Assembly: GCA_963719085.1 (NCBI GenBank)
Contig: CAVRAL010000004.1
Location: 320,001-384,000, forward strand
Source of the DNA: a candidate division FCPU426 bacterium
GTDB taxonomy: Bacteria; Oederibacteriota; Muellerivitia; Muellerivitales; Muellerivitaceae
DNA: 64,000 bases
Direction: 5' to 3'
This document shows, piece by piece, positions 1 through 64,000 of this stretch (positions are counted from its first letter, which is position 1; the number at the start of each line of letters is the position of its first letter). The position numbers and the translations under genes were made by a program. The notes beneath the pieces were generated by a model that was given only the letters and a program-made list of their open reading frames with translations, ran no database searches and was not told the DNA's origin.

Positions 1-540
1 CACGCCCTTTTTTTCGCAAATTTCCCCCACTTCCGCCACCGGGGTCAGGTTCCCCGTCACGTTGGAGGCGTGGGTCAAGCAGACCAGTTTGGTATTGGGT
101 TTAAGCGCCTTTTCAAAATCGTAAGGATTTAAACGCCCATGCGCGTTGGCGGGAACAATCGTGTAATCAATCCCCCGGTCAGCCTTGAGCTTATTGAGGG
201 GCCGGATGACCGCGTTGTGCTCCAGGCTGGACAGCACCACATGGTCGCCCGTCTTTAAAAAACCCTTCAAGGCGGTATTGAGCGCCTCGGTGACATTTTT
301 GGTGAAAAGAATCCGGTCGGAGCGGGTCACGCCGAATAATTTGGCCAGTGCCGCCCGGGCGCCGTAAACCATCTCATTGGCGGCGATGCCCTTGCCATAG
401 GCGCCCCGGCCGTGTGACACGCCGATGTCCCCGGCGTAGCTCACCAGGGCCTTCAAAACTTGAGGCGGTTTTTGCCGGCTGGTTGCGGCGGCGTCCAAAT
501 AAATGGATTTTTGTTTTTTGGTTTTCACTTTAGGTTTCAT
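1..540 (-). CDS. Class V aminotransferase / cysteine desulfurase family protein (5' part; runs off the window start)
   Basis: Manual translation from ATG at 540: MKPK...IYLDAAATS..KP...FTKNVTEALN...GDHVVLSSLEHNAV...CLTHASNVTG, typical class V PLP motifs. Absent from the ORF track because it is truncated. Confidence 0.9.
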   Translation of the reverse strand, partial: MKPKVKTKKQKSIYLDAAATSRQKPPQVLKALVSYAGDIGVSHGRGAYGKGIAANEMVYGARAALAKLFGVTRSDRILFTKNVTEALNTALKGFLKTGDHVVLSSLEHNAVIRPLNKLKADRGIDYTIVPANAHGRLNPYDFEKALKPNTKLVCLTHASNVTGNLTPVAEVGEICEKKGV

Positions 541-608
541 GATCAGCTTTCTAGGATTCATCTTAAGGCGGGGGAATTCAAAAATCAAAAATCTTGGTTT
601 TTTTCTTC

Positions 609-629
609 CTTGGTGTCTTGGCGGTGAAA
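609..629. repeat. Solo arm of intergenic repeat family C (CTTGGTGTCTTGGCGGTGAAA)
   Basis: Matches the right arm of the inverted repeat at 47680-47700 with one mismatch. Confidence 0.7.
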
Positions 630-647
630 TCGGTTTTTGAATGCCTT

Positions 648-1043
648 CTAGCTCTCTTTGCTCTTGGGCATCTCCACGACTTTGCCTGTGTCTTCCATTT
701 GGCAGTTGCCCTCAAAAACCGCGCCCTCTTCAATGAGAAGCGAAGGCGTGGAAAGATCGCCTTCCACCCGGGCGGTGGATTGGAATTCCAGGCGCTGATA
801 AGCCGTCACATTGCCCTTCACCCGGCCGCCGATGACGACCGTTTTGGCCGAAACATTTCCGCGGATAAGTCCCTTGGGCCCGATAATGATACCGTCTTCG
901 CTCACGACGTTTCCGTAAATCTCGCCGTCCACCCGGATGCTGTGTTTGGAGTTATAGCTTCCGCGCAAGGAAGCGTCATTGCCGATGATGGTGTCCACGC
1001 GCCCGATTCCCTTGGCCGTCGGCCCGAAAGCGAAAATTCCCAT
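648..1043 (-). CDS. Bactofilin (polymer-forming cytoskeletal protein)
   Basis: TIIG...IRVDGEIYG...IIGPKGLIRGNV.AKTVVIGGRVKGNV...VEGDL..PSLLIEEGAVFEGNC repeats; ATG at 1043 after GAAGGA. Confidence 0.92.
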   Translation of the reverse strand: MGIFAFGPTAKGIGRVDTIIGNDASLRGSYNSKHSIRVDGEIYGNVVSEDGIIIGPKGLIRGNVSAKTVVIGGRVKGNVTAYQRLEFQSTARVEGDLSTPSLLIEEGAVFEGNCQMEDTGKVVEMPKSKES

Positions 1044-1082
1044 AAAAGTTCCTTCGTTCAAAATTTCAAACAATTTTTACAT

Positions 1083-1156
1083 TGATGGACGCAGATTAAG
1101 AAAAACAAGATCTCGCCGACTTCATCATCTTCATCCGCGTTCATCTGCGTCCATCA
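1083..1156. repeat. Intergenic inverted repeat, family A
   Basis: TGATGGACGCAGAT (1083-1096) and ATCTGCGTCCATCA (1143-1156) are a perfect 14-bp inverted pair. Confidence 0.85.
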
Positions 1157-1168
1157 TTGCTAATTGCC

Positions 1169-2125
1169 TTAGTCGACTTTGGGAAGATAAGGCATGGGAT
1201 CCACGGGAATTCCATGGATACGCACCTCATAATGACAATGGCTTCCCGTACTCATGCCGGTGGAGCCCATATAGCCGATCACCTGGCCCCGCGTCACCTC
1301 ATCGCCCACCTTCACCTCGACCCGGTTGCAATGACCGTAGCGGGTGCTGAAACCGTAACCGTGCTCGATCACGACCACCCGGCCATAACCGGATTCCCAT
1401 CCGGCGTAGGTCACCAATCCATCGGCGGTGGCGTGGATGGGCGTGTTGACCTCATTGGCGATATCCACCCCCATGTGCCGTCCCGGCTCCCCGGTGAGCG
1501 GGTTCATGCGCTTGCCGAATCCGGAGGTCACCCAACCCTTCACGGGCCAGATGGAAGGCGTGGCGGCCAAAATGGAGCGCTGTTTATCGAGGAAAAAACT
1601 GATCTGCTGGAAGCTGGCTTCCTGCTGGCTGGCTTCCTGGTTGGTTTGTTTTAAATCGGCCTGCACCTTGGTCAGAAGCTGCTCGTTTTTTTCTTCCAGT
1701 AATTTGGAGAACCGGGAAGAATCCTCTTCCGTGGGCCCCCCCATGCCGTCATAGGCGAGAATGGTTTTGCGGTCGCCCAACTTCAATAGTTTGCGGAACT
1801 GGGAATCCACGCCTGCCATGCTGGACAAAAGCTGTCGGTTGGTTTGAAGCTCATCGGTAATTTCATTCATGCTGGAGCGCATGTGCTCGTCATTGAGCCG
1901 GGCCAAATGGTAATCCACGTCCTGTCCGGTCAAGAAAAGGGCCCAAGCCAGCAAAGCGGCCAAACCCAACAAGCCGCCATGAATGACGCATAAATGGGTC
2001 TTGATATGAATGGATTTTTCCCCGTCGTGGGGGATGATCATGAAAGTGATTTTTTTCTTTAAGTAAGAGCGGATGGGATGCGGCATGAAGGTTGGAAAGA
2101 CTCCTGGTCGAGGGTTTTGGCTCAA
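1169..2125 (-). CDS. M23 family metallopeptidase with N-terminal TM and coiled coil
   Basis: PSIWPVKGWVTSGFG, HMGVD (HxxxD) and HCHYEV (HxH) motifs; start uncertain (2125 or 2086). Confidence 0.92.
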   Translation of the reverse strand: MSQNPRPGVFPTFMPHPIRSYLKKKITFMIIPHDGEKSIHIKTHLCVIHGGLLGLAALLAWALFLTGQDVDYHLARLNDEHMRSSMNEITDELQTNRQLLSSMAGVDSQFRKLLKLGDRKTILAYDGMGGPTEEDSSRFSKLLEEKNEQLLTKVQADLKQTNQEASQQEASFQQISFFLDKQRSILAATPSIWPVKGWVTSGFGKRMNPLTGEPGRHMGVDIANEVNTPIHATADGLVTYAGWESGYGRVVVIEHGYGFSTRYGHCNRVEVKVGDEVTRGQVIGYMGSTGMSTGSHCHYEVRIHGIPVDPMPYLPKVD

Positions 2126-2204
2126 CCACCAAAATAAATCGGGATGGTGGGCCTGTCAACGACGAACCCCCCATCCCATGGAAAAGGTTACCCTGAGGAG
2201 GGGT

Positions 2205-2939
2205 TTAAGCCTGGCGCCCGCCCGTTTTGATGAAACGATGGGCCTTTTCAAAAAGAATTTGACGGTCGTAATCCAGGGGGATCACGTGATCGGAGCGGTC
2301 CAGATAAATCAGGTGCTTGAGCTTCGATCCCAAGGCTTGGTAGACCAAGCCGCCATTGAGGGGCGGCACCATGGAATCTTTTCGCCCTTGAAGCACCAAG
2401 GCCGGCGCCGTGACATAAGGCAAATCCTCTTCCACGTGGCGCATCAATTTTTTCAGCTCGTAAAGACTTTTCGTCGCCAAATAGGGATAGGTCTCGTGCT
2501 TCGGCGCCGAAGAGTCCAATACTCCCCCGGCCAAATTAGACGTGCGCCATTGCAGAAACCTGAAAAAGGCGATGCCGTTAAACCGAAAATCAGGAATGCG
2601 GATCGGGGCCGCCATGGAAATCACCCCGGCCACTGGAAAATGCGCCGCCAAATGCAGCGCCTGGTCGGCGCCCATGGAAAGGCCCGCCAAATAAATTTTA
2701 GAGCAGCGGCGCCGTAAAACTTCTAAGGCTTCCCGCGCGCTTTGGGACCAATCCTGCCAGCGGGTCTTCGCCAAGTCTTGAGCCGACGTGCCATGACCCT
2801 TGAGCCAAGGCCCCAGCGTGGAATAACCCTTGGCGGCCAAATAATCGCCCAGCGGTTTTACCTCCGACGGCGCTCCGCTGAGTCCATGGAGCAGCAGAAT
2901 CCCGGTTTTTCCCTTGCGGGCCTCAAATCCAACGCGCAT
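2205..2939 (-). CDS. Carboxylesterase / alpha-beta hydrolase
   Basis: LLHGLSG oxyanion loop, GLSMG nucleophile elbow, GRKDSMV Asp, SDH His. Confidence 0.9.
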   Translation of the reverse strand: MRVGFEARKGKTGILLLHGLSGAPSEVKPLGDYLAAKGYSTLGPWLKGHGTSAQDLAKTRWQDWSQSAREALEVLRRRCSKIYLAGLSMGADQALHLAAHFPVAGVISMAAPIRIPDFRFNGIAFFRFLQWRTSNLAGGVLDSSAPKHETYPYLATKSLYELKKLMRHVEEDLPYVTAPALVLQGRKDSMVPPLNGGLVYQALGSKLKHLIYLDRSDHVIPLDYDRQILFEKAHRFIKTGGRQA

Positions 2940-2984
2940 CGGATGCTCCTTGTCTTAAGAACTGCCAGCAAAACCTTTTTACAT

Positions 2985-3058
2985 TGATGGACGCAGATGA
3001 ACGCAGATTTTCCGGAACATTCATTCGAACTTAAATCTGTGTTCATCTGCGTCCATCA
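2985..3058. repeat. Intergenic inverted repeat, family A
   Basis: TGATGGACGCAGATGAACGCAGATTT (2985-3010) pairs with AAATCTGTGTTCATCTGCGTCCATCA (3033-3058): 26 bp with one G-U. Confidence 0.9.
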
Positions 3059-3089
3059 TTGTTCAATGAATTTGAGTTTTATTGGGGCC

Positions 3090-3674
3090 TTAGCCTTTCG
3101 CGGCGGCGGCCGCGTCCATTTTCTCGATCTGCTGGATCGTGAATAAAATCTCGTCGTCCGTGGGCCGGTCCTGCGGATTTTGTCCCACGTACTTGAAACG
3201 GATTATTTTGGTGGGATCGATAATGACGACCGCGGGGCGGCTGATGTCTTTCCCATCGTGGCCCTGGGGATGCCGCACGCCGAAGGCGTCGATCAGCTTT
3301 AATTGGGTATCGGCCAAAAGCGGGAAAGGAAACCGCCATTGCTCATTGAAGGCCGCCGCGTCCTCGACCGGATCCACGCTCACGGCCGCGAGGGCCGCAT
3401 GCAGGGTTGAGAATTTCTCGAAATCATCCTTCAGGTTTAAAAGCTGGTTTTGGCAGGCCGAGCACCAATGGCCCCGGTAAAAAACGAGCACCAAATACCA
3501 TCCGGGTTGAAGATCGGTGGATTTAAAGAAACGGCCGTCGCAGTTCTCCAGGGTAAAATCCGGGCATTTTTGCCCCAGCCCCACCACGCCGGCGGTCGAG
3601 GAGACCGAGGAACTGGGGCCGCAACCCGCCAGTAATAGTGAGACCGCCGCCGCGAAAACGAGGGTACGCTTCAT
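3090..3674 (-). CDS. Peroxiredoxin-like (AhpC/TSA, redoxin) lipoprotein
   Basis: Lipobox LLAGC; PDFTL, FYRGHWCSAC (CxxC), AVSVD, FPLLAD, RPAVVIID. Confidence 0.85.
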   Translation of the reverse strand: MKRTLVFAAAVSLLLAGCGPSSSVSSTAGVVGLGQKCPDFTLENCDGRFFKSTDLQPGWYLVLVFYRGHWCSACQNQLLNLKDDFEKFSTLHAALAAVSVDPVEDAAAFNEQWRFPFPLLADTQLKLIDAFGVRHPQGHDGKDISRPAVVIIDPTKIIRFKYVGQNPQDRPTDDEILFTIQQIEKMDAAAAAKG

Positions 3675-3783
3675 AAGGATAAAACCTTTTAAGTCGGGAT
3701 TAAAAACGCGAAAGGATTTGGAAGCCCCGCGCTTTCTTCAAAACCTATTCTATCGCATCCCGGCGTTAAATTTTCAAAATCCG

Positions 3784-3813
3784 TTGACAAACCCCGGAAG
3801 CCCTCCCAATAAT
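3784..3813 (+). promoter_or_regulatory. Putative sigma70 promoter of leader peptide 1 (TTGACA-N18-AATAAT)
   Basis: Perfect -35 at 3784-3789, AATAAT at 3808-3813; same architecture as 8653-8682. Confidence 0.65.
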
Positions 3814-3849
3814 ATTTTTCGTTTCCGATCCGCTTCCAAGGCGCGTGGC

Positions 3850-4137
3850 ATGTTCCGATTCCGAAAAATTTCATTTTTCATCGCCTTGCTGGGCCTCACC
3901 GCCTTCGCGTCCCTTTCGGTGGCCGAAAACTTCCATCACCACGGCGACCTGGAAAGCCACGATGACTGCGCCATGTGCAGCTGGCAACAGGTCGATTCCA
4001 AGGCCACCGTCTCCGCCGCTCCCCCACAACTGATTCCGCTATTCGCGGTTTTGGTTTTAGAGATTGTTTCTTTCCCTTGGTTTTCCTTCCGGATGGTGCA
4101 AGCTTCCGGCAGGTCCCCCCCGGTTTCCATCGCTTAA
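3850..4137 (+). CDS. DUF2946/CruR-like metal-sensing leader peptide 1 (95 aa; HHH, CxxC, C-terminal GRSPP)
   Basis: C-terminal part of track ORF 3517..4137 from ATG 3850: hydrophobic N-terminus, ENFHHH, CAMC, GRSPP; colinear paralog at 8711..8998. Confidence 0.85.
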   Translation: MFRFRKISFFIALLGLTAFASLSVAENFHHHGDLESHDDCAMCSWQQVDSKATVSAAPPQLIPLFAVLVLEIVSFPWFSFRMVQASGRSPPVSIA

Positions 4138-4280
4138 ACTTCAATTGAGCGGGAAAACCGGGAACAGGTCTTTTTTAACCCTTTCCGTCTTTTCGTTTTA
4201 AAACCCTTAAAAGCTTGTTCCTGTTTCTTTTCCCCCGGAAACCACGCTTGCGCGTGGTTTCTAAATCCCTTTTTAATTTT
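4119..4280 (+). promoter_or_regulatory. Putative attenuator: alternative stems plus a 10-bp hairpin followed by T-rich tracts
   Basis: 4145-4162 can pair with 4119-4137, while the overlapping 4151-4168 can instead pair with 4214-4234; perfect hairpin GAAACCACGC-TTGC-GCGTGGTTTC at 4238-4261. Confidence 0.6.
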
Positions 4281-4355
4281 TAAATCGACCAAGACCGGCC
4301 TCGAGGTTCAAAAACCTTAAGGTTTGGCCCTAAATCCTATTTGGAGGATATTTCA

Positions 4356-6785
4356 ATGAGATTCGTTTCCCGATGGTTTTGGCTTTTGTTTCTGTGTTGG
4401 GGTTTTAATGTAAGCGTCGCCCGCGCGACAGTTGACGGCGCCATTTCAGGCACCGTTTTGGATGACAAAGGCGTCGCGGTGCCCAACGCGAAGGTGACGA
4501 TTACGGGCAACGGCACTGAAAAGGACGTGGTGTCTTCAGCGACAGGAACTTTCCAGGCCTTTCCCTTAACCCTGGGGGATTACCAGGTTCAAGTTCAAGC
4601 GGACGGCTTTAGCCCCTATCAAGAAACCGTCGCGGTTTCGGGCGGCACCTCGTCCCTGGCGGTGGTCTTGCTGCCATCCGGTGAGATGCAAATGACGGTG
4701 AAAGCCAAACATCTGGTCTCCTCCGCGCCCGACAGCAGCCGGGCGTTAAATAAAGATGATATCGCCCAACTGCCGGGAGGCTCCACGACGAACCTTCCGA
4801 AATTGCTTTATACCACCACAGCCGGATTCGTGGAGGGTGACTTCGGGCAAGTCTTTACCCGGGGCAACCACGCCAACTTGCAATACCAGATCGACGGCAT
4901 CCAATTGCCCGATTCGGTGGGCGGCTCCTTTGGGGAAGCCTTCACCCCGGTCAACATCGACCACATGGAAATTTTAACCGGCGGCCTCCAGCCGGAGTTC
5001 GGTTCCCGCATGGCCGGCGTGGTGAATATCGTCACCAAGTCGGGCGCGATCACTCCCGGCGGTGAAATCGGCCTCAGCTACGGTTCCTACAACCAGACCG
5101 CCGATTACGCCAGCTACGGAGGGTCTGACGCCTCCGGAGCTTTTCATTACTACCTCTCGGCCAATTCCTTTTCCACCGACCGCGGGTTGGACACTCCCGC
5201 GCCGGCCGACATCAACGCCGACCAGAATGGCGGGAGCGAACAGGCGGTCCATGACAAAAGCTACGGCACGGACGCTTTCTTGAAGCTTGATTGGGTGGCG
5301 GACAACTCCAACAAGTTTGACCTGATCGCCTTCAGCGAGGACAAATTTTTCCAAATCCCGGACTATCCCAGTTCCTTTGATCCGGGCGGACCCAACTTCC
5401 AGTATTTCCTCAGTTCGGGGGATATCTACGGGAACGTCGTGAACTACGTTCCTTCCACCACCAACGACACCCAAGCCGAAGCCAACAAGTACATTGAATT
5501 AGCTTGGCGGCATAACTTCGGCGACGATTCTTTCCTTCAAATAGCGCCCTATTGGAAGGAATCCAACATCACCTTCACCAACGATCCGCAGGACGATCTG
5601 GCGGCGGCCTATAACACGCAGATCCAGGATCAGAACTCGGGGACGCCGTTCAGTATTTCCTCTTTCTCCGAGGACCGCACCAGCGACAACTATGGGACGC
5701 AGGCGGATTACACCTGGCACGCGGACGCCAACAACCTGGTCAAGATCGGGGGACAGGCCCTTTTGACGCAATCTTCCGGCCCCGTTTCCGTTACGGAAGC
5801 CAATTTTGACGGAACCCCGGGAGATCCGATCACGGTGGATGGCAGTGGGGATAATTCTACCGATGTGGGTTACCAAGAAGGCCTGTACGTCCAGGACGAA
5901 ATGGATCTGGCCAAGGGGCTGGTCTTAAGCGGGGGCGTGCGCTTTGACGCCATCCAATTTACCTTCCCGGGAGCGAATTCCAACGACAGCATGCTGGAAC
6001 CCCGGGTCGGCCTCAGCCTGCTTCCGGCCGAAGGTACCAAGATCCATTTCTTTTACGGCAAGATGTTCATGCCGGCCCCGCCGGAGGATCTGCGGGACAC
6101 CTTCGTCAATTTGGGCCAAGGGAACAGTTTGACGCCTTACGACCTCAAGGCCGAGAAGGACGATTATTTCGAAACCGGAATCGCCCAGCAGGTGGACAAC
6201 CAACTGTTCACCTTGAACGCTTACTACAAATACGCGTTGAATATGCTGGATGAAAACCAGCTTTTGAACACGGCTATCGCCCAACCCTTCAACTTCGCCT
6301 CCGGCTACGCCTATGGCCTTGAATTTTCCATGCGCGGGGAACTGGCCAAGGACTGGACTGATTTCGCCAATTATTCCTACGAGATCGCTAAGGGGCAGGG
6401 AATCAGCGGCGGTATCTTCGCCTTCCCCCCGGGGACCGATTTCGAACCTGGCGTCTACCAGTTCCTGGACCATTGCCAAATCCACACAGCCAACGCCGGA
6501 TTGACCTATAACCCCGGTGATATTTGGCTCACCGCCGAAGGTCTTTTTGGAGGGGGTTTGAGCACCGGCCCGGACAACACCTTGAGACTGCCGTCCCATT
6601 TCACCATGGACGCCACGGTGGGTTACGCCTTTCAGAAAGACAGCGGCCTATCAGGGATGAAAGCCAGCCTGGACGCGCTGAATCTCTTTGATAACCCCTA
6701 CACCATCTTCGTCGCCAATGGTTACAACGGGAATCATTACGAAAACGGACGGGAATTCATCTTCCGTTTGGCCAAGGTGTTCTAA
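4356..6785 (+). CDS. TonB-dependent outer-membrane receptor with N-terminal carboxypeptidase-regulatory-like domain
   Basis: Signal peptide, ISGTVLDDKG..VPNAKV domain, plug motifs (YQIDG, ILTGG..PEFG....GVVNIVTK), NLFD and terminal Phe; RBS GGAGG before ATG 4356. Confidence 0.93.
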   Translation: MRFVSRWFWLLFLCWGFNVSVARATVDGAISGTVLDDKGVAVPNAKVTITGNGTEKDVVSSATGTFQAFPLTLGDYQVQVQADGFSPYQETVAVSGGTSSLAVVLLPSGEMQMTVKAKHLVSSAPDSSRALNKDDIAQLPGGSTTNLPKLLYTTTAGFVEGDFGQVFTRGNHANLQYQIDGIQLPDSVGGSFGEAFTPVNIDHMEILTGGLQPEFGSRMAGVVNIVTKSGAITPGGEIGLSYGSYNQTADYASYGGSDASGAFHYYLSANSFSTDRGLDTPAPADINADQNGGSEQAVHDKSYGTDAFLKLDWVADNSNKFDLIAFSEDKFFQIPDYPSSFDPGGPNFQYFLSSGDIYGNVVNYVPSTTNDTQAEANKYIELAWRHNFGDDSFLQIAPYWKESNITFTNDPQDDLAAAYNTQIQDQNSGTPFSISSFSEDRTSDNYGTQADYTWHADANNLVKIGGQALLTQSSGPVSVTEANFDGTPGDPITVDGSGDNSTDVGYQEGLYVQDEMDLAKGLVLSGGVRFDAIQFTFPGANSNDSMLEPRVGLSLLPAEGTKIHFFYGKMFMPAPPEDLRDTFVNLGQGNSLTPYDLKAEKDDYFETGIAQQVDNQLFTLNAYYKYALNMLDENQLLNTAIAQPFNFASGYAYGLEFSMRGELAKDWTDFANYSYEIAKGQGISGGIFAFPPGTDFEPGVYQFLDHCQIHTANAGLTYNPGDIWLTAEGLFGGGLSTGPDNTLRLPSHFTMDATVGYAFQKDSGLSGMKASLDALNLFDNPYTIFVANGYNGNHYENGREFIFRLAKVF

Positions 6786-6819
6786 AGCGAAAGGTTGGGT
6801 TTAAAAGCGACAAGGCAGC

Positions 6820-6846
6820 GCCGGTTGGGTTCAGAGCCCAACCGGC
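6820..6846 (+). terminator. Strong hairpin after the TonB receptor (terminator-like or mRNA-stabilising)
   Basis: GCCGGTTGGG (6820-6829) / CCCAACCGGC (6837-6846); no clean U-tract follows. Confidence 0.45.
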
Positions 6847-6991
6847 ATCTTGCCCTTCTATAAAAAAATAAATTGATAGGCAGGTATCCCTTTAGGGGTT
6901 GCCGTTTTCAAAATCCAGATTCAGCGTCATTTTTGGGTACCACCCATATGACGCCGGATGTGGTTTTTGATAACAATCAAAAGGAAAAGAA

Positions 6992-7627
6992 ATGGAACAG
7001 ATTTTCGACGGTTTTAAATTTATCTTCCGGGGCGGCTTCATGATGCTTCCCCTGCTGGCCTCCTCCCTGATCGCCCTAACGGTCATCATCGATCGTTGGA
7101 AGGTTTTCCAAAAGCAATACAAGACGCCCGAGGGCTTCCTGCTCAGGGTGTTGAAAAAAATAAGGGAAGGCAACGTGGCTGAGGCCCAAAAGGATTGTGA
7201 TGGAAAGGCCTTCCCCGTAGCGGCGGTTTTGAAAGCGGGGATCACAAACCTCAAGAGTCCCGCCGCCGAAATGGAAATCGCCATGAAGAACGAGGCCGAA
7301 AGCTGGATTCCGGTTTTGGAAAAAAGGATTCATGTCCTGGATACCATCATCACCATCGCTCCCCTGATGGGCCTCTTGGGAACTATCCTGGGAATGATGG
7401 GCTCCTTCAAGGTGCTGACCCAAAGCGGGGTGGACGACCCCTATTCGATCACCGGCGGCATCGCCGAGGCCTTGATCGCCACGGCCACCGGCATCATCAT
7501 CGCCGTGCTTTGCGTGATCGCGATGAATTATTTCAACACCCTGGTCAAAAACCTGATTTACGAGATGGAGTCGGCGGCCTCCTACCTGCAGGAAACCCGC
7601 ATGGGCTTTGAACGGGGTAAAAAATAA
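6992..7627 (+). CDS. exbB: ExbB/TolQ/MotA proton channel
   Basis: GGFMMLPL, TIITIAPLMGLLGTILGM, GGIAEALIATATG. Confidence 0.92.
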   Translation: MEQIFDGFKFIFRGGFMMLPLLASSLIALTVIIDRWKVFQKQYKTPEGFLLRVLKKIREGNVAEAQKDCDGKAFPVAAVLKAGITNLKSPAAEMEIAMKNEAESWIPVLEKRIHVLDTIITIAPLMGLLGTILGMMGSFKVLTQSGVDDPYSITGGIAEALIATATGIIIAVLCVIAMNYFNTLVKNLIYEMESAASYLQETRMGFERGKK

Positions 7628-8037
7628 TGCAGGTACGGCAAAAACCCATCAAACGAATCCGGATTGAGATCATCCCCATGATCGACGTCATTTTTTTCCT
7701 GTTGGTTTTTTTCATGGTGACTTCCCTGGCCATGACCCGCATCAACAGCATCAAGGTAGTGCTCCCGAAGACTTCAGGAAAAGCGGAAAATCCCCGGCAG
7801 AACGTCATCTTGACGGTGAAAAAAGACGGCTCCCTGCTCATTAACAAAACGCCTGTGACCTTAGACACCTTGGGAAGCCAGTTGGTGAGCGTGATGCAGG
7901 CCGACCCCCAAGGCGTGGTCATCGTGAACGCCGACGAGGGCGCCCCCTATGGCCAAGTCGTTCAAGCCATGCAAAAGGCCAAGGACGCCGGAGTACGGAA
8001 ATTCGCGTTGGCCGCAGAAGCCGGGGAAGGAAAATAA
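7627..8037 (+). CDS. exbD: ExbD/TolR biopolymer transporter
   Basis: IEIIPMIDVIFFLLVFFMV; NADEGAPYGQVV. Confidence 0.93.
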   Translation: MQVRQKPIKRIRIEIIPMIDVIFFLLVFFMVTSLAMTRINSIKVVLPKTSGKAENPRQNVILTVKKDGSLLINKTPVTLDTLGSQLVSVMQADPQGVVIVNADEGAPYGQVVQAMQKAKDAGVRKFALAAEAGEGK

Positions 8038-8039
8038 CC

Positions 8040-8615
8040 ATGCCGATAATCCGCCTGGATTCAAATACGGAACCTCTCGTCCGGTCAGCCGGACTCGCCA
8101 TCGGCGTGGAATTTCTTTTTTTTCTGGCTCTAGGGCTAGGTCATTTGTCCCTTTTTCATAACCGCTTCGACGACGCGGTGGATGCCCAAATCGTGCAGTT
8201 ATCCGACGCTCATTTGTCCGGAGCCCAAGCCACTAGTCCCGATGATGATGTGGTTTTTAACCCCCGGCACAAACCCAAGCCGGCCAAGAAACCAACCCCT
8301 CCCAAAACCGAGCAAAACCAAGTGGACGCGGGCCCAGACCTGGGGCCCACCCACGGGCCAGTCGCGCTCTACGCGCCCCAACCCGTCATCCCCTCCTATT
8401 TAAGGGATCAAAACCTGAAGACCAGCGTGGTGATTGAATTTTTGGTCACAGCGCAAGGCCAAGTCACTTGCCGGCTTTTGGAATCCAGCGGGAGCGACGA
8501 GCTCGACGCCTTGTCGATCCAAACCGCCGAAAAATGGCGGTTCAAGCCCGCCGCCCAGGACAATGTACCCCTCGATTCCAAAACCCGATTGCGCATTTTA
8601 TTTGAGGTGGATTAA
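8040..8615 (+). CDS. tonB: Energy transducer TonB
   Basis: TM segment with His, Pro/Lys-rich linker, TonB C-domain (SSGSDELD...KWRFKPA); follows exbBD. Confidence 0.85.
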   Translation: MPIIRLDSNTEPLVRSAGLAIGVEFLFFLALGLGHLSLFHNRFDDAVDAQIVQLSDAHLSGAQATSPDDDVVFNPRHKPKPAKKPTPPKTEQNQVDAGPDLGPTHGPVALYAPQPVIPSYLRDQNLKTSVVIEFLVTAQGQVTCRLLESSGSDELDALSIQTAEKWRFKPAAQDNVPLDSKTRLRILFEVD

Positions 8616-8652
8616 CCCTGTTTTTCACTCAACCCATGGTCCGTCCGCCGGA

Positions 8653-8682
8653 TTGACAGTGCCAGCTCCGCCCTCTAATAAT
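8653..8682 (+). promoter_or_regulatory. Putative sigma70 promoter of leader peptide 2 (TTGACA-N18-AATAAT)
   Basis: TTGACA 8653-8658, AATAAT 8677-8682; GCCCTC in the spacer as in the first copy. Confidence 0.65.
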
Positions 8683-8710
8683 GGCCCCCATCCAGAACTG
8701 GAAGAGGGCC

Positions 8711-8998
8711 ATGCGCGGTTTCAAACGTTCTTTTTTAAGATGGGGAATTTTATTTTTCCTTCCCTTCCTGATTTCAATCATGACCGTGGAAACATCCCAC
8801 CATCACAGCCCTCTGGAACCCCAGGACAACTGCTCCATTTGTAGTTGCCAGCAAACTGGTTCCCAAGCCGCCACCTTGCCACTGCCGCCGACATTGCTTC
8901 CAACCTTTATCACGGGTTTATTACTTCTAACTTTTTCTTTTATCATTCCCCCGTCCCTCATATCCTCCACGGGCAGGTCCCCGCCCGTCCTCCTGTAA
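8711..8998 (+). CDS. DUF2946/CruR-like metal-sensing leader peptide 2 (95 aa; HHH, CxxC, C-terminal GRSPP)
   Basis: ATG 8711 after GAAGAGGG; hydrophobic N-terminus, ETSHHH, CSIC, GRSPP; same length and spacing as 3850..4137. Confidence 0.85.
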   Translation: MRGFKRSFLRWGILFFLPFLISIMTVETSHHHSPLEPQDNCSICSCQQTGSQAATLPLPPTLLPTFITGLLLLTFSFIIPPSLISSTGRSPPVLL

Positions 8999-9033
8999 TT
9001 TTTCGAGCCGTTTTGAAAAAATACACAGGAGGA
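8988..9033 (+). promoter_or_regulatory. Anti-Shine-Dalgarno hairpin sequestering the RBS of the porin gene
   Basis: TCCTCCTGT (8988-8996) is the exact complement of ACAGGAGGA (9025-9033); inner stem TTTTTCGA/TTGAAAAA. Confidence 0.75.
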
Positions 9034-9037
9034 ATTC

Positions 9038-10144
9038 ATGAGAATTCATCGTTTTTATTTTATTTTGGCCTCCCTTTTGGGAGTGGCTTTCGCCGGGGGG
9101 GCCCAGGCCCAAACCCGGTCGATTATCTCCAACTTGGCCAATCCGGCCATCGGCATGAGCGCGTTGTTTTTGGGCCAAGCCGCGCCGAACATCGCCGCCC
9201 CCTACGGCATTAAATTCCAGGAAGCCGAATTGAGCGTCATCTCCACCGTGGATCCTTATTGGACCCTGGCCGCCAATTTGGTGTTTGAGGGCGATCCTAA
9301 AACCGGCATTCCCGACTCGGTGTCGGCGGAAGAAGCCTACGCCACCACCGACGCCATCCCGGGAATCACGTTCAAGATCGGGGAAATCCGGGCGGATTTC
9401 GGAAAACACGGACTGCTTCACACCCACGCTTTTCCCTTCATCCAAGCCCCCATCATCATGGGCAACAGCGTGGGCCAGGAAGGCTTCAAGGACGCGGGCG
9501 TGGAAGGCGCTTGGCTGACGCCCCTGCCTTGGTACTGCGAACTGACCCTGGGCGCCTACGGATCGGTGGCGGCCTCGGGCGACCATCCGCTGAATTTCGC
9601 CGACGCCTCGCACGACAATATTCCCTACCTGATCCATCTCAAAAATCTTTTCGACGTGGATGACGACACCACGATGGAATTAGGCGGATCGGCCCTGACC
9701 GGCATGGGTGACGACGGCCTGCACCACGCCGTTTATGGCGCGGACCTGACTTTCCGCAATGTGCCGCTTCAACAATCCAACCAACGGGGATGGATTCTGC
9801 AGGGCGAGTACATCAAAAAAGTTTCCTTTGATGACAACGCCTATAACCAGGAAGCGGACGGCTGGTATACCTCGTTCCAATATCGCTTGGCCCAGGAATG
9901 GTGGACCGGCATCCGGATGGAAGAGTGCTATAACGCCACACCGGACCTGGATGTGGACTCCACGGAAAATTCACTCGCCGGCAACGTCAAGCGCGCCTCG
10001 TTCAATGTGGCTTGGCTGGCGTCGGAATTTTCGCAGGTGAAGGCCGAATATAGCTACGCCCAAAACGACGCGGGCCAGGGCGATAACCGGGTGATGCTGC
10101 AGTTTAACTATGTGATCGGATTCCATCCGCCCCACTCTTATTAG
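9038..10144 (+). CDS. Outer-membrane porin-like protein associated with metal uptake
   Basis: Signal peptide, amphipathic beta strands, His motifs LHTHAFPF and C-terminal IGFHPPHSY; lies before ABC substrate-binding and permease genes. Confidence 0.7.
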   Translation: MRIHRFYFILASLLGVAFAGGAQAQTRSIISNLANPAIGMSALFLGQAAPNIAAPYGIKFQEAELSVISTVDPYWTLAANLVFEGDPKTGIPDSVSAEEAYATTDAIPGITFKIGEIRADFGKHGLLHTHAFPFIQAPIIMGNSVGQEGFKDAGVEGAWLTPLPWYCELTLGAYGSVAASGDHPLNFADASHDNIPYLIHLKNLFDVDDDTTMELGGSALTGMGDDGLHHAVYGADLTFRNVPLQQSNQRGWILQGEYIKKVSFDDNAYNQEADGWYTSFQYRLAQEWWTGIRMEECYNATPDLDVDSTENSLAGNVKRASFNVAWLASEFSQVKAEYSYAQNDAGQGDNRVMLQFNYVIGFHPPHSY

Positions 10145-10195
10145 GACGGAGCGGATTCAAAAAATTTGTGGTTTAAAAAATCAAGGAGAAAACTC

Positions 10196-11110
10196 ATGAA
10201 ACGTCTAAGCGCTTTTTTAGTGCTGCTCTTCGGTTGCTTGATCGCCTTGCCGGCTTTCGCGGATTTGAAAGTGGCCACCTCCCTTTCAGATTTGGCGTCG
10301 GTGGCCCAATTCGTGGGAGGCAAACACGTCACGGCCATCAGCCTTTGCAAAGGTTATGAGGACCCGCATTTTGTCCCGGCCAAACCCAGTTTGATGAAGG
10401 CCATCCAGGACGCCGATGTATTCGTGTCCGTGGGGCTGGAGTTGGACGGGGGCTGGCTGCCCTTGGTCATCCCCGGGAGCCGCAATCCCAAAATTCAGCC
10501 GGGCGCCGAAGGCTTCGTTGACGCCTCGGAAGGCATTGATGTTTTGGATAAGCCCGTCGGCACCGTCAGCCGGGCGGAGGGGGACATCCATCCTTTGGGC
10601 AACCCGCATTACTATGGCGACCCGAAAAATCTGGAAATCGTGGCGGATCATTTGACCCAAATTTTTTCGGATTTGGACCCGGCCAACGCGGCGGACTACG
10701 CGGCCAACGATAAGGCCTTCGACGCGAAAATGGACGCGTCGATCAAGGGCTGGGAGGCTCAGCTGGCTCCTTATAAGGGAAATTCGCTCGTGTCCTACCA
10801 CGAGAATTTCAAGTATTTCACCAACCGGTTTGGCTTGAAGGTTTTCGGAACCGTGGAGTCCAAGCCCGGCATTCCGCCGAGCCCCCGATACCTATCGGAC
10901 ACGGCCGACGCGATGAAAACCGCCGGAGTGAAGGTCGTTATCTACCAGCCTTACTATGACGCCGACGAGGCCAAGCAATTAGCGTTGAAAGCCGGGGCCA
11001 CCGCCTATGAGATTCCTAATGAAGTGGGCGGCGTTCCGGAGGCCAAGGACGTTTTCTCGAAATTCGACTTCATCGTGTCGACTTTAGTTCAAGCCTACGG
11101 GGGAAAATAA
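10196..11110 (+). CDS. Metal (Zn/Mn) ABC transporter substrate-binding protein, ZnuA/TroA family
   Basis: EDPHF, GNPHYY, LDPANA..Y..N, SYHENF.YF, KPGIPPSP motifs; ATG 10196 after AAGGAG. Confidence 0.92.
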   Translation: MKRLSAFLVLLFGCLIALPAFADLKVATSLSDLASVAQFVGGKHVTAISLCKGYEDPHFVPAKPSLMKAIQDADVFVSVGLELDGGWLPLVIPGSRNPKIQPGAEGFVDASEGIDVLDKPVGTVSRAEGDIHPLGNPHYYGDPKNLEIVADHLTQIFSDLDPANAADYAANDKAFDAKMDASIKGWEAQLAPYKGNSLVSYHENFKYFTNRFGLKVFGTVESKPGIPPSPRYLSDTADAMKTAGVKVVIYQPYYDADEAKQLALKAGATAYEIPNEVGGVPEAKDVFSKFDFIVSTLVQAYGGK

Positions 11111-11115
11111 GCGCC

Positions 11116-11940
11116 ATGTCCAACTTTATCGAGGTGATGGGTCTTCCGATTTTGGCCTGCTTGCTCCTCGGCCTCATCCTGCCCTCCTTGGGCCAGCATG
11201 TGCTGGCCCGGGGAGTCATTTTCGTGGACTTGGCCTTGGCTCAAATAGCGGCGCTGGGACAAAGCGTGGCCTTTTTGTTGGGGGCCGACCCCCATGATCC
11301 GGCCACCTACTATTGGTCCCTGGGATTCACCCTATTGGGCGCGGCCCTTTTTAGTTTTTTGTGGGACCGCAACCATTCGGTTTTTCAGGAGGCCTTTATC
11401 GGAATCGCCTTCTCCCTGGCGACGGCGGCCACCCTGTTGGTCTTGTCCAATTCCCCCCACGGCGCCGAGCACGTGCAGGGAACCTTGAGCGGGGAAAGCC
11501 TGGGCTGGGTCGCTTGGAAAGACGTGGCGCTGATGGCGGTCATTTACGCCCTCGTCGGCCTGTTTCTTTTTTTCAACCGCCAGACCTTGGCGCTTTGTTC
11601 CGCCGACCCCAAAGAGGCCCAAAAGCAGGGACTGTCCCTGAAACTTTGGGATTTCCTTTTTTACGCGGGCTTCGGGCTGGTCGTGACCGACGCGGTTCGG
11701 GTTTCGGGCGTGCTGGCGGTCTTTTCGTTTCTGATCGTGCCGATCGTCTGTTCGACCCTTTTGGGCATGAAAGGAAGACCGCGGCTTTACCTGGCCTGGG
11801 GATTGGCGTGGCTGGCTTCGATCATCGGGTCCGGGTTTTCCTATTGGAAGGACTGGCCCATGGGCGCCACCATCGTGTGCGTATTCGGGCTATCGGTGAT
11901 TGTTATCTCGGCCTTCACAAGAATGAGAAACGTCGAATAG
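11116..11940 (+). CDS. Metal ABC transporter permease, ZnuB/MntB family
   Basis: G.HVLARGVIFVDLALAQ, EAFIG, GVLAVFSFLIVP, WPMGATIV. Confidence 0.9.
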   Translation: MSNFIEVMGLPILACLLLGLILPSLGQHVLARGVIFVDLALAQIAALGQSVAFLLGADPHDPATYYWSLGFTLLGAALFSFLWDRNHSVFQEAFIGIAFSLATAATLLVLSNSPHGAEHVQGTLSGESLGWVAWKDVALMAVIYALVGLFLFFNRQTLALCSADPKEAQKQGLSLKLWDFLFYAGFGLVVTDAVRVSGVLAVFSFLIVPIVCSTLLGMKGRPRLYLAWGLAWLASIIGSGFSYWKDWPMGATIVCVFGLSVIVISAFTRMRNVE

Positions 11941-11948
11941 GCAAAAGC

Positions 11949-12094
11949 TTGAAACACAGAGTGACACGGAGTTACACAGGGCGAGGATTAAAATTATTTT
12001 TGATTAAGCCATTAATTTTAAACATTGGGGGAACCTAAAGCTTTGGTTCTCAAAAAGATTTACTCTGTGTAACTTTGTTACCTCCGTGTTTCAA
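11949..12094. repeat. Intergenic inverted repeat, family B, between convergent genes
   Basis: TTGAAACACAGAGTGACACGGAGTTACACAGGG (11949-11981) vs CTCTGTGTAACTTTGTTACCTCCGTGTTTCAA (12063-12094); related copy at 30564-30653. Confidence 0.8.
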
Positions 12095-12099
12095 AAGCC

Positions 12100-12381
12100 T
12101 TAATATTTTGCCTTCGCCTTGGTCTTCTTCTTTTTGGCCGGCGCTTTTTTGCGACGCTTGGCGGCCTTTTCCGCTTCCGACGGTGGCAGGGCTAACTGCG
12201 GCTTGGCGGTTTCGGGCTTGTCGGCCGCTTTCGGCTCTTCTTTAACGCTTTGGCCGCTGGAAGCCTTTTTAAACTCGTCCATGAACTGGCCGATGGCCTT
12301 GCCCAATCCCGGAAGCTTGTCTTTTCCAAAAAAGAAAAGGGCCACGACCAAAATGAGCAGTATTTCTTCAATGCGTCCCAT
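12100..12381 (-). CDS. tatA: Twin-arginine translocase TatA/E subunit
   Basis: MG..EILLILVVALFFFG..KLP.LGKAIG....EFKKA. Confidence 0.85.
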   Translation of the reverse strand: MGRIEEILLILVVALFFFGKDKLPGLGKAIGQFMDEFKKASSGQSVKEEPKAADKPETAKPQLALPPSEAEKAAKRRKKAPAKKKKTKAKAKY

Positions 12382-12482
12382 GCGAAAAACTCCTGAGTTT
12401 TAAGATGGGGCCATTCTATTCAGTCTTCGGCCACTTCGCCAGTGGAATGGATGTTTCCTTCCCATCCTTTTGACGAAACCTA

Positions 12483-12884
12483 TTAAAGCCCTAAAAATAA
12501 TTTCAATCGACGGCGAATTTCATCTCTTACTTCCTGGAAGCTTTTTAGCTTTTCTTCATCCGTCGTGGCTCCCTTTCCAGGGTCGGGCAGCGGCCAATGA
12601 ATTCTTTCAGCCTTCCCTAAGAAAACTGGACATTCTTCCTCGGCGCAAAGGGTGATAACCGTATCCACCGTCGCCGGGTCGATCTCGGCCACGGACTTGG
12701 AAGTCTGGCCGGAAATATCGATTCCGATTTCGGCCAGGGCCTTGATTGATAAAGGATTCACGAAAGACGGCTTGGAACCGGCGCTTTGAATCAGGCCTTT
12801 ATCGCCCAAAAGATGCTTGGCGATGCCTTCCGCCATCTGGCTGCGGCCCGAATTGGCCACACAAAGAAAAAGAATTTTTTTCAA
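12483..12884 (-). CDS. arsC: Arsenate reductase, thioredoxin-coupled LMW-PTPase fold
   Basis: [17 protein letters not shown] (CX5R), SAGS, VITLC....CP resolving cysteines, HWPLPDP. Confidence 0.9.
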
Positions 12885-12887
12885 GGC

Positions 12888-13571
12888 CTACTCCTTGTTG
12901 TTTTTCAAGTTGGCGGGCGCCAGCCGGATCGACTCATAAAACAACGCGGCAAGAACCGCCCCAAGACAAGGCCCTACCACATAAATCCACGTCCCATTCA
13001 AATGTCCCTCAAAGACCGCGGGGGCCAGGGACCGTGCCGGATTCATGGAAGCCCCCGTGACCGGCCCACCCACCCAGGCCGCTAGCATGACAGTTCCGCC
13101 AATCGCCGCGCCCGCCATGGTGCCGACCGCGCGGGTATCCGTGGCCACCGCCACAATCACGAACATCAGAAAAAAGGTCAGGATCATTTCCCAGCTCAAA
13201 GCTTGCCCATTCGGCACGGCGGGAATGGTGGCTCCATAAGAAACACCGGATGGAAGAATCATTTTGAGGATGCCGATAGCGGCAAAAGCCCCGATGAGTT
13301 GAGCGGCCCAATAGGCCAAAACCTGCTCAAAGGGAAAGTGGCGGGCTACGGCGAAGGCCAAGGTCACGGCGGGATTGAAGTGGGCTCCCGAAATATGCCC
13401 CACCGCGTAAATCATGACCGCCACCGCCAACCCAAAAATAACCGGTACGACCGCCTGCGAAAGGGTCCCCGGAAACCGCTCCGCGACCATGAGGCTTCCG
13501 CATCCGGCGAAGACGAGGGTAAAGGTCCCCATGGCCTCGGCCAGGGACTTCTTAAGAAGGATATTCTTCAT
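12888..13571 (-). CDS. MIP family aquaporin/aquaglyceroporin (probable arsenite channel)
   Basis: Two NPA motifs (ISGAHFNPAVT, GASMNPARS); lies immediately upstream of arsC; start 13571 or 13577. Confidence 0.92.
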   Translation of the reverse strand: MKNILLKKSLAEAMGTFTLVFAGCGSLMVAERFPGTLSQAVVPVIFGLAVAVMIYAVGHISGAHFNPAVTLAFAVARHFPFEQVLAYWAAQLIGAFAAIGILKMILPSGVSYGATIPAVPNGQALSWEMILTFFLMFVIVAVATDTRAVGTMAGAAIGGTVMLAAWVGGPVTGASMNPARSLAPAVFEGHLNGTWIYVVGPCLGAVLAALFYESIRLAPANLKNNKE

Positions 13572-13607
13572 CTCCAACTAGCTCGCGTTTGCAAGTTGAT
13601 CCCCCTA

Positions 13608-13982
13608 TTACTTTTTCTTCCCCACCCACTCGCCCAAAACCGACTTCAATTTCTTTTTCATGCCCTGAAGTTCCTGGATTTTCCCCTCAAACTCATCGAT
13701 CTTGGCGGTGAACAAGTCCACCGTCAGGTCGCAACAGGGGCCCAGACCCTTGTCCCCGCAACAGGTGATTTTCTTTATTTCTTTGAGCGTCAGCCCCATG
13801 GCTTGGGCTTTGCGGATGAACTCCAATTGGTCCACCGCTTCCTTGGGATAAATCCGAAAGCCGCCTTCGCTCCGGGAAGGCTCGTTCAGCAGCCCCTCTT
13901 TTTCGTAATAGCGGATCGTATCGATGGACGTCCCGCTTTTTTGGGCCACTTGACCGATTTGAAGGAATGGATTTTTTTTCAT
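13608..13982 (-). CDS. MerR family transcriptional regulator
   Basis: IGQVAQKSG.SIDTIRYYEKEGLL...RSEGGFRIY...FIRKAQAMG.TL.EI; coiled-coil C-terminus. Confidence 0.93.
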   Translation of the reverse strand: MKKNPFLQIGQVAQKSGTSIDTIRYYEKEGLLNEPSRSEGGFRIYPKEAVDQLEFIRKAQAMGLTLKEIKKITCCGDKGLGPCCDLTVDLFTAKIDEFEGKIQELQGMKKKLKSVLGEWVGKKK

Positions 13983-14000
13983 GGCGTCAGCTCCCAAACG

Positions 14001-14032
14001 AGTATAGACCCTGGAGTATACTCCAGAGTCAA
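14001..14032 (-). promoter_or_regulatory. MerR-type promoter/operator: TTGACT-N20-TATACT with the palindrome CTGGAGTATACTCCAG
   Basis: Extended 20-bp spacer holding a perfect 16-bp palindrome (14011-14026) just upstream of the merR-family gene. Confidence 0.9.
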
Positions 14033-14078
14033 GGACGGTTTTTAACGGGGTTTGTTTTATCGCGGAAGAAACAGCCGG

Positions 14079-14438
14079 TCAGGACTTGCGGTAATGCCGG
14101 ATAAGTTCGACCAGCTGCTGGTTAAAAGCCGCCCGGGGCAAGGCCTGGTCGGCTCCCGCTTCCTTGGCGTCTTGAAGCAGGTCGGCCCTCAGTGAATTGC
14201 CAAAAGCCACCAAAGGAATCTTCGCGGTGGCCGGATTGTGTTTGAGCCGCTCAATCACGGACGGCGCGTCCAGGGTAGCGATGGCCAGATCCACCAGCAA
14301 AAGATCGGGCGTCATTTCCTGCAGGGCGGCGAAGGCCGCGTCCTCGTCGGATAAAAAAAGGCCCTCCCGCCCCTCTTGCCCGGCGGCCTTCTCGATTTGC
14401 TCTTGAAGCGCCGAGTCGGCGGTCAAAACCAGAATCAA
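14079..14438 (-). CDS. Single-domain response regulator receiver (atypical)
   Basis: PDLLLVDL, KIPLVAFG, EAGAD; the conserved Lys-Pro is replaced by PR. Confidence 0.75.
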   Translation of the reverse strand: MILVLTADSALQEQIEKAAGQEGREGLFLSDEDAAFAALQEMTPDLLLVDLAIATLDAPSVIERLKHNPATAKIPLVAFGNSLRADLLQDAKEAGADQALPRAAFNQQLVELIRHYRKS

Positions 14439-17224
14439 TGGGCTTCCAGCCAGTTTTTGCCCACGCCCACATCCACTTTCAAAGGCACCTTGAGCTTCAT
14501 CGCGCCTTCCATCTCCTGCGTGATCAAGTCCCCGGCTTCTTCCACCTCACCCTTGGGCGCCTCAAAGACCAACTCGTCATGCACTTGGAGCAGCATGACG
14601 GTTTCCATTTTTTTCTTTTGGAGCTTCTCCTGCAGCCGCACCATGGCGATCTTTATCAGATCCGCCGCTGATCCCTGGATGGGCGTATTCACCGCCATAT
14701 GCTCGGCGTTGATCCGAAGGCCGACGTTGGAGGATTGAATATCAGGCAATAGGCGCTTACGCCCCAGGATGGTGGAAACGTAGCCGTCCTCCTTAGCCTT
14801 TTCCACCTGCTCGGTGGTGAATTTTTGAATGCCGGGATATTTGGCGAAATAGTCCTCAATAAATTTTTTGGCCTCGGCCATGGACACGCCGTTTTCCCGG
14901 GCCAAGCGCTGGGGACCCATGCCGTAAATGACCCCGAAATTAATGGTCTTGGCTTGGTTGCGCTGGGTGGAGGTGACTTTTTCCATGGGCACCCCGAAGA
15001 TCAGCGACGCGGTCCGGCGGTGGACATCCTCGTCGTTCTTGAAGGTTTGAATGAGATTGGGGTCTTCCGTGATGTGGGCCAAAACGCGGAGCTCAATTTG
15101 GGAATAGTCCGCCGAGATGAGCACATGCTTGGAATCCTTCGGAACGAAGGCGGCCCGGATTCTGCGGCCGAACTCGGAACGAATCGGGATGTTCTGTAAA
15201 TTGGGGTCGGTCGAGGCCAGCCTTCCGGTGGCGGCCGTCACCTGGCTGTAGGAAGTATGGATGCGGTTGTCCTGGGGATGGACCATCTCCGGCAGAACGT
15301 CCAAATAGGTGTTCTTGAGCTTGGAAAGCTGGCGGAAATCCAAAACCAAATCCGCGATAGGGACGCCTTTGAGCGATTCCAGCACATCCACGTCCGTGGC
15401 GTAACCGGTTTTGGTCTTTTTCACCCGGGTTCCGGCGATCTTTTGAACCTGCATCTTCTCGAAAAGAATCTTGCCCAGCTGCAGGGGCGAGCCGATGTTA
15501 AATTCTTCCCCCGCCGCTTTGAAAATCTTCTGGGTGAGTTTTTTGAGCTCCACTCCGGCCTCATCGGACAACTCTTTCAAAAGCCTCACGTCCACGCAGA
15601 TCCCTTTGCGTTCCATTTCTTCCAACACCGACACCAGGGGAAGTTCCACCTCCCGGTAAAGTTTTTCCAGGCCCTCCTTTTTCAAACGCGGGGCGAACAA
15701 ATCGTGGGCCCTCAGGGTAAAGTCCACATCCTCGCAGGCGTATTGGGTGATGGCTTCCAAAGGAACCTGATCCATGGTGATCTGCTTTTTTCCGCTCCCG
15801 ATCAGCGCCTGGGTAGGGATCTTGGTGTAGTTGAAATGCTTCAGCGCGATGGCGTCCAGATTGTGCTGGCGGTAGGAAGAATCCAAAAGGAAGCTTTCCA
15901 GCATGGTGTCAAAAGCGAAGCCTTGGGGATCAATGCCGTGGCTCTTGAAGACCGCCCAGTCATATTTGCTGTTTTGGCCGCCCTTCTCAATTTTCGGATT
16001 TTCGAGGAATGGCTTGATCAACTGAACGACCTTCGCTTGGGGAAGCTGTTGGTTGAAAGGAATAAAAACCGCTTCCTTTTCTTTCCACGCCAATGAAACC
16101 CCCACGATGTCGACCGTCAAGGGATCCAATCCCGTGGTTTCCGTATCCACCGCCACCAACCCGGCTTTCGCCGCCGCCGCGAGCGCCTTCGTAATTTCTT
16201 CCTCGGTCAAAAGGCTTCGGTACTTATCCGAAACTATCTTTACTCTAATTTCCTCGGGAGCCTGTTCCTCGTTCTTTTCTTTTTTAACCTTTTTGGCCTT
16301 AGGCTCGGGAACCGATGGGCTTGAAAGCGAGAACTCTACGCCAAAGGGCTTGGCGTATTCCTCGATTTTGGTCATCATCCGGTTGAATTCCAGCTCCCGG
16401 CAAAGCTCTTGAAGCTCGGCCATGTCGGGCTTGCCGCAGGCCAAGTCCACGGCCTTTTCCTTGATCGGCACTTCGCAATCAATCGTCACCAGTTCCTTGG
16501 ACAAATCGGCCATCGCCTTGTTTTTGATCAAGGATTCTTTGAGCTTGGGCTTTTGGATTTTTTCCAAGTTCTTATAAAGATTATCGAGCGTCCCATATTC
16601 CTGGATCAGGGTGGTGGCGGTCTTTTCCCCCACCCCGGGAACGCCGGGCACGTTGTCCGAGGTGTCGCCCATCAGGGCCAGCACGTCGATGACCTGCTCC
16701 GGCTTCACCCCGAATTTTTCCAGCACGTCATTCTCATCCGCCATCATCCAATCGTTGGGCCATTTGGGCTTGAACATCCGCACCCCCGGCCCGATGAGCT
16801 GCATGAAATCCTTGTCGCCGGACACGATCACGCTGTCGATTTTTTCTTTCGTGGCGCGTTTCACCAAGGTTCCGATCAAATCGTCCGCCTCGAAGCCCGG
16901 CTTGGCCAGCATGGGAATGCTCATGGCCTTGACCATCTGGTGGATATAGGGAAAAGACTTGGCCAGGTCCTCCGGCATTTCTTCCCGGTTGGCTTTGTAT
17001 TCTTTATACATTTTGTGGCGGAAGGTGGGTTCTTGACTGTCAAAAATCACCGCGAAGTATTCGGGTTTTTGTTTTTCCAGGATCATCAAAAGCGTGCTCA
17101 TAAACCCGTAAACCGCCGAGGTGTTCAGGCCTTTCGTGGTCACCCGGGGATCTTTGATGAAACTAAAATAGCCCCGATAGGCCACCGCCGCTCCGTCCAA
17201 TAAAAACAACCTGGGTTTGGCCAT
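14435..17224 (-). CDS. polA: DNA polymerase I
   Basis: 5'-3' exonuclease (LLDG..AYR, GDTSDNVPGV), 3'-5' exonuclease (DTETTG) and polymerase motifs (ADYSQIELR, AKTINFG, QVHDEL). Confidence 0.99.
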   Translation of the reverse strand: MAKPRLFLLDGAAVAYRGYFSFIKDPRVTTKGLNTSAVYGFMSTLLMILEKQKPEYFAVIFDSQEPTFRHKMYKEYKANREEMPEDLAKSFPYIHQMVKAMSIPMLAKPGFEADDLIGTLVKRATKEKIDSVIVSGDKDFMQLIGPGVRMFKPKWPNDWMMADENDVLEKFGVKPEQVIDVLALMGDTSDNVPGVPGVGEKTATTLIQEYGTLDNLYKNLEKIQKPKLKESLIKNKAMADLSKELVTIDCEVPIKEKAVDLACGKPDMAELQELCRELEFNRMMTKIEEYAKPFGVEFSLSSPSVPEPKAKKVKKEKNEEQAPEEIRVKIVSDKYRSLLTEEEITKALAAAAKAGLVAVDTETTGLDPLTVDIVGVSLAWKEKEAVFIPFNQQLPQAKVVQLIKPFLENPKIEKGGQNSKYDWAVFKSHGIDPQGFAFDTMLESFLLDSSYRQHNLDAIALKHFNYTKIPTQALIGSGKKQITMDQVPLEAITQYACEDVDFTLRAHDLFAPRLKKEGLEKLYREVELPLVSVLEEMERKGICVDVRLLKELSDEAGVELKKLTQKIFKAAGEEFNIGSPLQLGKILFEKMQVQKIAGTRVKKTKTGYATDVDVLESLKGVPIADLVLDFRQLSKLKNTYLDVLPEMVHPQDNRIHTSYSQVTAATGRLASTDPNLQNIPIRSEFGRRIRAAFVPKDSKHVLISADYSQIELRVLAHITEDPNLIQTFKNDEDVHRRTASLIFGVPMEKVTSTQRNQAKTINFGVIYGMGPQRLARENGVSMAEAKKFIEDYFAKYPGIQKFTTEQVEKAKEDGYVSTILGRKRLLPDIQSSNVGLRINAEHMAVNTPIQGSAADLIKIAMVRLQEKLQKKKMETVMLLQVHDELVFEAPKGEVEEAGDLITQEMEGAMKLKVPLKVDVGVGKNWLEAH

Positions 17225-17275
17225 AAAAGCCTCTTTTAGAGTTTATTCTTTAAGCTTCACAAAAAAGCCCATGTA

Positions 17276-17360
17276 ACATTGATTAACGCCGATGAACGCT
17301 GATTGGAAAATTCGAAATTTACGCCTAATCAAAATTGCGTTCATCGGCGTCCATCATTGT
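17276..17360. repeat. Intergenic inverted repeat, family A
   Basis: ACATTGATTAACGCCGATGAACGC / GCGTTCATCGGCGTCCATCATTGT. Confidence 0.8.
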
Positions 17361-17391
17361 TCCAAATATTTTAGTTTTTGTTAGATATCCC

Positions 17392-17432
17392 AAAACAAAA
17401 GCCCCTTCCCGTTTTAACCAGGAAGAGGCTTT
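17392..17432 (-). terminator. Intrinsic terminator after the parAB-hypothetical unit
   Basis: Minus strand AAAGCCTCTTCC...GGAAGGGGCTTT followed by TGTTTT. Confidence 0.65.
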
Positions 17433-17500
17433 GAGTTTAACCGAAGCCGAAGTTCTTTCGACCATCAAAAAACGTTTTTAGATTGTTGGAAAATAAAAGC

Positions 17501-17788
17501 CTAAGCGACCGGAATCCCGTACTTTTTCTTGGCTTCCGCCGTCATGTTCTCGATATCTTCCATCAATAAGCGGGCGCGGATGCCGTTGGCTTTGCGAAGC
17601 TCGGCGTCCAGGGTGCCCTTCAAGCGGCCCCGCAGCATGTCCGACACCTTCCGGGGAGCGTAAATATAAACATCCACCCCGTCATTCTTATAATTGGAAT
17701 AATCGATTCGGATCACGGCCAGAGGCGCCAAACGCTTGGCTTCCCCCTCAATCTTCTTCGCGATGATTTCAGGAACGGTTTGAGGCAC
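17501..17788 (-). CDS. Hypothetical protein (~95 aa) downstream of parB
   Basis: GTG at 17788 after AAGGAG; globular-looking sequence; followed by a terminator. Confidence 0.7.
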   Translation of the reverse strand: MPQTVPEIIAKKIEGEAKRLAPLAVIRIDYSNYKNDGVDVYIYAPRKVSDMLRGRLKGTLDAELRKANGIRARLLMEDIENMTAEAKKKYGIPVA

Positions 17789-17842
17789 TGTCGACTCCTT
17801 GCAGGTTAATAAATGGGAGACCATTTCCCAAGGTTGAGTATT

Positions 17843-18712
17843 TTATCTCAACCCGGCCTTGCGGAAAAGATTTAAAATTCGGTCCAAGTCATCGAGGGAA
17901 TAATAATCCAAGCAAAGAGTTCCCTTGTGGCGGCCTTGGGTTTTAATGTTCACCTTCGTCCCCAGCCACCGGCGCAAATCCTCTTCCAGTTTCAGCACAT
18001 TCGGGTCCTTGGCGCGCCCCAGGGCCCGGCTCTTTTTAACCGGTCCTTTTTGGCCTTGCAGCCATTTTTCCGCGTCGCGGACCGTCAATCCGTGGCTGAT
18101 GATTTTTTCCGCCAGTTTTTTTTGCTCCACGGGGGAATTCAAGCCCGCCACGACCCGGGCGTGGCTCGCCGAAAGGCGGCCCGAGGCCAAAAGCGCCTTC
18201 ACCTCCGGGGAAAGCCGGGTGAGCCTTAGTGCGTTGGCTACCGTGGCCCGGTCCTTGCCGACTTTTTGGGCGATTTGTTCCTGGATCATCTGAAACTCGT
18301 CGATCAAACGCTGGTAGCCATCGGCCTCTTCCAAAGGCGAAAGGTCCGAGCGCTGCAGGTTTTCAATGAGCGCGATCTCAAGCGACTCCACATCCGAGGC
18401 CGTCACCTCGACCGCCGGAATCGTCAGCAGGCCTAATTTTTGGGCCGCCCGGAAACGGCGCTCCCCCGCGATAATTTCCCAGGTATCGCCCTTGCGGCGG
18501 ACCACGATGGGCTGGAGCACGCCTTTTTCCCTCACCGACGCCACCAGCTCTTGCAGGTCTTCCGCCCGGAATGTTTTTCGGGGCTGATAAGGGTTGGGCC
18601 TAATCTTGGACAAAGGAATCTGCTGGGCTCCGCCCTTGCGTTCCTCAATGGCGGTGATGACTTTTTTGGGGATCAAGGCTTCCAGCCCCCGGCCGAGCGC
18701 TTTTTTAGTCAT
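17843..18712 (-). CDS. parB: Chromosome partitioning protein ParB/Spo0J
   Basis: [37 protein letters not shown]. Confidence 0.97.
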
Positions 18713-19466
18713 GGTTCAATATCTCCTTCGTCAGGTTCAAATAGGCTTGGGCCCCGCTGGACCTAATGTCGTAAAGGATGATGGGCTTGCCGAAAGACGG
18801 GGATTCGGAAAGCTGAACGTTTCGGGGAACCACCGTATTGTATACCTTGTCCCCGAAAAACTTCTTCACTTCGTCGGCGACTTGGGTGGCCAGCCGGGTG
18901 CGCGAATCCACCATGGTGAGGAGGGCCCCCTCGATTTCCAGCTTCGGATTCAAGCTTTCCCGGACCATCTCGATGGTTTCCATCAGGGAACTCAAACCCT
19001 CCAAGGCGTAATATTCGGTTTGGACCGGGATCAGAACCGAGTCCGCGGCCATGAGCGCGTTCAAGGTCAAAAAGCCCAGGGACGGAGGGCAATCAATCAG
19101 AAAGTAATCATATTCGGATTGGATCGCGGCCAGGGCCTGCTTGAGGCGCCCTTCCCGGTTTTCCATCCCCACCAGTTCCACTTCCGCGCCGATCAAATGG
19201 CTGTTGGAGGGCAGGCAAAAAAGTTTTTCCAATTCGGTCGGCTGGACCGCGTCCCGGATATCCGCCTCGCCCATCAGCACCTGATAGACATTAGGCGTGA
19301 GCTGGGTCTTGTCCAAGCCCACTCCGCTGGAGGCGTTTCCTTGGGGGTCCATGTCGATCAAAAGGGTTTTCTTTTCCACCGCGGCCAGGCAGGCCGAGAG
19401 GTTCACCGTGGTCGTGGTCTTGCCCACGCCCCCCTTTTGATTGGTGATGCAGATAATTTTTCCCAT
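18705..19466 (-). CDS. parA: Chromosome partitioning ATPase ParA/Soj
   Basis: [40 protein letters not shown] 19466. Confidence 0.97.
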
Positions 19467-19608
19467 CGTCAGCCGGTTCCTTGGGTGGCAGCGTTTTTCC
19501 CCGAACCGTCGCCTCAAGCGGCAAAAGCTCATGGGGGCGACACTATAGCACTTGGAAGGAATCCGGACAATGACGCGCGCGCGCCGCCGGATTTAAGGAA
19601 AACGGGGT

Positions 19609-20556
19609 TTAAAAATGGTCTTTAAAACGAATGGGCTTGAGGAAAAAGCAAAGCAGGCACACCAGGGTGAAAAGAACGGTTCCCACGAAAAAAATCAAAA
19701 GCGAAAAAGCCAAGGCCTGCGCCTGGGCCAAACCGATGCACCCGAATAAAACAATGAGGGCGCCTTCCCGGGTCCCCATCCCCAGAAAAGTCAAAAGCGA
19801 GACGATGTTGACCACCGAAAGGGTGAAGGCCAGGAAAAAAAAGTTAATGGAAAGGCCGATGGACTGGGCCATCCAGTAGGAGCCCATGAAGAAAAGAAGA
19901 TAGGAGGTCAGGGATAAAAGGGCCGGAATGATGAGGCGCCAACTGTAAAAAGCTTCCATCCCCCGGTGAAACTCGCCGAAAGCTTGGTTGGCTTTTTCTT
20001 TTAAGGAGGCCCCTAAGACCCTCTGAAAGACCGCCTTGATCAAGACTTCACCGATCCGGCGGTTAAAGACCAAAAAAGAAGCGAAAATTAAAAACGCGAA
20101 AAAAATCCAGACCAGATGCACCAAGGAGGGCGGCAAGCCCAAGGGATAAATCAAAACCCCCAGGCTGCCTAAAATGAGAAGCAGATAAAGATCGAAAACC
20201 CGGTCCACCACCACGCTGGTCATGCCTAAGCCGATGGGAAGCCCCAAGTCTTCCTTCAGGTAAAGCACCTTCATAAAATCACCGGCCCGGCCCGGCGTCA
20301 CATTGCCCCAAAAGAGACTGCCCATGTAGATGAGAAAACAGTTCCAAGTGGAGTAGGCATATCCCTGCATTCTCAAAAGAAAGCTCCAACGCATTCCCTT
20401 GAGATAAACCATGGCCAGAAGCGTCATAAAGGCAGCCACACAAAGCCGCCAATCGGCGGTCTTGAGAAGCGCCCAGGTTTGGGTGAGATTCACCTTGAGA
20501 AGGATGAAAATGAACAAAGCGATCCCGACGAGGATCAAAAGCGATTTCTTGATCAT
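19609..20556 (-). CDS. Lysylphosphatidylglycerol-synthase TM / flippase-like membrane protein
   Basis: RW..LL, NVTPGRAGD, VVDRVFD, GMGTREG motifs. Confidence 0.85.
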   Translation of the reverse strand: MIKKSLLILVGIALFIFILLKVNLTQTWALLKTADWRLCVAAFMTLLAMVYLKGMRWSFLLRMQGYAYSTWNCFLIYMGSLFWGNVTPGRAGDFMKVLYLKEDLGLPIGLGMTSVVVDRVFDLYLLLILGSLGVLIYPLGLPPSLVHLVWIFFAFLIFASFLVFNRRIGEVLIKAVFQRVLGASLKEKANQAFGEFHRGMEAFYSWRLIIPALLSLTSYLLFFMGSYWMAQSIGLSINFFFLAFTLSVVNIVSLLTFLGMGTREGALIVLFGCIGLAQAQALAFSLLIFFVGTVLFTLVCLLCFFLKPIRFKDHF

Positions 20557-20606
20557 GAAAGGCCCCGTGAAAATTTTAGGCTGGATCGACGAACAGGCTT
20601 AGAACT

Positions 20607-20831
20607 TCTAACAAAAACCAATTAGCAATGATCAAGGCGGATGAACTCGGATGAACCTGGAAAAAAACAGGACAAAATTCTTTGATTTTTCCCCCATCCG
20701 CGTTTGTGCCGCTTTTCCTTTTATAAAGTTGTGGAAAGCGGTATTACCCCACACTCATTAGAATGATACTTAATAAAGATCTGCGGGGCATCAGCGTCCA
20801 TCATGGTTAATTGCCTTGGGTTTTTGTTAGA
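20607..20831. repeat. Extended degenerate inverted repeat, family A
   Basis: TCTAACAAAAACC / GGTTTTTGTTAGA outer arms; GCGGATGAAC units; CAGCGTCCATCATGGTTAATTGCCTT resembles 1145-1170. Confidence 0.7.
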
Positions 20832-20836
20832 GCCTC

Positions 20837-22255
20837 TTAGATACGGATCATCTTCAATCCCGCCTTGGCCTTCCGGAAAAAATCCAAGGGCGTGTGGGTA
20901 TAAGACATATTTTTCATCACGATCTTAGGCCGCAGATAAAAAGATTTGTAGGCGAATTTCAAAAGGTCGATCAACTCGTCGCGCTTCATGTGTTCTTCCC
21001 AAAGCTGGGGTTTAAAATCAGGCGTGGGGTTTTTAGCGAAGTCCGCCCAATAATCGTGGTCGAACCGGCCTTCTTCCAAGGCCTTGTAATAAATGGCCGT
21101 GGCCGGAAAAGGCGTCAGCACGGAAAAATGAACGAAGTCCGGATCCAGTTCTTTGGCGAACTCGATGGTATTCAAAGCCATCTCCCGGGTCTCGCCGGGA
21201 TTGCCGATCATGAAATAAGCCAGGGTCTTCATGCCGTGTTTGCGGGTGGCCTTAAAAACCATACGGGCGTGGTCCAGGTCCAGGTCTTTCAACAGGGTCG
21301 CCAAAACCTCGGCGTTCCCGGATTCCACCCCATAATGCACGCGGTCGCAGCCGGCCGAGGCCAGCTCCGCCAGCATCTCCTCGTCCATGCGGTCGGCCCG
21401 GGCGCGGATATCAAAAGCGATTTCCAGTTTGCGTTTTTTAATTTCCCCGCAAATGTCAAACACCCGCTTGCGGTTCACGTTGAAGGTATCGTCATAAATG
21501 AAAAATTCCCGGATACCCAGCTTCACGCAGGCTTCCATCTCATTGACCACGGCCATGGCCGAGTGACTGCGGAAACGGCGGCCCATGGTGGGCCGGTCGC
21601 AGAAAAGACAGCGGTAAGGACAGCCCCGGCTGGTAAACATGGTGGTGATGGGATTGTGCCGGGCGATCAAGGAATAATATTTATGCATGGGGGTCAGTTC
21701 CCGGGCCGGGTAGGGAAGGCTGTCCAAGTCTTCCACCGGCGGCGCCGGCGGGTTGTCCTTAATCTGCCCGGACACGGGATCCCGGTAAGCCAAACCGAAT
21801 ACCTTATCGAAGGTCATAAAACCCTCAAAAGCCGAAAGCAGCTGGCTGAAAGCCAATTCGCCCTCACCCTTAATGGCGAAGTCCACTTCCGGCATCATCA
21901 ACGTTTCCCGGGCGAAGATATGGACATGGGGCCCGCCCATCACGACCTTGCACTTGGGGTTGGCGCGCTTGGCGGCCTGGGCCACCATGCGGGCGTCAAT
22001 GATGGTAAAGGTCAGGGCCTGAATGCCGACCACATCGGGGGCGATGGCCCTGATTTTTTCTTCGACTTGGGCCTGGGAAATTTCCTCGACCTGGCAGTCC
22101 AGCACGTGGATCTCGTGGGAAGTCTTGGCCTTGGCGTAACCGGCCACATAGAGCAGGCCTAAGGGCGGGTTATAACCGCGCTCCTCGTCGATGACCGATG
22201 GGATATTGGTCGTGATCATGTGTTCGGAAGGCGGGTTGATCAGAAGTACTTTCAT
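20837..22255 (-). CDS. Cobalamin-binding radical SAM protein
   Basis: N-terminal B12-binding domain (PPLGLLY, GGPH, GEGE), TSRGCPYRCLFC, YDDTF, GVESG; ATG 22255. Confidence 0.93.
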   Translation of the reverse strand: MKVLLINPPSEHMITTNIPSVIDEERGYNPPLGLLYVAGYAKAKTSHEIHVLDCQVEEISQAQVEEKIRAIAPDVVGIQALTFTIIDARMVAQAAKRANPKCKVVMGGPHVHIFARETLMMPEVDFAIKGEGELAFSQLLSAFEGFMTFDKVFGLAYRDPVSGQIKDNPPAPPVEDLDSLPYPARELTPMHKYYSLIARHNPITTMFTSRGCPYRCLFCDRPTMGRRFRSHSAMAVVNEMEACVKLGIREFFIYDDTFNVNRKRVFDICGEIKKRKLEIAFDIRARADRMDEEMLAELASAGCDRVHYGVESGNAEVLATLLKDLDLDHARMVFKATRKHGMKTLAYFMIGNPGETREMALNTIEFAKELDPDFVHFSVLTPFPATAIYYKALEEGRFDHDYWADFAKNPTPDFKPQLWEEHMKRDELIDLLKFAYKSFYLRPKIVMKNMSYTHTPLDFFRKAKAGLKMIRI

Positions 22256-23100
22256 TAGCGTCCTCGTTTCACGAGCAAGTCGGCCAAAAGCCCCAAAGCG
22301 GCGACCTGCAAAGCGGCGACCAGCAACAACAGGCTTCCTAATTCGTGCGCCCGCAAAGCGGACGCCACAGCGGCTAAAAATATGATACCGCTCAGGGGGA
22401 TAAAAATCTTTAAAGGTTTGAAATACATCACCACCCTCAAGACCAAGGCAAAAAAGTTGATCGTGTCCCGAAAGGGCCTTATTTTTGACCGTCCCACCCT
22501 CGATTCGTAATGAATCGGCACATATTTGACGATATAGCCATGGCATTCCAGGGCCAAAGTAATGGTGGTGGTAAAAGAAAAGCCGTTGGGAAAGAGACCC
22601 TCATAGCGGGCCATGGCGCTTTTTTTGAAAAGACGCATGCCGGAGTTAAGGTCGGGGATTTTACGTTCCGCCAGGTAATTGGCCCATTGGCCCAAAAACC
22701 ATTTGGGGATCCGGCGCAAAAATGGGATGGCCGCGCCCGCCAGGGTCCGGGCGCCCACCACCATGTCGTTGGTTTCCACGACGTTTAAAAGCAGGGGGAG
22801 TTCTTCCGGCCGGTAAGTTCCATCGGCGTCCAAAATGGCGATCCACTCACCCTGGGCCCTTCGAATGCCGGCCTTGAGCGAGGCCCCGTAACCGCGGTTC
22901 TCGCCCATCAAGACCACCTGGGCCTTGGCTTTTTGCGCACGGCGGGCGGTGGCGTCTTGGCTGCCGTCATCCACCACGATAATTTCATGTTTTATCTTTT
23001 CACGGTTCAGGACCTTCCGGGTTCTTTGGATGATTTTTTCAACGGCCTCTTCCTCGTTATAGGCCGGAATGACCACGGATAAAAACTCGGCGAATTTCAT
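22255..23100 (-). CDS. Glycosyltransferase family 2 (DPM-synthase-like)
   Basis: SVVIPAYNEE, VDDGS.D, NRGYG, LDADG, D.NSG.R; C-terminal TMs. Confidence 0.93.
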   Translation of the reverse strand: MKFAEFLSVVIPAYNEEEAVEKIIQRTRKVLNREKIKHEIIVVDDGSQDATARRAQKAKAQVVLMGENRGYGASLKAGIRRAQGEWIAILDADGTYRPEELPLLLNVVETNDMVVGARTLAGAAIPFLRRIPKWFLGQWANYLAERKIPDLNSGMRLFKKSAMARYEGLFPNGFSFTTTITLALECHGYIVKYVPIHYESRVGRSKIRPFRDTINFFALVLRVVMYFKPLKIFIPLSGIIFLAAVASALRAHELGSLLLLVAALQVAALGLLADLLVKRGR

Positions 23101-23459
23101 CGCAGTTCCACCTTCATTTCAGTGTAGCGGTTGGACCCTTGAGCGAAATGCGCGGAGACCCGCACCAAGTAAACTCCCGGATTCACCCAAGGCGAAAAAG
23201 GAATCGCGCCGTAAAAATACCACTCATCCTTCTTTTCATCTTTTCTAAAAATAAGCTCGGGCGAACCCATGACATCCACCGTTCCGATGACGGACAGAGC
23301 GTCCAGGGGGGCGTTAATTTCCGCCAAGGCGGGTTTCCCCCGATAAACCGGCTGGGGCGCGATCTTTAATATAAGAGAGGAATCCATCACACCCAAAGTG
23401 GCGCACCCGCTTAAGCTAAGGCCTATTCCCAAGGCGGATAAAAAAATGAGTTTTCTCAT
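23097..23459 (-). CDS. Hypothetical lipoprotein
   Basis: ATG 23459; lipobox LSLSGC; beta-rich body. Confidence 0.7.
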   Translation of the reverse strand: MRKLIFLSALGIGLSLSGCATLGVMDSSLILKIAPQPVYRGKPALAEINAPLDALSVIGTVDVMGSPELIFRKDEKKDEWYFYGAIPFSPWVNPGVYLVRVSAHFAQGSNRYTEMKVELR

Positions 23460-23566
23460 AGGATGCCTTTGCTTTGAAAAAATTAAGGAGGGCCGCTGAA
23501 GCCCCCGGACGTCCTTCAATCAAGAAAATCCAGGGTCAGCTGGAGGGAGCGACAAGAGGCTGGCGT

Positions 23567-24136
23567 TTACTTGGCGGCCTTCGTTTCCAAGGCGGCCGCG
23601 GCTTTGGCCGCTTCCCGCTTGGCTTTCATCTCGCGGGTCTTTTCGATCAGATAGAGCTTGGCTTTTTTCTCTTTATATTCTTCCCGGACGACCTGATAAA
23701 CGAAAACGTTGGCCTTGAGCAGCATGGTCTCGGACAAATAAGCGCCGACAGAGAAATTGACATAAGCCGGAAGCAGGGCCGAGAGCGAAACCAGGGCCAA
23801 AAGCCACAAGCCTTGCTCCACCTGGGCCGGACCCAGTACGGGGCGTTGGATGACGCCCAAATAAACCAACCAAGCCATGAGCGCGAAAACCACGATCAAA
23901 AAGAAGCCAAGAAGACGGCTGGTTGAGCGGATTTTTTCATGGGTGCGTTGCAAATCGTCCGCGTAGTCCTTGATCGAGACGCCGCTTTGCTCCAAGGTTT
24001 CTTTCCATTGATCGTCCCACAAAAGTATCTTGCGGCGCAGCAGCATGCCGAAAACCACGGCCGCGAAGGTGAGGGACCAGGTCAAAAAAGATAAAAAAAG
24101 ATAACCCAACGCCGGACCCACTGAGTAACTCTCCAT
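23567..24136 (-). CDS. Hypothetical membrane protein (about 3 TM)
   Basis: Hydrophobic segments and charged helical C-terminus; in line with neighbouring genes. Confidence 0.7.
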   Translation of the reverse strand: MESYSVGPALGYLFLSFLTWSLTFAAVVFGMLLRRKILLWDDQWKETLEQSGVSIKDYADDLQRTHEKIRSTSRLLGFFLIVVFALMAWLVYLGVIQRPVLGPAQVEQGLWLLALVSLSALLPAYVNFSVGAYLSETMLLKANVFVYQVVREEYKEKKAKLYLIEKTREMKAKREAAKAAAALETKAAK

Positions 24137-24157
24137 GCCGCCCCCCGAAGCCTTAAA

Positions 24158-24808
24158 TTAGGATTTCGTCAATTGAACTGTCGTGTCCAAAAGTTCCAAC
24201 AAGAGTCTTTTCACTTCCAACCAGGGTTCGCCCCCGTCACCCGCTTGGCTGGCCTGCTGCCAGGCGCTCGTCAACTGGGTCAAAAGCTTGTCGCCCTCCG
24301 CCGTGAGGGTCATGCGCGCCGCCATTAGATGGTGGCTTTCTTCCTGCTCTAAATCTTCCTTCAGCCTGGCTAAAAGCTTTTCCTGGCCCTTGCCGCTGGC
24401 CAGTTCGGCCTCGATCGCGGCGCGAAGCTCCGCCTCGACTTTCGGCCGGATGGTGGCTTCCAAAACTTTTAATAGCTCATTTTGGTCCGAGGAGACCGCC
24501 GCCGCCGGGGTTTTCGAGCCCGCAGGGTCGATCGCTTCCCATTCCGCCTCGGAAACCAGTTCAGCCTTAATCCCCCGGTTGCCGCCAAAAATCGTCGGCA
24601 CCAATTCGGTTATCTTATCATGGTAAACTTTTAGGCCCACTTCAATTTCTTTGTTCAGGTCGGGCTTGGGCGAGGCCAAAATCACGTTATATTTGGTGAT
24701 TTCCTTGATCCGGCCTTTTTTCAGGTGATCAAAAAGCCGCGCTTCTTTGACTTGGATCAGTTTGAGGAACGCTTCCCATTGGGTTTGGAGTGCGGGGTCG
24801 ACGGGCAT
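24158..24808 (-). CDS. Hypothetical protein; N-terminus resembles DnaA domain I / DnaX C-terminal fold, C-terminus coiled coil
   Basis: ATG after GGAG; resemblance judged by eye only. Confidence 0.65.
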   Translation of the reverse strand: MPVDPALQTQWEAFLKLIQVKEARLFDHLKKGRIKEITKYNVILASPKPDLNKEIEVGLKVYHDKITELVPTIFGGNRGIKAELVSEAEWEAIDPAGSKTPAAAVSSDQNELLKVLEATIRPKVEAELRAAIEAELASGKGQEKLLARLKEDLEQEESHHLMAARMTLTAEGDKLLTQLTSAWQQASQAGDGGEPWLEVKRLLLELLDTTVQLTKS

Positions 24809-26382
24809 GGTGGCTCCAGGTTTTTTTCCCGGACCTGCCGAAGCAGGCGCGGAAGAATCGGTAATAGATCGGTGGCCAATAATCCATCCGGGCCAAGCCT
24901 TCGGCTGGCTTTTTCGCCGGCCAAACCATGCAGGTAAACTCCCGTGGAGGCGGCGTCAAAAGCCGAAAGGCCTTGGGCCAAAAGTCCGCCCAAGATTCCG
25001 GATAAAATATCCCCCGTGCCGCCCGTGGCCAATCCCCGGTTTCCCGTAGGATTCACGCGCGCGTCGCCTTGAGGGCTGGCAATCACCGTGTGCCGTCCTT
25101 TTAAGACAGCCACCGCATTATACTCAGCGGCGATTTGCCGCGCAACTTTAAGCCGGTTTTGTTCGACCTCGGCGATCGTGGTTTTCATCAGCCGGGCCGC
25201 CTCTCCCGGATGCGGCGTGAGGATGACTGGAACCTGGAGGGCGCGCAGCGCCTTTAAAAGACCCTCCTGCGAGCTCAAAAGATTAAGCGCGTCCGCGTCC
25301 AGCACGAGAGAAGCCGTCAAGTGCGGCAGGATTTGCTGAAACAATTGGCCGGTTTCCTCGTGGCGGCCCAAACCGGGCCCGATCACCAGCGCCTTGGCCT
25401 TGGCCGCCAGCTCCAGGATCCGATCTCCGGCTTTGAAAGAAATAAATCCTCCCCGAACCTCCGCCACCGGCGCGGTCATGCACTCGGTGAGCTTCGCGGC
25501 CAGGATGATATTTAAACTCTCCGCGCAAGCCACCGTCACCAGCCCCGCGCCGATCCGCTGCGCCCCCCAAGCCGCGAGCGCCGCCGCCCCCGTAAGTCCG
25601 GTGGAACCAGCCACGACCAAAACCCGGCCCCGGGTCCCTTTATTGATGTTGTCGTCATAACGGGGGAGCGATTTTCGAACCATGGCGGGATCGGTCATTT
25701 CCACTTTTAAAAAATCCGCGCGCAAAAGTTCTTTCGGTAGTCCCAAATCGTTGACGCTCACTTCCCCGGTATAAGCCGCCGCCGCAGGGGTGTAAAAGCC
25801 AACCTTGGAGAGGCCCAGGGTTACGGTCCACCGGGCTTTCACCGCCTCGCCCAAGGGAACGCCTTGATCGACGGAAAATCCCGAAGGCGTGTCCAGGGCC
25901 AGCACCGGCTTGTTCAAATCATTCATCAATGAAATAAGATCTCGCGTTAGTCCTTCGGCCGGCCGGCTCAATCCGGTCCCCAGCAAAGCGTCGATGAGAA
26001 AATCGCGTTTTCCCAGGGCCGTCCGGGCTAACCGCAGACCGTCTTTCTGATCGACGGCCATGATCGAAACCTTCTCGGCCTTGGCCTTTTGGTATTGGGC
26101 GGCGGCTTCTTTTCCCAGGGCTTGGGGGCCTTGGGCTAAAACCACCATCACGTCGATTTTCATTCTTTTCAAAAGCCGGGCCGCCGCCAACCCGTCACCC
26201 CCGTTGTTGCCTTTTCCGCAAATGACTCCGATCTTTTTTCGGGAGAGCGTCCCCGCCTTCGCCAATAGCGCTTGAACCGCCGCCTCGCCGGCCCTTTGCA
26301 TGAGTTGGGAGGCCGGCAAATTAAACTTTTCGGCCGCCAAGGCGTCGATTTTTTTCAGGTCCTGGGAAAAAGCGAGTTTCAC
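24757..26382 (-). CDS. nnr: Bifunctional NAD(P)H-hydrate epimerase/dehydratase (YjeF)
   Basis: GKGNNGGDG, DALLGTG, DTPSG, GPGLG, DADAL, TPHPGE, LATGGTGD. Confidence 0.96.
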   Translation of the reverse strand: MKLAFSQDLKKIDALAAEKFNLPASQLMQRAGEAAVQALLAKAGTLSRKKIGVICGKGNNGGDGLAAARLLKRMKIDVMVVLAQGPQALGKEAAAQYQKAKAEKVSIMAVDQKDGLRLARTALGKRDFLIDALLGTGLSRPAEGLTRDLISLMNDLNKPVLALDTPSGFSVDQGVPLGEAVKARWTVTLGLSKVGFYTPAAAAYTGEVSVNDLGLPKELLRADFLKVEMTDPAMVRKSLPRYDDNINKGTRGRVLVVAGSTGLTGAAALAAWGAQRIGAGLVTVACAESLNIILAAKLTECMTAPVAEVRGGFISFKAGDRILELAAKAKALVIGPGLGRHEETGQLFQQILPHLTASLVLDADALNLLSSQEGLLKALRALQVPVILTPHPGEAARLMKTTIAEVEQNRLKVARQIAAEYNAVAVLKGRHTVIASPQGDARVNPTGNRGLATGGTGDILSGILGGLLAQGLSAFDAASTGVYLHGLAGEKASRRLGPDGLLATDLLPILPRLLRQVREKNLEPPCPSTPHSKPNGKRSSN

Positions 26383-26400
26383 GTCATCCGCTCCTCAAAA

Positions 26401-27906
26401 CTAACGGTGGATTTGGTATAGCACGCTTTGGAAATTTTGGGTTTGAAACCGAAAACCCGTGGCCGCCACCCGGTTCTGAACCGAAGGGTCCGCCATGACA
26501 TCGGTTAAAAGGGGCACGACCCAGCTCGGGTTGGTATAAAGAATTTCAGCGTCATGCTTGTCTTTGAGGGTCTGGTCCACGAAACCCAGCCGGGGCGTGT
26601 AAAAAGAGTGAAGCAAAAGATAATCCCCCGCCTGGGGATTAAAGGGCAAAACCAAAAGCTTGACCGGTCGCCCCGCCCAATATTGGGTCTTGGGGAGCTC
26701 ATCCGAATAAATCACCGCGTTGGGCGGGAGGGTTTTCAAAAACTCCCCGGACCGCCGGATGTCCCCAAAGGAATCGGTCTGGTAAGCGATGACCAGCATG
26801 GAAAAGAGGACTTGATATAAAATCCCGAAGGTCAAAAGACCGTTTTTGAGGACCATGGCCCTAAAATCGCCCCTCTTTTTTTTCCATTCCAAAAAGAGGG
26901 TTTCCAATTCGTACCCGGCGCCGACCAGAAAAAGCGGCAGGAAAATTAAAAGATACCGGTCCTGATAAGCCGTGGGGATCAGCCGGGTAATTAAAAGAAG
27001 AAAACAAACCGGGAATAAAATCCTGCGCCAAGCCCGTCCTTCCGGGACCTTCATCCAGCTCATCCGCCAAAGCCCCCCCAAAGCCAGCAAAAATAAAAGG
27101 GGCGTGAAAACATAGGCCGGTTGGGTCATGTAAGCGTAAAGATGTTCCGCTAAATTGCCCAGAGGGTTCCCCAAATGGCCGAGCCCCGCGCTCAATCCCA
27201 ATCCTTCCCGGTAAGCCCAAAGAAGGGTCATCAAATGCGGCGCCAAAAAAATAACCGGCACGGCCCAAACCAAAAGAAGCAGCAGCGGGTTTTTAAATTC
27301 CACCCGGTTTCGAAGGTGCCATCCGGTCCCGAGCAGCCAAGGCAAAAGTAAAAATCCCTCGGGCCGAACCATCGCCGCGCCCGCGCCCCATAAGCTAGCC
27401 TCGACCCAGGCCTTTTCATCTTTTTCGGTATAGGCCGCGCAAAGCCTTTCCAGGCAAGCCCAAAAACAAAGCAACAGCCAGGTATCGGCCATCACCCGAA
27501 GCGACCATTGCCAAAGCAGGGGCGAAAAAAGCGCCATCAGGCAAACCATGCCCGTCATTTCCACCGACATCCAACGGCGGGCCAGCCGCCAAAGAGGCCA
27601 AAGAAAAGCGAGTCCCGCCAAGGCCGCTAAAAGCCGTCCCCAAAGAATCTCATTCAGCCCCAAACGCTGGCCGATCCAAATGAGCATGGGATATCCGGGC
27701 AAAAGGACAAAACGGGGAGTGTCCACCCGCTGGGGCGAGAAATAAGTCAGGTTGAGGATTCCATCGGTATTTTCGGTGGCGTTGTTGGCGAGCAGGGAAA
27801 GCCGGGTGGCCAATCCCAGGACAAGTAAAAAGCTGAACCAGATCCAACCCATTTGCCGATCGGTGAAAACCCGCGGTTTATAAGGCAAAGCCTTTTGAGC
27901 GGCCAT
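26401..27906 (-). CDS. GT-C fold membrane glycosyltransferase (ArnT/PMT-like)
   Basis: Many TMs; N-terminal DG..., PGYP, RPEG and DRYL motifs. Confidence 0.7.
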   Translation of the reverse strand: MAAQKALPYKPRVFTDRQMGWIWFSFLLVLGLATRLSLLANNATENTDGILNLTYFSPQRVDTPRFVLLPGYPMLIWIGQRLGLNEILWGRLLAALAGLAFLWPLWRLARRWMSVEMTGMVCLMALFSPLLWQWSLRVMADTWLLLCFWACLERLCAAYTEKDEKAWVEASLWGAGAAMVRPEGFLLLPWLLGTGWHLRNRVEFKNPLLLLLVWAVPVIFLAPHLMTLLWAYREGLGLSAGLGHLGNPLGNLAEHLYAYMTQPAYVFTPLLFLLALGGLWRMSWMKVPEGRAWRRILFPVCFLLLITRLIPTAYQDRYLLIFLPLFLVGAGYELETLFLEWKKKRGDFRAMVLKNGLLTFGILYQVLFSMLVIAYQTDSFGDIRRSGEFLKTLPPNAVIYSDELPKTQYWAGRPVKLLVLPFNPQAGDYLLLHSFYTPRLGFVDQTLKDKHDAEILYTNPSWVVPLLTDVMADPSVQNRVAATGFRFQTQNFQSVLYQIHR

Positions 27907-28287
27907 TTAATTTTTCTCCAGGAGGATGGTCGCCGTGGCGTCCCTTTTACTGTGCGCGATGGAAAGATGGACCGCGTTGATCCCGCGCTCCAAGCGGAGC
28001 TTTTCCAAAATCCCCGTGAGCCGGATCGTGGGCTTCCCGCTCATTTCCCGCACCACCTCGATCTGAACCCATTTCCAGCGCCCCCCAAACCCGTGGCTGA
28101 AAGATTTGATCACCGCCTCTTTGGCGGCAAAACGTCCCGCTAAGGAAGGATAGGGGTCTTTTTTCTTCAGGCAATAGGCGGCTTCTTGCGGCGTAAAAAG
28201 TCTTTTAATAAACCGGTCCCCGTGTTTTTCATGGGCCGCCCTGACGCGGTCAATCTCAATTAAATCCACGCCGGTTCCGACAATCAT
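27907..28287 (-). CDS. acpS: Holo-ACP synthase
   Basis: GTGVDLIEI.R, AGRFAAKEA, GKP, LSIAH. Confidence 0.97.
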   Translation of the reverse strand: MIVGTGVDLIEIDRVRAAHEKHGDRFIKRLFTPQEAAYCLKKKDPYPSLAGRFAAKEAVIKSFSHGFGGRWKWVQIEVVREMSGKPTIRLTGILEKLRLERGINAVHLSIAHSKRDATATILLEKN

Positions 28288-28359
28288 TTTAGGCCTTTGG
28301 GGGGTTGTAGGTGCGGACTTGATTTTACCGCCCTTCGCTCGGAGAAAACAATCAAACCT

Positions 28360-28680
28360 TCAAATTCGGATGAAAACTTTTCCGTTCTCGATCTTCGTCT
28401 CGTAGGTTTTCACCTTCTCATCGGAGATGCCGTCCACAATTCGCCCCGTGGTGAAGTTGTAGGACCAATGATGCAGGGGACAAACGACCGTCTGCCCTTT
28501 CAAGGTCCCCAGCCCCAGAGACCCGCCCAAATGGGTGCAGGCGTTGTCGAGGGCGTAAGCGCGGAAGTTGGAATAAATGAGCGCGATTTTACGGCCCGAA
28601 AGCTCCACCACCATCATTCGATTTTGGGAAAGTTCTTGTTCAGAAGCGGCTTCCTGGAATTCAGGGGAGGGGGAATCCAT
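28360..28680 (-). CDS. Rieske (2Fe-2S) ferredoxin
   Basis: CTH...G...CPLH.W.Y....G motifs. Confidence 0.9.
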   Translation of the reverse strand: MDSPSPEFQEAASEQELSQNRMMVVELSGRKIALIYSNFRAYALDNACTHLGGSLGLGTLKGQTVVCPLHHWSYNFTTGRIVDGISDEKVKTYETKIENGKVFIRI

Positions 28681-28689
28681 TCGCGCCTT

Positions 28690-29109
28690 TTACTGGGAGG
28701 GACCCTTTGATTTTTTCACCGTCGCCAAACGGGCTTGGGCCCGGGCCAGGATCGCCCGAGCGGCGTCTTTCTCCACCGGGTCCTTACTCTTAGCGATTTT
28801 TTCCTGCGCCTTTTTGCGGGCCTTTTCCTCTTGCTCCACGTTGATTTCTTCCACGGGCTCAAATTCCTCGGCCAGAACCGTGGTGGAAGCGGGCGTCACC
28901 TCGATAAAGCCGCCGGACACGAAATAAAATTTCCGCGCTTGCCCTTGGGCCACCAAAAAAGCGCCGGGCTTCAAGATGGAGATCAAGGGCTCGTGCCGGG
29001 CTAAAACCCCGAATTCGCCCGCCGCGCCCGGAACCGTGATAAAAGAAACTTCCTCGGAAAAAATTTCCCGCTCCGGTACGACCACTTCTAATTTAAAAAA
29101 TTTGGCCAT
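28690..29109 (-). CDS. atpC: ATP synthase F1 epsilon
   Basis: PG..GEFGVL..HEP, VSGGF; position in operon. Confidence 0.96.
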   Translation of the reverse strand: MAKFFKLEVVVPEREIFSEEVSFITVPGAAGEFGVLARHEPLISILKPGAFLVAQGQARKFYFVSGGFIEVTPASTTVLAEEFEPVEEINVEQEEKARKKAQEKIAKSKDPVEKDAARAILARAQARLATVKKSKGPSQ

Positions 29110-29117
29110 CGCGCGTC

Positions 29118-30653
<1,536 letters not shown>

Positions 30654-30678
30654 AAAAAAAATTAGCTTCTTTTCGTTT

Positions 30679-31560
30679 CTATTTTAAAGCTTCCGCGCCG
30701 CCCACGATCTCCGCCAGTTCCTTGGTGATCATGGCCTGCCGGGCCCGGTTAAATTCCAACGTCAGCCGTCCGATCATCTCGGAGGCGTTCTTCGTGGCCG
30801 ATTCCATGGCGGTCCGTTTGGCGCCCATCTCGGAAGCGAAACTTTCTAAAAGCATCCGCCGCACACGGGAAAACAAATATTGGGACAAAAGCGAGTCCAA
30901 GATCGCCTCTTCCTCCGGCTCAAATAAATAACTCCCGGCCAGGGGCTTTTCATGACCGGCCTTCAAGGCCCGATCGCTTCCCGCGACCTCATCCCATTTC
31001 AAGGGCAAGAGGGTTTCTTGCTTCACCTTCTGGCTCATCACGCCCTTGAATTCGGTATAGATGGCCGTGACGGACTTGATGTCCTCGTGCACATAAAGCG
31101 AGGAGACCGCGTCCCGAATCTGGGCGATGGTCTCGAGCGAAACATCCGGGAAAATTTGGATCCATTCCTGCCGCAGGTCCGCGTGACGGCGGCGGAAAAA
31201 ATCGCGCCCTTTCTTACCCACCACCAAAAGCGAGGATTCGGGGTTTTCTTTCAAAAAAATCTGCGCCCGGCGCAATACATTGCTGTTAAAGCTTCCGCAA
31301 AGTCCCCGGTCCGCCGTTATGACCAGAAGCACGGTTTTGCCTTCGGGCCGCACCTTTAAGAGCGGATGGCTTCCCCCGTTGACTCCCGCCGCCACCCGGC
31401 GGATGACTTCCGTCATCCGGTCCGAATAGGGCCGGGCGTTCAAGATGCGCTGTTGGGCGCGTTTGAGCCTGGCCGAAGCCACCATCTTCATGGCCTTGGT
31501 AATCTGGTGGATGCTGGAAGCGCTCTTGAGGCGCCGTTTAATTTCCCGGATATGCGCCAT
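30679..31560 (-). CDS. atpG: ATP synthase F1 gamma
   Basis: ITKAMKMV, DRGLCG.FN, NRARQA.IT.EL.EIVGGA. Confidence 0.98.
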   Translation of the reverse strand: MAHIREIKRRLKSASSIHQITKAMKMVASARLKRAQQRILNARPYSDRMTEVIRRVAAGVNGGSHPLLKVRPEGKTVLLVITADRGLCGSFNSNVLRRAQIFLKENPESSLLVVGKKGRDFFRRRHADLRQEWIQIFPDVSLETIAQIRDAVSSLYVHEDIKSVTAIYTEFKGVMSQKVKQETLLPLKWDEVAGSDRALKAGHEKPLAGSYLFEPEEEAILDSLLSQYLFSRVRRMLLESFASEMGAKRTAMESATKNASEMIGRLTLEFNRARQAMITKELAEIVGGAEALK

Positions 31561-31563
31561 GGT

Positions 31564-33072
<1,509 letters not shown>

Positions 33073-33101
33073 TGAACGACCTCCGAAGTTTCTTAGTTAA
33101 G

Positions 33102-33644
33102 TTAGGCGTCGACCTTCAATAATTGTTGTCGCATCTTTTCCAACTGGCCTAAAAGGCTGGCGTCCAGGCGCTGGTCGCCCAAATAAACGATCATCCCCCC
33201 GATCAAGGTCGGCTCCACTTGTTCCCGAATCTCGATCTCGGCCCCGAAAGAGCTTCCCAGTTTCTGGGCTAAGGTCCCGCGCTCAGCCGCCGTCAAGGGC
33301 ATGGCCGTCAAAACCCGGGCGATCGCCTGGCCCTTGGCGCTGTAACAAAGCCTCTCAAAATGCTCGGCCACGGCCTTGAAATAACCCATGCGTTTTTTAG
33401 TGATCAAAAGCAGTAAAAAGTTGGCCATGGTCTGGGACAGCGGCGCGGTGAGAAAATTTTGAAGGGCCGCTAGTTTCTCAAACCGATCCGACCGGGGATG
33501 CTCGAGGGCCGCCTTGAGATCGTCGTTCCGCTCCAATAAACCCTCGACGGTTTGTATCTCCCGGGCCACCAGATCAACCGCCTTCAGTTCTTGGGCCACC
33601 TGCAAAAGAGCCACGGCGTATTTTTCAGCGATAACCGATTCCAT
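33102..33644 (-). CDS. atpH: ATP synthase F1 delta
   Basis: A.KYA.AL, LIGG....GD...DAS; position in operon. Confidence 0.95.
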   Translation of the reverse strand: MESVIAEKYAVALLQVAQELKAVDLVAREIQTVEGLLERNDDLKAALEHPRSDRFEKLAALQNFLTAPLSQTMANFLLLLITKKRMGYFKAVAEHFERLCYSAKGQAIARVLTAMPLTAAERGTLAQKLGSSFGAEIEIREQVEPTLIGGMIVYLGDQRLDASLLGQLEKMRQQLLKVDA

Positions 33645-33680
33645 GGCTCCCTTTCCCGCCGTTTGATCCGGCTGTAAGAC

Positions 33681-34169
33681 TTACGGCTTTCCCGCGCCCA
33701 GCTCTTTTAAGCTCTCGTCCACCACCCGGGCTTGGATCTTCGGATCCACCGAGGCGTGCATAATCTTTTGCGCCATGGCCACGGAGAGTTGGACGACTTC
33801 TTCCCGGAGATCTTTTTTCAATTCCTCGCGCTCGCTTTGAAGGGCCAGCCGCGCCTCGTTCAAAATCCGGCTGGCTTCCCGGCGGGACGATTGGACAATT
33901 TCCTCTTTAATCGTCTCGGCCTCGTTGCGGGCGGAGCGGATGATCTCGGAGGTCTTCAGGTCCAGATCCTTGATCTTATGGTCCAGCTCCATCCGCAGGC
34001 GCTCGGATTCACGCTGCTGGGTCTCCGCGTTGGATATCTGTTCCTCGATGTACTGTTTGCGCTTCTCCATCCAACCGCGCAAATAAGGCAGGAACAGCTT
34101 GGCCGAAAGCAAAAGCCCCAAAACAAAGGTGACCAGTTGAAGTAAAAAAACTTTTAAGTCGATTTCCAT
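33681..34169 (-). CDS. atpF: ATP synthase Fo subunit b
   Basis: N-terminal TM plus long charged helix; position in operon. Confidence 0.92.
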   Translation of the reverse strand: MEIDLKVFLLQLVTFVLGLLLSAKLFLPYLRGWMEKRKQYIEEQISNAETQQRESERLRMELDHKIKDLDLKTSEIIRSARNEAETIKEEIVQSSRREASRILNEARLALQSEREELKKDLREEVVQLSVAMAQKIMHASVDPKIQARVVDESLKELGAGKP

Positions 34170-34193
34170 TTTTCTTTTCCGAACCCCTTAATT

Positions 34194-34574
<381 letters not shown>

Positions 34575-34624
34575 TTATGAGCCCGCCCCGAAAGGAACAG
34601 GCGCACCGTTTTCTTGATGAAGCC

Positions 34625-35437
34625 TTAAGCCGCCGAACCCTCCCTCACTTCATCCTCATGCGAGTGGACAGCCCCGCCGATGTACACCATGGAAAGCATC
34701 ATAAAAACAAAAGCCTGGATGAATGCCACGAAAATGCCGAAAACCACGATAAAGATCCTTAAAAGAAAGGGGAAAACTGAAACCACTTTCATGGAAAGGG
34801 GCCCAGCCCAAAAATCAACCGCCAACAAAATGAGCACCGCCAGAAGGATTTCTTTCGCCAGCATATTGCCGAAAAGACGCATGGTCAGCGAGAGCGGCTT
34901 GACCAATTCCCCGATCAAGTGGATCAAGGGCATCATCAATAAGAGAAAAACCGAGACCAACCGGAGTGTTATTTTTAAAAAAAAAGGCGCTTTAGGGTCG
35001 ACCTTGATCGGAGGCGGCAAAAAATGGGAAAGGTAACCCAAGAAACCTTTTTCCTTAAACCCGAGAATATGAACGGAAAAAATCACGATCAACACCATGC
35101 CCAGATTCACGTCGATCCGGCTGGTGGGCGACATCAATCCGGGCACCAAACCCATCAAGTTCGAAAAAAAGATAAAAAAGAACAGGGTAAAAAAAAGCGG
35201 AAAAAAGAAAGCCGTGTGCCGGCCCAGTTGAGCCTCCGCCAGGTTCCAGACGAAGTCCATGGAGATCTCCACGAAATTTTGAACTCCGTGAGGCACCCAT
35301 TGGGGGCGAAACCGGGCCCAGCTGAGAAGAAAAAACAAAATCGCGAAGCTGACCAGGGATAGGGTCCAGCAATTGATCAGGTTGGTGAATCCCCAAAAAT
35401 GGACCGGGATCACGATGGGGGTGAGGGCCTTTTCCAC
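34625..35437 (-). CDS. atpB: ATP synthase Fo subunit a
   Basis: SNLMGLVP, PTS, SLTMRLFGN, IQAFVF. Confidence 0.97.
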   Translation of the reverse strand: MEKALTPIVIPVHFWGFTNLINCWTLSLVSFAILFFLLSWARFRPQWVPHGVQNFVEISMDFVWNLAEAQLGRHTAFFFPLFFTLFFFIFFSNLMGLVPGLMSPTSRIDVNLGMVLIVIFSVHILGFKEKGFLGYLSHFLPPPIKVDPKAPFFLKITLRLVSVFLLLMMPLIHLIGELVKPLSLTMRLFGNMLAKEILLAVLILLAVDFWAGPLSMKVVSVFPFLLRIFIVVFGIFVAFIQAFVFMMLSMVYIGGAVHSHEDEVREGSAA

Positions 35438-35542
35438 GAAAAACCTTTCGTCCAGAAATCAAAAACGCCCCGAAACTCGGCCGATGCCGGGCGGCGCCCG
35501 TTTAACGAAAAAATCAGCTAAAGATGTTCTTGGAGCGGGGTT

Positions 35543-35571
35543 AGTCTAATGTTTCGAACCGGGAGGGTCAA
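35543..35571 (-). promoter_or_regulatory. Putative sigma70 promoter between atpI and atpB (TTGACC-N17-TAGACT)
   Basis: Near-consensus boxes with 17-bp spacing in a 175-bp intergenic gap. Confidence 0.6.
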
Positions 35572-35612
35572 CCCTGACTGAGTCCGATTTTCAGGCCCTC
35601 GGGGCCCGTTTT

Positions 35613-35984
35613 TCAGGAAATTTTCGGGGGATTTCGGCGGCGCCAGGCGGCGGTCAAAAGCACCGCGAGGCACCAAAAGTAACCGAGGCAAGCGCCGAAA
35701 AAACAATCGGCTGAGAAACGCCAAAAGACCCAACAGGCTAAAATAAAAAAAGTCCAGCGCGCCAAGTTGAAAAACCAAAAAAAAGCCAGCCCCTTACGAA
35801 GATCGCCCGAGAGGGTCTTTTCGGTCAACCGTTCCAGCCCCCAAAAATTAACTAAAGCGGCCAGCGTGCCGAATAAAACGCCCAGGCCTAAATCCCGGTG
35901 CCCCCCGAGAAGCGCGCCGACCGCTAAAACCGCGCCCCCCAAAAGTCCGAAAACCCCGACTTTTTGGTTTCTAAAAAGGCTCAT
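35613..35984 (-). CDS. atpI: ATP synthase subunit I
   Basis: About 4 TMs, G....LVNF..L; upstream of atpB. Confidence 0.8.
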   Translation of the reverse strand: MSLFRNQKVGVFGLLGGAVLAVGALLGGHRDLGLGVLFGTLAALVNFWGLERLTEKTLSGDLRKGLAFFWFFNLARWTFFILACWVFWRFSADCFFGACLGYFWCLAVLLTAAWRRRNPPKIS

Positions 35985-36220
35985 GACGCGGGCGGCTTTA
36001 TGTTTTCATTTTGAATTTTTTTAAGTTCGACGAAGAGCGTGTAATAACCAGCCACGATGCCAATCAAGGCCCCGACGATCAAAATCCAATCCCCGCAATG
36101 GAAAAGTTTTTGGGCGCCCCAACCCAATCCCAGCCCGGCGAAAATGGAAAAAGCGAAATTTAGCCCGAGGAGGGAGAGTCGTAAGAGATGGGGGCGGCCG
36201 GATAATTTTCCCTTGTCCAA
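35981..36220 (-). CDS. AtpZ/AtpI family small membrane protein
   Basis: 2-TM, G...G...D/Q..F....W....G...G...G pattern; position in operon. Confidence 0.8.
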   Translation of the reverse strand: MDKGKLSGRPHLLRLSLLGLNFAFSIFAGLGLGWGAQKLFHCGDWILIVGALIGIVAGYYTLFVELKKIQNENIKPPAS

Positions 36221-36486
36221 GTGCCATCCTTTTCAATGTGGAAAGCCGCCTTGATATAAGCTCCCTGGGGCGGCAGGAGTTTCTCAACTTTGGGCCGGTC
36301 TTCCTTCACGATGACGAGCCCTAAGCCGCAGTCATCCTGAATATCCCGGGGCCGGGGAATCAACTTAAAGCGAAAACGGCTTTCCTTTAGTACGGCCTCG
36401 GCGTGCATGGTCTCGTGGGTGGTGTGAAAAAGCAGGATGAAATGCTTGTCCGTCAGCTCGTAACGGCCCGTTGAGGAAGAAGCCAC
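36160..36486 (-). CDS. DUF3343 family protein
   Basis: F.TTH..M.AE..LK......LIP.PR.I..DCGL. Confidence 0.8.
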   Translation of the reverse strand: MASSSTGRYELTDKHFILLFHTTHETMHAEAVLKESRFRFKLIPRPRDIQDDCGLGLVIVKEDRPKVEKLLPPQGAYIKAAFHIEKDGTWTRENYPAAPISYDSPSSG

Positions 36487-36487
36487 G

Positions 36488-36988
36488 TCAGGTGTTGGAA
36501 TTGGGGCCCGGCAGGTCTTTGAAATCCGTGGGCGTAAGGTTTTCCAGGAATTTCTTGAACTCGCTCATTTCTTCCTTGTACTTTTCCTTGTCCACGATCG
36601 TGGCGTTGATGACCACCTTTTCAGCCACGAAAATCGGGGCGTCGCACCGAAGGGCCAAGGCGATGGCGTCCGAGGGCCGGGCGTCGACCTCGTACTTTTC
36701 CCCCGATTCGGTTTCCAAAAAAACCCGGGCGAAAAACGTGTTTTGATTGATGTCGTTGACCAGGACCTTATTGACCTTGCCGCCTAAAATCTCAATGACA
36801 TTTTTCAACAAGTCATGGGTCATGGGCCGGGGCAGGGTCTGCTCGTTGAGCTGGATGAAAATCGCCGTGGCTTCGGCCACGCCGATCCAAATGGGCAGAT
36901 AGCGCTTTTCTTCCTCGTCGGTGAGGATCACGGCGGGGGTTTTTAAATTGGGGTCGACGGCGATCCCGCGCACTTTCATTTCGATCAT
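36488..36988 (-). CDS. Bifunctional nuclease family protein (DUF151)
   Basis: LPIWIG..EA, RPMTHDL, DARPSDAIALA. Confidence 0.95.
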   Translation of the reverse strand: MIEMKVRGIAVDPNLKTPAVILTDEEEKRYLPIWIGVAEATAIFIQLNEQTLPRPMTHDLLKNVIEILGGKVNKVLVNDINQNTFFARVFLETESGEKYEVDARPSDAIALALRCDAPIFVAEKVVINATIVDKEKYKEEMSEFKKFLENLTPTDFKDLPGPNSNT

Positions 36989-37041
36989 GGGTTAAACTCC
37001 GTTCACGTTCACGAACCAAAGCTGGAAAAGGATGTGAGCTG

Positions 37042-37070
37042 ATTATAGGGGCCGCGCCCAAGGCTTTCAA
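37042..37070 (-). promoter_or_regulatory. Putative sigma70 promoter (TTGAAA-N17-TATAAT) for the DUF151-DUF3343-atp unit
   Basis: Near-consensus boxes with 17-bp spacing. Confidence 0.7.
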
Positions 37071-37097
37071 CGACCCGGCCCAAAAAAGGACCGCTTG

Positions 37098-37679
37098 TCA
37101 GGACTTTTGGGTGGAATTTTTAAAATCAATCTCGGCGAAAATCTGGGCCTCAAAACCCAGTACTTCGGCCTTTTGCCGCCAGCTTCCCGCGGGGAGCCCC
37201 GCCTTCACGCAGGTCTGGTCGAGGAACATTTCCCGGTTCCACCCGTAATCCATGGCCACTTGGGGAAGCAAAAGTCCCGACCGGTTTCCTTGGCGCACGA
37301 TGAGACCGTGGATTCCCAGCTTCACTTTTTCCGGATTCAAAGGTTTGGGCAGGGTCAAAACGGAGATCTCGATTTTCACCCGGGCCAATTCTTCCAACCG
37401 CAGCATGGGAAAACGCGGATCGTGAAGGGCCGCGCCCACCGCCGCTTCCTGGATCGCCTCCACCAAGGGCTTGTTCGGATAAGGAAACCCGATACAGCCC
37501 CGGAGTTCCCCGTCCATCCAAAGTGTCACGAAAGTTCCCCGCTTTTCCCTTAGGAGCGGCGAGAGTGATTCCACCGGCGGAAGCTTCCGCCCTTTCTGCA
37601 GGGTCGTCTGGATGGCGTTGCGGGCCAAATCCAAAAGCAGTTTTTGATCTTCTTCTTTCACCATTTCCGCAGGATTCAC
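37098..37679 (-). CDS. amrA: AmmeMemoRadiSam system protein A (AMMECR1 family)
   Basis: FVTL...ELRGCIG, DPRFP, EISVL, GLLLPQVA, C.KAG. Confidence 0.93.
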   Translation of the reverse strand: MNPAEMVKEEDQKLLLDLARNAIQTTLQKGRKLPPVESLSPLLREKRGTFVTLWMDGELRGCIGFPYPNKPLVEAIQEAAVGAALHDPRFPMLRLEELARVKIEISVLTLPKPLNPEKVKLGIHGLIVRQGNRSGLLLPQVAMDYGWNREMFLDQTCVKAGLPAGSWRQKAEVLGFEAQIFAEIDFKNSTQKS

Positions 37680-37714
37680 CGAAATCTCCTTAAGATTGGC
37701 TCAGACCCTAAGTT

Positions 37715-38548
37715 TCACCGGCAAAAGGCCACGGCGGCGTATCCCACAACCCGGGACTTATCCTTCGTGACGTCGCCTGAATTACGATAATTCAACAATT
37801 GGATTTTTTGGGCTTTTTCGTGAGCCGCCCACTTCACCAGCGCTGAAAGCGGCTCCGGGCCGCAATGGGTGCAAAAATAATTGGGATGTTTTTCGGCCAG
37901 AATTTCCCGATGGACGGCCTGAATTTCCACCTCATCCCCTTTTAAAAGGGCCGCCAAAAAACGCCGGTCCGCTTCCACCGCCGTCGCGTAGTCGGGGTAA
38001 TGGGAAAGATCCGAGGAGGCCACCAATAAAAAAGGCTTTTGGCGCCCTAAGGCTTTCAAGGCCCGAACCAAGGGCGCCACGGTGGCCGCCTGGCCTTGGC
38101 CCGTAATCAGCGGCACCACCCGGGCCCCGGGGCAATAGCGGCGGATCAGGGGAAAATGAACTTCCACCGAATGTTCCCGCGCGAAAGCCGGCTCGAATTG
38201 GGAAAAAGCCTTTTCTTGACCCAATAGAAACTCGCAGGCCTCTTGGTCCACCGGCAAATCACCCAGGGGCGTTTCCACCGCCTCGCCCGCGAAAAGGGCC
38301 ACGCCGGGAAAACGAACCGAATGACTGGGGCCCGCCACCACGATGGTTTTAACGGCCCGGGTCAGCGAGCGGTAGCCCAAGGCCGCGAGCGCGCCGGAAT
38401 AAACATAGCCCGCGTGCGGCAAAAGAAATCCCAAGGCCTCGCCGGGAAGTTTCGGGACCGCGATGGTCTCGAAGGTTTGAAAAAGTTTTTTAAGCTCCGC
38501 CGGTTCTCCGGGATAAAACTGTCCGCCAACCACGGAAGGCAGTCTCAT
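37715..38548 (-). CDS. amrB: AmmeMemoRadiSam system protein B (Memo family)
   Basis: GQFYP, PHAGYVYSG, GPSH, EHSVEV, SSDLSHY, CG, SGD...VVGY. Confidence 0.93.
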   Translation of the reverse strand: MRLPSVVGGQFYPGEPAELKKLFQTFETIAVPKLPGEALGFLLPHAGYVYSGALAALGYRSLTRAVKTIVVAGPSHSVRFPGVALFAGEAVETPLGDLPVDQEACEFLLGQEKAFSQFEPAFAREHSVEVHFPLIRRYCPGARVVPLITGQGQAATVAPLVRALKALGRQKPFLLVASSDLSHYPDYATAVEADRRFLAALLKGDEVEIQAVHREILAEKHPNYFCTHCGPEPLSALVKWAAHEKAQKIQLLNYRNSGDVTKDKSRVVGYAAVAFCR

Positions 38549-38581
38549 CGGCGGATCGAACCCCAGGGAGCCCGCACAACC

Positions 38582-39154
38582 TTAAGCCTTCACCAATTTC
38601 AGGATCTTGTCGCGGGTATAGGGCCAGGCGCCCTCCGGAATCACCGGCAGCGACCCGGCGGTAAACATGGAAGTTTCCAAGGGAACCCAGGACTTGCACC
38701 CGTCATAAGAAGGCTTGTGGGGTAAATCAAGCGGAACGGGCAAGGCGTAAACCCGGACCAGAAAAAGATAAAGCCCTTCCCACTCGTCGTAATGAAATCG
38801 CTTTTGGACGGCTTCTTCGCTTAAAACCGTGAAAGGAATGAGCCGCCGGCAAATTTCCCAATCCGTCACCTTTTCCACGGCTTCCGCCATGGCGTAAAGC
38901 CGAAAATGGATGCGTTTGACGTCTTTATGTTCCCTCTCGATGGCCGCCAGACGCGGCCGCCAATCGGGCTTGATGGCCTCGGGTGTTTGGTGCTCGAAGG
39001 TGGGATAAAGGAAAAACTCCGGATGTTCGGGCTTGAAATGGCCGCCCTCTTCCGCGATTCCGCCTTTTCGAAGCAGAATCGTCTGTTTTCCCTCTTCCAG
39101 GGCCTTGATGACCGCGGCCCATTCTTTTAACGCGACATTATTTTGAAGTTTCAT
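38582..39154 (-). CDS. DUF1802 family protein
   Basis: ALKEW, GKQTILLRKGGI.E, FFLYPT..HQ, GCKSW. Confidence 0.9.
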   Translation of the reverse strand: MKLQNNVALKEWAAVIKALEEGKQTILLRKGGIAEEGGHFKPEHPEFFLYPTFEHQTPEAIKPDWRPRLAAIEREHKDVKRIHFRLYAMAEAVEKVTDWEICRRLIPFTVLSEEAVQKRFHYDEWEGLYLFLVRVYALPVPLDLPHKPSYDGCKSWVPLETSMFTAGSLPVIPEGAWPYTRDKILKLVKA

Positions 39155-39163
39155 AGGAAATTG

Positions 39164-39192
39164 ATTATGTGGATTTCTATTTGAACTTTCAA
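39164..39192 (-). promoter_or_regulatory. Putative sigma70 promoter (TTGAAA-N17-CATAAT) for DUF1802-amrB-amrA
   Basis: 17-bp spacing; -10 lies 10 nt before the ATG, implying a near-leaderless transcript. Confidence 0.5.
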
Positions 39193-39199
39193 GGACAAA

Positions 39200-40072
39200 T
39201 CAGGAACGGGCTAAAAGAATAATTCCGCTCAAGGCCAACAGGGTTCCGCCTAAAACTTTCGGGGCTTGCGAAAAACGAATTTCCTTGAAAACCAAAAGCG
39301 ACCAAGCCGCGTAAACCAGCGAGTTGGCGTTCACGATGGGAACCGCCCGGGACAGGCCCAAAAATTGGATGGCCAAAAGAAAAAAGGCCATTCCCCCGAC
39401 CCAAAGCGACGCCGAAAGAAATCCAGCCAAGAGACTTTTCGCCGCTCCCCCATTCCCCTTTTGAAAAGGCCACAGAACAAAACCGGGAAGACATCCTCCC
39501 AAGGCCAAACCGCTTAAAAAGGTAAGCGGCGGCAGGGCCGAAGCCGGGTCTAAAAGCGGGGCGATTTTGATGGGCACAAAATAAGCGCCCCAAAATAAAC
39601 CGGCGCCCAAGGCCAGGGGCAGGCCGTTTCTCAGGTTTTCGGCCTTCGGTTCGGCGGGCTCCGCGATGGAAACCAACCAAGCCCCGGCGAAAAGCAGCAG
39701 GCCTCCCGCCGCGATCAGGCTCAAGGCGCCCGGCCCCGAGCCTTCTTTGAAAACGATGATTCCGATGAGAATATTGATGAACGTATTCAGGCTAAAAAGC
39801 ATCGTGCCCTTCGCCAGGCTGATTCGCTCCAAGGCGGCGTTCGCCATCAATTGGCCGCCCGCCCATAACAAACCGGATAAAAGCGCCAAGGCGAAGGCCA
39901 TCGGATGGGCCGCCAGATTGACCAAGCCTCCCCGCAAAAAGAGAAGGTCCATGACCAAAATGCCCAGGGCCATAAAGGGAAAAAAGGAAGCGCCCTTGGC
40001 GGCGGAAAAACGCACCGGCACCATATAGCTGCCCAAACAAAGAAGCGCCGCGAAAGCGTAAAACAATGCCAT
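39200..40072 (-). CDS. DMT superfamily transporter (GRP/EamA-like)
   Basis: About 10 TMs in two repeats; SG.LW..G, GLSRAVP, FKE motifs. Confidence 0.8.
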   Translation of the reverse strand: MALFYAFAALLCLGSYMVPVRFSAAKGASFFPFMALGILVMDLLFLRGGLVNLAAHPMAFALALLSGLLWAGGQLMANAALERISLAKGTMLFSLNTFINILIGIIVFKEGSGPGALSLIAAGGLLLFAGAWLVSIAEPAEPKAENLRNGLPLALGAGLFWGAYFVPIKIAPLLDPASALPPLTFLSGLALGGCLPGFVLWPFQKGNGGAAKSLLAGFLSASLWVGGMAFFLLAIQFLGLSRAVPIVNANSLVYAAWSLLVFKEIRFSQAPKVLGGTLLALSGIILLARS

Positions 40073-40087
40073 GATTTTCCTTTGAGT

Positions 40088-41449
40088 TCAGCGCTGGGGC
40101 GTGGGCGCCAGAATGGCGGAAACCCGCCGCAGTAAAATAAACCCCACCACCCGCATCACCAAGATGAGCCCGATCAAAGCCGTGGGCGACACATGGCCGT
40201 AGATAAAAGAGGAAAAAGATCCGGCCACGAGAACGCCAATATAAACAAAGGCCGTGGAGGCGGCCACGACTTTCGCCCTTTCCTTCTCATCGATGATGCT
40301 CATCCAAACCGCGGTGCTGACCGAGGCGTAAAGCGACCCGCCCACCGCGCCCAGGCTGGCGGACAAGAGGCAGCCGATCAAAAGTCCGCTGGAACCGGGC
40401 GTGATCCAAAGCAAAAGCGCCATCGCGCCCACGCCAAAAAGCTGGTCGAAACCAAGGATTTTCACGATCTGTCTTTCCGACAAATTCGGCATGAGGAAAA
40501 AAAGCATGAAGAAAGCCACATAGGCCGAACCTTGGGTCAGGATGGAGAGGTAGGAATCCCGAAGCCCCAGGTACCGCGCGTAATAAAGCGAGGCGTAAAT
40601 GGCCCAGGTGGCGATGAACCATTCATCGATCAAACGCGAGGATAGGAAAAGAATCCAGCCGGGCTTTTTCAGGTATTTGCGTAAAGTGAGGACATACTGG
40701 CCTAAACCTTCCTTTAAAATCCGCGCCCAGGACCCCGGGGGCTTCTCATAAATTTCCGATTGGGGTAAAAGCCGCCAGCGCAGCGCGATGCCGACCGTCA
40801 CCGAGCCGAAGAAAAACCAATACATCCCATGGCAAGCCGGGCCCAAGCCCATTTTTTCCACCCAAAGCCCGCCCAACAATGGGAAAAAAAACAGGAACGG
40901 CGCCAAGTTGACCAGTTGCAACACCGTATAGACATATCCGCGTTTTTTAGCCGAAAGGTCCTCGGCCAAAAGGCATTGGTAAGGAGGCAGGGATAGGGCA
41001 TTGGTGGCGATAAAAAAGATCGCGGCGATGCACCACCATTTGTTGTGGGCCAGGGCCAGACACAACGTGTACCCGCACCAGGTAAAGATGTCAAAAGTGA
41101 TGAGGGCCCGCTTGCGGCCCCAAACATCCGAAAAGTAGCCGCCCAGAAAAAAACCCACCAGCCCCACGGCCTTCATCAAAAATTGGTAAAGACCCACCTC
41201 GGTCTCGGACAATCCCAATTGCACCATATAAAGACTCAGGTAAGGAGCGACCATGCAAAGGCTGATGGTCCAAAGCACGCCGGCGTAAATGGTGACGGAT
41301 TGCCGGCGGGGCATGCTTAAAAACATACGGCGGGTTTTTAAACCATGCCGCCCGATCAAAAACATCGGCTTATCCAAAAGAGCCGCGTTCCATTCCCCGC
41401 CGATGGAACGGGCCAGGGAGCGCAAGGCGGAAAAAAGAGTCAGGATCAC
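40088..41449 (-). CDS. MFS transporter
   Basis: GGYFSDVWGRKR (motif A), about 12 TMs. Confidence 0.9.
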   Translation of the reverse strand: MILTLFSALRSLARSIGGEWNAALLDKPMFLIGRHGLKTRRMFLSMPRRQSVTIYAGVLWTISLCMVAPYLSLYMVQLGLSETEVGLYQFLMKAVGLVGFFLGGYFSDVWGRKRALITFDIFTWCGYTLCLALAHNKWWCIAAIFFIATNALSLPPYQCLLAEDLSAKKRGYVYTVLQLVNLAPFLFFFPLLGGLWVEKMGLGPACHGMYWFFFGSVTVGIALRWRLLPQSEIYEKPPGSWARILKEGLGQYVLTLRKYLKKPGWILFLSSRLIDEWFIATWAIYASLYYARYLGLRDSYLSILTQGSAYVAFFMLFFLMPNLSERQIVKILGFDQLFGVGAMALLLWITPGSSGLLIGCLLSASLGAVGGSLYASVSTAVWMSIIDEKERAKVVAASTAFVYIGVLVAGSFSSFIYGHVSPTALIGLILVMRVVGFILLRRVSAILAPTPQR

Positions 41450-41531
41450 AAAGCCGCCTTAACCGGTTTAATCACTCGACAGCCAAAATAAGCCACTTCG
41501 ATCGACCCGAGAAATCTAACTCGGAAGGTTG

Positions 41532-41560
41532 ATTATTCTATTCGACCGGGAGGCTTTCAA
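41532..41560 (-). promoter_or_regulatory. Putative sigma70 promoter (TTGAAA-N17-AATAAT) for the MFS-DMT genes
   Basis: 17-bp spacing in an intergenic gap. Confidence 0.5.
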
Positions 41561-41579
41561 CCCTTTTGTTCCAATCCTA

Positions 41580-42731
41580 CTAAACAGCCTGAAACTTCCT
41601 TCGAATCCACCGGTTGGCGGGCGTTTCAAAGAAATGAAAAGACAGGGCCGCCACCGCCGTTGAGACCGCCGCGAAAATCGGGAACGAAAAATAAATGTTC
41701 CCGCCCATCAACCGGGGCGACAGAAAATAAAGGACGGTCGTATGAAAAAGATAATTGCCATAGCTGTACTTGCCGGGAAGCGAGAAAATCCAAAAAAATT
41801 TCGACTCCAACCACGGGAGATTCAAGCCCCCCAAGAGGGCCAGGGCCAGCGCGGCGGCGGCCGACCAGGGGGCGTAAAAAGAATCAAAAAGTTCCGCGCT
41901 GGAAGTCGTCCAAAAAACCACCGCGAACCCGGCGAAGCCGATCAAGGCCAATCCCAAGGACCAACTGGGCCTAGTGCGTAAACCCGGCCCCCAGTTTTTT
42001 TGTAAAAAGTAAAGGCCGATGCCCAGCCCGATTTGATCGAAATAACCAAAAGATCCCCACTTCCAATCGAAACCATTATCCAAGGGCTGTTGAAACACGA
42101 ACCAACGCCAGCCGAATCCCAGGGCCAACAACGCCCCCAAAAAGAAACCCAGGTTCCGCGGCCGCTTTAGGAAATTTAAAATCAGGGGATAAAAAAGATA
42201 AAACTGCTCCTCCACCGCGAGCGACCAAAGCACGCCCCAATGGAGGCTGATGTCTCCCCACCGGTTCAAACTCCAGTAAGCCCGGGCCCAATTGAAAGCG
42301 AAAAATAAAAGCGGCAGCCAAAAAGTAAGGTCGCCGGGGTGCTTCGGCAGGTGAAAACAACAGGCGAAAAGCAGGGACGATTTTTTTAAAAAGATCCAAA
42401 AGCAAAGCCCGATCAGGATATCCAAAACCAACAACGGGACAATGCGCCCGACCCGGTGGGCGTAAAACCGGCCCCAACCCGCTTTAAAAGCGCCCCCGGG
42501 CGCTTGGTCTAAGATACGGGTGATCAGAAATCCCGAGATCATAAAAAAGACCGAGACCCCGTAAGCCCCGTTCCGTTGCAAATGGTCCCAAATCTCCGGC
42601 AAGTCTTTTTGGGGGTCCAAAAGCCAGGGCGTGGAATGAAGCGCCAGCACCGGCAGAATCGCCAAGGTTCGCGCCAGGTCGATCACTTGAATATTATGAG
42701 CCGGTGTTTTAACCAGGGGGCGGGGGAGCAT
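41580..42731 (-). CDS. Acyltransferase family 3 (membrane O-acyltransferase)
   Basis: D..R..A...V..H, GV.VFF.ISGFLI, WSLAVEEQFY, SYG.YLFH. Confidence 0.92.
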   Translation of the reverse strand: MLPRPLVKTPAHNIQVIDLARTLAILPVLALHSTPWLLDPQKDLPEIWDHLQRNGAYGVSVFFMISGFLITRILDQAPGGAFKAGWGRFYAHRVGRIVPLLVLDILIGLCFWIFLKKSSLLFACCFHLPKHPGDLTFWLPLLFFAFNWARAYWSLNRWGDISLHWGVLWSLAVEEQFYLFYPLILNFLKRPRNLGFFLGALLALGFGWRWFVFQQPLDNGFDWKWGSFGYFDQIGLGIGLYFLQKNWGPGLRTRPSWSLGLALIGFAGFAVVFWTTSSAELFDSFYAPWSAAAALALALLGGLNLPWLESKFFWIFSLPGKYSYGNYLFHTTVLYFLSPRLMGGNIYFSFPIFAAVSTAVAALSFHFFETPANRWIRRKFQAV

Positions 42732-42740
42732 GGAGGCGCT

Positions 42741-43403
42741 TTAAAAATTAAGGGATAGGATTTTTATTTGGCGCTCAAGCTGTTCCATTTGCCGGAAGCA
42801 TTGGTAATAGGGGTCCGCCAAGTAAGCGTAATGCTCATGTTTGCCCGGTTGGCGTTCCGCCAAGGCTAGGCCTTCCAAAAAGGCCGAATTTCGGACTTTT
42901 TCAAGCTCCAAAATAAAATCAGTTTCTAAAAAATGCTCGTAAACCAGAATTTTGCCCAGGTTGCGCTCGATCCGTTCGCGTTGGTGCTTCAAATAGTCGT
43001 GCCAATGGTCAAAGCCCAGAAAGCTCAACCGCGCGGACCCCGATCCGGGTTTTATCTTCTCGAAAATCTTGAAAAAATCATCATCCGTAGGCTTCTCAAT
43101 ATTGCACCGGTGCTCCGCTCCCGCCAAGGCCGTATCGAAAATCTGTTTAGTCTGGGTAATGATTTCCTTTAAATAAGGCACCACCACCCGGCTCATATTG
43201 CGTTGGTTCATCCGGTCCGGGTAATAAATGGTCAGTAGATAAAAGAAAAAAGAGGCGATATAGGTGAGGGAAAGTCCGGCCACCAGTTCGGTATGGTCCT
43301 TCTCATAAAGCCAGGACGATACTCCTAAAAGCAAAACTAAAAACCAATTGCGCCGAAGGAAAACCCCAATCTCCCAGGCGATATTGCGCAGATGGCGTTT
43401 CAC
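42741..43403 (-). CDS. Hypothetical membrane protein (2 N-terminal TM)
   Basis: GTG at 43403 overlaps the rimI stop (GTGA), a more plausible start than 43505. Confidence 0.65.
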   Translation of the reverse strand: MKRHLRNIAWEIGVFLRRNWFLVLLLGVSSWLYEKDHTELVAGLSLTYIASFFFYLLTIYYPDRMNQRNMSRVVVPYLKEIITQTKQIFDTALAGAEHRCNIEKPTDDDFFKIFEKIKPGSGSARLSFLGFDHWHDYLKHQRERIERNLGKILVYEHFLETDFILELEKVRNSAFLEGLALAERQPGKHEHYAYLADPYYQCFRQMEQLERQIKILSLNF

Positions 43404-43855
43404 GAGGCTTGTCCCGGTTCCGGAATTTCGCGGATCATCACAATGGCGTCTTCCAAATTGTCGCTGTAATACTGTTTGCGGATGGCGATTGAGCGAAACT
43501 GGCATTTTTCATAGAGCGCCTGGGCCGCCTGGTTTCCCGCCCGCACTTCCAAGGTGGCCAGGCGGGAGCCCCGCTTGGCCGCGAATTCCACACAGCGCTC
43601 GATCATTTCTTGGCCTAAACCCTTACGCCGAAAGTCGGGGCCGATGGCCAAGTTGATGATATGGGCTTCCTCGGGCGCCTGCCAATAGCCCATATAACCG
43701 GCGACCCTTCCTTCCACTTCCACCACAAAATAATGCGCCAGGGGCCGGCGCAGTTCTTCCTCAAAAAGCTCCTTGGACCAGGGCGAGGGCATCGAAGCTT
43801 TCTCGATTTGCGTCACTTGGTCCAGGTCCACTTCCAGCATGGGTCGAAAAATCAC
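43400..43855 (-). CDS. rimI: Ribosomal protein alanine N-acetyltransferase
   Basis: PWS, HIINLAI, RRKGLG, LEVR..N..A..LY, RKQYY...EDA. Confidence 0.95.
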   Translation of the reverse strand: MIFRPMLEVDLDQVTQIEKASMPSPWSKELFEEELRRPLAHYFVVEVEGRVAGYMGYWQAPEEAHIINLAIGPDFRRKGLGQEMIERCVEFAAKRGSRLATLEVRAGNQAAQALYEKCQFRSIAIRKQYYSDNLEDAIVMIREIPEPGQAS

Positions 43856-43874
43856 GGAAAACCTTTCGTCACGG

Positions 43875-43962
43875 GAACAATGATAAACGCGGATAAACGC
43901 GGATAATAATTAAAAAAATCCAAGAGAAAATAATTGGTTGTTCATCCGCGTGCATCTGCGTC
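43875..43962. repeat. Intergenic inverted repeat, family A
   Basis: GAACAATGATAAACGCGGATAAACGCGGAT / ATCCGCGTGCATCTGCGTC. Confidence 0.75.
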
Positions 43963-44064
43963 CGCGTCGCTTCTCCATATAGTTGTTAAGGGAGAGCAAC
44001 ATTGTCCCGGGTGTCTTTAACTACGATATGGAATCCCGGGACATCATTGTAAATGTTTTTGTCC

Positions 44065-44748
44065 TTATTTTTCGTCGACCGAAGGCGGCCGAAGATAGAG
44101 CGGATGGAGATTTTCCAAGGTCGGCCGCTCCCCCGCCTGCCAGTGCCGATAGGCCAGCCGGGCCACGCTCATGGCGCTGGGTTGATGCAAGGCGGTGAAA
44201 GCGAAGAGTCCTTGGGCGCCCAAAGCCTCCCGAATTTCCCGCTCATATTTTAAAGCGCCCGGACCCACGATCCAGGCCCGTCCTTTAAGCTCGGCCAGCA
44301 ATTGCTCGGGCTTCAGTATCCGCGGCGGGTCCAAAGGCCGGATCTGGTCCGGATCAATCAGGTAATGCCCCACGTAACACTCCCCCCGCTGGGCGTCAAT
44401 CAGGGCCAGGGCCTCGCCTTGCAGTTCGGCGTTTCGAAGGTTCTCCGCCAGCGCGTCCAAAGTGGGTATGCCAAAAGCCAAAAGGTTCGAGGGAAGGCAA
44501 AGCCCCTCCGCCGTGGCGATGCCCACCCGGATGCCGGTAAAACTGCCCGGCCCGACCGCCACCGCCACCGCGTCCAAGTCCTGGGGCCCGGCGCCCTTTT
44601 GGGACAAAAGCGATTCCATGGCCGGGATTAAGGTGACCGAGCTTTCCCAATCCGCCGGCAGATGCACCTCGGCCAGTTCCTCGCCGGTGATGAGGTCCAG
44701 CAGCGCGACGCTTGAAATTCGGGTGGAGACTTCTATAGCGGCCAGCAT
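44065..44748 (-). CDS. tsaB: tRNA t6A biosynthesis protein TsaB
   Basis: GPGSFTGIRVG, DAQRGE.Y, P.YLR. Confidence 0.95.
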   Translation of the reverse strand: MLAAIEVSTRISSVALLDLITGEELAEVHLPADWESSVTLIPAMESLLSQKGAGPQDLDAVAVAVGPGSFTGIRVGIATAEGLCLPSNLLAFGIPTLDALAENLRNAELQGEALALIDAQRGECYVGHYLIDPDQIRPLDPPRILKPEQLLAELKGRAWIVGPGALKYEREIREALGAQGLFAFTALHQPSAMSVARLAYRHWQAGERPTLENLHPLYLRPPSVDEK

Positions 44749-45206
44749 TTAAGAATCTCCTCGAGTCGGCTTTGACAGTCCGGATGGACCGCTTCTAAAA
44801 TAATCCTTCTTTTTTCCTCGTCTAAAATTTCCAGGAACAATTTCAAGGTTTTCGGGGGGAACAGCTTGGGAAACTTGTCGCCCCATTCCACCACCGTCAC
44901 GCCGCCCCGCTCGACCCATTCACCCCATCCCAGGTCCTCGACCTCGGCGGGTTTGCTCAAACGATACCAGTCGAAATGATAAAGCGGCACGGCCGCGGGA
45001 TAAATATTTTGAAGGTTGAAGGTGGGCGAGGTCACCGGCCCCGCAAAGCCCATTCCGGAGGCCAGGCCCTTCACGAAATGCGTTTTCCCCGCGCCCAAAG
45101 GCCCGATCAAATTCCAAACTTCCCCCGGCTTCGCCCCGCTTCCCACCAAGCGGCCCAATTGAAAGGTCTCCTCGGGGGTTTCGATCATGAAACTTCCGGT
45201 CAGCAA
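44733..45206 (-). CDS. tsaE: tRNA t6A biosynthesis ATPase TsaE
   Basis: GPLGAGKT, VTSPTF, HFDWYRL, VEW. Confidence 0.96.
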   Translation of the reverse strand: MLTGSFMIETPEETFQLGRLVGSGAKPGEVWNLIGPLGAGKTHFVKGLASGMGFAGPVTSPTFNLQNIYPAAVPLYHFDWYRLSKPAEVEDLGWGEWVERGGVTVVEWGDKFPKLFPPKTLKLFLEILDEEKRRIILEAVHPDCQSRLEEILKCWPL

Positions 45207-45231
45207 TGGTTTTTCCTTGGGAGTTGGATTC

Positions 45232-46260
45232 TTATGATTTCGCGGGGAAATGATCGAACCCCCCCGACTTGAGGGGTTTCACTTGGCCGGTACGGGTAAT
45301 AAAAGTGACGCCTTTGGCTTTGGGCACCACGCGCCCAATGGCCTTGACCGAATCCCCGGTCTGGGAGGGCATTTTCTGGACGACGTCGGATATTTTCGTC
45401 AAGGGCACGGTAAAAAGCAGTTCATAGTCTTCCCCGCCGTTCAGGGCGAACTCGATCGGGTCCAGTTTGCGCTCGGGGCAAAAATGAAGCAGGGAGTCCG
45501 AGAGGGGCAAGGCTTCCTCGTGAATTTCAATCCCCACGCCCGAGGCCTCGCACAAATGGTGAATTTCGCTGGAAAGCCCATCGGATAAATCAATCGCCGA
45601 CGAGGCCGCTTGATGGGTTGAAAGATAACGGCCCGCCACGAACCGGGGAATGGGGGTCAAATGGCGTTTGATGAGCAGTGACTCCGCTTCTTTGCCCTTG
45701 GACGAGGGATGAAGAATGGCTTCCAAACCCGCCGCCGAATCGCCCAAGGTTCCTGTCACGAAAAGCGCGTCCCCGACTTTGGCGCCCGATCGTTTGAGGG
45801 CTTTGCCGTTTTCCACTTCCCCGAGCAAAGCCACGTTCACCACGAATTGGTCCGCGCCCACGGTGTCGCCCCCCACGATCTGAACCCCAAACTGCCCGCC
45901 CCAGCCCTTCATCCCTTCGTAAAACGATTCCAGAAACGCCAGCTCGAAATTCGGCGGCACCCCCAAGGAAACCACCGCCGCGGTGGGCTTGGCGCCCATG
46001 GCGGCGCAATCGCTGATATTGACGGCCAGCGTTTTGGCGCCAAGCTCCCAAGCCGAAATATATTTGAAATCAAAGTGACGGCCTTCCACCAGCATGTCGG
46101 TGGTGAAAACCATCTCATGGCCCGCCGAGGGTTTTAAAATAGCCGCGTCATCGCCTATACCTAAAATGACTGATGGATTTTTGGCCTTGAGCGCGGCCTT
46201 TATTTTATCGATGAACCCAAACTCGCCGACCGATTCCAAAGTCTTCTTTTTATCCGTCAA
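45232..46260 (-). CDS. thiL: Thiamine-monophosphate kinase
   Basis: GEFGFI, GIGDDAA, NISD.AAMG, GGDT, DLSDGL, GGEDYEL. Confidence 0.97.
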   Translation of the reverse strand: MTDKKKTLESVGEFGFIDKIKAALKAKNPSVILGIGDDAAILKPSAGHEMVFTTDMLVEGRHFDFKYISAWELGAKTLAVNISDCAAMGAKPTAAVVSLGVPPNFELAFLESFYEGMKGWGGQFGVQIVGGDTVGADQFVVNVALLGEVENGKALKRSGAKVGDALFVTGTLGDSAAGLEAILHPSSKGKEAESLLIKRHLTPIPRFVAGRYLSTHQAASSAIDLSDGLSSEIHHLCEASGVGIEIHEEALPLSDSLLHFCPERKLDPIEFALNGGEDYELLFTVPLTKISDVVQKMPSQTGDSVKAIGRVVPKAKGVTFITRTGQVKPLKSGGFDHFPAKS

Positions 46261-46275
46261 GGCTTCTTCCTTTTA

Positions 46276-47481
46276 TTAAGTCGTGTAGCGTCCGTTGATG
46301 TCGATATAGCCGTCGGTCAAGTCACAGGTATAAACCGTCGATTTTCCCTTGCCCAGCCGCAGATCCACCCGGATCGCGATTTCTTTTTTTTGAAGGATGC
46401 TTTTAAGCTTGGCCCGCGACCACCCCTTCTTGGGGGCCCCATCGTAAAGCCGGTAGCCTCCAATAGAAACCATGGCCTTAAATTCATCGACCGCCGCGCC
46501 CGAATAACCCACCGCCGTCAGGATACGGCCCCAATTGGGATCGGCGCCGAAAACCGCGGTCTTCACTAAAGGCGATTTCGCCACCGCCATGGCGGCCAAA
46601 AGCGCCTCCGCGTCACTTTTCGCGCCGGTGATCTCCACCGTCACAAACTTGGTCGCGCCTTCCCCGTCCCGAATGACGGCTTGGGCCAGATCCAGGCAAA
46701 CCGCTTGAAGGGCCTTTAAAAATTCTCGGTAATCGGCGCCGCCCGCCCGCGTGATGGGCTTGGAACCGGAGGCCCCGTTGGCCAAAACCACCACGGAGTC
46801 ACTGGGCGAGGTATCGCCGTCCACCGTGATTCGGTTAAAACTCATGGCCGTCGCTTCCCGGAGCGCTTGTTTCAAGACCGGCTTGAAGATGGAGGCGTCG
46901 GTCAGCACATAGGCCAACATGGTGGCCATATTGGGATGGATCATGCCCGAACCCTTGGCGAATCCGGTCATCCAGGCGGGTTTGCCGCCGGGGAAAAAAG
47001 CCCGGGCGCTGGTTTTGACCACCAGATCGGTCGTGAGAATGGCCCTGGCGAATTCAGGCCCGCCTTCGGAATGAAGCGCGGCCGTCCCTAAGGCGACGCC
47101 TTTTCTAATTTTGGGCCGGGGCACGGGCACCCCGATGACGCCGGTGGAATGGACCAAAACCTCCTGGGGGGAAATTTTTAAACTTCGCGCGGCCCACTTG
47201 GCCGTATCCGCGGCGTCCCGGTAGCCCTGCTTGCCCGTCAAATCATTGGCGTATTTGGTGTTCACCACCACAGCCTTAAGTGATTTTCCTTTTTTTAAGA
47301 GTTCTTCCGTCCGCCGGGCCGGGGCCGATTTGACCGCGTTGCGGGTGACCATGCCCGCCCAAACGGCGGGGCGGCTGGTATAAAGAAATCCCATATCCAA
47401 TTGGGAGTTGCTTTTGAGCCCCGCGTGCACACCGGAGGCGAGAAAACCCAATGGCAGGGGAAAGGGAGTAGAAGTCTTCAT
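46276..47481 (-). CDS. argJ: Bifunctional ornithine acetyltransferase / N-acetylglutamate synthase
   Basis: STGVIG, ILTTD, KGSGMIHPNMATML, DGEGATK, DPNWGR. Confidence 0.98.
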   Translation of the reverse strand: MKTSTPFPLPLGFLASGVHAGLKSNSQLDMGFLYTSRPAVWAGMVTRNAVKSAPARRTEELLKKGKSLKAVVVNTKYANDLTGKQGYRDAADTAKWAARSLKISPQEVLVHSTGVIGVPVPRPKIRKGVALGTAALHSEGGPEFARAILTTDLVVKTSARAFFPGGKPAWMTGFAKGSGMIHPNMATMLAYVLTDASIFKPVLKQALREATAMSFNRITVDGDTSPSDSVVVLANGASGSKPITRAGGADYREFLKALQAVCLDLAQAVIRDGEGATKFVTVEITGAKSDAEALLAAMAVAKSPLVKTAVFGADPNWGRILTAVGYSGAAVDEFKAMVSIGGYRLYDGAPKKGWSRAKLKSILQKKEIAIRVDLRLGKGKSTVYTCDLTDGYIDINGRYTT

Positions 47482-47516
47482 ATGGATTCCTTGTTGGCGA
47501 GGATCGGTGATCAGGC

Positions 47517-47556
47517 ATTGTAGGCTTTGACAAAAAACGTGTCAAACCCGTACCAT
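47517..47556. promoter_or_regulatory. Overlapping divergent sigma70 promoters (argJ unit / HAD gene)
   Basis: Minus: TTGACA (47540-45)-N17-TACAAT (47517-22). Plus: TTGACA (47527-32)-N18-TACCAT (47551-56). Confidence 0.7.
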
Positions 47557-47591
47557 TGGACCGTTTTCAGATTCAAAATCTTAAGCAAACC

Positions 47592-47700
47592 TTTTCACCG
47601 CCAAGACGCCAATTTCGCCAATAGCAACAAAAGACTCAATTTCGCGGGATTTTAATCACCATCCATTATTTCGCTTTTCTTGGCGTCTTGGCGGTGAAAA
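47592..47700. repeat. Intergenic inverted repeat, family C (perfect 21-bp arms)
   Basis: TTTTCACCGCCAAGACGCCAA (47592-47612) / TTGGCGTCTTGGCGGTGAAAA (47680-47700). Confidence 0.9.
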
Positions 47701-47734
47701 CTTGTTTTAGCGCGTTTTGATAAAAAGGAGCCTA

Positions 47735-48385
47735 ATGAAACTCGATGCCGTGTTGTTTGACCTGGACGGAACCCTCATCGACTCAAAAAAAGACATCGCC
47801 GCCGCGGCCAACGCCGCCCGGATCCATTTCGGCATGCCCGCCCTTCCCTTGGAAGTGGCGACGGGGTTTATCGGCTGGGGCATTGATCATTTGAATAAAA
47901 AGGCCCTGGAAACGGATGACCCCCAAAAACTGGCGGAAGGACTCGCGGTTTTGCAGGACTATTATCGGGAACATTGTGTCGACCTGACGGTCGTCTTTCC
48001 CGGCGTCTTCGAGTTGTTGAACTACTTAAAAGACCGTGGAATTAAAATGGGCCTGGTCTCCAACAAACCCCATGAGTTCACTTTAATCACTTTGGAAAAA
48101 CTCAAATTAAGCCCTTACTTCGGCGTGGTCTTTGGCGCCGACGCCACCGAGTTTAAAAAACCCCATCCCGGGCCCTTGCGGGAAGCCTTAAAAAAGCTGG
48201 GGGCTTTGGCGGAAAACTCCGTCATGATCGGCGACTCGCCGGTTGACGCCCAAGCCGCCCAAGCCGTCCCCATGCGGGTGGGATTAGTGACCCATGGATT
48301 TGTGGACCCGGTCTATCTCAAGGAAGCAAAACCGCAATGGGAAGTCAGCTCTCTGCTGGAATTTATCGGTCTATTTCAAAGCTGA
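47735..48385 (+). CDS. gph: HAD hydrolase, phosphoglycolate-phosphatase-like
   Basis: FDLDGTLIDS, VSNK, KPHP, MIGDS..D; ATG 47735 after AAGGAG. Confidence 0.85.
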   Translation: MKLDAVLFDLDGTLIDSKKDIAAAANAARIHFGMPALPLEVATGFIGWGIDHLNKKALETDDPQKLAEGLAVLQDYYREHCVDLTVVFPGVFELLNYLKDRGIKMGLVSNKPHEFTLITLEKLKLSPYFGVVFGADATEFKKPHPGPLREALKKLGALAENSVMIGDSPVDAQAAQAVPMRVGLVTHGFVDPVYLKEAKPQWEVSSLLEFIGLFQS

Positions 48386-48459
48386 CGAATCCCGCATGCC
48401 TACGAGCGAAGCGAATTGCGGGAGAAGTCATCTCTCTGCTGGAATTTATCAGTCTATTT
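48341..48459 (+). repeat. 36-bp direct repeat of the gph 3' end flanking a 47-bp hairpin insert
   Basis: 48341-48376 vs 48424-48459, 34/36 identical. Confidence 0.85.
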
Positions 48460-48483
48460 AAATAAAAGACCGGCTCATCTAAT

Positions 48484-49911
48484 TTAAAAAAACGCGCCAA
48501 AGGAAATGCCGCCCTCAAAACCGCTCAAGTCCATCCCTAATGGACGGGAATTGGGCGCGGGCGTGGAACCATCCGGAAGCACGGTAATGGAATCCTGCCC
48601 GTTAATAGGATTTGGGGCCATTTCCAAAGTGCCATGGCCGTTGGGTTGGGGGCTGTTGATATAGGTGGCGTTTCCGGTGAATTGGGTGGGCGAGGCGAAA
48701 TTGTAGGCGAAAAAGGGCGTAATCACAAAAGTATCGTCCAAATGCAAATCCGCTCCCGCCTTAAAAAGCGCCCCCACACTGGTGCCCGAATAGGTCCCGG
48801 AAACCTTGGTGGCGTTCCCGGAAACCGTATCCGTTGAGTTGTAATCAATCGAGATGGGCTCCATAAAAGGCGCCACTAAAATAAAAGGCTCAAAGCCCCC
48901 GGTAAAAATCAAATACTTCAAACTGAAGCCGATCGATAGGGCGCTGATCAAGGAAGACTCCACGTGCGAATCGCTTCCGCTTTGGTTGGAGACGCTGTCG
49001 GAAGCCGCCCCCACGGGAAAAAAGGAAAAGGGAATCCCAATTTGAAGATTTTTGGTTAATTTCAACACCGGTTCCAGCCCCACGCGCAGGCCGCCTTCGG
49101 GCACCGAACCCGTAAAGCTGAAGGTCGGATCCGAAAGCTGTTCTTGTTGGGCCGCGTTTTGCCAGGTCTTCGCGTTGGTCTCAAAGTCGCTCAAATTTAC
49201 CAGGTCAAAAGCCGGCTCCAAATAACCGCCGAAGGGTTTGTCGATGGTGGTGCCCGAGACCGGAGCGCCCGGCGCCATGCCCGAGGCGCTCAATTGGGCG
49301 TCCACCCATAATTGGTCCGCCGGCTGCAGCCGGCCCCGAAGTTGATAAGCGTAATAAGCCACCGGCGGGTCAGGATGCAGATAATTATATTGGTCCAAGG
49401 CGACGGCCCCTTCCTTAAAATTTCCAATCTGAACCTGGGCCAACCCTAAATATTGGTAAGCGTCCGCGTCTTTGGGTTTGGCCTGGATGTCGTTTTGAAA
49501 ATAAGGAATCGAGGCGGCGTATTGCTTTTGGTTATAAAGCGCCACCCCTTGCTGAACCAGGGTGGGAGTGGCGGCCCGCGCCGCGCCGATGCGCGCTTGA
49601 AGCGATTGGACGAAAGAAGCTAATTGGGTGTTGGAAGGCTGGAGCGCCTGCAATTTACGGTAATCGGCCAAAGCCTCGGCATACTGGCCCAGGGCATAGT
49701 GGCAATTCCCGGAACCCATCAGGGCCGCGGGGTCCTGAGGATCCGATTGAAGGGCCAGCTCGTAATATTCCTGGGCCTGGTCATAAACGCGGGAGTGGTA
49801 AAGTTGAAGGCCCGCGTTGTCGTATTCGGTCGCGGCGGAACCATAAACCTTCGAGCTTAAAAACGCCGCTCCCGTGAAAAATAAAAAAAATAAATAAACC
49901 AACGGCTTCAT
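48484..49911 (-). CDS. Exported TPR protein with C-terminal outer-membrane beta-barrel-like domain
   Basis: Signal peptide, TPR repeats (G..LY....Y..A...Y..AL...P), C-terminal amphipathic strands ending in Phe. Confidence 0.75.
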   Translation of the reverse strand: MKPLVYLFFLFFTGAAFLSSKVYGSAATEYDNAGLQLYHSRVYDQAQEYYELALQSDPQDPAALMGSGNCHYALGQYAEALADYRKLQALQPSNTQLASFVQSLQARIGAARAATPTLVQQGVALYNQKQYAASIPYFQNDIQAKPKDADAYQYLGLAQVQIGNFKEGAVALDQYNYLHPDPPVAYYAYQLRGRLQPADQLWVDAQLSASGMAPGAPVSGTTIDKPFGGYLEPAFDLVNLSDFETNAKTWQNAAQQEQLSDPTFSFTGSVPEGGLRVGLEPVLKLTKNLQIGIPFSFFPVGAASDSVSNQSGSDSHVESSLISALSIGFSLKYLIFTGGFEPFILVAPFMEPISIDYNSTDTVSGNATKVSGTYSGTSVGALFKAGADLHLDDTFVITPFFAYNFASPTQFTGNATYINSPQPNGHGTLEMAPNPINGQDSITVLPDGSTPAPNSRPLGMDLSGFEGGISFGAFF

Positions 49912-49955
49912 AGTCGCGTCCCCTCTTCAAAGATAAGACGATTATATTCAAGTTT

Positions 49956-50777
49956 TTAACTTTGGGCGTTTTCCCGGCCCAAAATCGCTTTTTTGCGCGC
50001 GCTTCCCCAACGGTATTCCCCCAAAACCCCCGTCTCCCGGATGACCCGGTGGCAGGGAATCAGATAGCCGATCGGATTTTGCCCCACCGCGCTTCCCACG
50101 GCGCGGGAAGCCCCCGGATTTCCCACATAGCGGGCCAAGTCGCCGTAGGAAACGAGCGCTTTTTCAGGAACACGTAAAAGCGCCTCCCATACCTTGATCT
50201 GAAAAGAGGTGCCCGTTAAAAATAAACGAAGCTTTTGCTTTTTCCGGCCGAATAAAAGTTTTCCGGTTTTTTTCGCCAGGCCCGGGTTTGGCTTAAAAAC
50301 CGCGGCGGGCCAGCGTTTTTTCAATTCCGCCAGGGCCGGCTTCAAGCCCTTGGCGTCCAGGAATAAAAGTCCGCACAAGCCCCGCGGGGCCAAGGCCAGC
50401 ACGCACTCCCCAAACGGCGACTCACAGGTCCCAAATTCAATGGCCAGGCCCCGGCCCCGGTTTTTGTAATCGCCGGGCGTCATGGCCTCCACGGAGACCA
50501 ACAAATCGTGAAGGCGCCCGGGGGAGGTGAGCCCCGACTCAAAGGCGGCGTCCAAAACATTTTTGGATTCCAAAAGTTTTCGTTTGGCGTTTTGGGCGCT
50601 TAAATATTGGGAGAATTGTTTGGGGCTGACGCCCGCCCAACGGCGAAAGAGCCGTTGAAAATGAAAAGGGCTCAAACCCGCTTCCTTGGCCAAACGGTTT
50701 AAAGGGGGATTCTCCGCGTAGTGGTCGGCGAGATAACGGATGGCTTTTTCAATTCGGATGTAATCGGCTGGATTCAC
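49956..50777 (-). CDS. AraC-HTH / methylated-DNA-protein-cysteine methyltransferase (Ada-like)
   Basis: SPFHFQR.F..W.G.SP HTH; GT.FQ..VW, SYG.LA, RAVG.A, IPCHRV active site. Confidence 0.93.
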   Translation of the reverse strand: MNPADYIRIEKAIRYLADHYAENPPLNRLAKEAGLSPFHFQRLFRRWAGVSPKQFSQYLSAQNAKRKLLESKNVLDAAFESGLTSPGRLHDLLVSVEAMTPGDYKNRGRGLAIEFGTCESPFGECVLALAPRGLCGLLFLDAKGLKPALAELKKRWPAAVFKPNPGLAKKTGKLLFGRKKQKLRLFLTGTSFQIKVWEALLRVPEKALVSYGDLARYVGNPGASRAVGSAVGQNPIGYLIPCHRVIRETGVLGEYRWGSARKKAILGRENAQS

Positions 50778-50868
50778 GATAGAGCCTCCGTTGGTTTCAA
50801 GAGGCTACTTTAGGCTTGGGCGCGCTTCGCTTCCACCCGGTTCTTGCGGCGAACAACCCCGAAGGGGG

Positions 50869-51129
50869 TTAGGGCCGCTCCACTTCCTCGACCCAAACAT
50901 AAAGCCCGCGGTCTTTTTTGGAAACCGATTTCAACGGAGGGATGCCAACCACCTTGGCCTTTATTTCCTTTTGAGGGAAAAACAGGAGCAATTCCTCGCC
51001 GCCCGAAAGTTCCAACGAGGGTTTGACGGGCTGTCCTTGGAAAAGGACCCGGTGGGCCTCACAAAGCCTTTTGGCCGTCATGCGGGTTTTGGTGAATCCC
51101 ATCAGTTTCAGGAATAAATCAATCCGCAT
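50869..51129 (-). CDS. S4-domain RNA-binding protein (Hsp15/RqcP-like)
   Basis: MRID.FLK....KTR..AK..C....V...G...KPS. Confidence 0.85.
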   Translation of the reverse strand: MRIDLFLKLMGFTKTRMTAKRLCEAHRVLFQGQPVKPSLELSGGEELLLFFPQKEIKAKVVGIPPLKSVSKKDRGLYVWVEEVERP

Positions 51130-51144
51130 GACGGCCCGCAGGGC

Positions 51145-52941
51145 TTATTTATCCATATAAAAGCGGAGTCCGGCGATGGTTTTCAACCCTGAAAAGTCCA
51201 CCTGGTATCCCGGCAAGCTGTAGCCCGCCAGGCCGCCCTTGACCGTTGGATTGATCAACAAACGGCGGTAACCCACGCCCAAATCCAAGGTCCAGGTTTT
51301 CTCGTCGTCCAGGAATATTTCCAAGTCCGCCCCCAATTGGCCGCCCAAATTGGAACCGTCCAAATAAAGGGTTCCCGAATGGGCCCCGCTGAAGACCACC
51401 GAATTGCCGAACAAGAAGTAATAACCGCCCTGGGCGTAAAGATCCAGGTTCAGGCCGTTCACCAAAGGCAAGAGGAACCGCGGTCCGGCGATCAAGCCCA
51501 AAGCGTTTTCCTGCCAAGTACCTTTGGTCGAGGTGGAGTCGGTGACGTTCTCGTCAAACTTATCCATGACTTGAAACAAAGCGCCCAACTGAAGTTGGGA
51601 ATCCACGGTAAATTCCACCCCCAAGTCGCCTTCCAGTCCCATGGGCAATCCCTGGCCCACGTTGGTGCCCGGGGTATAATTTTGCGCCAAGTCGCCCGTA
51701 CCGGCGAACCAAGGCGAGAGACTTAAATCCAGAGTCACATTGCCTTCGTCGGGCAAGGGGGAATAAATCGGAACCTTCTCAACCGACACCGAATCGCTGG
51801 ACACCGCGGAAACCGCCGAAAGGCCCGAGGACGAGTCCGTGACCGGGCCCGCGGAGACCGCCGGGGTTGTGGTATTCGCCGAAGCGTCCACCGGTTGGGC
51901 GGCCAGCGCGGGCGCCGCCGCGTTCAAGGAATCGTAGGGCAAGGCCGTGTCCGAACCGGCGGTGAGGTCTTTGCTGTATTGGACATAAACTTTTTTCTTC
52001 AGCGATTCCACCCAGTCCTTCAAGGCCTGGTCTTGGTTGGTCTTGCGCAATTGGTCCTTGATTTCGGACGCCACCGAGGCGAAGTCCGATTGTCCGCGCG
52101 AGAGCACCTTGACGATATAAATGCCGTCGGCGCCCGAAATCAGGGAAAGCCCCCCCACGGGGGTGGCGAAAACGCCCTTGGCCAACTGCGGTTCCAGCTC
52201 GGACTTGGACACTGTGCCGATATCCCCGCCCTTATCGGAGGAACCCTGGTCCTCGGAATATTTTTTCGCGGCTTGGGCGAAATCAGCCCCGGCCTTCAGT
52301 TGGTCCAAAACCTGCTGGGCCTGTGTCCTGACTTCCTTCACCACATCGGGTTTGGCCCCGGGCGAAACGCGGAACAAGATGATGCAAAAATGCGCCTGAT
52401 CAAAATCTTCCGTGTGCTGGGTGTAATACTGCTGGGCCTGGTCATCCGACACCACCAAGCTGTCGGGAAGATCGGATTGTTTTTGACGCAGCATATGCTG
52501 GGCCTTCAACCGCCGGGCCAACTGGCTGCGGAGGTCTTGTTTCAAATCGTCCAAACTCAACCCCTGCGCGTCCAAGGCCTTGTCGAACTCCACCTCAGTG
52601 GCGTAACCCTTTTTCATCTCGTCGATTTGCTCGTCCACCGAGTGGTCGATCTCGGCGTCCGGAACCTCAATTTTTTCGTTGTCGGCCTCGGTGGCCAGCG
52701 CGACCTCCTCGATAAAACCGTTCAACACGTCCTGCCGGGCCTTGGCGTACTCGGGGCTCTTGGCAGCGGGCGTCTTTTGTCCCTGGCTTTGAAAATAGGC
52801 CTGGATGGACTCTTCCAACTCGCCCTGGGTCATGGTTTCCTGGTTCGCCACCACGGCGATTCCGTCAATCAACTTGGCCCAAAGGGGCGCGGCCAGAAAC
52901 GAGACCGCCAGCGTGAAGATCAAAGCTTTCTTATTTATCAT
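51145..52941 (-). CDS. SurA-like parvulin PPIase fused to a C-terminal beta-barrel-like domain
   Basis: Signal peptide, DGIAVVAN SurA N-terminus, DFAQAAKKYSED..S...GGDIG parvulin, Ala/Ser/Pro linker, then amphipathic beta strands. Confidence 0.85.
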   Translation of the reverse strand: MINKKALIFTLAVSFLAAPLWAKLIDGIAVVANQETMTQGELEESIQAYFQSQGQKTPAAKSPEYAKARQDVLNGFIEEVALATEADNEKIEVPDAEIDHSVDEQIDEMKKGYATEVEFDKALDAQGLSLDDLKQDLRSQLARRLKAQHMLRQKQSDLPDSLVVSDDQAQQYYTQHTEDFDQAHFCIILFRVSPGAKPDVVKEVRTQAQQVLDQLKAGADFAQAAKKYSEDQGSSDKGGDIGTVSKSELEPQLAKGVFATPVGGLSLISGADGIYIVKVLSRGQSDFASVASEIKDQLRKTNQDQALKDWVESLKKKVYVQYSKDLTAGSDTALPYDSLNAAAPALAAQPVDASANTTTPAVSAGPVTDSSSGLSAVSAVSSDSVSVEKVPIYSPLPDEGNVTLDLSLSPWFAGTGDLAQNYTPGTNVGQGLPMGLEGDLGVEFTVDSQLQLGALFQVMDKFDENVTDSTSTKGTWQENALGLIAGPRFLLPLVNGLNLDLYAQGGYYFLFGNSVVFSGAHSGTLYLDGSNLGGQLGADLEIFLDDEKTWTLDLGVGYRRLLINPTVKGGLAGYSLPGYQVDFSGLKTIAGLRFYMDK

Positions 52942-53920
52942 TCGAATCCTCCAAGGTAACTCCTAAAACGGGGGCCAAATCCGGGTTAATCCGGATCACG
53001 GACCTGCGCTTGAGATCCAACATCCATTGGTCGAACCGCAAGTCCTGCTCTTCTTTTAAAAGTGAGTCGTGAATCGTCAAACGGACTTGGGCGAAATCCT
53101 GCATTTTCCGGGGCTCAAACCCGACCAATTGGAAAAGATGATAGCCAAAATGGTCGTGAAAAGGTTTGGAAATCTGTCCCGGCTTCAGACCCCGCAGTAT
53201 CTTTAAATAAGGATCAGGCACGTACTCCACCGGCATCTCGCCCCAATCCCCGCCCTGGGATTTGTCATCCGCCAAGGACAAGTCCGACGCGACTTTGGAA
53301 AAATCCTCCCCGGCCTTCAGGCTTTTTAAAGCCTTATCCAAGTCCCCGTGTTTTTGAACGATCAAGTGAAGCGCCCGCACGGACTCGGGTTTCCAATAGT
53401 CCCCCAGGTGGGACCAATAGTAGTCCTCCACTTCCTGGGGCGTAATCTCCACCAACGCGTTGACATCCTTGTCGACTAGTTTGGCCGCCAGCCTTTCCTG
53501 AAGCAGTTTCCGCTTCCAAGCTTCCTGGCTCACGCCCTGAACCTTGAGGATGTCCAAAAAGTCATCGGGCATTTGGTCAAACGCGGCCTGCACGTCCTGA
53601 TTCCACTCTTTTTGAGTCAGCTTCAACCCTTCCTTTTGGGCCTCCTGCACCAGAAGCCTTCGGTCCACCACTTGATCAAACAAACGCCGTTTGATGGCCC
53701 GCATCTGGCCCTCGGAAACCGCGCTGTAGTGGATGGCCATCAGCCGAAATTCGGTGTCGAACTCCGCCAGCGGCACAGGTTCCCCGTTAATTAAAACGGC
53801 GACCTTGTCCGGCGGCACCTTGGGACTTTTAAAATCGACGGTGGATTCGCAGGCGCAAAGACCCAAGCACAATCCCAGCGCTAAAAAAGAAAAACCGGAA
53901 CCCGGTTTGAGAAAGGACAC
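52931..53920 (-). CDS. SurA/PrsA-like peptidylprolyl isomerase lipoprotein
   Basis: Lipobox LCAC, VLING, DFSKVA..LS....GGDWG, FGYHLF. Confidence 0.88.
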   Translation of the reverse strand: MSFLKPGSGFSFLALGLCLGLCACESTVDFKSPKVPPDKVAVLINGEPVPLAEFDTEFRLMAIHYSAVSEGQMRAIKRRLFDQVVDRRLLVQEAQKEGLKLTQKEWNQDVQAAFDQMPDDFLDILKVQGVSQEAWKRKLLQERLAAKLVDKDVNALVEITPQEVEDYYWSHLGDYWKPESVRALHLIVQKHGDLDKALKSLKAGEDFSKVASDLSLADDKSQGGDWGEMPVEYVPDPYLKILRGLKPGQISKPFHDHFGYHLFQLVGFEPRKMQDFAQVRLTIHDSLLKEEQDLRFDQWMLDLKRRSVIRINPDLAPVLGVTLEDSNDK

Positions 53921-53938
53921 CGGTTCCGGCCTGACGGC

Positions 53939-54682
53939 TTACTTGGAGCTGGCGGCGGCCGGCGGAGCCGAGGCCGAAGGCGCCAAAGCCTGCTGGCTGG
54001 GCGAAAGGGTGGCCAGGTACTTCTGGATCACGGCGTCCTTCGGTACCACCGGCATATTGCCTTGGAACTGGGCCAAAAGCTTGTCCGCTTGCAGGCGCAG
54101 CTTAATCTGTTGCTTCACCTTTTCGTAAGGCGGCACTTGCTGGCCGGCCTTTTTGGCTTGCATGGCGTAAAGTCCATAGCTGTCTCTTATATCCTTTTCG
54201 CTCACGACCACGCTGTCCACCAGGCCGGCGGCGAAATGCTGGGACAACAGCATCTTGGTATAGGCGTCCTTGTAGTTTTTCTCCAACCGGTTGACGGTGG
54301 CCTGGTCTTTTTTCAACTTGTCCTTGATCTGCCGGAGTTGAAGGTCGGCTTGGACCAATTGGGTTTGCATGGCTTCGTCAAACTTGGGATCGCTGTAATT
54401 GGCTTTGCGAAGGGCGCTCAGGACCACGTCCTGGTCTTCCAGGCTTTGAAGCACCTCACGGGCCGTATCGGCGTTGTCCGGATCAATGGGTTGGGGGGAA
54501 AAGACCCGCAGCAAGTCCATTTGAAGCATCCAATCGGAAAAGGTGATATTGGTGTCGCCCACGGTGGCCACCACGTCATGGCCGGAAATTCCGGGGACTC
54601 CGGTTTTATCGCAAGCAACCCCGGCCAAGGCTAAAAAACCGGCGGCGAGGATGAAAAAAAACGCTTTCATTGGAGAAGACAT
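53939..54682 (-). CDS. Lipoprotein with SurA-N-like chaperone core and no parvulin domain
   Basis: ATG 54682 after GGGAG; lipobox GVAC; VVATVG...IT, VSEKDIR..Y, PYEKVK.QIK. Confidence 0.7.
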   Translation of the reverse strand: MSSPMKAFFFILAAGFLALAGVACDKTGVPGISGHDVVATVGDTNITFSDWMLQMDLLRVFSPQPIDPDNADTAREVLQSLEDQDVVLSALRKANYSDPKFDEAMQTQLVQADLQLRQIKDKLKKDQATVNRLEKNYKDAYTKMLLSQHFAAGLVDSVVVSEKDIRDSYGLYAMQAKKAGQQVPPYEKVKQQIKLRLQADKLLAQFQGNMPVVPKDAVIQKYLATLSPSQQALAPSASAPPAAASSK

Positions 54683-55022
54683 AAAACTCCCTTTCTTAAA
54701 CGGCTTAATTTCGGTCGGCGAAGAGGCGGTATCGTAACATGGGCCCCGGGGGGCCGCAAGGGCGACTTCCCCAACCGCCGGAAACACCCGCCGAATCAAC
54801 AGTAAACCTGAACCAATCCCGCGCGCAAAGACCCCGCCGGCCTGATGACCCAGGCCAAACGGACGGGACCTATCGCCCTCAATGCATTATTTTTAATTGA
54901 AGGGCGGTGCGCCAAGACGCAAAGGAAGGAAAATGCCTTTGATTTAAACAGAATATTTGCTTTTAGTTTTCTTAGCGTCTCAAGCCACATTCAAAAACTA
55001 ATCAATGGCTGGTTGTTTTGGT

Positions 55023-58000
55023 TCAGTTTACGGCTAAATCCTTAAGCAGTTTTTGGACGGACGCCAGGCGGCCTTCGGGGCCCTCCTCGCCTTTGGAAAC
55101 CCGGAAAGAAATGGAGCGCGCGTCGTTGGGCGAAAACCGGATCCGGGTGGGCGGCCATTGTTTCATCCATTTCTCAATCCGTGAAACGGCCGGCGCTAAA
55201 TCCGGATGCCATTGAAGAAACACCCAGCCCCCTTGGGCTTCCAACCGCTGAATCCCCAACGCCTTCACTTCGGGCCGCAGGGCGGCGATGCGCATCAAGG
55301 TTTTCGCTTCCTCGGGCGGTTCGCCGAAGCGGTCTTTTAATTCATTCGTGATTTCACGCAGTCCCGCCTCATCCTGGGTTTCCACCAGCCTTCGGTAAAA
55401 CTCGATCTTCACCGCTTCCTCAGGGATGTAGTCCTTCGGCAGGTAGGCGCTTAGGCCCAGGGAAAGCACCGGCGTGAAATCCAGCGGTGTTTCCTCACCC
55501 TTCATCTGGGCCAGTTCCTGGGACAACATGCGGCTGTAAAGATCAAACCCGATCGAGTCCAAGGTCCCATGCTGCTGGGTACCTAAAACATTTCCCGCCC
55601 CGCGGATTTCCATATCCTTCATGGCGATGTGCATGCCGGACCCCAACGACGAGAATTCTTGGAGCACTTCCAAGCGTTTTTGCGCCAACTCACGCAGGGT
55701 CAAGTGCCGGGGATAGAAAAAGTAAGCGTAGGCTTGGCGGTTCATGCGGCCCACCCGGCCCTTGAGCTGGTGCAGTTGGGACAGGCCGAAAAGATCGGTA
55801 CGCTCCACGATCAGCGTGTTCACATTGGGCATGTCCAGCCCCGACTCGATGATCGAGGTACAGACCAGCACATGATATTCCTTGTCCACAAAATCCATCA
55901 TGATCGATTCCAGCTCGTGCTCGGAAAGCTGTCCATGGGCCACGGCCAGCTTGGCCTCGGGCACCAGCTTATGCAGCTGGTCGGCGATGCGTTCGATGTC
56001 GCGCACGTGGTTGTGGACGTAAAAGACCTGGCCTTCCCGGTTCATTTCCCGCCGGATCGCCTCCGCTACCAGCTTGTCATCCATGGGCCCGACCTGGGTG
56101 GAAACCGACAGGCGGTTTTGCGGCGGCGTGTCGATGATGGAAATTTCCCGGATGCCCGACAGCGACATATGAAGCGTTCGGGGGATCGGGGTGGCCGTCA
56201 GCGTGAGCACGTCGACATCCGTCTTGAGCGACTTGAGCTTTTCTTTTTGCGACACGCCGAAACGGTGCTCCTCGTCGATGATCAAAAGCCCCAGCCGGGC
56301 GAACTTAATGTCTTTGCCTAAAAGCCGGTGGGTTCCAATGACGATGTCCGCCCGGCCTTCCCGGACGTCCTCCATGGTTTTTTTAACCTCGGAGGCGCTT
56401 CGAAAGCGCGACAGCATTTGAATATTGATGGGATACTCGGCCATGCGTTCTTTAAACGTGTTGAAATGCTGCTGGGCCAAAATGGTGGTGGGCACCAAAA
56501 CCGCGACTTGTTTTTTGTCCTGCACCGCCTTGAAGGCCGCCCGCATGGCCACTTCGGTTTTTCCGTAACCCACGTCCCCGCAAACCAACCGGTCCATGGG
56601 CCGGTCGCTTTCCATGTCTTTTTTCACGTCCTTGACCGCGTGGTACTGCCCGGGGGTCAGCTCATAGAGGAAGGCGTCCTCAAACTCGTTTTGCCAGGGC
56701 GTATCCGGCGGCAGGGGTTTCTTTTTGATCATCTGCCGGGTGGAATAAAGCGCCATCAGTTCCCGCGCGATGGCCTCGATCTCGCGGCGCACCTTGGCCT
56801 TGGTCCGGCCCCATTGCTCATTGCCGAGCTTGGAAAGGACCGGCGACCCTTCGGCGCCGATATAGCGCTGAACCAGGGCGATCTGGTCCGTGGGCAGGTA
56901 AATCTTCTCGGAATCGGCGAATTCCAGCTGGATGTATTCCCGGGTCACCCCGTCAATCGTCAAGGGCGTCAAGCCCCGGTAAAGGCAGATGCCGCAATCC
57001 ACGTGGACGGCCCAATCCCCCAGGGCCAATTCGGAAAGCGACGACAAGGGTTTTCCGCCCGCGATCGCCCTTTGGCGCCGGTGGCGGCCGCCCCGGTAAC
57101 GCCGGAACAAATCGTGGTCAGGAATCACCACGCGTTTGATCTCATCCAGAATGAAGCTTTGCTCGATCTCGCCCAAGAGCATGGAGATCTGCGCGTTGCC
57201 CTTCGGGCTCAATTCGGCTTCTTGCAAGAGCTCGGTCAATCTTCCCTGCTCGCCTTTGTTGTGGCACCACAGCGTAACGTGAACGCCCTCCGCCAGCCAT
57301 TTTTTGAGGTCGGCGGTGAAGGTGGCGAACTTGCCGTAATAAGGCGGCAGGCTTCTCCCCGGCACCCGGACTAAATTTTTAGGCGTTTCACCGAATAAAA
57401 GCTGGTCCAACTGGCCTAGGGCCGCCGCGCGGCCCGAGGCCAACACTTTCTTCCAGTTTTTCAAATCCCCGAACATCTCTTCCACCGGATAAAGGTCCGA
57501 CCCTTCTTCCTCGGCTTGGCGGGCGCAAGCGTCGAGCAGGCCTTGAAGTTCCTCAGCCTTGCGCTCGATCGCGACGGGTTCCACCAAAATCAAGCGGCAA
57601 TCCTCGGGAAGATAATCAAAAAGGCTCGCCCGCTCGTCGAAGGCGCCCAAGGCGTGCCAGGGCCAGCTGGGAAAGCGTCCGGTTTGAGCGAAAAGATCCA
57701 GCGCGGTTTGGGCCCAACGGGATTCTTCCCGCGCTTTTTCTTTGAGCGCCCTTTCCAGTTTTTTGCGGACCACGGGTTCCAGCACCAATTCATGCGCCGG
57801 AAAAACCCAGACGTCATTCAGCTCGCCGCTGGAGCGCTGGCTTAAAAGGTTCAGCGGCCGCACCGAGGTGATCGTGTCGCCGAAAAGTTCCAGCCGCACC
57901 GGGCCCGAGGGCGATCCCGGCGAGGCCAAATCCAAAATCCCGCCCCGCATGGCGAATTGTCCCGAGGAAACCACCTGGCTCACGGCCTCATAGCCGAGGG

Positions 58001-58511
58001 CGACAAGTTTTTCCTTGAAGTCCGGCGGAATGTCGCCGTCTTTTTTCAAGATGATGATTTTGTCCATCCACTGCTCGGGCGGGAGCGTGTTTTGCAGCGC
58101 GCCCAAAAGCGGGGCGATGACGATTCCCGGCGAGTTTTGCTGGAGTTGATAAAAAGCTTTTTGACGCTCGCCGATCAGCTCCGCGTCCGGCTCCTCCACG
58201 TCCCGGGGCAACACTTCCCAGGCCGGGCACAAGGCGAGTGAAACGCCGGGCATCCAACTGGCCAGATCGTCCCGAAGGATGTCCGCCTCTTCCCGGGTAG
58301 CGGTTAAAAGCACCCAGGGCTTTTTTTCCGAAAGTTTTTCATAGGCCCAAGCCAGAAAAAAGGATTTCGCCGATCCCGGCAGCCCCTGTAAAAGGGTCAG
58401 CGGTTTTCCTTTTTTCAACGCGTCCAGCGCCGGCTGAGCGTCCAGCCAGTCGAGTTTTTCAAAGGCAAGCGTTCCCGGCATAGAAAGCCGGGCCGCGGAT
58501 TCAGAAACCAT
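55023..58511 (-). CDS. mfd: Transcription-repair coupling factor
   Basis: RGGILD, VH...GI, CGDVGYGKTE, DEEHRFGV, TATPIPRTL, GRVGR, TRCF C-terminus. Confidence 0.99.
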   Translation of the reverse strand: MVSESAARLSMPGTLAFEKLDWLDAQPALDALKKGKPLTLLQGLPGSAKSFFLAWAYEKLSEKKPWVLLTATREEADILRDDLASWMPGVSLALCPAWEVLPRDVEEPDAELIGERQKAFYQLQQNSPGIVIAPLLGALQNTLPPEQWMDKIIILKKDGDIPPDFKEKLVALGYEAVSQVVSSGQFAMRGGILDLASPGSPSGPVRLELFGDTITSVRPLNLLSQRSSGELNDVWVFPAHELVLEPVVRKKLERALKEKAREESRWAQTALDLFAQTGRFPSWPWHALGAFDERASLFDYLPEDCRLILVEPVAIERKAEELQGLLDACARQAEEEGSDLYPVEEMFGDLKNWKKVLASGRAAALGQLDQLLFGETPKNLVRVPGRSLPPYYGKFATFTADLKKWLAEGVHVTLWCHNKGEQGRLTELLQEAELSPKGNAQISMLLGEIEQSFILDEIKRVVIPDHDLFRRYRGGRHRRQRAIAGGKPLSSLSELALGDWAVHVDCGICLYRGLTPLTIDGVTREYIQLEFADSEKIYLPTDQIALVQRYIGAEGSPVLSKLGNEQWGRTKAKVRREIEAIARELMALYSTRQMIKKKPLPPDTPWQNEFEDAFLYELTPGQYHAVKDVKKDMESDRPMDRLVCGDVGYGKTEVAMRAAFKAVQDKKQVAVLVPTTILAQQHFNTFKERMAEYPINIQMLSRFRSASEVKKTMEDVREGRADIVIGTHRLLGKDIKFARLGLLIIDEEHRFGVSQKEKLKSLKTDVDVLTLTATPIPRTLHMSLSGIREISIIDTPPQNRLSVSTQVGPMDDKLVAEAIRREMNREGQVFYVHNHVRDIERIADQLHKLVPEAKLAVAHGQLSEHELESIMMDFVDKEYHVLVCTSIIESGLDMPNVNTLIVERTDLFGLSQLHQLKGRVGRMNRQAYAYFFYPRHLTLRELAQKRLEVLQEFSSLGSGMHIAMKDMEIRGAGNVLGTQQHGTLDSIGFDLYSRMLSQELAQMKGEETPLDFTPVLSLGLSAYLPKDYIPEEAVKIEFYRRLVETQDEAGLREITNELKDRFGEPPEEAKTLMRIAALRPEVKALGIQRLEAQGGWVFLQWHPDLAPAVSRIEKWMKQWPPTRIRFSPNDARSISFRVSKGEEGPEGRLASVQKLLKDLAVN

Positions 58512-58607
58512 GACAGGAGTCCTTTTTTATTTTTAGGCCCAACGCCAACAAGGGTTTTTCATCCGGCGAAGGACAAAAAACCCTGAGGATTCGTTCAATT
58601 GCGGAAA

Positions 58608-58636
58608 ATAATGACCGGGGCCAAAATAAAAGTCAA
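58608..58636 (-). promoter_or_regulatory. Putative sigma70 promoter of mfd (TTGACT-N17-CATTAT)
   Basis: 17-bp spacing, downstream of the terminator at 58668-58699. Confidence 0.5.
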
Positions 58637-58667
58637 TAAAACCTTCCCGGAAATCGGGCGCTGAAAC

Positions 58668-58699
58668 AAAAAAGCGCCGGGACGTTCAAGTCCCGGCGC
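58668..58699 (-). terminator. Intrinsic terminator of the small zf-HC2 gene
   Basis: Perfect 10-bp stem GCGCCGGGAC/GTCCCGGCGC followed by T6 on the minus strand. Confidence 0.85.
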
Positions 58700-58728
58700 C
58701 TTCTTCTTCAATCAAATCCCAAATCCGG

Positions 58729-58884
58729 TTAATCTTGGTTAAAAGCCGGCACTAACGTCAAAAGAAAAATACATTCCGGACAAACCAACATATGGGACTC
58801 AACTTCGGCTTTTTCGGCCTCCGTCAATTTTCCCAGCCGGTAAAGGTTCAATTGCTGTTTGATTTCTTCGCATTCGGATCCCAT
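58729..58884 (-). CDS. Small stand-alone zf-HC2 (ZAS-type zinc finger) protein, 51 aa
   Basis: Manual translation MGSECEEIKQQLNLYRLGKLTEAEKAEVESHMLVCPECIFLLTLVPAFNQD; C...HxxxCxxC; RBS GAGG; below the ORF-track cutoff. Confidence 0.82.
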   Translation of the reverse strand: MGSECEEIKQQLNLYRLGKLTEAEKAEVESHMLVCPECIFLLTLVPAFNQD

Positions 58885-58952
58885 AACCGCGCCTCGCTTT
58901 CCGACACATCAGCGTCCAAAGGTATTCGCCTGCAAGCGAGTGAGTTAAGTTA

Positions 58953-58981
58953 ACTATAAAGAGGTGCATCATCTGTGCCAA
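58953..58981 (-). promoter_or_regulatory. Promoter of the zf-HC2 gene: sigma54-like TTGGCACAGATGATGCA overlapping sigma70-like TTGGCA-N17-TATAGT
   Basis: GG-N10-GC with TGGCAC core at 58965-58981; TATAGT at 58953-58958. Confidence 0.6.
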
Positions 58982-59218
58982 TAAGGAAAACGAAGAACCT
59001 TTTGTTTTTAGACATTTTTAGGTTTAACTCAAGAGCCCTTTTTCCCAGTAAATCGCGATTTTAGGTTTCATTTTTAGTCCCAAGGGCCAAAACAAAGGCT
59101 AAAAAGCTGTATAAAATTTGCCTAAAGTCCTGGTTTCCGTCAAAAAAAGGACGGCGAGCCGGCTTCGATTTATTTTAGAAATAGGTTCAAATACCGCATC
59201 CTCCAAGAAAGTTGTTCG

Positions 59219-61360
59219 ATGAAATCCTCCGCTCCTGAAAACCCACTCTCACTGCTCAACCGCGTCTTTGGATACCCTTCCTTTCGCGGGCAGCAAAAGG
59301 CCATCATTGAGCACGCGCTCGGCGGAGGCTCTTGCCTGGTGCTCATGCCGACCGGCGGCGGAAAAAGTCTTTGCTATCAAATCCCGGCCATCCTTCGGCC
59401 CGGCCTGGCCTTGGTCATTTCACCCTTGATCGCCTTGATGCAGGATCAAGTGGACGCCCTCCGCGTGAATGGCGTGTCCTGCGCTTTTTACAATTCCACC
59501 TTGGACGGAAGGCAAAAAGACGGGATTCGCCGGCAGGCCCAGCGAAACCAGTTGGACCTGCTCTATGTCGCGCCCGAGACCCTCAACACGCCGGGTTTTC
59601 AAAATTTTCTTCAAGATCTTTCTTTGAGCCTCATCGCGGTGGACGAGGCCCATTGCGTCTCCCAATGGGGCCATGACTTCCGGCCCGATTATCTGCAAAT
59701 CGCCCGGCTGCGGGAGCGGTTCCCCCAGGTCCCCTTGATCGCCTTGACCGCCACGGCGGACCCGCAAACCCAAAAAGAAATCCGCGAACGGCTGGGATTG
59801 GCGCGGGACCCCGTTTTTTCTTCCAGCTTCGACCGTCCGAATATCCGGTACCAGATCACGGTAAAGGACGGAGGGCGTGATCAGCTTTTGGATTTTATCC
59901 AAACCCAGCATCCCGGCCAATCCGGCATCGTGTATGTCCTCAGCCGCGTGAACACGGAAGAAACCGCCGCGTGGTTGTCCCAAAAGGGCGTCCCCGCGCT
60001 TCCCTATCACGCCGGGCTGGACGCCGCCTTACGGCGCGGCCACCAGGGGCGTTTCTTACGGGAGGAGGGTCTGGTCATGGTGGCCACCATCGCCTTTGGC
60101 ATGGGCATCGACAAACCCAATGTGCGTTTCGTGGCGCATTTGGGAATTCCCAAAAGCGTGGAAGCCTATTATCAGGAAACCGGCCGGGCCGGGCGCGACG
60201 GGGAACCCGCCTCGGCTTGGATGGCTTATTCGTTAAACGACGTGGTGAAGCTTCGGCACATGATCCTGGGCGGCGAGGCCGCGGAAGCGCACAAACGCCT
60301 GGGCGGGCAAAAGCTCAACGCCATGCTGGGCCTTTGTGAAACCGCCCGCTGCCGACGCCAAGCGCTGTTGGCTTATTTTGGCGAGGCGCATTCGGGCGGC
60401 TGCGGCGGCTGTGACAATTGCCTTCAACCGCCCAAAACCTGGGACGCGACCCTGGCCGCGCAAAAAGCGCTTTCCTGCGTTTACCGCACCGGCCAGCGCT
60501 TTGGCGCGGGCCATTTGATCGATGTTTTGCTGGGCAAAGAAACCGAAAAGGCCCTCAGTTCGGGCCATACCCAATTAAGCGTTTTTGGCGTCGGTAAAGA
60601 ATTCGAGAAAAGAAAATGGGACTCGGTTTTTCGTCAGTTGGTGGCCGCGGATTATCTCGACACGGATTTGGAGGGGTACGGCACTTTTAAGCTGAATCAA
60701 AAGTCCTGGGCCGTTTTAAAAGAGGGTCAAAAAGTCCTCTTGCGGGAGGATCCGCCTCCCCCCAAAACCAAGCGAGATTCCCGAAAGGAAAAATCATCGT
60801 CGAAGCCATCGGCGCCTTTGTCCGCGGGATCCGCTTCCCTGTTTGAGGCGCTTCGGTCCCTTCGTTTGAGCCTGGCCAAGGAACAAAACCTTCCGCCTTA
60901 CGTGGTTTTCCACGACAGCGTTTTGCGGGAAATGGTTTCCCGAAAGCCCGGATCTTTGAACGAATTCGCCCAGATCCCAGGCGTGGGCGAGGCCAAACTC
61001 AGGCGTTACGGCCCCGCTTTTCTTCAAGTTTTACTCCAGGCGAAATCCTCCCTCGGCGATGAAGCCAGCGGAACCACGATGGAAACCTGGGAGCTTTTCC
61101 GAAAAGGCCTGGACGTGAACGCCATCGCCGCTCAACGGAATCTGACTCCGGGCACCATTTGGAGCCATTTGGGCCAACTGATAGGGGATCAAAAATTGCG
61201 CGTCGAGGACGTGGTGGGGCTGCCCCCGGGGGAACTGGCGGTCTTAAAAGCCGCCTTGGTGGATTCAAAAGGCAAACTCAAGCCGGTCTTTGAAAAATTC
61301 GCGGGGAAATACACATACGAAATCATTCGATGCGTCCAGGCCGGGCTCACCGAAAATTAA
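59219..61360 (+). CDS. recQ: ATP-dependent DNA helicase RecQ (RQC, HRDC, C-terminal HTH)
   Basis: [50 protein letters not shown]...CGGCDNC, PPYVVF. Confidence 0.98.
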
Positions 61361-61391
61361 AAGACGACTCTGAAGACCGATCAGCGCAATT

Positions 61392-62060
61392 TTACCGGGT
61401 GACGGAAAAAAGGGAAAAGACCAGCCAAATGGCGCAGGCGGAGCCGATGGGCACCGTCAAATTGTCATCGACCTCAAAAGAAAAAAGCTCGATCAAGGCC
61501 CCCGCCACGGCGCTCACAAGCGCGATGCGCCAATCCCCGATCAAAGCCCAGGCGATGGCGAAGGCCACCGCGAAAAAGGAAAAAGTCCCTTCCGCCGACC
61601 GGCGGAAAATTTTCAACCTCCCAAAATAAAGGCCGCCTAATTCAGCCGCCGTGTCCCCCAGGGATAAAAACAACATGGCCGTAATGGCCACCGTGCGGGG
61701 AAAAAGAAAAACCACCAGGGAAAAAGCGAAACAAAGAAAAGTGGCGCCATTGAACTTATTTTGCTCGGTCCGGCGGATCAAGACGGAAAAAAATTTCATG
61801 AACTGGGAGTTGAACCGCTGGTCGTTTAAACGCAGCCAATCCAGGCAAAAGAAAGCAACAAAAGCCGAGACTAAAATCCAAAGCAGGGTGCGCCGCAGAT
61901 CGGCCTCGCTTTGATGCAGCGGATTATAAAAATAAACCAAGGGGGCGATCGAAGCCGAGACCACGTGATAAACCTTGCGGAAGGCTTGAAAGGGTTTGAT
62001 TTCCCGCTTTTTTTTAACGGGCGGGTCCGGCACCGCTGATGGGTTTAAGGTCGTTTCCAA
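61392..62060 (-). CDS. CTP-dependent polyprenol/diacylglycerol kinase family (SEC59/DGK1/VTE5-like)
   Basis: RKVYH, LGD.AA..G..FG, RSAEG, DDNLTVP. Confidence 0.85.
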   Translation of the reverse strand: METTLNPSAVPDPPVKKKREIKPFQAFRKVYHVVSASIAPLVYFYNPLHQSEADLRRTLLWILVSAFVAFFCLDWLRLNDQRFNSQFMKFFSVLIRRTEQNKFNGATFLCFAFSLVVFLFPRTVAITAMLFLSLGDTAAELGGLYFGRLKIFRRSAEGTFSFFAVAFAIAWALIGDWRIALVSAVAGALIELFSFEVDDNLTVPIGSACAIWLVFSLFSVTR

Positions 62061-62093
62061 AATTGAAGTCCTTTGAGTGGAGCCACCATAAAA

Positions 62094-62750
62094 TCACGGC
62101 ATCTTCGATTTTTCCAGAAAATAAGTCAAATGTTCCAATTCAGACGCCAGGTCCACTTCCCGCACTAGCACCGACTTGGGAACCGTGATGAGACAGGGCG
62201 CGAAATTAAGAATGGCCCTGATTCCGGCGTCCACCAAAAGCTCGGCCGCCCGCTGGGCCTGGCCGGCCGGAACCGCCAGCACGGCGATTTCTATTTTTTT
62301 ATCCCGGATCACCTGCCGCAAGGACGGGGTGGGCCAAATTTTAACGCCCTCCAGTTCCCAGCCCACTTTGGAAGGATCCACGTCAAACGCCGCCTCGATC
62401 CGAAACCCGGCTTTGGAAAAACCGCCGTACTGGAGCAGCGCCATTCCCAAATTACCCGCGCCCACCAAGGCGATCCGCCAGGCCTTATGAAGCCCTAAAA
62501 TTTCACGCATCTTGCCCTGCAGCGTTTTGAGGTCGTAACCCACGCCGCGCTGGCCGAATTGGCCGATGGCGGCCAGGTCTTTTCGCACCTGGGCCGGATT
62601 CATGGCGGAAGCCTGCGCCAATTCCCGAGAAGAAACCACGCCGCTGGAGCGGGCCTCCAAGGAAGCGAAGCTTCGCAGATAAACCGGCAATCGGGCGATG
62701 GTCGGTTCCGGGATATTTTTTCGGGTTTTAGGTGTTTTTTTCAGGGGCAT
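62094..62750 (-). CDS. rex: Redox-sensing transcriptional repressor Rex
   Basis: RLP.YLR, SS.ELA, QVRKDL...G.FG.RG.GY, GAGNLG.AL, ILNFAP. Confidence 0.97.
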   Translation of the reverse strand: MPLKKTPKTRKNIPEPTIARLPVYLRSFASLEARSSGVVSSRELAQASAMNPAQVRKDLAAIGQFGQRGVGYDLKTLQGKMREILGLHKAWRIALVGAGNLGMALLQYGGFSKAGFRIEAAFDVDPSKVGWELEGVKIWPTPSLRQVIRDKKIEIAVLAVPAGQAQRAAELLVDAGIRAILNFAPCLITVPKSVLVREVDLASELEHLTYFLEKSKMP

Positions 62751-62774
62751 TTTTTCTCGGACTCGGGGGATTCC

Positions 62775-63245
62775 TCACCACTCGTCCAGGGTTTCCTTTT
62801 GGGAAAAGACACGCTGCTCTTCCAAAAATTGGGCGCGCCGGCTGATCGCTTCTTTGCTCTTTTGCTTCAAGGCCGCCAGGCTGAAGGGTTTTGCCAGATA
62901 ATCACAGGCCCCTTGTTTCAAGGCGTCGATCCCCACCGAAAAAGAGCCATAGGCCGTCATGATGATGACAAAAATGCGTTTGTCCCGCATCTTTAAGTAC
63001 TGCAAAAGCTCCAGGCCCGTCATTTCAGGCATCCGCATATCGACCAGCGCCAAGTCATAAGAATGCTTGCGCTGAAGCGCGATGGCCTGGGTGGCGCTGG
63101 TGGCCGTGTCCACCCGGTATCCCAAGGGCGTCAGGCTCTTTTGGATCAATTGGGTGAAATCCGCCTCATCATCCACCACCAACACATGGGCCTTCCCCGC
63201 CGGTTTTTTCCGAGGCTTGCGCGCGTTTTTTTTAATCCGAGTCAC
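62775..63245 (-). CDS. Response regulator receiver (NtrC-type receiver without output domain)
   Basis: LVVDDE, D.RMPEM.G, MTAY, GA.DY.AKP. Confidence 0.9.
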   Translation of the reverse strand: MTRIKKNARKPRKKPAGKAHVLVVDDEADFTQLIQKSLTPLGYRVDTATSATQAIALQRKHSYDLALVDMRMPEMTGLELLQYLKMRDKRIFVIIMTAYGSFSVGIDALKQGACDYLAKPFSLAALKQKSKEAISRRAQFLEEQRVFSQKETLDEW

Positions 63246-63263
63246 GAGGAATCCCCTTTTCTT

Positions 63264-64000
63264 TCAGGCCTTATTATAGTCCATCGCCGGTTTGGACGAG
63301 TGGCCTTCCCGTGGAAAATCCAAGGTGAAAACCGTGCCTTCGCCCACCCGGCTTTGAACCCCGACCTTCCCGCCATGCTCCTCCACGATCCGCTTCACAA
63401 TGGCGAGCCCCAAGCCCGTGCCCCGGCCGAAACTTTTGGTGGAGTAAAAGGGCTCAAATATGCGCCTCAAAACCGCCGGCGCGATCCCTTTGCCGTTGTC
63501 CCGAACGGTAATTTGCAAGGTGCCTCTTTCATCCTGGGCGCTCAAGCGAACCGCTTGATAGCGGAACTTGGACGTCACGGTCACCAACCCGTCCTCTCCC
63601 ACCGAATCCACCGCGTTTTCCACCAGGTTTAAAAGGACCTGGAAAATCCCTTCCGGGTAGGCCATTAAAGTCGGGAGCTTGGGATCCAGGTCCAAGATCA
63701 ACCGGCCGCCGGCTTTTTTAAGCTTGGGCTCCACGGCCTCGGCCACGGCCCGAATAATTTCGCCTAGATCAACCGGTTTTACCTCGGACAGGCTTTGGCG
63801 GCTGTAGTCTAAAATGCCGCGGACCGTCTTGATGGCTCGGTCCACATATTGTTGGATTTTCAAAAGCGTGCGGTAGGACTTGGTGTGTTTGGGGCTTTCT
63901 TCCATGAGCAGTTCCAAGTTGCCCGAAATCAATCCCAAGGGTGTGTTAACCCCATGGGCGATGCGGCCGGTCAATTCCCCTAGTTGGATCAATCTCCGTT
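63264..64000 (-). CDS. Sensor histidine kinase, NtrB-like (3' part; 5' end outside the window)
   Basis: IAHGVNTPL H-box, NLVENAVD, DNGKGI, FEPFYSTK, GTGLGL. Confidence 0.93.
   Translation of the reverse strand, partial: RRLIQLGELTGRIAHGVNTPLGLISGNLELLMEESPKHTKSYRTLLKIQQYVDRAIKTVRGILDYSRQSLSEVKPVDLGEIIRAVAEAVEPKLKKAGGRLILDLDPKLPTLMAYPEGIFQVLLNLVENAVDSVGEDGLVTVTSKFRYQAVRLSAQDERGTLQITVRDNGKGIAPAVLRRIFEPFYSTKSFGRGTGLGLAIVKRIVEEHGGKVGVQSRVGEGTVFTLDFPREGHSSKPAMDYNKA

Follow-up and report, generated by a model that had tools for sequence, protein, structure and literature searches.

Twin leader ORFs resembling zinc-type cousins of CruR and CutF at the heads of two import units in a candidate division FCPU426 bacterium

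The closest described counterparts of the leaders studied here are two copper-sensing exported peptides. CruR (Bp2923) of Bordetella pertussis, the prototype of Pfam DUF2946, is a small exported protein of 145 aa whose gene opens a metal-import operon with a TonB-dependent receptor at its head; its CxxC motif lies about 45 residues upstream of an RAPP motif, itself 3-4 residues from the stop, and an intergenic leader of 162 nt follows (PMC9426467). The same source reports a spacing of 45 +/- 1-2 between CxxC and R-x-PP in more than 2000 DUF2946 proteins, CruR included, and names AhpC_TSA genes among their neighbors. CutF of Rhodobacter capsulatus is a DUF2946-like exported peptide with a CxxxC and a PPP motif, on which copper induces stalling; the stalled ribosome opens up a stem masking the next gene's Shine-Dalgarno (SD) sequence, turning on a detoxifying oxidase (bioRxiv 10.1101/2025.02.05.636593).

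Arrest motifs of this type were surveyed by Fujiwara et al. (2025; PMC12992588) in a census of RAPP/RGPP uORFs. According to this source, arrest has been proven for the cores RAPP and RGPP; RSPP and RDPP are partly permissive for arrest and depleted from proteomes. RSPP is documented as arrest-prone, with Ser only partly permissive at this position in ApdA and ApdP, and in the CruR stall toeprinting assigns the pair of Pro codons to the P site and the A site. ApdA, ApdP and SecM resemble the predicted products of our leaders: they are small, secreted or membrane-located, encoded upstream of regulated genes, and have R-x-PP as a C-terminal core. The census lists TonB-receptor and metal-related classes, and the words zinc, ZnuA and porin are absent from its main text; because only RAPP and RGPP were extracted, RSPP leaders such as those described below fall outside it.

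Two paralogous leader ORFs and their import units

The window is a stretch of 64,000 nt from a candidate division FCPU426 bacterium (GCA_963719085.1 CAVRAL010000004.1:320001-384000), of which positions 3784-11940 hold the two units. The leaders and genes concerned, with one flanking gene, are the following.

3090..3674, minus strand: AhpC/TSA-family lipoprotein with a WCSAC motif, divergent (ORF call and Pfam)
3784..3813, plus strand: sigma-70-like promoter of unit 1 (TTGACA, 18 nt, AATAAT; 11/12 matches)
3850..4137, plus strand: uORF1, 95-aa leader peptide (ORF call; Pfam DUF2946 E 0.0073, 17.5 bits, sub-threshold)
4111..4122, plus strand: predicted arrest site of uORF1, R-S-P-P codons (motif position; P site by CruR analogy)
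4356..6785, plus strand: TonB-dependent receptor with N-terminal CarboxypepD_reg domain (Pfam barrel 8e-27, Plug 2e-5)
6992..7627, plus strand: ExbB (Pfam 3e-31)
7627..8037, plus strand: ExbD (Pfam 2e-31)
8040..8615, plus strand: TonB (Pfam TonB_C 3e-12)
8653..8682, plus strand: sigma-70-like promoter of unit 2 (TTGACA, 18 nt, AATAAT; 11/12 matches)
8711..8998, plus strand: uORF2, 95-aa leader peptide (ORF call; Pfam DUF2946 E 0.018, 16.2 bits, sub-threshold)
8975..8986, plus strand: predicted arrest site of uORF2, R-S-P-P codons (motif position; P site by analogy, PMC12992588)
9038..10144, plus strand: 16-stranded porin-like outer-membrane protein, 368 aa (structure model)
10166..11110, plus strand: ZnuA-family periplasmic metal-binding protein (Pfam ZnuA 1e-45)
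11116..11940, plus strand: ABC-3 (ZnuB-type) permease (Pfam 1e-27)

An earlier sequence-only reading had placed two 95-aa ORFs at 3850-4137 and 8711-8998 and ascribed to both a hydrophobic helix followed by HHH, CxxC and RSPP, with 44 residues between the last two motifs. Both ORFs were recovered at exactly these positions, each with the described pattern. Both begin with a basic N-terminus that leads into a hydrophobic stretch, whose Kyte-Doolittle mean is 1.8-2.1 over 15 residues. uORF1 carries HHH at residues 29-31, CxxC at 40-43, a second hydrophobic segment and GRSPP at 87-91 (RSPP 88-91), leaving the four residues VSIA before the stop; uORF2 carries HHH at 30-32, CxxC at 41-44 and GRSPP at 88-92 (RSPP 89-92), leaving the three residues VLL. 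The gap from HHH to CxxC (8 residues) and that from CxxC to Arg (exactly 44) are identical in the two, and in each the two hydrophobic stretches (approximately residues 6-25 and 56-82) flank a hydrophilic His/Cys loop. With 39% identity over 76 residues (E 8e-13) the ORFs are paralogues.

The gene orders assigned to the two units were borne out as well, with Pfam matches for the TonB receptor, exbB, exbD and tonB behind uORF1 and for the ZnuA and ABC-3 genes behind uORF2. The first gene of unit 2, a 368-aa outer-membrane protein matching no Pfam family, was recognized as porin-like from a confident structure model (pLDDT 83.9, 16 strands) that matches the 16-stranded porins OprP, OmpT and OmpK36; its histidines at 128, 130, 363 and 366 are invariant. 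The closest solved relatives of the ZnuA-family protein are the zinc binders AdcAII (3cx3), ZnuA (1pq4/2ov1) and Lmb, with which three His align; its best NCBIfam match is AztC, below the cut-off, and the NCBIfam equivalog scores of unit 2 are all far under their cut-offs. No ATPase gene was found in the ZnuA unit or after the ABC-3 permease gene. For the receptor of unit 1, a sequence search found no solved relative; its gene likely starts at the ATG at 4356, behind GGAGGA, rather than at the TTG at 4341 chosen by the ORF caller. The only promoter-like sites with 11/12 matches within 3400-12400 are those at 3784 and 8653, one ahead of each leader, and the total of 5 promoter-like sites in that region is not above shuffles (mean 4.2).

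uORF1 occupies the position of CruR, ahead of a TonB-dependent receptor. It shares with CruR the spacing from CxxC to R-x-PP, the distance to the stop and also the length of the intergenic leader, which at 218 nt is likewise long. Both leaders differ from CruR in their shorter length, in RSPP in place of RAPP, in their Pfam scores below the cut-off, in a further hydrophobic segment that separates CxxC from the arrest site, and in the H-x-H/HHH located 8 residues before CxxC; the CruR paper (PMC9426467) does not speak of histidines. They differ from CutF in carrying CxxC and RSPP.

A leader family conserved in motif and position

The sequence-only reading had linked the leaders to metal-import operons and suggested a profile search for relatives. 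The 47 distinct copies compared from related genomes all have a spacing between CxxC and Arg of 44 (22 sequences), 45 (20) or 46 (5), and in 45 of the 47 a transport gene directly follows the leader: porin 22, TonB receptor 13, MacB-type ATPase 8, MerC 1 and ABC-3 permease 1. Of the remaining two, one precedes a DUF3299 gene and one has no match. The porin class (22 leaders) corresponds to a porin-ZnuA-permease unit and the MacB class (8) to a MacB-type ABC/DUF3299 unit, so the position at the operon head is conserved among relatives. Of 24 further genomes belonging to this GTDB family, 22 carry such leaders, at 1-6 copies per genome. There are 11 clusters of uORF1 homologues and 2 of uORF2 homologues. 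Leader twins are also seen elsewhere (L034 with L038, and a candidate pair, P0009 and P0012, on contigs of equal length). In metagenomes, distantly related leaders of the RAPP type stand ahead of porins of this family (13 loci), of ZnuA/ABC-3 genes (6) or of TonB receptors (3).

Among the 47 relatives the arrest motif reads RSPP (27), RAPP (17), RGPP (2) or RDPP (1) and sits 1-7 residues before the stop, and the segment separating it from CxxC is not conserved in sequence, only in its length of 44-46. The Arg is encoded by 6 different codons, implying that selection acts on the peptide. The motif persists across these 47 distinct copies despite their differing codons, so the uORF pair is not a product of chance. 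In a wider set of 119 divergent sequences, H-x-H, CxxC and R-x-PP are near-invariant or invariant: H31, C40, C43, R88, P90 and P91 are invariant columns, and H29 is kept in at least 90%. The spacing is 42-47 in 117 of 125 sequences of the wider set, the motif being missing in the other 8.

Kinship with DUF2946, CruR and CutF, as claimed in the sequence-only reading, holds for the spacing, the CxxC motif and the position, and only weakly by Pfam score: the 17.5 bits of uORF1 and the 16.2 bits of uORF2 fall short of the gathering cut-off of DUF2946 (PF11162), 23.7 bits, and no NCBIfam model matched either ORF. Sub-threshold DUF2946 matches occur in 14 of 15 close relatives (best E 0.0013), and in the wider set E <= 0.01 is reached by 55 of the 119 sequences (best 2.3e-5), the match beginning at the His cluster and extending as far as R-x-PP (profile positions 50-117). 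These signals, weak but consistent, suggest that uORF1 and uORF2 belong with the DUF2946/CruR/CutF kin.

RNA between the leaders and the genes behind them

By analogy with CruR, the first Pro codon would occupy the P site during arrest, i.e. 4117-4119 in uORF1 and 8981-8983 in uORF2. In unit 2, where 39 nt separate the stop of uORF2 from the porin start, three elements lie downstream of this codon.

8988..8996, plus strand: anti-SD, formed by the last sense codons of uORF2 together with base 1 of the stop codon (complementary to 9025-9033 over 9 nt)
8999..9020, plus strand: small hairpin enclosed by the anti-SD:SD helix (MFE fold, RNAalifold)
9025..9033, plus strand: SD region of the porin gene (GGAGG 9028-9032), pairs with 8988-8996

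The 9-bp helix 8988-8996:9025-9033 appears in the MFE fold of 8975-9046, with the anti-SD at +7 to +15 relative to the predicted P site. In relatives, 85% of alignment cells are paired, compared with 34-54% when the partner is slid, a control biased toward the helix because the helix was picked after viewing the sequences. The covariation score lies above all 500 shuffles, with 20 cells changed on both sides, and the pyrimidine motif of the anti-SD survives in differing reading frames and residues, with LL, PL, SL and AS tails. RNAalifold, applied to the same alignment, predicted the inner hairpin only and not the anti-SD:SD helix. The pairing probability of the SD is 0.9 or higher for 17 of 20 leaders, as opposed to 7 of 36 other GGAGG genes from these loci. 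With the footprint of the ribosome (-12 to +15 around the P site) kept open, this probability fell from 1.00 to 0.28 in the window and from a median of 1.00 to 0.61 over the 20 leaders. Most relatives have four residues after PP, and the footprint therefore covers the anti-SD only partly; with partial cover the model lowers SD pairing only modestly, to about the background of 0.70. For uORF2, the in silico folds place an SD-shielding stem of the CutF type within reach of a stalled ribosome; unlike in CutF, as described, its anti-SD is built from the leader's own last codons.

Unit 1 has a different intergenic region.

4138..4355, plus strand: 218-nt leader with a C-rich/G-poor tract (4170-4247) and an 11-bp hairpin (approximately 4237-4262) (composition, fold)

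The 78-nt segment starting at 4170 contains 24 C and 8 G, which ranks it among the top 0.23% of comparable segments of the 64 kb; the leader has a fold z-score of -3.08 and no Rfam match. A search for a ribosome-dependent structural switch in the uORF1 leader revealed none: the pairing probability of the receptor gene's SD is 0.62 with or without the ribosome, the long box1:box2 helix of related leaders is no better than shuffles in the window (33/200), and no U tract adjoins the hairpin at 4237-4262. The overall interpretation of the sequence-only reading is supported in part, with respect to family kinship, spacing, synteny and the arrest-prone RSPP; stalling, the metal response and the metal's identity are its predicted parts, and the conserved anti-SD of uORF2 goes beyond what that reading proposed. 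The genome carries a rho gene, and CruR-like attenuation at unit 1, suggested by the C-rich, G-poor leader together with Rho, is only a guess.

Proposed mechanism, alternatives and the sensed metal

We consider uORF1 and uORF2 to be cis-acting arrest leaders of the CruR/CutF type that control import units, the metal being most likely zinc, and assign this reading as a whole a probability of roughly 0.6. Each leader would be transcribed from its own strong promoter, and the first hydrophobic segment would direct the peptide to the membrane. The ribosome is predicted to stall on R-S-P-P, at which point the H-x-H...CxxC cluster would be 46-62 residues behind the peptidyl-transferase center and therefore outside the tunnel, at or beyond the translocon. 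When the cognate metal is scarce, the stall would persist; when it is present, the His2Cys2 cluster would bind it and pull the chain, releasing the stall and letting the ribosome terminate. Such metal-triggered release follows the logic of CruR, in which import is switched off, a direction that is sensible for import genes; because import genes follow uORF1 and uORF2, a sign opposite to that of CutF is expected. In unit 2, the stalled ribosome would cover the last uORF2 codons, otherwise paired with the porin SD, and translation of the porin-ZnuA-permease genes would thereby be unmasked, as in CutF or SecM. For unit 1, our best guess is that the stalled ribosome may shield the C-rich leader from Rho, as for CruR. 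If true, metal uptake would be tuned while the leader peptide is still in synthesis.

Two hydrophobic segments around a periplasmic His/Cys loop would also make a plausible hairpin protein, and the genes are conserved as proteins, so the ORFs might act in trans as stable two-helix membrane proteins, such as a metal chaperone or importer subunit, with R-x-PP as a structural or cytoplasmic docking motif. The second hydrophobic segment would fit such a protein equally well. We regard this reading as quite unlikely: an R-x-PP near the stop, at fixed spacing behind an unconserved segment, is the pattern of an arrest peptide, proteomes otherwise show strong avoidance of RAPP-like motifs (PMC12992588), and complementarity to the SD of the next gene would have no reason in a purely trans-acting protein. 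A leader that senses periplasmic thiol-redox state or secretion, with a CxxC disulfide or Sec/YidC pulling releasing the stall, appears highly improbable, even though disulfide formation is a stall-relieving force in the CutF model (bioRxiv 10.1101/2025.02.05.636593), most known RAPP leaders monitor Sec/YidC (PMC12992588) and the thioredoxin-fold AhpC/TSA lipoprotein with its CxxC is a recurrent neighbor, found upstream of the leader in 9 related loci. The units downstream of the 47 leaders are metal-transport-like rather than redox or secretion genes, and the near-invariant H-x-H beside CxxC would be superfluous for a redox sensor.

If the arrest mechanism is right, the metal itself may differ. 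Zinc is favored because the neighboring genes (ZnuA, ABC-3, DUF3299) are zinc-type, as opposed to copper-type for CruR, and is probably the metal sensed. The third operon class also points to zinc, because its DUF3299 gene adjoins an ABC ATPase/permease as in the Zur-regulated zrg operon of Vibrio, which combines ABC genes with the DUF3299 protein ZrgE (PMC9817125). That copper is sensed, with the porin, ZnuA-type and TonB units importing it, is unlikely, although the characterized family members all respond to Cu via CxxC (PMC9426467; bioRxiv 10.1101/2025.02.05.636593), AhpC_TSA genes, one of which adjoins uORF1, are typical near DUF2946 copper loci (PMC9426467), and His-rich stretches bind Cu(II) too. 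Against it, the CruR-operon families PepSY_TM, PCuAC, Sco, YcnI and CopC are absent among the scanned neighbors, zinc binders are the nearest solved relatives of the ZnuA-family protein, and DUF3299 with an ABC transporter points to a Zur regulon (PMC9817125).

A stretch of three His plus Cys, resembled by the leaders, is a common nickel ligand set, and two loci hint at nickel or cobalt: L029 has a NicO gene (E 1e-95) directly after the permease gene, and L061 has a NikR gene and a second receptor-ZnuA-ABC unit after the leader-controlled one. We consider sensing of these metals by the same mechanism improbable, since such neighbors occur in only 2 of 37 fetched related loci, the presence of NikR points to nickel being already under a regulator of its own in that locus, and ZnuA-family binding proteins are, to our knowledge, not the usual nickel binders.

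The leaders therefore look like zinc-type cousins of CruR and CutF. The units behind leaders of this family resemble ZnuABC in pairing a ZnuA-type protein with a ZnuB-type permease, and ZrgABCDE in joining an ABC ATPase/permease to DUF3299, often beside a TonB receptor; in both of these systems, as described, the repressor Zur acts at the promoter, whereas the units studied here have a predicted arrest-type leader behind a near-consensus promoter (PMC9817125). Unit 2 further departs from ZnuABC in having an outer-membrane porin in the operon and no ATPase gene in the ZnuA unit. The genome carries two Fur-family genes.

Two paralogous putative leader peptides and their relatives

The two 288-nt ORFs that the sequence-only reading placed ahead of two metal-import units are present in both the ORF list and the raw sequence, and a scripted count reproduced the equal spacing it had pointed out, with 44 residues between CxxC and the arginine of the predicted arrest core R-x-PP in uORF1 and uORF2 alike; the HHH-to-CxxC gap is 8 in both.

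Leader features, with motif positions as residue numbers
3784–3813: sigma-70-like promoter site ahead of uORF1, TTGACA-18-AATAAT, 11/12 positions matched
3850–4137 (+): uORF1, 95 aa; HHH 29–31, CxxC 40–43, RSPP 88–91, 4 residues after PP
8653–8682: sigma-70-like promoter site ahead of uORF2, TTGACA-18-AATAAT, 11/12 positions matched
8711–8998 (+): uORF2, 95 aa; HHH 30–32, CxxC 41–44, RSPP 89–92, 3 residues after PP

Hydropathy shows in each peptide a hydrophilic His/Cys loop flanked by two hydrophobic stretches (about residues 6–25 and 56–82). BLASTP aligns the two over 76 residues with 39% identity (E 8e-13), indicating that they are paralogues. The total count of promoter-like sites in the surrounding region is not above that of shuffled sequences. 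At five of the loci fetched around leader matches in related genomes (L034, L035, L037, L038 and L040), the leader −35 hexamer lies inside a perfect 13-nt palindrome, TTGACA-T-TGTCAA, about 55 nt before the leader ATG. The palindrome resembles the operator of a dimeric repressor, and its second half is missing from both leader promoters of the window.

Word-indexed searches of 5.8 billion proteins linked uORF1 to 11 homologous clusters and uORF2 to 2 (94–98 aa throughout, none named), and a profile search of 1.84 billion cluster representatives yielded 114 proteins at E ≤ 1e-3. The invariant columns of the close-homologue alignment include H30, H31, C40, C43 and G87-R-S-P-P91, with free variation between CxxC and GRSPP. 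Run against whole genomes, the close-homologue profile found leaders in 22 of 24 other genomes of the same GTDB family (1–6 each) and in 0 of 16 genomes from other families of the phylum; a wider profile gave matches in 52 of 99 phylum genomes including the window's own, 27/30 within the family and 24/68 elsewhere. A scan of a genome-contig collection located five loci only. Among 125 retrieved proteins, the CxxC-to-R spacing is 45 (48 proteins), 44 (44), 46 (10), 43 (9), 42 (4) or 47 (2), eight being without the motif, and the arrest core reads RAPP in 59, RSPP in 47, RGPP in 6, RDPP in 4 and RCPP in 1. Adding the two window ORFs and removing eight sequences that are truncated or lack R-x-PP gave an alignment of 119 sequences, in which H31, C40, C43, R88, P90 and P91 are invariant and H29 is present in at least 90%, so that the conserved ligand set is H-x-H plus CxxC. 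Across 47 distinct copies in related genomes, six Arg codons are used and the Cys and Pro codons also vary while the motif is kept, implying that conservation acts on the peptide. The profile search for motif-bearing uORFs and their downstream genes, suggested by the sequence-only reading, returned homologues that keep both the spacing and the transporter synteny. Judged by these comparisons, the two ORFs belong to a conserved gene family and are no chance pattern; the feature pointed out in the sequence-only reading does exist, and its anatomy is coherent.

The proposed relation to Pfam DUF2946 held in part: both ORFs match the model, from the His cluster to R-x-PP, but at 17.5 and 16.2 bits, below the cut-off of 23.7. 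The same weak match recurs in 14 of 15 close relatives and 55 of 119 sequences of the wider set, and NCBIfam has nothing for either leader peptide. DUF2946 covers two characterised leaders, CruR of Bordetella among them, and the available text of the CruR study describes a CxxC, 45 residues and then RAPP three residues before the stop, a spacing kept within 1–2 residues in >2000 proteins; CruR is the first gene ahead of a TonB receptor, across an intergenic region of 162 nt, and copper relieves its arrest, permitting Rho-dependent termination (PMC9426467). That available text makes no mention of His, zinc, nickel or ZnuA (PMC9426467). The available portion of Fujiwara et al. (PMC12992588) describes RAPP and RGPP as robust, EF-P-resistant arrest cores and RSPP and RDPP as partly permissive and depleted from proteomes, records that RSPP was recovered in earlier random arrest screens, and places the two Pro codons of stalled CruR in the P and A sites; its census is restricted to RAPP and RGPP, and that portion does not mention zinc, ZnuA or porins. 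The open-access main texts searched describe no His-rich or zinc-linked branch. Compared with CruR and with CutF of Rhodobacter, the window ORFs would be distant relatives that work alike, differing in a match below the Pfam cut-off and in the variant arrest core RSPP. They are best read as a putative branch, His-rich and with RSPP or RAPP, of the nascent-peptide metal sensors typified by CruR and CutF, heading zinc-type import operons, and the finding shows that censuses based on Pfam or on RAPP/RGPP overlook part of this class.

Operons behind the leaders

The gene content read for the two units also stood, with a TonB-dependent receptor, ExbB, ExbD and TonB after uORF1 and an outer-membrane protein, a ZnuA-family binding protein and an ABC-3 permease after uORF2. 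Up to 20 kb was fetched per match in related genomes, and for each of 47 distinct leaders blastx served to class the first homologue in the 1.5 kb that follow.

First downstream gene of 47 distinct leaders
22/47: porin family, then ZnuA and ABC-3 permease
13/47: TonB receptor, then ExbB-ExbD-TonB
8/47: MacB-type ABC ATPase, then FtsX-type permease, 160-aa protein and 2–3 DUF3299 proteins
1/47: DUF3299
1/47: MerC
1/47: ABC-3 permease
1/47: no downstream match

The window-like tandem arrangement recurs, in the same order at L034 and with three leaders in one stretch at L038. A metagenome set of 37 loci of distant RAPP-type relatives is a biased sample, since it was searched for with 12 sequences of the wider alignment picked for the motif HHH[DE]DG..H.DC..C; L083, L102 and L104 (duplicates or too short) were omitted from its neighbour analysis. 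Within this motif-selected sample, the leader has a homologue of the window's porin as its first downstream gene at 13 of 37 loci (E 3e-3 to 7e-30); at 6 loci ZnuA and/or ABC-3/ABC ATPase genes follow, at 3 a TonB receptor, and at 1 ZnuA comes directly after the leader. With the same partners at such distant loci, the module leader-porin-ZnuA-permease predates the window's lineage.

The product of 9038–10144, labelled a porin in the sequence-only reading, has no Pfam support for that name (BBP2, E 0.022), and structure bears the label out: an AlphaFold2 model on 22 homologues is confident (pLDDT 83.9, pTM 0.81) and has 16 strands, and Foldseek matches it to the 16-stranded porins OprP/OprO, OmpT and OmpK36 (E about 1e-11, TM 0.5–0.6). 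Four histidines, H128 and H130 (H-x-H) and H363 and H366 (H-P-P-H), are invariant in 22 homologues down to 24% identity, and their retention across this set suggests a metal-selective channel. The porin-ZnuA-permease unit is without an ABC ATPase gene in the window (9038–11940) and at all related loci inspected, so the unit-2 permease must borrow an ATPase encoded elsewhere. For the TonB receptor, a PDB sequence search returned nothing and NCBIfam gave no informative relative.

RNA elements of the two leaders

In unit 2, nucleotides 8988–8996, comprising the last sense codons of uORF2 and the first base of its stop, are perfectly complementary to 9025–9033, which holds the GGAGG of the porin gene, and a small hairpin is enclosed between the two arms. 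Across 22 leaders this anti-SD:SD helix, which was named for the conservation test after the sequences had been seen, is paired in 85% of cells against 34–54% with the 3' partner slid by 1–3 columns; 20 cells are changed on both sides, with a shuffle mean of 5.9, and the covariation score was reached by 0 of 500 shuffles. RNAalifold on the 22 unit-2-type leaders predicts the inner hairpin and not the outer helix, which rests on the named structure and on single-sequence folds, where by inspection the SD pairs with the uORF tail in 18, with the S-P-P codons in 2 and downstream in 1, one being unclear. The pyrimidine motif at the leader tail is kept despite differing residues (LL, PL, SL, AS) and a shifted reading frame, which argues for a constraint on the RNA. 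The SD is paired with a probability of at least 0.9 in 17 of 20 leaders (two of the 22 were left out, PP not lying inside the fragment), compared to 7 of 36 other GGAGG-SD genes at the same loci.

By the CruR geometry, with the first Pro codon in the P site, the ribosome would enclose the window's anti-SD, which spans +7 to +15. When −12 to +15 is kept unpaired in the fold, P(SD paired) drops from 1.00 to 0.28 for the window, and its median across leaders goes from 1.00 to 0.61, close to the background of 0.70; in most relatives the anti-SD is only partly covered, because the tail has four residues. The SD-masking stem of unit 2 is well supported in silico, and in a CutF/SecM-like scheme a lasting stall would expose the porin SD, the stem re-forming once the ribosome is released. 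In TonB-receptor leaders of other genera (L037, L038, L040, L041, L042 and L044), the leader ends in codons ATCCTCCTG, which can pair with a CAGGGGGAT box some 45 nt further on; this box has no conserved start codon after it, indicating that the tail's partner differs by operon class.

In unit 1, GGAGGA precedes the ATG at 4356, the most likely start of the receptor gene, and the 218-nt leader so defined has a more stable fold than its shuffles (z −3.08). With a ribosome footprint kept unpaired, whether at PP or at the stop, the domain structure is unchanged and P(SD paired) is 0.62 either way. A long-range leader helix, box1:box2, is significant in 5 of 11 related leaders (≤2/200 shuffles as good) and brings the Pro codons beside the distant SD in MacB-class leaders; it is not significant in the window (33/200) or at the same-genus locus L028 (129/200). 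The attenuator model for uORF1 was dropped owing to the unchanged footprint folds and to the lack of significance of this helix in the window and L028. A hairpin at 4237–4262 is not terminator-like, as its T run begins 8 nt after the stem, and an Rfam scan of 3400–12400 at E ≤ 1 gave no match. Right after uORF1 lies a C-rich, G-poor tract (24 C against 8 G in 78 nt, 17 YC dimers) that ranks in the top 0.23% of such 78-nt windows in the 64 kb, and the genome encodes Rho; our guess, by analogy with CruR, is that a stalled ribosome might keep Rho from loading.

The MacB-type leaders (L050, L054, L055, L057, L061 and L062; 190 nt) have a common box of consensus AAACGGGAAAAC about 10 nt past the stop, which pairs with a box about 110–130 nt downstream with compensatory changes and, in several folds, sets the Pro codons beside the distant SD. 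This element may be an undescribed leader RNA; Rfam had no match for the window's version of it.

Proposed sensing geometry and the identity of the metal

In the stalled state, residue 90 would be at the peptidyl-transferase centre, the second hydrophobic segment (56–82) in the tunnel, and the H-x-H and CxxC ligands 46–62 residues back, the same distance as in CruR. With the ligands that far back, the earlier proposal that the His/Cys cluster lies outside the tunnel, near the translocon, appears reasonable. Since the cargo is import machinery, the sign expected is that of CruR, in which metal frees the stall and import would be switched off, and not that of CutF.

His2Cys2, the ligand set conserved in the leaders, is the classic tetrahedral one for zinc. 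The nearest solved relatives of the ZnuA-family protein are the zinc binders AdcAII (3cx3), Synechocystis ZnuA (1pq4/2ov1) and Lmb, with whose histidines three of its own align; its best NCBIfam model, AztC, scores far below its cut-off. The MacB-type operons, the third class, combine an ABC transporter with DUF3299, as does the Zur-regulated zrg operon of Vibrio, whose DUF3299 protein is ZrgE (PMC9817125). We assign zinc a probability of about 0.45 as the metal sensed. Nickel or cobalt, to which a NicO nickel/cobalt transporter gene directly after the permease (L029, 5297–6337) and a NikR gene near the unit, with a second receptor-ZnuA-ABC unit following (L061, 10754–11167), would point, is an unlikely choice; copper, which has the family precedent on its side, is rated equally unlikely or slightly more so, and some other metal equally unlikely or slightly less so. 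The NicO and NikR neighbours, the copper precedent and a receptor without an informative relative were counted against a firm metal call.

With zinc as the leading candidate, a wider reading can be framed, which is rather doubtful when all its parts are taken jointly. Uptake of zinc or another thiophilic metal in this lineage would depend not mainly on a Zur-type repressor but on a set of paralogous nascent-peptide sensors, as many as six to a genome, acting as a regulon; each sensor would form a transient periplasmic-side His2Cys2 'zinc knuckle' while the ribosome pauses at R-S/A-P-P. Each would be wired to its own importer (TonB receptor; porin-ZnuA-ZnuB; MacB-type ABC with DUF3299) via a class-specific RNA element, including an anti-SD in the last leader codons and long-range helices setting the Pro codons beside a distant SD. 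The genome has two Fur-family genes. To our knowledge, metal sensing by a nascent peptide outside the cytoplasm has so far been demonstrated for copper alone (CruR, CutF); if true, a His-rich RSPP/RAPP branch heading zinc-type importers would extend such sensing to a second metal, and would carry the principle over to whole uptake regulons controlled at translation, where one genome has several leaders specific to their operon class. The window offers a compact pair for study, a short, simple SD-masking stem and a long leader of putative Rho type, both behind near-consensus promoters, which suits work on how metal binding beyond the membrane could become a pulling force on the ribosome.

Divergently upstream of uORF1 (2205–3674, −) are genes for an AhpC/TSA-family lipoprotein with WCSAC and an alpha/beta hydrolase; at 9 related loci an AhpC/TSA gene likewise lies ahead of the first leader, and one may speculate that the lipoprotein keeps the leader's CxxC reduced. 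Genes for a MerR-family regulator with a Cys-rich C-terminus, a MIP channel and a low-molecular-weight phosphatase (ArsC-like) at 12483–13997 (−) are likely a metalloid or metal stress unit adjoining the importers. Bactofilin and M23 peptidase genes lie upstream at 648–2125 (−), and at L034 an M23/LysM peptidase gene is found between TonB and the second leader.

Follow-up and report, generated by a model that had tools for sequence, protein, structure and literature searches.

A CruR-like upstream reading frame and a Shine-Dalgarno-masking hairpin ahead of a porin gene: a probable metal-sensing arrest-peptide switch in a candidate division FCPU426 bacterium

Introduction

In a candidate division FCPU426 bacterium, the last codons of a small upstream open reading frame (uORF) are complementary to the Shine-Dalgarno (SD) site belonging to the porin gene that follows. 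Does translation of this uORF decide whether the porin gene is translated, and which signal would the uORF read? We addressed this question in a 64,000-nucleotide stretch of contig CAVRAL010000004.1 (assembly GCA_963719085.1), called here the window; all features described below lie on its forward strand. The original prediction for this locus was a SecM/MifM-like switch, in which a ribosome paused on a leader peptide covers the anti-SD sequence and turns on translation of the porin gene.

Results and Discussion

Hairpin Between the uORF Tail and the Porin SD

The anti-SD arm TCCTCCTGT (8988–8996) lies in the codons GTC CTC CTG plus the T of the TAA stop (8996–8998) of the uORF, and the SD arm ACAGGAGGA (9025–9033) is located 4 nt ahead of the porin ATG at 9038. 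Direct reading of both arms confirmed that they are exact 9-nt reverse complements, as had been predicted. With the first base of the leading Pro codon of the uORF arrest motif taken as +1, the anti-SD occupies positions +8 to +16. An inner hairpin (8999–9020), in which 8999–9007 pairs with 9012–9020 around a 4-nt loop with one G-U pair included, closes the whole into one long stem-loop, again in agreement with the prediction. This hairpin is both the minimum-energy and the centroid structure of 8960–9050 (−31.2 kcal/mol). Shuffles of the same region average −17.6 ± 3.4 kcal/mol (z = −4.05), and none of 200 folds as well, so the hairpin is indeed favoured in folding. In the free RNA, each of the GGAGG bases is unpaired with a probability of at most 0.003. 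When 8970–9000 was kept single-stranded, a check named in the original prediction, the probability rose to 0.19–0.36 for four of the five bases. Once the main anti-SD is blocked, the upstream UCCUCC (8963–8968) can partly re-mask the SD in silico, and a GAATTC/GAATTC hairpin (9032–9047) can likewise partly re-mask the SD region.

We also determined how common such an arrangement is in the 3.04-Mb genome. Among 378 SD sites, defined as GGAGG with a start codon and at least 100 open codons, a perfect complement of at least 9 nt that covers GGAGG and lies no more than 70 nt upstream was found at two, the porin site included. A search of 3600–9300 against all 4227 Rfam families gave no match at E ≤ 1; thus, the element is not a known riboswitch or leader RNA. 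The analysis confirmed that the hairpin between the uORF tail and the porin SD is real and rare.

The uORF and Its Family

The uORF (8711–8998; "leader peptide 2" of the original prediction) encodes a divergent DUF2946/CruR-like protein. It is an upstream ORF with an RSPP motif, as had been claimed, but it is not a short leader: the protein has 95 aa from ATG 8711, or 105 aa if started at ATG 8681. ATG 8711 is more likely to be the start. The closest two database homologues, which were the only matches in a word-indexed protein search, have 95 aa each, and the relatives begin with M-x-FFRK. The −10 element of a sigma-70-like promoter (TTGACA-18-AATAAT, 8653–8682), recognized by 11 of 12 consensus matches only, overlaps ATG 8681. 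This site is one of the two best promoter matches in 3600–12500, the other being 3784–3813.

From the N-terminus, the uORF protein is built of a basic segment, a hydrophobic segment, HHH, CxxC, a second hydrophobic stretch, and RSPP-VLL followed by the stop. Judged by eye, the basic N-terminus MRGFKRSFLR followed by about 17 hydrophobic residues is export-like. The three His codons are located at 8798–8806; the first His is invariant in the family, and the other two are nearly so. The CxxC motif (C-S-I-C, 8831–8842; C51-S-I-C54 in the 105-aa numbering), a presumed metal ligand, lies 44 residues upstream of the RSPP Arg, and none of 35 sequences deviates at either Cys. The RAPP-like arrest motif Arg-Ser-Pro-Pro (codons AGG TCC CCG CCC, 8975–8986) stands three residues before the stop, with the two Pro at −5 and −4 from the C-terminus. 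Its Arg and both Pro are likewise invariant in all 35 sequences; the second residue is S, A or G, and the Ser of the uORF is a variant of the canonical Ala. By analogy with toeprints of RAPP-like peptides and CruR (PMC10987492, PMC12992588), the P site of an arrested ribosome would be expected at 8981–8983 and the A site at 8984–8986.

The search pattern CxxC...RxPP permitted spacings of 35–55 residues, and in 34 relatives the CxxC-to-Arg spacing turned out to be 44 (n = 21), 45 (n = 8) or 46 (n = 5). RxPP lies 2–4 residues from the C-terminus in 32 of these 34; in four loci (L011, L075, L077 and L078) the pattern was not found. Both uORF copies of the window match only the Pfam family DUF2946 (PF11162), with E-values of 0.024 and 0.0073 and scores of 15.8–17.5 bits, which are under the gathering cut-off of 23.7. 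The alignment covers model positions 50–117 of 117, that is, the C-terminal end. DUF2946 is matched by 21 of the 35 relatives at E ≤ 0.1, with 2.1e-5 as the best value, and is alone in being matched by more than one of them. NCBIfam gave no match for either uORF or porin, even at E ≤ 10. The uORF family is present in 30 of the 61 related genomes searched, and in 27 of the 30 genomes that belong to the same taxonomic family. These sequence features support the view that the uORF shows the hallmarks by which DUF2946/CruR arrest peptides are defined.

Genes Downstream of the uORF

The uORF is the first gene of its operon, with the promoter-like site ahead of it and metal-uptake genes behind. The porin-like outer-membrane protein (9038–10144, 368 aa) has a signal peptide ending ...AQA-QTRSIISNLANPAIGM. 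It gave a weak BBP2 match (E 0.022), and its nearest Atlas clusters are named "putative Porin" (score 0.99); 14 related loci were found for it. A PDB sequence search with the porin returned no match at E ≤ 1. On the best reading, the porin is the gene that the hairpin would directly control. It is followed by a ZnuA-family periplasmic metal-binding protein (10166–11110; PF01297, E 1.1e-45), whose best NCBIfam matches, AztC (zinc) and MntC, are both far under the cut-offs. An ABC-3 family metal-transporter permease (11116–11940) comes next, with no ATPase gene after it.

Relation to Known Arrest Peptides

As a kind, the proposed switch is familiar from the copper sensors CruR and CutF. In CruR (Bp2923) of Bordetella pertussis, a DUF2946 protein, the RAPP motif is required for downstream expression, and the distance between CxxC and RAPP is 45 ± 2 residues (Roy et al. 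2022, PMC9426467). According to a later report, CruR arrests ribosomes in vitro with the two Pro codons in the P and A sites (PMC12992588). Both CruR, which is exported, and the uORF, with its export-like N-terminus, are small and first in a metal-uptake operon, with CxxC about 45 residues before an R-x-P-P that itself lies 3 residues from the C-terminus. The uORF differs from CruR in having RSPP for RAPP and an invariant His cluster, and its Pfam DUF2946 score is under the threshold. Its downstream genes also differ: they encode the porin, the ZnuA-like protein and the ABC-3 permease, so the metal may not be copper. RSPP was recovered in random arrest screens and is listed among RAPP-like motifs; it is arrest-permissive in ApdA/ApdP, but only "partially permissive" (PMC12992588).

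At the RNA level the closest likeness is to CutF of Rhodobacter capsulatus, where stalling is described as melting an SD-shielding stem-loop (Ozturk et al. 2023, PMC9973294; bioRxiv 10.1101/2025.02.05.636593). CutF, which is exported and DUF2946-related, and the uORF, with its export-like N-terminus and sub-threshold DUF2946 match, are both of less than 150 aa and have a C-terminal Pro motif. In both, the SD of the following gene is masked by a stem-loop, which in CutF the stalled ribosome presumably melts. At the uORF, the anti-SD is its own last codons. CutF has CxxxC and an EF-P-dependent PPP motif, whereas the uORF has CxxC and R-S-P-P; it is therefore CutF-like at the RNA level and not a CutF orthologue. 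CutF controls a detoxifying multicopper oxidase switched on by copper, whereas the operon headed by the uORF serves uptake, for which a polarity opposite to that of CutF is expected. Passed through the filters of Ozturk et al. for size, PP position and neighbour distance, the uORF is under 150 aa (95–105), carries PP among its last 15 residues, and has a same-strand neighbour within 1000 nt (39-nt spacer). The words ZnuA, porin and ABC do not appear in the main text of PMC9973294. In the literature on DUF2946 with Shine-Dalgarno, or with porin and zinc, the arrangement was not found; the subfamily, or its neighbouring porin and ZnuA genes, may already figure in Table S1 (Roy et al.) and File S1 (Ozturk et al.).

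The predicted likeness to SecM and MifM held for the architecture, an arrest motif adjoining an anti-SD hairpin, but CruR and CutF are the closest relatives. ApdA/ApdP, the RQH family, SecM (RAGP) and MifM are small exported uORFs (PMC10987492, PMC12992588, PMC10951233); the uORF is likewise small, with an export-like N-terminus. In them the stalled ribosome exposes a downstream SD (PMC10987492, PMC12992588), and peptides of the ApdA/ApdP type share the C-terminal R-x-P-P arrest motif with the uORF. These peptides are monitors of the Sec/YidC machinery, encoded upstream of secA, secDF or yidC, and are without metal ligands, in contrast to the uORF with its CxxC and HHH. The uORF is not a homologue of ApdA/ApdP, the RQH family, SecM or MifM. 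The uORF is not placed like a secretion monitor of the SecM/MifM/ApdA type, the downstream genes being those for the porin, the ZnuA-like protein and the ABC-3 permease.

Proposed Mechanism and Reach of the Arrested Ribosome

Taken together with these precedents, we consider it rather probable that a CruR-type metal-sensing arrest peptide, combined with a CutF-type SD-masking stem-loop, controls the porin/ZnuA-like/ABC-3 operon. The uORF, as a gene of the DUF2946 (CruR/CutF) kind at the head of an uptake operon, would sense metal and act in cis through an arrest peptide. The ribosome would arrest with RS-Pro-tRNA in the P site (8981–8983) and Pro-tRNA in the A site. Its leading edge would enter the base of the helix, from +8 onward, and by weakening the anti-SD:SD pairing give a second 30S subunit time to initiate on the porin gene, so that the operon would be ON. 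Binding of metal to the HHH/CxxC region newly out of the exit tunnel would relieve the arrest. The ribosome would then terminate, the hairpin would re-form, and the uptake genes would be OFF at plentiful metal. Zinc or copper is the most plausible metal to be sensed.

How far would the arrested ribosome reach? By the helicase boundary reportedly found by Takyar in 2005, a ribosome with the first Pro codon in the P site would keep only about +1 to +11/+13 single-stranded. The anti-SD core occupies +12 to +16 in most related loci, which puts it at this boundary or slightly past it. With the anti-SD of the window at +8 to +16, the arrested ribosome would invade the helix, but it need not cover the anti-SD, as the original prediction had it do. 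The median cost of opening the SD falls from 8.9 kcal/mol in free mRNA to 4.5 when the mRNA is single-stranded to +13, or to 3.4 at +15; with single-strandedness to +11 only it is 7.8, and with a terminating ribosome 3.5 kcal/mol. At the locus of the window, the corresponding costs are 11.2 kcal/mol in free mRNA and 4.4 (+13) or 5.8 kcal/mol (+15). The falls at +13 and +15 speak for the proposed mechanism, and the small one at +11 speaks against it. The anti-SD is at the edge of the reach of the arrested ribosome, and the geometry is borderline. With the anti-SD core near-fixed at +12 to +16, right at the helicase boundary, it is conceivable but doubtful that the hairpin and the arrest peptide act together as a mechanical gate rather than by simple melting on stalling.

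The same geometry admits an opposite logic, which we regard as unlikely. The arrested ribosome would park before the hairpin with CCUCC:GGAGG closed, and only ribosomes reaching the stop would unwind the helix and so let the porin gene be initiated by coupling. Metal would act as copper does in CutF, by prolonging the arrest, and it would again shut off uptake. The core position in most loci fits this logic, as does the small effect of single-strandedness to +11 on SD accessibility beside the large effect of a terminating ribosome. In the window, however, the helix begins at +8, so that an arrested ribosome would already open several pairs, and the helicase boundary applied is the approximate one given above. 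Of the published systems, CutF favours the opposite logic in one respect, since metal induces stalling there and does not relieve it; on the other hand, in the RAPP, SecM, MifM and CutF cases compared it is the stalled state that exposes the downstream SD (PMC9973294).

Coupling of Translation and Alternative Outputs

A little less likely still is plain translational coupling with no regulated arrest. The uORF would then encode a functional small membrane or periplasmic metal-binding protein that partners the porin and the transporter, and the hairpin would merely couple translation. Nearly all loci do show the classic arrangement for coupling, with the anti-SD overlapping the final sense codons and the stop, and two hydrophobic segments and conserved metal ligands would suit such a protein. 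However, the protein is otherwise poorly conserved. Mean identity among the 35 sequences of the family is 31%, and the only invariant columns are H30, C41, C44, R89, P91 and P92, that is, the His, the two Cys and R-x-P-P. What is fixed, R-x-P-P and its distance of 44–46 residues from CxxC, marks the regulatory CruR family. Neither CruR nor CutF is detectable as a mature protein, and both work in cis alone (PMC9426467; PMC9973294).

The window contains a paralogous uORF (3850–4137, "leader peptide 1"), preceded by the second promoter-like site (3784–3813). It also encodes 95 aa and shares HHH, CxxC, the 44-residue spacer and RSPP with the uORF; its tail is VSIA. This copy, like CruR, precedes a TonB-dependent receptor gene (4356–6785, with exbB-exbD-tonB), which begins 218 nt downstream, and the 218-nt spacer holds a strong hairpin and a U-rich tract. 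In CruR, the spacer is 162 nt, termination is Rho-dependent, and the authors call the spacer incompatible with translational coupling (PMC9426467). In the receptor-class loci L015, L017 and L019, a 6-codon mini-ORF follows a pseudo-SD; in L022 it is without a nearby stop. A conserved mini-ORF was rejected as a side effect of a hairpin.

Could the output at the porin operon be transcriptional, as in CruR, with the SD hairpin secondary and the arrested ribosome keeping Rho, or an attenuator, from acting at the C-rich 3′ end of the uORF? The sensor is CruR-like (CxxC, 44 residues, RxPP), the 3′ end of the uORF is indeed C-rich, and the long spacer of the paralogue suits transcriptional control. 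But the spacer ahead of the porin is merely 39 nt, and 36–50 nt in 25 of 26 porin-class loci, as against the 162 nt of CruR; a terminator-like site was not found between 8998 and 9038; and the conserved structure engages the SD specifically. We therefore consider a transcriptional output improbable here.

A broader reading is possible but doubtful, namely that the sensor module (HHH, CxxC, 44–46 residues, RxPP) is used for a non-copper metal and that the same sensor is wired to at least three RNA outputs. The metal would most plausibly be zinc because the transporter is ZnuA/AztC-like. The outputs might be the SD-masking hairpin before porin operons, a decoy "pseudo-SD" hairpin with further structure before TonB-dependent receptor genes, and long structured leaders before ABC ATPase genes.

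Conservation of the Pairing

The preferred reading, an arrest peptide acting through the SD-masking hairpin, can be compared with related loci. Of 26 related uORF-porin loci, 25 have the SD core paired with the uORF tail; the exception is L074 (RDPP, 6-residue tail), where no SD pairing was found. L049 was left out of this set, its downstream porin ORF being degenerate; it pairs four of the five SD bases. RNAalifold on the MAFFT alignment gave a weak consensus (−6.35 kcal/mol) because L030, L031 and the inner stem of the window are misaligned. In its place, conservation was judged by per-locus folds anchored on the SD and by structure-pair counts. The anchored folds showed this pairing of core and tail at 20 of 20 loci. 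The structure-pair counts showed 82.4% of cells paired versus 37–53% in slid controls, and the covariation score was 0.192 versus at most 0.107; none of 500 shuffles reached the observed score.

Covariation of the anti-SD, which the original prediction had named as a check, was found as compensatory changes at the flanking and inner-stem pairs. At SD-2 there are 12 G-C and 4 U-A pairs, and at SD-3, 14 U-A and 4 G-C. The inner stem keeps its position with a different sequence and compensatory changes. The tail residues vary among loci (VLL, NLL, ILL, FPL, LPL, YPL, QAS, FAS), as does the codon phase of CCUCC, and the complement is nonetheless retained. The loci point both ways on whether the anti-SD is placed relative to the RSPP motif or to the stop codon. 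L021 has its stop at +28 and yet keeps the core at +12 to +16, as expected from tracking of the motif; the window, with a 3-residue tail, has the core at +9 to +13, as expected from tracking of the stop.

The tail is C/U-rich owing to Pro and Leu codons, so part of the SD pairing is compositional: after whole-tail shuffling, at least four of the five SD bases still pair with the tail in 70% of trials on average. When the tail after PP was shuffled, the real sequence masked the SD better than at least 95% of shuffles in 17 of the 26 loci, and the other nine (L005, L007, L012, L023, L035, L056, L061, L072 and L074) were not better than their shuffles. That the pairing is a functionless by-product, in which Pro, Ser and Leu codons give a tail able to pair with any strong purine-rich SD 40 nt downstream, would fit these two results, but we consider it very improbable, since the window has a perfect 9-nt complement of a kind seen at 2 of 378 sites genome-wide and beats 100 of 100 tail shuffles, pairs outside the CCUCC core co-vary, and both the inner stem and the complement persist while the inner-stem sequence and the tail peptide change.

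Conclusions

The case unites a CruR-type sensor (CxxC, 44–46 residues, RxPP) with a CutF-type output, the SD-masking stem-loop. It also points to an annotation problem: 95-aa genes without an above-threshold family assignment would be missed or labelled hypothetical. The 26 natural loci, with their varied tails, spacer inserts and stop positions, are a ready series on the reach of an arrested ribosome into a helix. If the sensor is zinc-responsive, it would be the first zinc-responsive arrest peptide. If the proposed reading holds, the range of DUF2946 arrest-peptide regulators would not end with cultured Proteobacteria and copper detoxification but take in an uncultured soil or peat lineage, where metal import via a porin and a ZnuA-type ABC system would be under DUF2946-type control.

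Results

In this section, all features lie on the plus strand unless stated otherwise, and loci from related genomes carry L numbers. The open reading frame upstream of the porin gene (uORF) was read directly. In frame with ATG 8681, its 3' end is GGC AGG TCC CCG CCC GTC CTC CTG TAA, with the RSPP codons at 8975–8986 and the stop codon at 8996–8998. The original prediction stated that the last codons contain an exact 9-nt complement of the porin Shine-Dalgarno (SD) site. Indeed, the anti-SD arm TCCTCCTGT (8988–8996) is the exact reverse complement of the SD arm ACAGGAGGA (9025–9033), which lies 4 nt 5' of the porin ATG at 9038. Between the two arms, the inner stem, predicted to close one long hairpin, pairs 8999–9007 with 9012–9020. 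This hairpin is both the minimum-energy and the centroid structure of 8960–9050 folded alone (−31.2 kcal/mol). Shuffled sequences gave a mean of −17.6 ± 3.4 kcal/mol (z = −4.05), and none of 200 was as stable. In the free RNA of this region, the unpaired probability of each GGAGG base is at most 0.003. When 8970–9000 was held single-stranded, it rose to 0.19–0.36 in four of the five bases, and the fifth remained inside a hairpin formed by two GAATTC hexamers (9032–9047). Sequence and hairpin are thus as originally observed. The GAATTC hairpin carries the porin AUG (9038–9040) in its 4-nt loop and survives in-silico opening of the main hairpin; it was not seen in relatives.

A scan of the whole 3.04-Mb genome gave 378 sites at which GGAGG precedes a start codon with an open frame of 100 codons or more. 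A perfect complement of at least 9 nt, covering GGAGG and located no more than 70 nt upstream, was found at two of them, including the porin site. The other, with the 10-nt complement TGGAGGAGGG, lies outside the window, on the minus strand of contig C4 of the same genome (G000) near 205.4 kb.

The uORF had been described as a short leader peptide. Its translation is a longer protein, probably of 95 aa from ATG 8711, because the −10 element of the second of two promoter-like sites overlaps ATG 8681. In agreement with this start, the two closest database proteins have 95 aa, and relatives begin with M-x-F-F-R-K. From the N- to the C-terminus, the translation has a basic N-terminus, a hydrophobic segment, His-His-His, C-S-I-C, a second hydrophobic stretch and G-R-S-P-P-V-L-L before the stop. 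Counted from ATG 8681, CxxC occupies residues 51–54 and RSPP residues 99–102, with 44 residues between them and 3 after RSPP. A paralogous uORF (3850–4137) has the same layout, 44% identity, the same 44-residue spacing and 4 residues after RSPP; the genome contains no further copy. Sigma-70-like sites (TTGACA, 18 nt, AATAAT; 11 of 12 matches) precede each uORF, at 3784–3813 and 8653–8682, and are the two best in 3600–12500. The two sites are near-identical, with CCCTC immediately 5' of each −10 element. The two uORFs may share a regulator.

In Pfam, both copies have a single weak match, to the C-terminal end of the DUF2946 model (E = 0.024 and 0.0073), under the gathering score. Among 34 relatives from related genomes, surveyed with a pattern permitting 35–55 residues, the distance between CxxC and RxPP was 44 (21 proteins), 45 (8) or 46 (5) residues. 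The tail after the prolines had 4 residues in 26 relatives, 3 in three, 2 in three, 6 in one and 7 in one. When 35 sequences were aligned, mean column identity was 31%; the only invariant columns are a single His, both Cys, and the Arg and two Pro of the motif, and the other two His of the triplet are nearly invariant. At E ≤ 0.1, 21 of these sequences matched DUF2946 (best 2.1e-5), and every other family was matched by at most one. We file the uORF product as a putative divergent member of the CruR/DUF2946 group, its own Pfam match being below the gathering score. A CutF orthologue was ruled out, because the protein has CxxC and RxPP instead of CxxxC and PPP.

The gene order begins with the paralogous uORF, followed by a TonB-dependent receptor gene (4356–6785), genes for ExbB, ExbD and TonB, and the uORF. 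The 368-aa ORF at 9038–10144 encodes a porin-like protein (weak BBP2 match; 'putative Porin' clusters). A ZnuA-family binding protein gene (10166–11110) and an ABC-3 permease gene (11116–11940) come next, and no ATPase gene follows the permease gene. The best NCBIfam matches of the ZnuA-family protein are AztC (zinc) and MntC, both far under the cut-offs. Zinc and copper are the obvious candidates for the metal sensed; the HHH/CxxC ligands and the transporter do not settle which. No Rfam family matched within 3600–9300. Beyond the operon, three minus-strand ORFs were recognized by eye: ArsC/low-molecular-weight phosphatase-like (12483–12884), MIP/aquaporin-like with NPA motifs (12888–13577), and MerR-like with a Cys-rich C-terminal part (13608–13997). 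They could form a metalloid- or metal-responsive unit adjoining the uptake operon.

A profile of the two window copies was searched in 61 related genomes. The family was present in 30 of them, comprising 27 of the 30 genomes from the same taxonomic family and both genomes of another family in the phylum, and many contain several copies. Wherever a porin homologue lies directly downstream of the uORF, the junction resembles that of the window: a pyrimidine-rich tail with the stop comes first, a short inner hairpin of G+C pairs next, and ACAGGAGG or AAAGGAGG precedes the start codon. Folded locus by locus, all 20 junctions pair the SD core (4 or 5 of its 5 bases) with the uORF tail. In a set enlarged by extra copies from the same genomes and one locus from a porin search, this holds for 25 of 26 loci, which are not independent because they are related (L056 and L061 are near-identical). 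The exception, L074, has RDPP and a 6-residue tail. L049, excluded by the filter, pairs 4 of 5 SD bases.

It is the RNA complement that is conserved. The peptides encoded by the tails vary (VLL, FSL, NLL, ILL, HLL, LPL, FPL, YPL, QAS, FAS), and the codon phase of CCUCC differs among loci. The GGAGG:CCUCC core cannot vary, but its flanks do: SD-2 pairs as G-C (12) or U-A (4), SD-3 as U-A (14) or G-C (4), and SD-4 as G-C (3), A-U (3) or U-A (4). In a MAFFT alignment, 82.4% of cells pair, versus 37–53% with the partner slid by 1–3 columns; changes on both sides occur in 17 cells versus 1–8. The covariation score, a check proposed with the original prediction, is 0.192 versus at most 0.107 in the slid controls, and none of 500 shuffles attained it. 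The inner stem keeps its position, and its sequence differs between the window and relatives, with U-A (11) or C-G (7) at one pair. More distant, high-G+C porin relatives (L037, L041, L043, L044) also have an upstream uORF with CxxC, 44 residues and RAPP or RSPP, and spacers of 104–131 nt. There, the SD pairs across a long loop with the stop-codon region in L043 and with the Pro-Pro codons in L044.

Pro, Ser and Leu codons make the uORF tail rich in C and U. When the stretch that starts with the first Pro codon and ends at the stop was shuffled, at least 4 of 5 SD bases were still paired with the tail in 70% of shuffles on average. We then shuffled only the tail after the prolines and measured the energy needed to free GGAGG in the 26 loci. 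The real sequence exceeded at least 95% of shuffles in 17 loci, the others being L005, L007, L012, L023, L035, L056, L061, L072 and L074. The median was 8.9 kcal/mol for real and 5.85 for shuffled sequences; in the window, the real value was 11.2 versus 8.4 ± 0.6, and none of 100 shuffles was as high. Therefore, the codons of the arrest motif bring some SD masking of their own. The exact 9-nt helix in the window goes beyond what composition yields, which is not true of every relative.

Position +1 was set at 8981, where the first Pro codon, the expected P site, begins. The window anti-SD spans +8 to +16 and its CCUCC core +9 to +13. The core lies at +12 to +16 in most relatives and within +9 to +16 overall; in L072 it is the Pro codons that pair with the SD. 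According to Takyar et al. in 2005, a ribosome reportedly holds mRNA single-stranded to about +11 to +13 and excludes nucleases to about +15. With this boundary, an arrested ribosome would enter the helix. The paused ribosome was originally supposed to cover the anti-SD; it would reach into the helix, but the geometry does not require coverage. Freeing the SD costs a median of 8.9 kcal/mol over the 26 loci in free mRNA (window, 11.2), 7.8 with the mRNA single-stranded to +11 (5.5), 4.5 to +13 (4.4), 3.4 to +15 (5.8), and 3.5 with the ribosome at the stop codon (6.2). In silico, the residual cost in the window is due to the GAATTC hairpin and a substitute UCCUCC (8963–8968), which can pair with the SD once the main anti-SD is blocked. 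This UCCUCC, in Ser-Ser codons, lies immediately upstream of the region that a ribosome arrested at 8981 would occupy. The loci disagree on whether the position of the anti-SD is tied to the arrest motif, as L021 suggests, or to the stop codon, as the window suggests.

Other leaders of the family have different architectures. In the stretch 3850–4360, 218 nt separate the paralogous uORF (RSPP, with the tail VSIA) from the receptor gene, and the Pro codons of this uORF pair with CCGGGAA near 4158. Further downstream is a strong hairpin of 11 bp (4238–4262) with a U-rich tract; the hairpin is also present in the same-genus locus L008. The region is more stable than its shuffles (z = −3.1), and this hairpin with its U-rich tract is a candidate transcriptional attenuator in the manner of CruR. 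In receptor-class loci (L015, L017, L019, L022, L024, L048, L051, L053), a CAGGGGGAT-like 'pseudo-SD', located about 55 nt further 3', is the pairing partner of the tail (SILL or SIFP with the stop). This 'pseudo-SD' is not the SD of the receptor gene, because the spacers are 168–183 nt. A second conserved hairpin lies 3' of it. A third class (L057, L062–L065, L067–L069, L071), with tails AVLS, VVLS or VVFS, lies 154–191 nt upstream of an ORF starting with MKVLEIKNLKK, which by eye looks like an ABC ATPase. These leaders share a CGGGAAAACAA element directly after the stop.

Discussion

Regulators of this kind are already known. CruR was published in 2022 (PMC9426467), papers on CutF followed in 2023 (PMC9973294) and 2025, and DUF2946 uORFs are a described class of regulators (PMC9426467). 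CruR of Bordetella pertussis has CxxC, 45 residues and RAPP 3 residues from its C-terminus, and this spacing is constant to within 1–2 residues in more than 2000 members. Mutations in RAPP abolish expression of the downstream receptor gene, and mutations in CxxC abolish copper control (PMC9426467). In vitro, CruR arrests with its two Pro codons occupying the P site and the A site; RSPP is arrest-permissive in ApdA/ApdP, was recovered from random arrest screens and is under-represented in proteomes (PMC12992588). RAPP-like peptides, among which RSPP is listed, all stall with the codon of the third residue in the P site (PMC10987492). The unfolding of stem-loops by stalled CutF-like proteins had already been proposed by Ozturk et al. 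to be widespread, and the CutF papers cite Takyar et al. 2005 for ribosome helicase activity (PMC9973294).

In the light of this work, the proposed model is essentially the known CruR/CutF logic and not new. The arrest/hairpin switch, likened originally to SecM and MifM, matches these published systems, and SecM and MifM are more distant analogues. In contrast to CruR and CutF, the present locus combines a CruR-type RxPP sensor with a CutF-type SD stem-loop, encodes the anti-SD in the last codons of the uORF itself, targets a porin and a ZnuA-type importer, and belongs to an uncultured lineage. The related records are metagenome-assembled genomes labelled variously as proteobacterium, Eisenbacteria, Udaeobacter or Acidiferrales. 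ZnuA, porin and ABC are all absent from the main text of PMC9973294, and our literature search found no published description of this arrangement.

We observe the components, how they are conserved, and that the SD is thermodynamically masked; beyond this, the switch would involve arrest at RSP/P, partial melting of the helix by the arrested ribosome, and release of the arrest by metal. The interpretation in the original prediction is partly supported. The opposite polarity is self-consistent as well: the arrest would park the ribosome before a closed helix that only terminating ribosomes open, and metal would prolong the arrest, as in CutF. We prefer the reading with CruR logic, in which arrest would open the SD and metal would relieve the arrest, so that the uptake genes would be OFF when metal is plentiful. 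Both polarities would turn the uptake genes OFF under these conditions.

Follow-up and report, generated by a model that had tools for sequence, protein, structure and literature searches.

A candidate arsenite-responsive MerR-family regulator with a three-cysteine hinge site heads ars operons in place of ArsR

Gram-positive mer operons begin with merR, whose product activates the operon, and MerR-type promoters are generally tight and highly inducible. To our knowledge, every characterised metal-sensing MerR uses an inter-subunit loop site, whose metal-binding cysteines in Bacillus megaterium MerR (4ua1) are Cys114 and Cys123. Arsenate detoxification by a channel is represented by the aqpS-arsC pair of Sinorhizobium meliloti, which couples a GlpF-type aquaglyceroporin to ArsC. 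The arsenic sensors that appear in the available parts of a 2024 metallostasis review and a 2025 ArsR paper are of the ArsR type only. According to the accessible portion of PMC11868830, each of the characterised As(III)-responsive ArsRs carries a three-cysteine site: Cys32/34/37 in R773 ArsR, Cys95/96/102 in AfArsR and Cys15/16/55′ in CgArsR, the latter two types consisting of two vicinal cysteines and a third one. A literature search for a MerR-family sensor of arsenic or antimony found none, and a 2021 review of the MerR family contains no word beginning with arsen-, metalloid or antimon-. Two possible precedents were discarded. The AntR paper (PMC12641948) mentions 'MerR' only in its reference list, and MerR2 of Pseudomonas pseudoalcaligenes (PMC10832572) counts arsR among its targets but, as a mercury regulator, is no sensor of arsenic.

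Here we describe a locus within a 64,000-nucleotide stretch of DNA (C4:320001-384000, referred to as the window), for which an arsenic-resistance-like operon under a MerR-family protein had been proposed. In agreement with this original prediction, a merR-family gene, an aquaporin gene and arsC are co-directional on the minus strand behind a MerR-type promoter. The regulator gene is separated by 30 bp from the gene of the major intrinsic protein (MIP), and the MIP stop codon by 3 bp from the arsC start. The features are as follows.

14001..14032, minus strand: MerR/ZntR-class promoter and operator, read from the sequence
14032..14027, minus strand: -35 element TTGACT
14026..14007, minus strand: 20-bp spacer
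14026..14011, minus strand: perfect 16-bp palindrome CTGGAGTATACTCCAG, inside the spacer
14006..14001, minus strand: -10 element TATACT
13608..13982, minus strand: short-form MerR-family regulator, 124 aa (Pfam PF13411, PF00376, PF09278)
13731..13763, minus strand: codons C74-C75 (13763..13758) through C83-C84 (13736..13731), putative thiolate site for As(III), α4-α5 hinge
12888..13577, minus strand: NIP-like (AqpN-type) major intrinsic protein, 229 aa (PF00230, 196 bits)
12483..12884, minus strand: thioredoxin-coupled ArsC of the low-molecular-weight phosphatase (LMWP) type, 133 aa (PF01451)

We consider it quite probable that these genes form a three-gene arsenate-detoxification operon, encoding a merR-like regulator, a NIP-like arsenite channel and a thioredoxin-type arsenate reductase, and that it is switched on by the product of its first gene, an As(III)-sensing activator of the MerR family.

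The promoter displays the hallmark of MerR-family control, an over-long spacer of 19-20 bp with a dyad operator. It closely resembles PzntA of Escherichia coli, with which it shares the TTGACT hexamer, a 20-bp spacer containing a CTGGAG..CTCCAG dyad and a TAT-CT -10 element. Of 5426 E. coli genomes, 5416 have one place that is 85% identical to it over 33 nt; in the one example inspected, this was the zntA promoter. A promoter with a 20-bp spacer and dyad also precedes the regulator at 30 of 31 related loci, the remaining one differing solely in its -10 hexamer. Since the operator is essentially identical in longer, mer-linked relatives of the regulator, DNA recognition is silent on the effector. 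A sigma-70 scan of 12050..14250 with spacers of 16-18 bp revealed no other minus-strand promoter, and a terminator scan returned weak, intragenic hairpins (7 found versus 4.6 expected); these scans were uninformative on the ends of the operon. The stretch is contained in five sequencing runs from two studies, all of the DNA type and none of RNA.

Translation of the regulator starts at an ATG with the ribosome-binding site GGGAG upstream. As judged from Pfam matches to MerR_1, MerR and MerR-DNA-bind, the protein consists of a MerR-type winged helix-turn-helix (PF13411, 67.9 bits; PF00376, 57.8 bits; both above cut-off), a proposed C-x7-CC sensor loop and a long dimerisation helix of the antiparallel coiled-coil type (PF09278, 49.7 bits). 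It thereby shares the winged helix-turn-helix and long coiled-coil fold of MerR, ZntR, CadR/PbrR and CueR. HTH_5 (PF01022), the ArsR/SmtB domain, gives no match to it. Among solved structures, it comes closest to B. megaterium MerR 4ua1 (E 1.6e-21), from an operon in which the regulator likewise is the first gene behind its own operator, but in which the downstream genes are not arsenic genes. The only cysteines of the regulator are C74, C75, C83 and C84, all located within ITCCGDKGLGPCCD, as had been predicted. C83 aligns with the 'eakC' cysteine of 4ua1, that is, with Cys79 at the N-terminus of the dimerisation helix, and its column is invariant among 65 aligned sequences. This cysteine is common to the ZntR/MerR subfamily. 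Unlike these proteins, the regulator has a further cysteine 7-8 residues upstream as well as a vicinal partner, and it lacks the C-terminal metal-binding loop, so that Cys114 and Cys123 have no counterpart. The chain ends 11 residues past the stretch aligned with solved MerR and CadR structures, and this C-terminal end contains neither cysteine nor histidine; the absence of the loop cysteines of heavy-metal MerR subfamilies had been part of the prediction as well. In the AF2 model (pLDDT 85.3), the cysteines map to the end of α4, the loop and the start of α5, with the long helix spanning residues 85-120. Model confidence is lowest around the cysteine loop (block pLDDT 70-75, residues 71-90).

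The MIP is most similar among solved structures to the plant NIP2;1 7nl4 (E 2e-55, versus about 1e-28 for AqpZ). Alignment to 7nl4 identifies two NPA motifs and the residues F-A-A-R at the ar/R positions; with this, and with a sequence nearer to NIPs than to either AqpZ or GlpF, the protein belongs to the NIP-like/AqpN class. By analogy, it is likely to be an exit channel for As(OH)3. The ArsC protein is related to B. subtilis ArsC 1jl3 (E 3.4e-30), and its CX5R P-loop cysteine and two downstream cysteines all align with those of 1jl3; the alignment opens a gap of 2 residues between the second and third cysteines. Its best NCBIfam match is arsC_pI258_fam (TIGR02691) with 119 bits, below the 174-bit cut-off. 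The proposed analogy to aqpS-arsC thus holds in outline: a MIP gene adjoins an arsenate reductase gene, and neither ArsB nor Acr3 was found in the genome, which is 99% complete. It does not extend to the channel, which is NIP-like and not GlpF-like; the ArsC of the thioredoxin/LMWP type and the MerR-type regulator further set the locus apart from the S. meliloti system.

To place the regulator among its relatives, we used a set of short forms comprising 25 distinct loci in 23 genomes, from one Omnitrophota family and one genome of a neighbouring family. Short forms terminate at W-V-x-K-K-K, while their longer cousins continue into a C-terminal VCPQIE motif (Cys-Pro) and adjoin MerT-HMA or MerC genes. 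In the tree, the short forms fall on one side of a branch with support 93/92. C75, C83 and C84 are invariant at all 25 short-form loci, whereas C74 is present at 16 of 25. The expected conservation of the cysteines therefore stands for C75, C83 and C84, but the conserved unit is C-x7-CC with three thiols and not the two vicinal pairs originally envisaged. At the level of sequence, the regulator thus possesses the three conserved cysteines typical of As(III) sensors, and the motif C-G-x3-L-x-P-C-C, the conserved spacing of short forms, resembles a pre-organised chelate loop. A vicinal pair plus a third cysteine also recalls the Type 2 and Type 3 sites of ArsR, as described in the part of PMC11868830 available.

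The predicted linkage of homologues to ars genes is borne out at all 25 short-form loci, where ars genes follow directly 3′ on the same strand. Immediately downstream lie a gene for an LMWP-type ArsC and one for an As(III) channel or pump, namely MIP at 17 of 25 and Acr3 at 8 of 25 loci (one Acr3 from a separate neighbourhood listing). Gene content otherwise varies and includes ArsI-type VOC proteins (8/25) and ArsM (5/25), yet the regulator always comes first. Family calls by NCBIfam and Pfam reached 373 bits for acr3, 332 bits for arsenite methyltransferase and 142 bits for ArsI_CadI_VOC. Since the 23 genomes are close kin, the synteny is partly inherited and the counts are not independent.

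Five genomes of the same Omnitrophota family are devoid of the regulator but encode acr3, and four of these contain the arrangement ArsR-arsM-LMWP-acr3-(arsC)-GCAxxG. The structural proteins of these ArsR-headed operons are 69-87% identical to reference proteins from MerR-headed operons, and the exchanged repressor is a classical ArsR of the CVC type. In other families of the phylum, ArsR is directly upstream at 14 of 30 acr3 loci. The regulator takes ArsR's place on orthologous ars operons in this uncultured Omnitrophota family, as the original prediction of a MerR-family protein instead of ArsR implied. Like ArsR/SmtB repressors, it is encoded by the first gene of an ars operon, and the gene sets downstream are the same in sister genomes; however, the folds are unrelated, and the expected logic is opposite, with activation by DNA distortion as against release of a repressor. 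The window itself harbours no ArsR-family gene, again as stated beforehand. The four HTH_5 hits of the genome (C1:1261944, C4:279135, C4:253900 and C5:203419) all lie outside it, and none is within 53 kb of either of the two such cassettes that this genome carries. These four ArsR-family genes could act in trans. Control by an ArsR in cis was considered for MerR-headed operons at the two of 31 loci (L115 and L116) where an ArsR-family gene lies some 3 kb upstream; with other genes in between, these were treated as separate units.

Comparative genomics thus supports the candidate As(III)-sensing reading of the regulator. Most likely, it is a MerR-type activator that As(III) switches on through three cysteines of a single subunit at the α4-α5 hinge, and it probably represents an undescribed kind of arsenite sensor. 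By analogy to the behaviour of the family, we propose that a regulator dimer sits on the palindrome in the over-long 20-bp spacer and keeps the promoter poorly active. Three thiolates within a single subunit would then bind As(III), and probably MAs(III) and Sb(III) as well: that of C75, where helix α4 ends, and those of C83 and C84, where the dimerisation helix α5 begins. C74 would be an optional additional ligand. Binding would tighten the 7-residue hinge loop, and the ensuing movement may re-orient the two DNA-binding domains and realign the promoter through DNA distortion, as in MerR, ZntR and CueR. ArsC would reduce incoming arsenate, and As(OH)3 would leave the cell down its gradient through the NIP-like channel, in analogy to aqpS-arsC. 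Taken as a whole, we lean towards the view that this is the first arsenic sensor on a MerR scaffold, an As(III)-activated activator with a three-thiolate clamp in one subunit at the α4-α5 hinge rather than in the inter-subunit loop. Such a sensor would descend from a mercury-type ancestor that shed its C-terminal Cys-Pro loop, and in one family would have ousted ArsR from ars operons that otherwise stayed the same.

Among other explanations, the one that fares best is that an organoarsenical, be it methylarsenite, MAs(III), or some other, serves as the physiological effector in place of inorganic As(III); we nevertheless regard this as unlikely. The genes for ArsI-type C-As lyases and ArsM in a part of the operons, as well as the ArsI-type gene of the paralogous cassette in the same genome, point in this direction, and two thiols suffice for MAs(III) according to the accessible sections of PMC11868830. 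The invariant cysteines of the regulator, however, number three, and in the ArsR family it is the loss of the third cysteine that confers selectivity for MAs(III), as reported in the same sections. Moreover, the cassette in the window consists of only ArsC and the channel, that is, the pathway for inorganic arsenic. Rather than to MAs(III) alone, the regulator more likely responds to both species, as ArArsR is reported to do.

We judge it quite improbable that the regulator instead responds to Hg, Cd, Zn or Pb as soft metal cations and that the ars genes simply belong to a broader regulon for thiophilic metals. By family score, it indeed matches ZntR, CadR/PbrR, MerR and CueR best, its closest solved relative is a mercury sensor, the promoter is nearly PzntA, and in its sister clade the linkage is to merT or merC. 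Besides, in vitro, a site of three thiolates would accept Hg(II), Cd(II) or Zn(II) as well. The NCBIfam scores for these four families nonetheless amount to 80-91 bits versus equivalog cut-offs of 143-168 bits, and all other NCBIfam equivalogs are likewise below cut-off. The regulator lacks the loop cysteines with which the sites for Hg, Zn, Cd and Cu are completed, and orthologous operons elsewhere are headed by ArsR. The targets differ from the P-type ATPase or mer genes of the ZntR/MerR subfamily: a metal-cation transporter or mer gene follows the regulator at none of the 25 short-form loci, and ars genes follow at every one. A thiol-redox or electrophile sensor of the NmlR/AdhR type, in which the cysteine cluster would report arsenic indirectly via thiol stress by forming a disulfide or S-adduct, is very improbable, because, despite NmlR and SoxR among the weaker family matches, the propensity of vicinal and nearby cysteines to form disulfides and the C_GCAxxG_C_C redox proteins present in some operons, the short-form operons consistently contain arsenic-specific genes and no general oxidative-stress genes, the invariant C-G-x3-L-x-P-C-C motif looks like a chelate loop, and the exchanged CVC-type ArsR is a direct As(III) binder (site type as given in the available part of PMC11868830).

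If the arsenite-sensing assignment is correct, the MerR family would gain both a new effector and a new location of the sensing site, the hinge within one subunit, and arsenic control would be positive, via DNA distortion, instead of by derepression. The natural ArsR-to-MerR swap makes derepression and activation comparable on identical targets. As an allosteric module that is both minimal and portable, the hinge clamp might further be of use in engineering MerR proteins and in low-background arsenic biosensors, which, given the tightness and inducibility of MerR-type promoters, could differ from ArsR-based ones in selectivity and background. In the source annotations, proteins of this kind are listed as Zn, Cu or Hg regulators, and such pipeline naming hides ars regulation in uncultured phyla.

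The arsenic-related operon in the window comprises three genes:

13982..13608, minus strand: MerR-family protein, 124 aa (Pfam MerR_1, MerR, MerR-DNA-bind)
13577..12888, minus strand: major intrinsic protein (MIP), 229 aa (Pfam MIP)
12884..12483, minus strand: low-molecular-weight-phosphatase (LMWP)-type arsenate reductase (ArsC), 133 aa (Pfam LMWPc; NCBIfam nearest arsC_pI258_fam)

Gaps of 30 bp (merR-MIP) and 3 bp (MIP-arsC) separate the genes. The ATG at 13982 was taken as the start of the regulator, because GGGAG precedes it and a longer TTG-started ORF would begin inside the promoter. This promoter consists of TTGACT and TATACT around a 20-bp spacer, within which lies the perfect palindrome CTGGAGTATACTCCAG; no other minus-strand promoter at the operon came up in a standard scan allowing 16-18 bp between the hexamers. 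When queried with 45 nt around the promoter, 5416 of 5426 complete E. coli genomes contain a counterpart, at a single place, with 33 nt at 85% identity. In one E. coli example examined, the match sits 36 bp upstream of zntA, and alignment revealed an identical -35 hexamer, 20-bp spacing and dyad arms, with a near-identical -10 element. Based on this alignment, we assign the window promoter to the textbook ZntR/MerR class on the DNA side. Gene order, Pfam domains and promoter sequence thus confirm the original prediction of a MerR-type regulator, MIP and arsC that lie co-directionally behind a MerR-type promoter.

The regulator scores 80-91 bits against the NCBIfam equivalogs for ZntR, CadR/PbrR, MerR and CueR, all of which have cut-offs far above this (143-168 bits). 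Its closest solved structure is Bacillus megaterium MerR (4ua1, E 1.6e-21), in which the cysteine opening the dimerisation helix aligns with C83; only 11 residues follow the core aligned to 4ua1, and no further cysteine is found there. The AlphaFold2 model (65 homologues, mean pLDDT 85.3) has the typical MerR arrangement, in which residues 66-78 form α4, 79-84 a loop and 85-120 α5. These modelled boundaries would place C74 and C75 where α4 ends, and C83 and C84 where the loop passes into α5, the part of the model with the lowest confidence (70-75). C74, C75, C83 and C84 are the only cysteines of the window protein, so that both predicted vicinal pairs are present here; across 25 short-form regulators, however, C75, C83 and C84 are invariant in the motif C-G-x3-L-x-P-C-C, whereas C74 is kept in 16. 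The conserved unit is therefore three thiols rather than two vicinal pairs.

A protein search yielded at least 120 homologues among the matches listed, and nearly all listed homologues with an identity of at least 59% have the C-x7-CC core. Close relatives in the genome collection are Candidatus Omnitrophota MAGs. Of 99 genomes in the phylum, 23, including the window's own, encode a homologue at E ≤ 1e-20 (window's family 21/30, neighbouring family 1/1, the other 21 families 0/67). Among 1.84 billion representative proteins, a profile search recovered the short form, defined as C-x7-CC with no C-terminal cysteine, in only two 50%-identity clusters; the clade is small and restricted to one lineage.

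To inspect synteny, we fetched about 5 kb per side of every match and annotated the downstream same-strand genes. An LMWP-type ArsC gene is present at each of the 25 distinct short-form loci (23 genomes), together with an As(III) channel or pump gene: MIP at 17 loci and Acr3 at 8. One Acr3 case was assigned outside the automatic gene chain, which a DGC-domain gene interrupts there. An ArsI/CadI-type VOC gene is present in 8 of these loci and ArsM in 5. While the combination varies, the regulator gene is always first, and the anticipated synteny of C-x7-CC MerR homologues with ars genes proved exclusive for the short form (25/25). The promoter pattern TTGA[CT]N, 20-bp dyad spacer and TANNNT is kept in 30 of 31 related loci, the exception having AATTCT as its -10 hexamer. 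In one operon headed by the MerR regulator, a gene for a DGC-domain protein (L124:6736-7110; PF08859, 87 bits) separates arsM from acr3, and a DGC-domain-like gene also follows acr3 at loci L142 and L151.

The window's genome contains a second cassette, 143 kb away, in which a regulator of 82% identity is followed by ArsI-type VOC, MIP and ArsC genes:

G000:C4:476466-478348 (L083:5989-7874): second MerR-ars cassette, compared with window 12483-14032

The two operators are almost the same, a single dyad position being changed (CTGGAG versus CTGAAG), and with operators this similar the two regulators may cross-activate. A SAM methyltransferase gene and ChrA flank the second cassette.

Of the phylum's 99 genomes, 57 encode Acr3. 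Among 30 acr3 loci from other families, inspected with 1.5 kb on either side, 14 are accompanied by an ArsR-family (HTH_5) gene that ends at most 100 bp from acr3 or, in one case, 440 bp upstream, and 3 have a DUF134 gene; at the remaining 13, no regulator was recognised within these flanks or the flank was too short. In the window's family, five genomes possess acr3 but no match to the short-form regulator. Four of them display the order ArsR-arsM-LMWP-acr3-(arsC)-GCAxxG, and the fifth is uninformative, as its contig begins 576 bp upstream of acr3. The structural proteins of the ArsR-headed operons are 69-87% identical to references from MerR-headed operons such as locus L003, and the ArsR proteins themselves show the CVC motif of classical ArsRs; the MerR-type promoter motif was not found at these loci. 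ArsR is thus replaced, and the strongest argument for arsenic sensing is that the MerR protein fills the slot of the known As(III) sensor on orthologous operons in sister genera.

In other Omnitrophota families, DUF134 proteins (PF02001, 80-91 bits) are encoded directly upstream of acr3 or arsM, where ArsR is expected, and may represent a third kind of ars-operon regulator in the phylum:

L135:2492-2863: DUF134 gene at ars locus
L136:1131-1475: DUF134 gene at ars locus
L141:3326-3661: DUF134 gene at ars locus

At the Terriglobia loci L014 and L022 (~2800-5340), ArsM-, ArsC- and MIP-like genes are directly followed, in the same orientation, by a gene for a MerR homologue. Of the two homologues, only that from L014 was translated; it contains a single cysteine, and these loci may reflect another, independent MerR-ars association.

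Five longer relatives (145-155 aa, 56-62% identical) retain the CC pair and, for the most part, also the upstream cysteine; a VCPQIE motif is appended at their C-terminus. Their genes head compact mercury-type clusters, adjoining either a MerT-HMA fusion and a zf_CopZ/BFD-like protein, or MerC and a small CxxC protein:

L005:5001-8109: long-form mercury-type cluster
L006:4953-6955: long-form mercury-type cluster
L007:4932-6663: long-form mercury-type cluster
L004:1149-2414: long-form mercury-type cluster
L008:4929-6280: long-form mercury-type cluster

No recognisable MerA was found within the stretch seen, and a redoxin gene often lies just upstream. In an unrooted maximum-likelihood tree whose bootstrap had not fully converged, short and long forms split from 14 other heavy-metal MerR proteins (99/97 support), and the 25 short forms fall on one side of a branch (93/92). 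The simplest history would be the loss of the C-terminal loop from a mercury-type ancestor, a direction inferred with a tree that has no root. Two further proteins from the profile search, P0121 (269 aa) and P0124 (268 aa), each join two complete MerR units in tandem, every unit having its own HTH and helix; they look like single-chain pseudo-dimers whose cysteine sets differ between the halves.

Gene order, promoter class, cysteine invariance, exclusive ars linkage and ArsR replacement support the arsenic-sensing reading as far as comparative genomics reaches. According to the accessible part of PMC11868830, every characterised As(III)-responsive ArsR uses a three-cysteine site, two of the three classical ArsR site types consist of a vicinal pair plus one further cysteine, and sites with two cysteines are selective for MAs(III). 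The short-form regulator likewise has three invariant cysteines. A sensor of MAs(III) only is possible, but fits three invariant thiols more poorly; the regulator could plausibly respond to As(III) as well as MAs(III). Sensing of a soft metal is unlikely: the metal-sensing MerR proteins compared complete their site with loop cysteines at the far end of the partner's helix, whereas these ligands are missing in the window regulator and the other short forms, none of which is followed by a cation transporter, nor is the window regulator. Thiol-redox sensing we consider very improbable.

For As(III) sensing, we envisage that the regulator dimer sits on the dyad and that C75, C83 and C84 of one subunit would bind As(III). 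The 7-residue hinge would thereby tighten and the DNA-binding domains re-orient, so that DNA distortion would activate transcription. While the MerR scaffold and promoter mechanism are known, the effector class and site location appear to be new. No MerR-family arsenic sensor was found in the full-text literature, a corpus largely outside subscription journals; words starting with arsen-, metalloid or antimon- are absent from a 2021 MerR review, and in the available part of a 2024 metallostasis review arsenic comes up only in connection with ArsR.

The window's genome is 99% complete and lacks ArsB and Acr3; its ars genes are confined to the two cassettes. FAAR-type bacterial NIP-like channels conduct arsenite. 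The closest solved structure to the MIP is the plant metalloid channel NIP2;1 (E 2e-55; AqpZ ~1e-28), and this alignment gives F-A-A-R at the ar/R positions. The accessible text of PMC10716587 reports this signature for moss NIPs and derives NIPs from bacterial aqpN genes. ArsC aligns with B. subtilis ArsC (1jl3, E 3.4e-30), including the P-loop cysteine and both downstream cysteines. The NIP-like MIP, this alignment and the absence of ArsB and Acr3 make arsenate reduction followed by downhill As(OH)3 exit the likely pathway, as in the aqpS-arsC system. In the window ArsC (12483-12884, minus strand), the second and third catalytic cysteines are separated by four residues instead of six, corresponding to a 2-residue gap versus 1jl3, and the protein scores below the NCBIfam equivalog cut-off. 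Elsewhere in the window, upstream of a tatA-like gene, 9038-11940 (plus strand) encodes a 368-aa secreted protein, a 314-aa protein and a 274-aa membrane protein that, judged by sequence, look like a ZnuA/ZnuB-type metal ABC uptake system.
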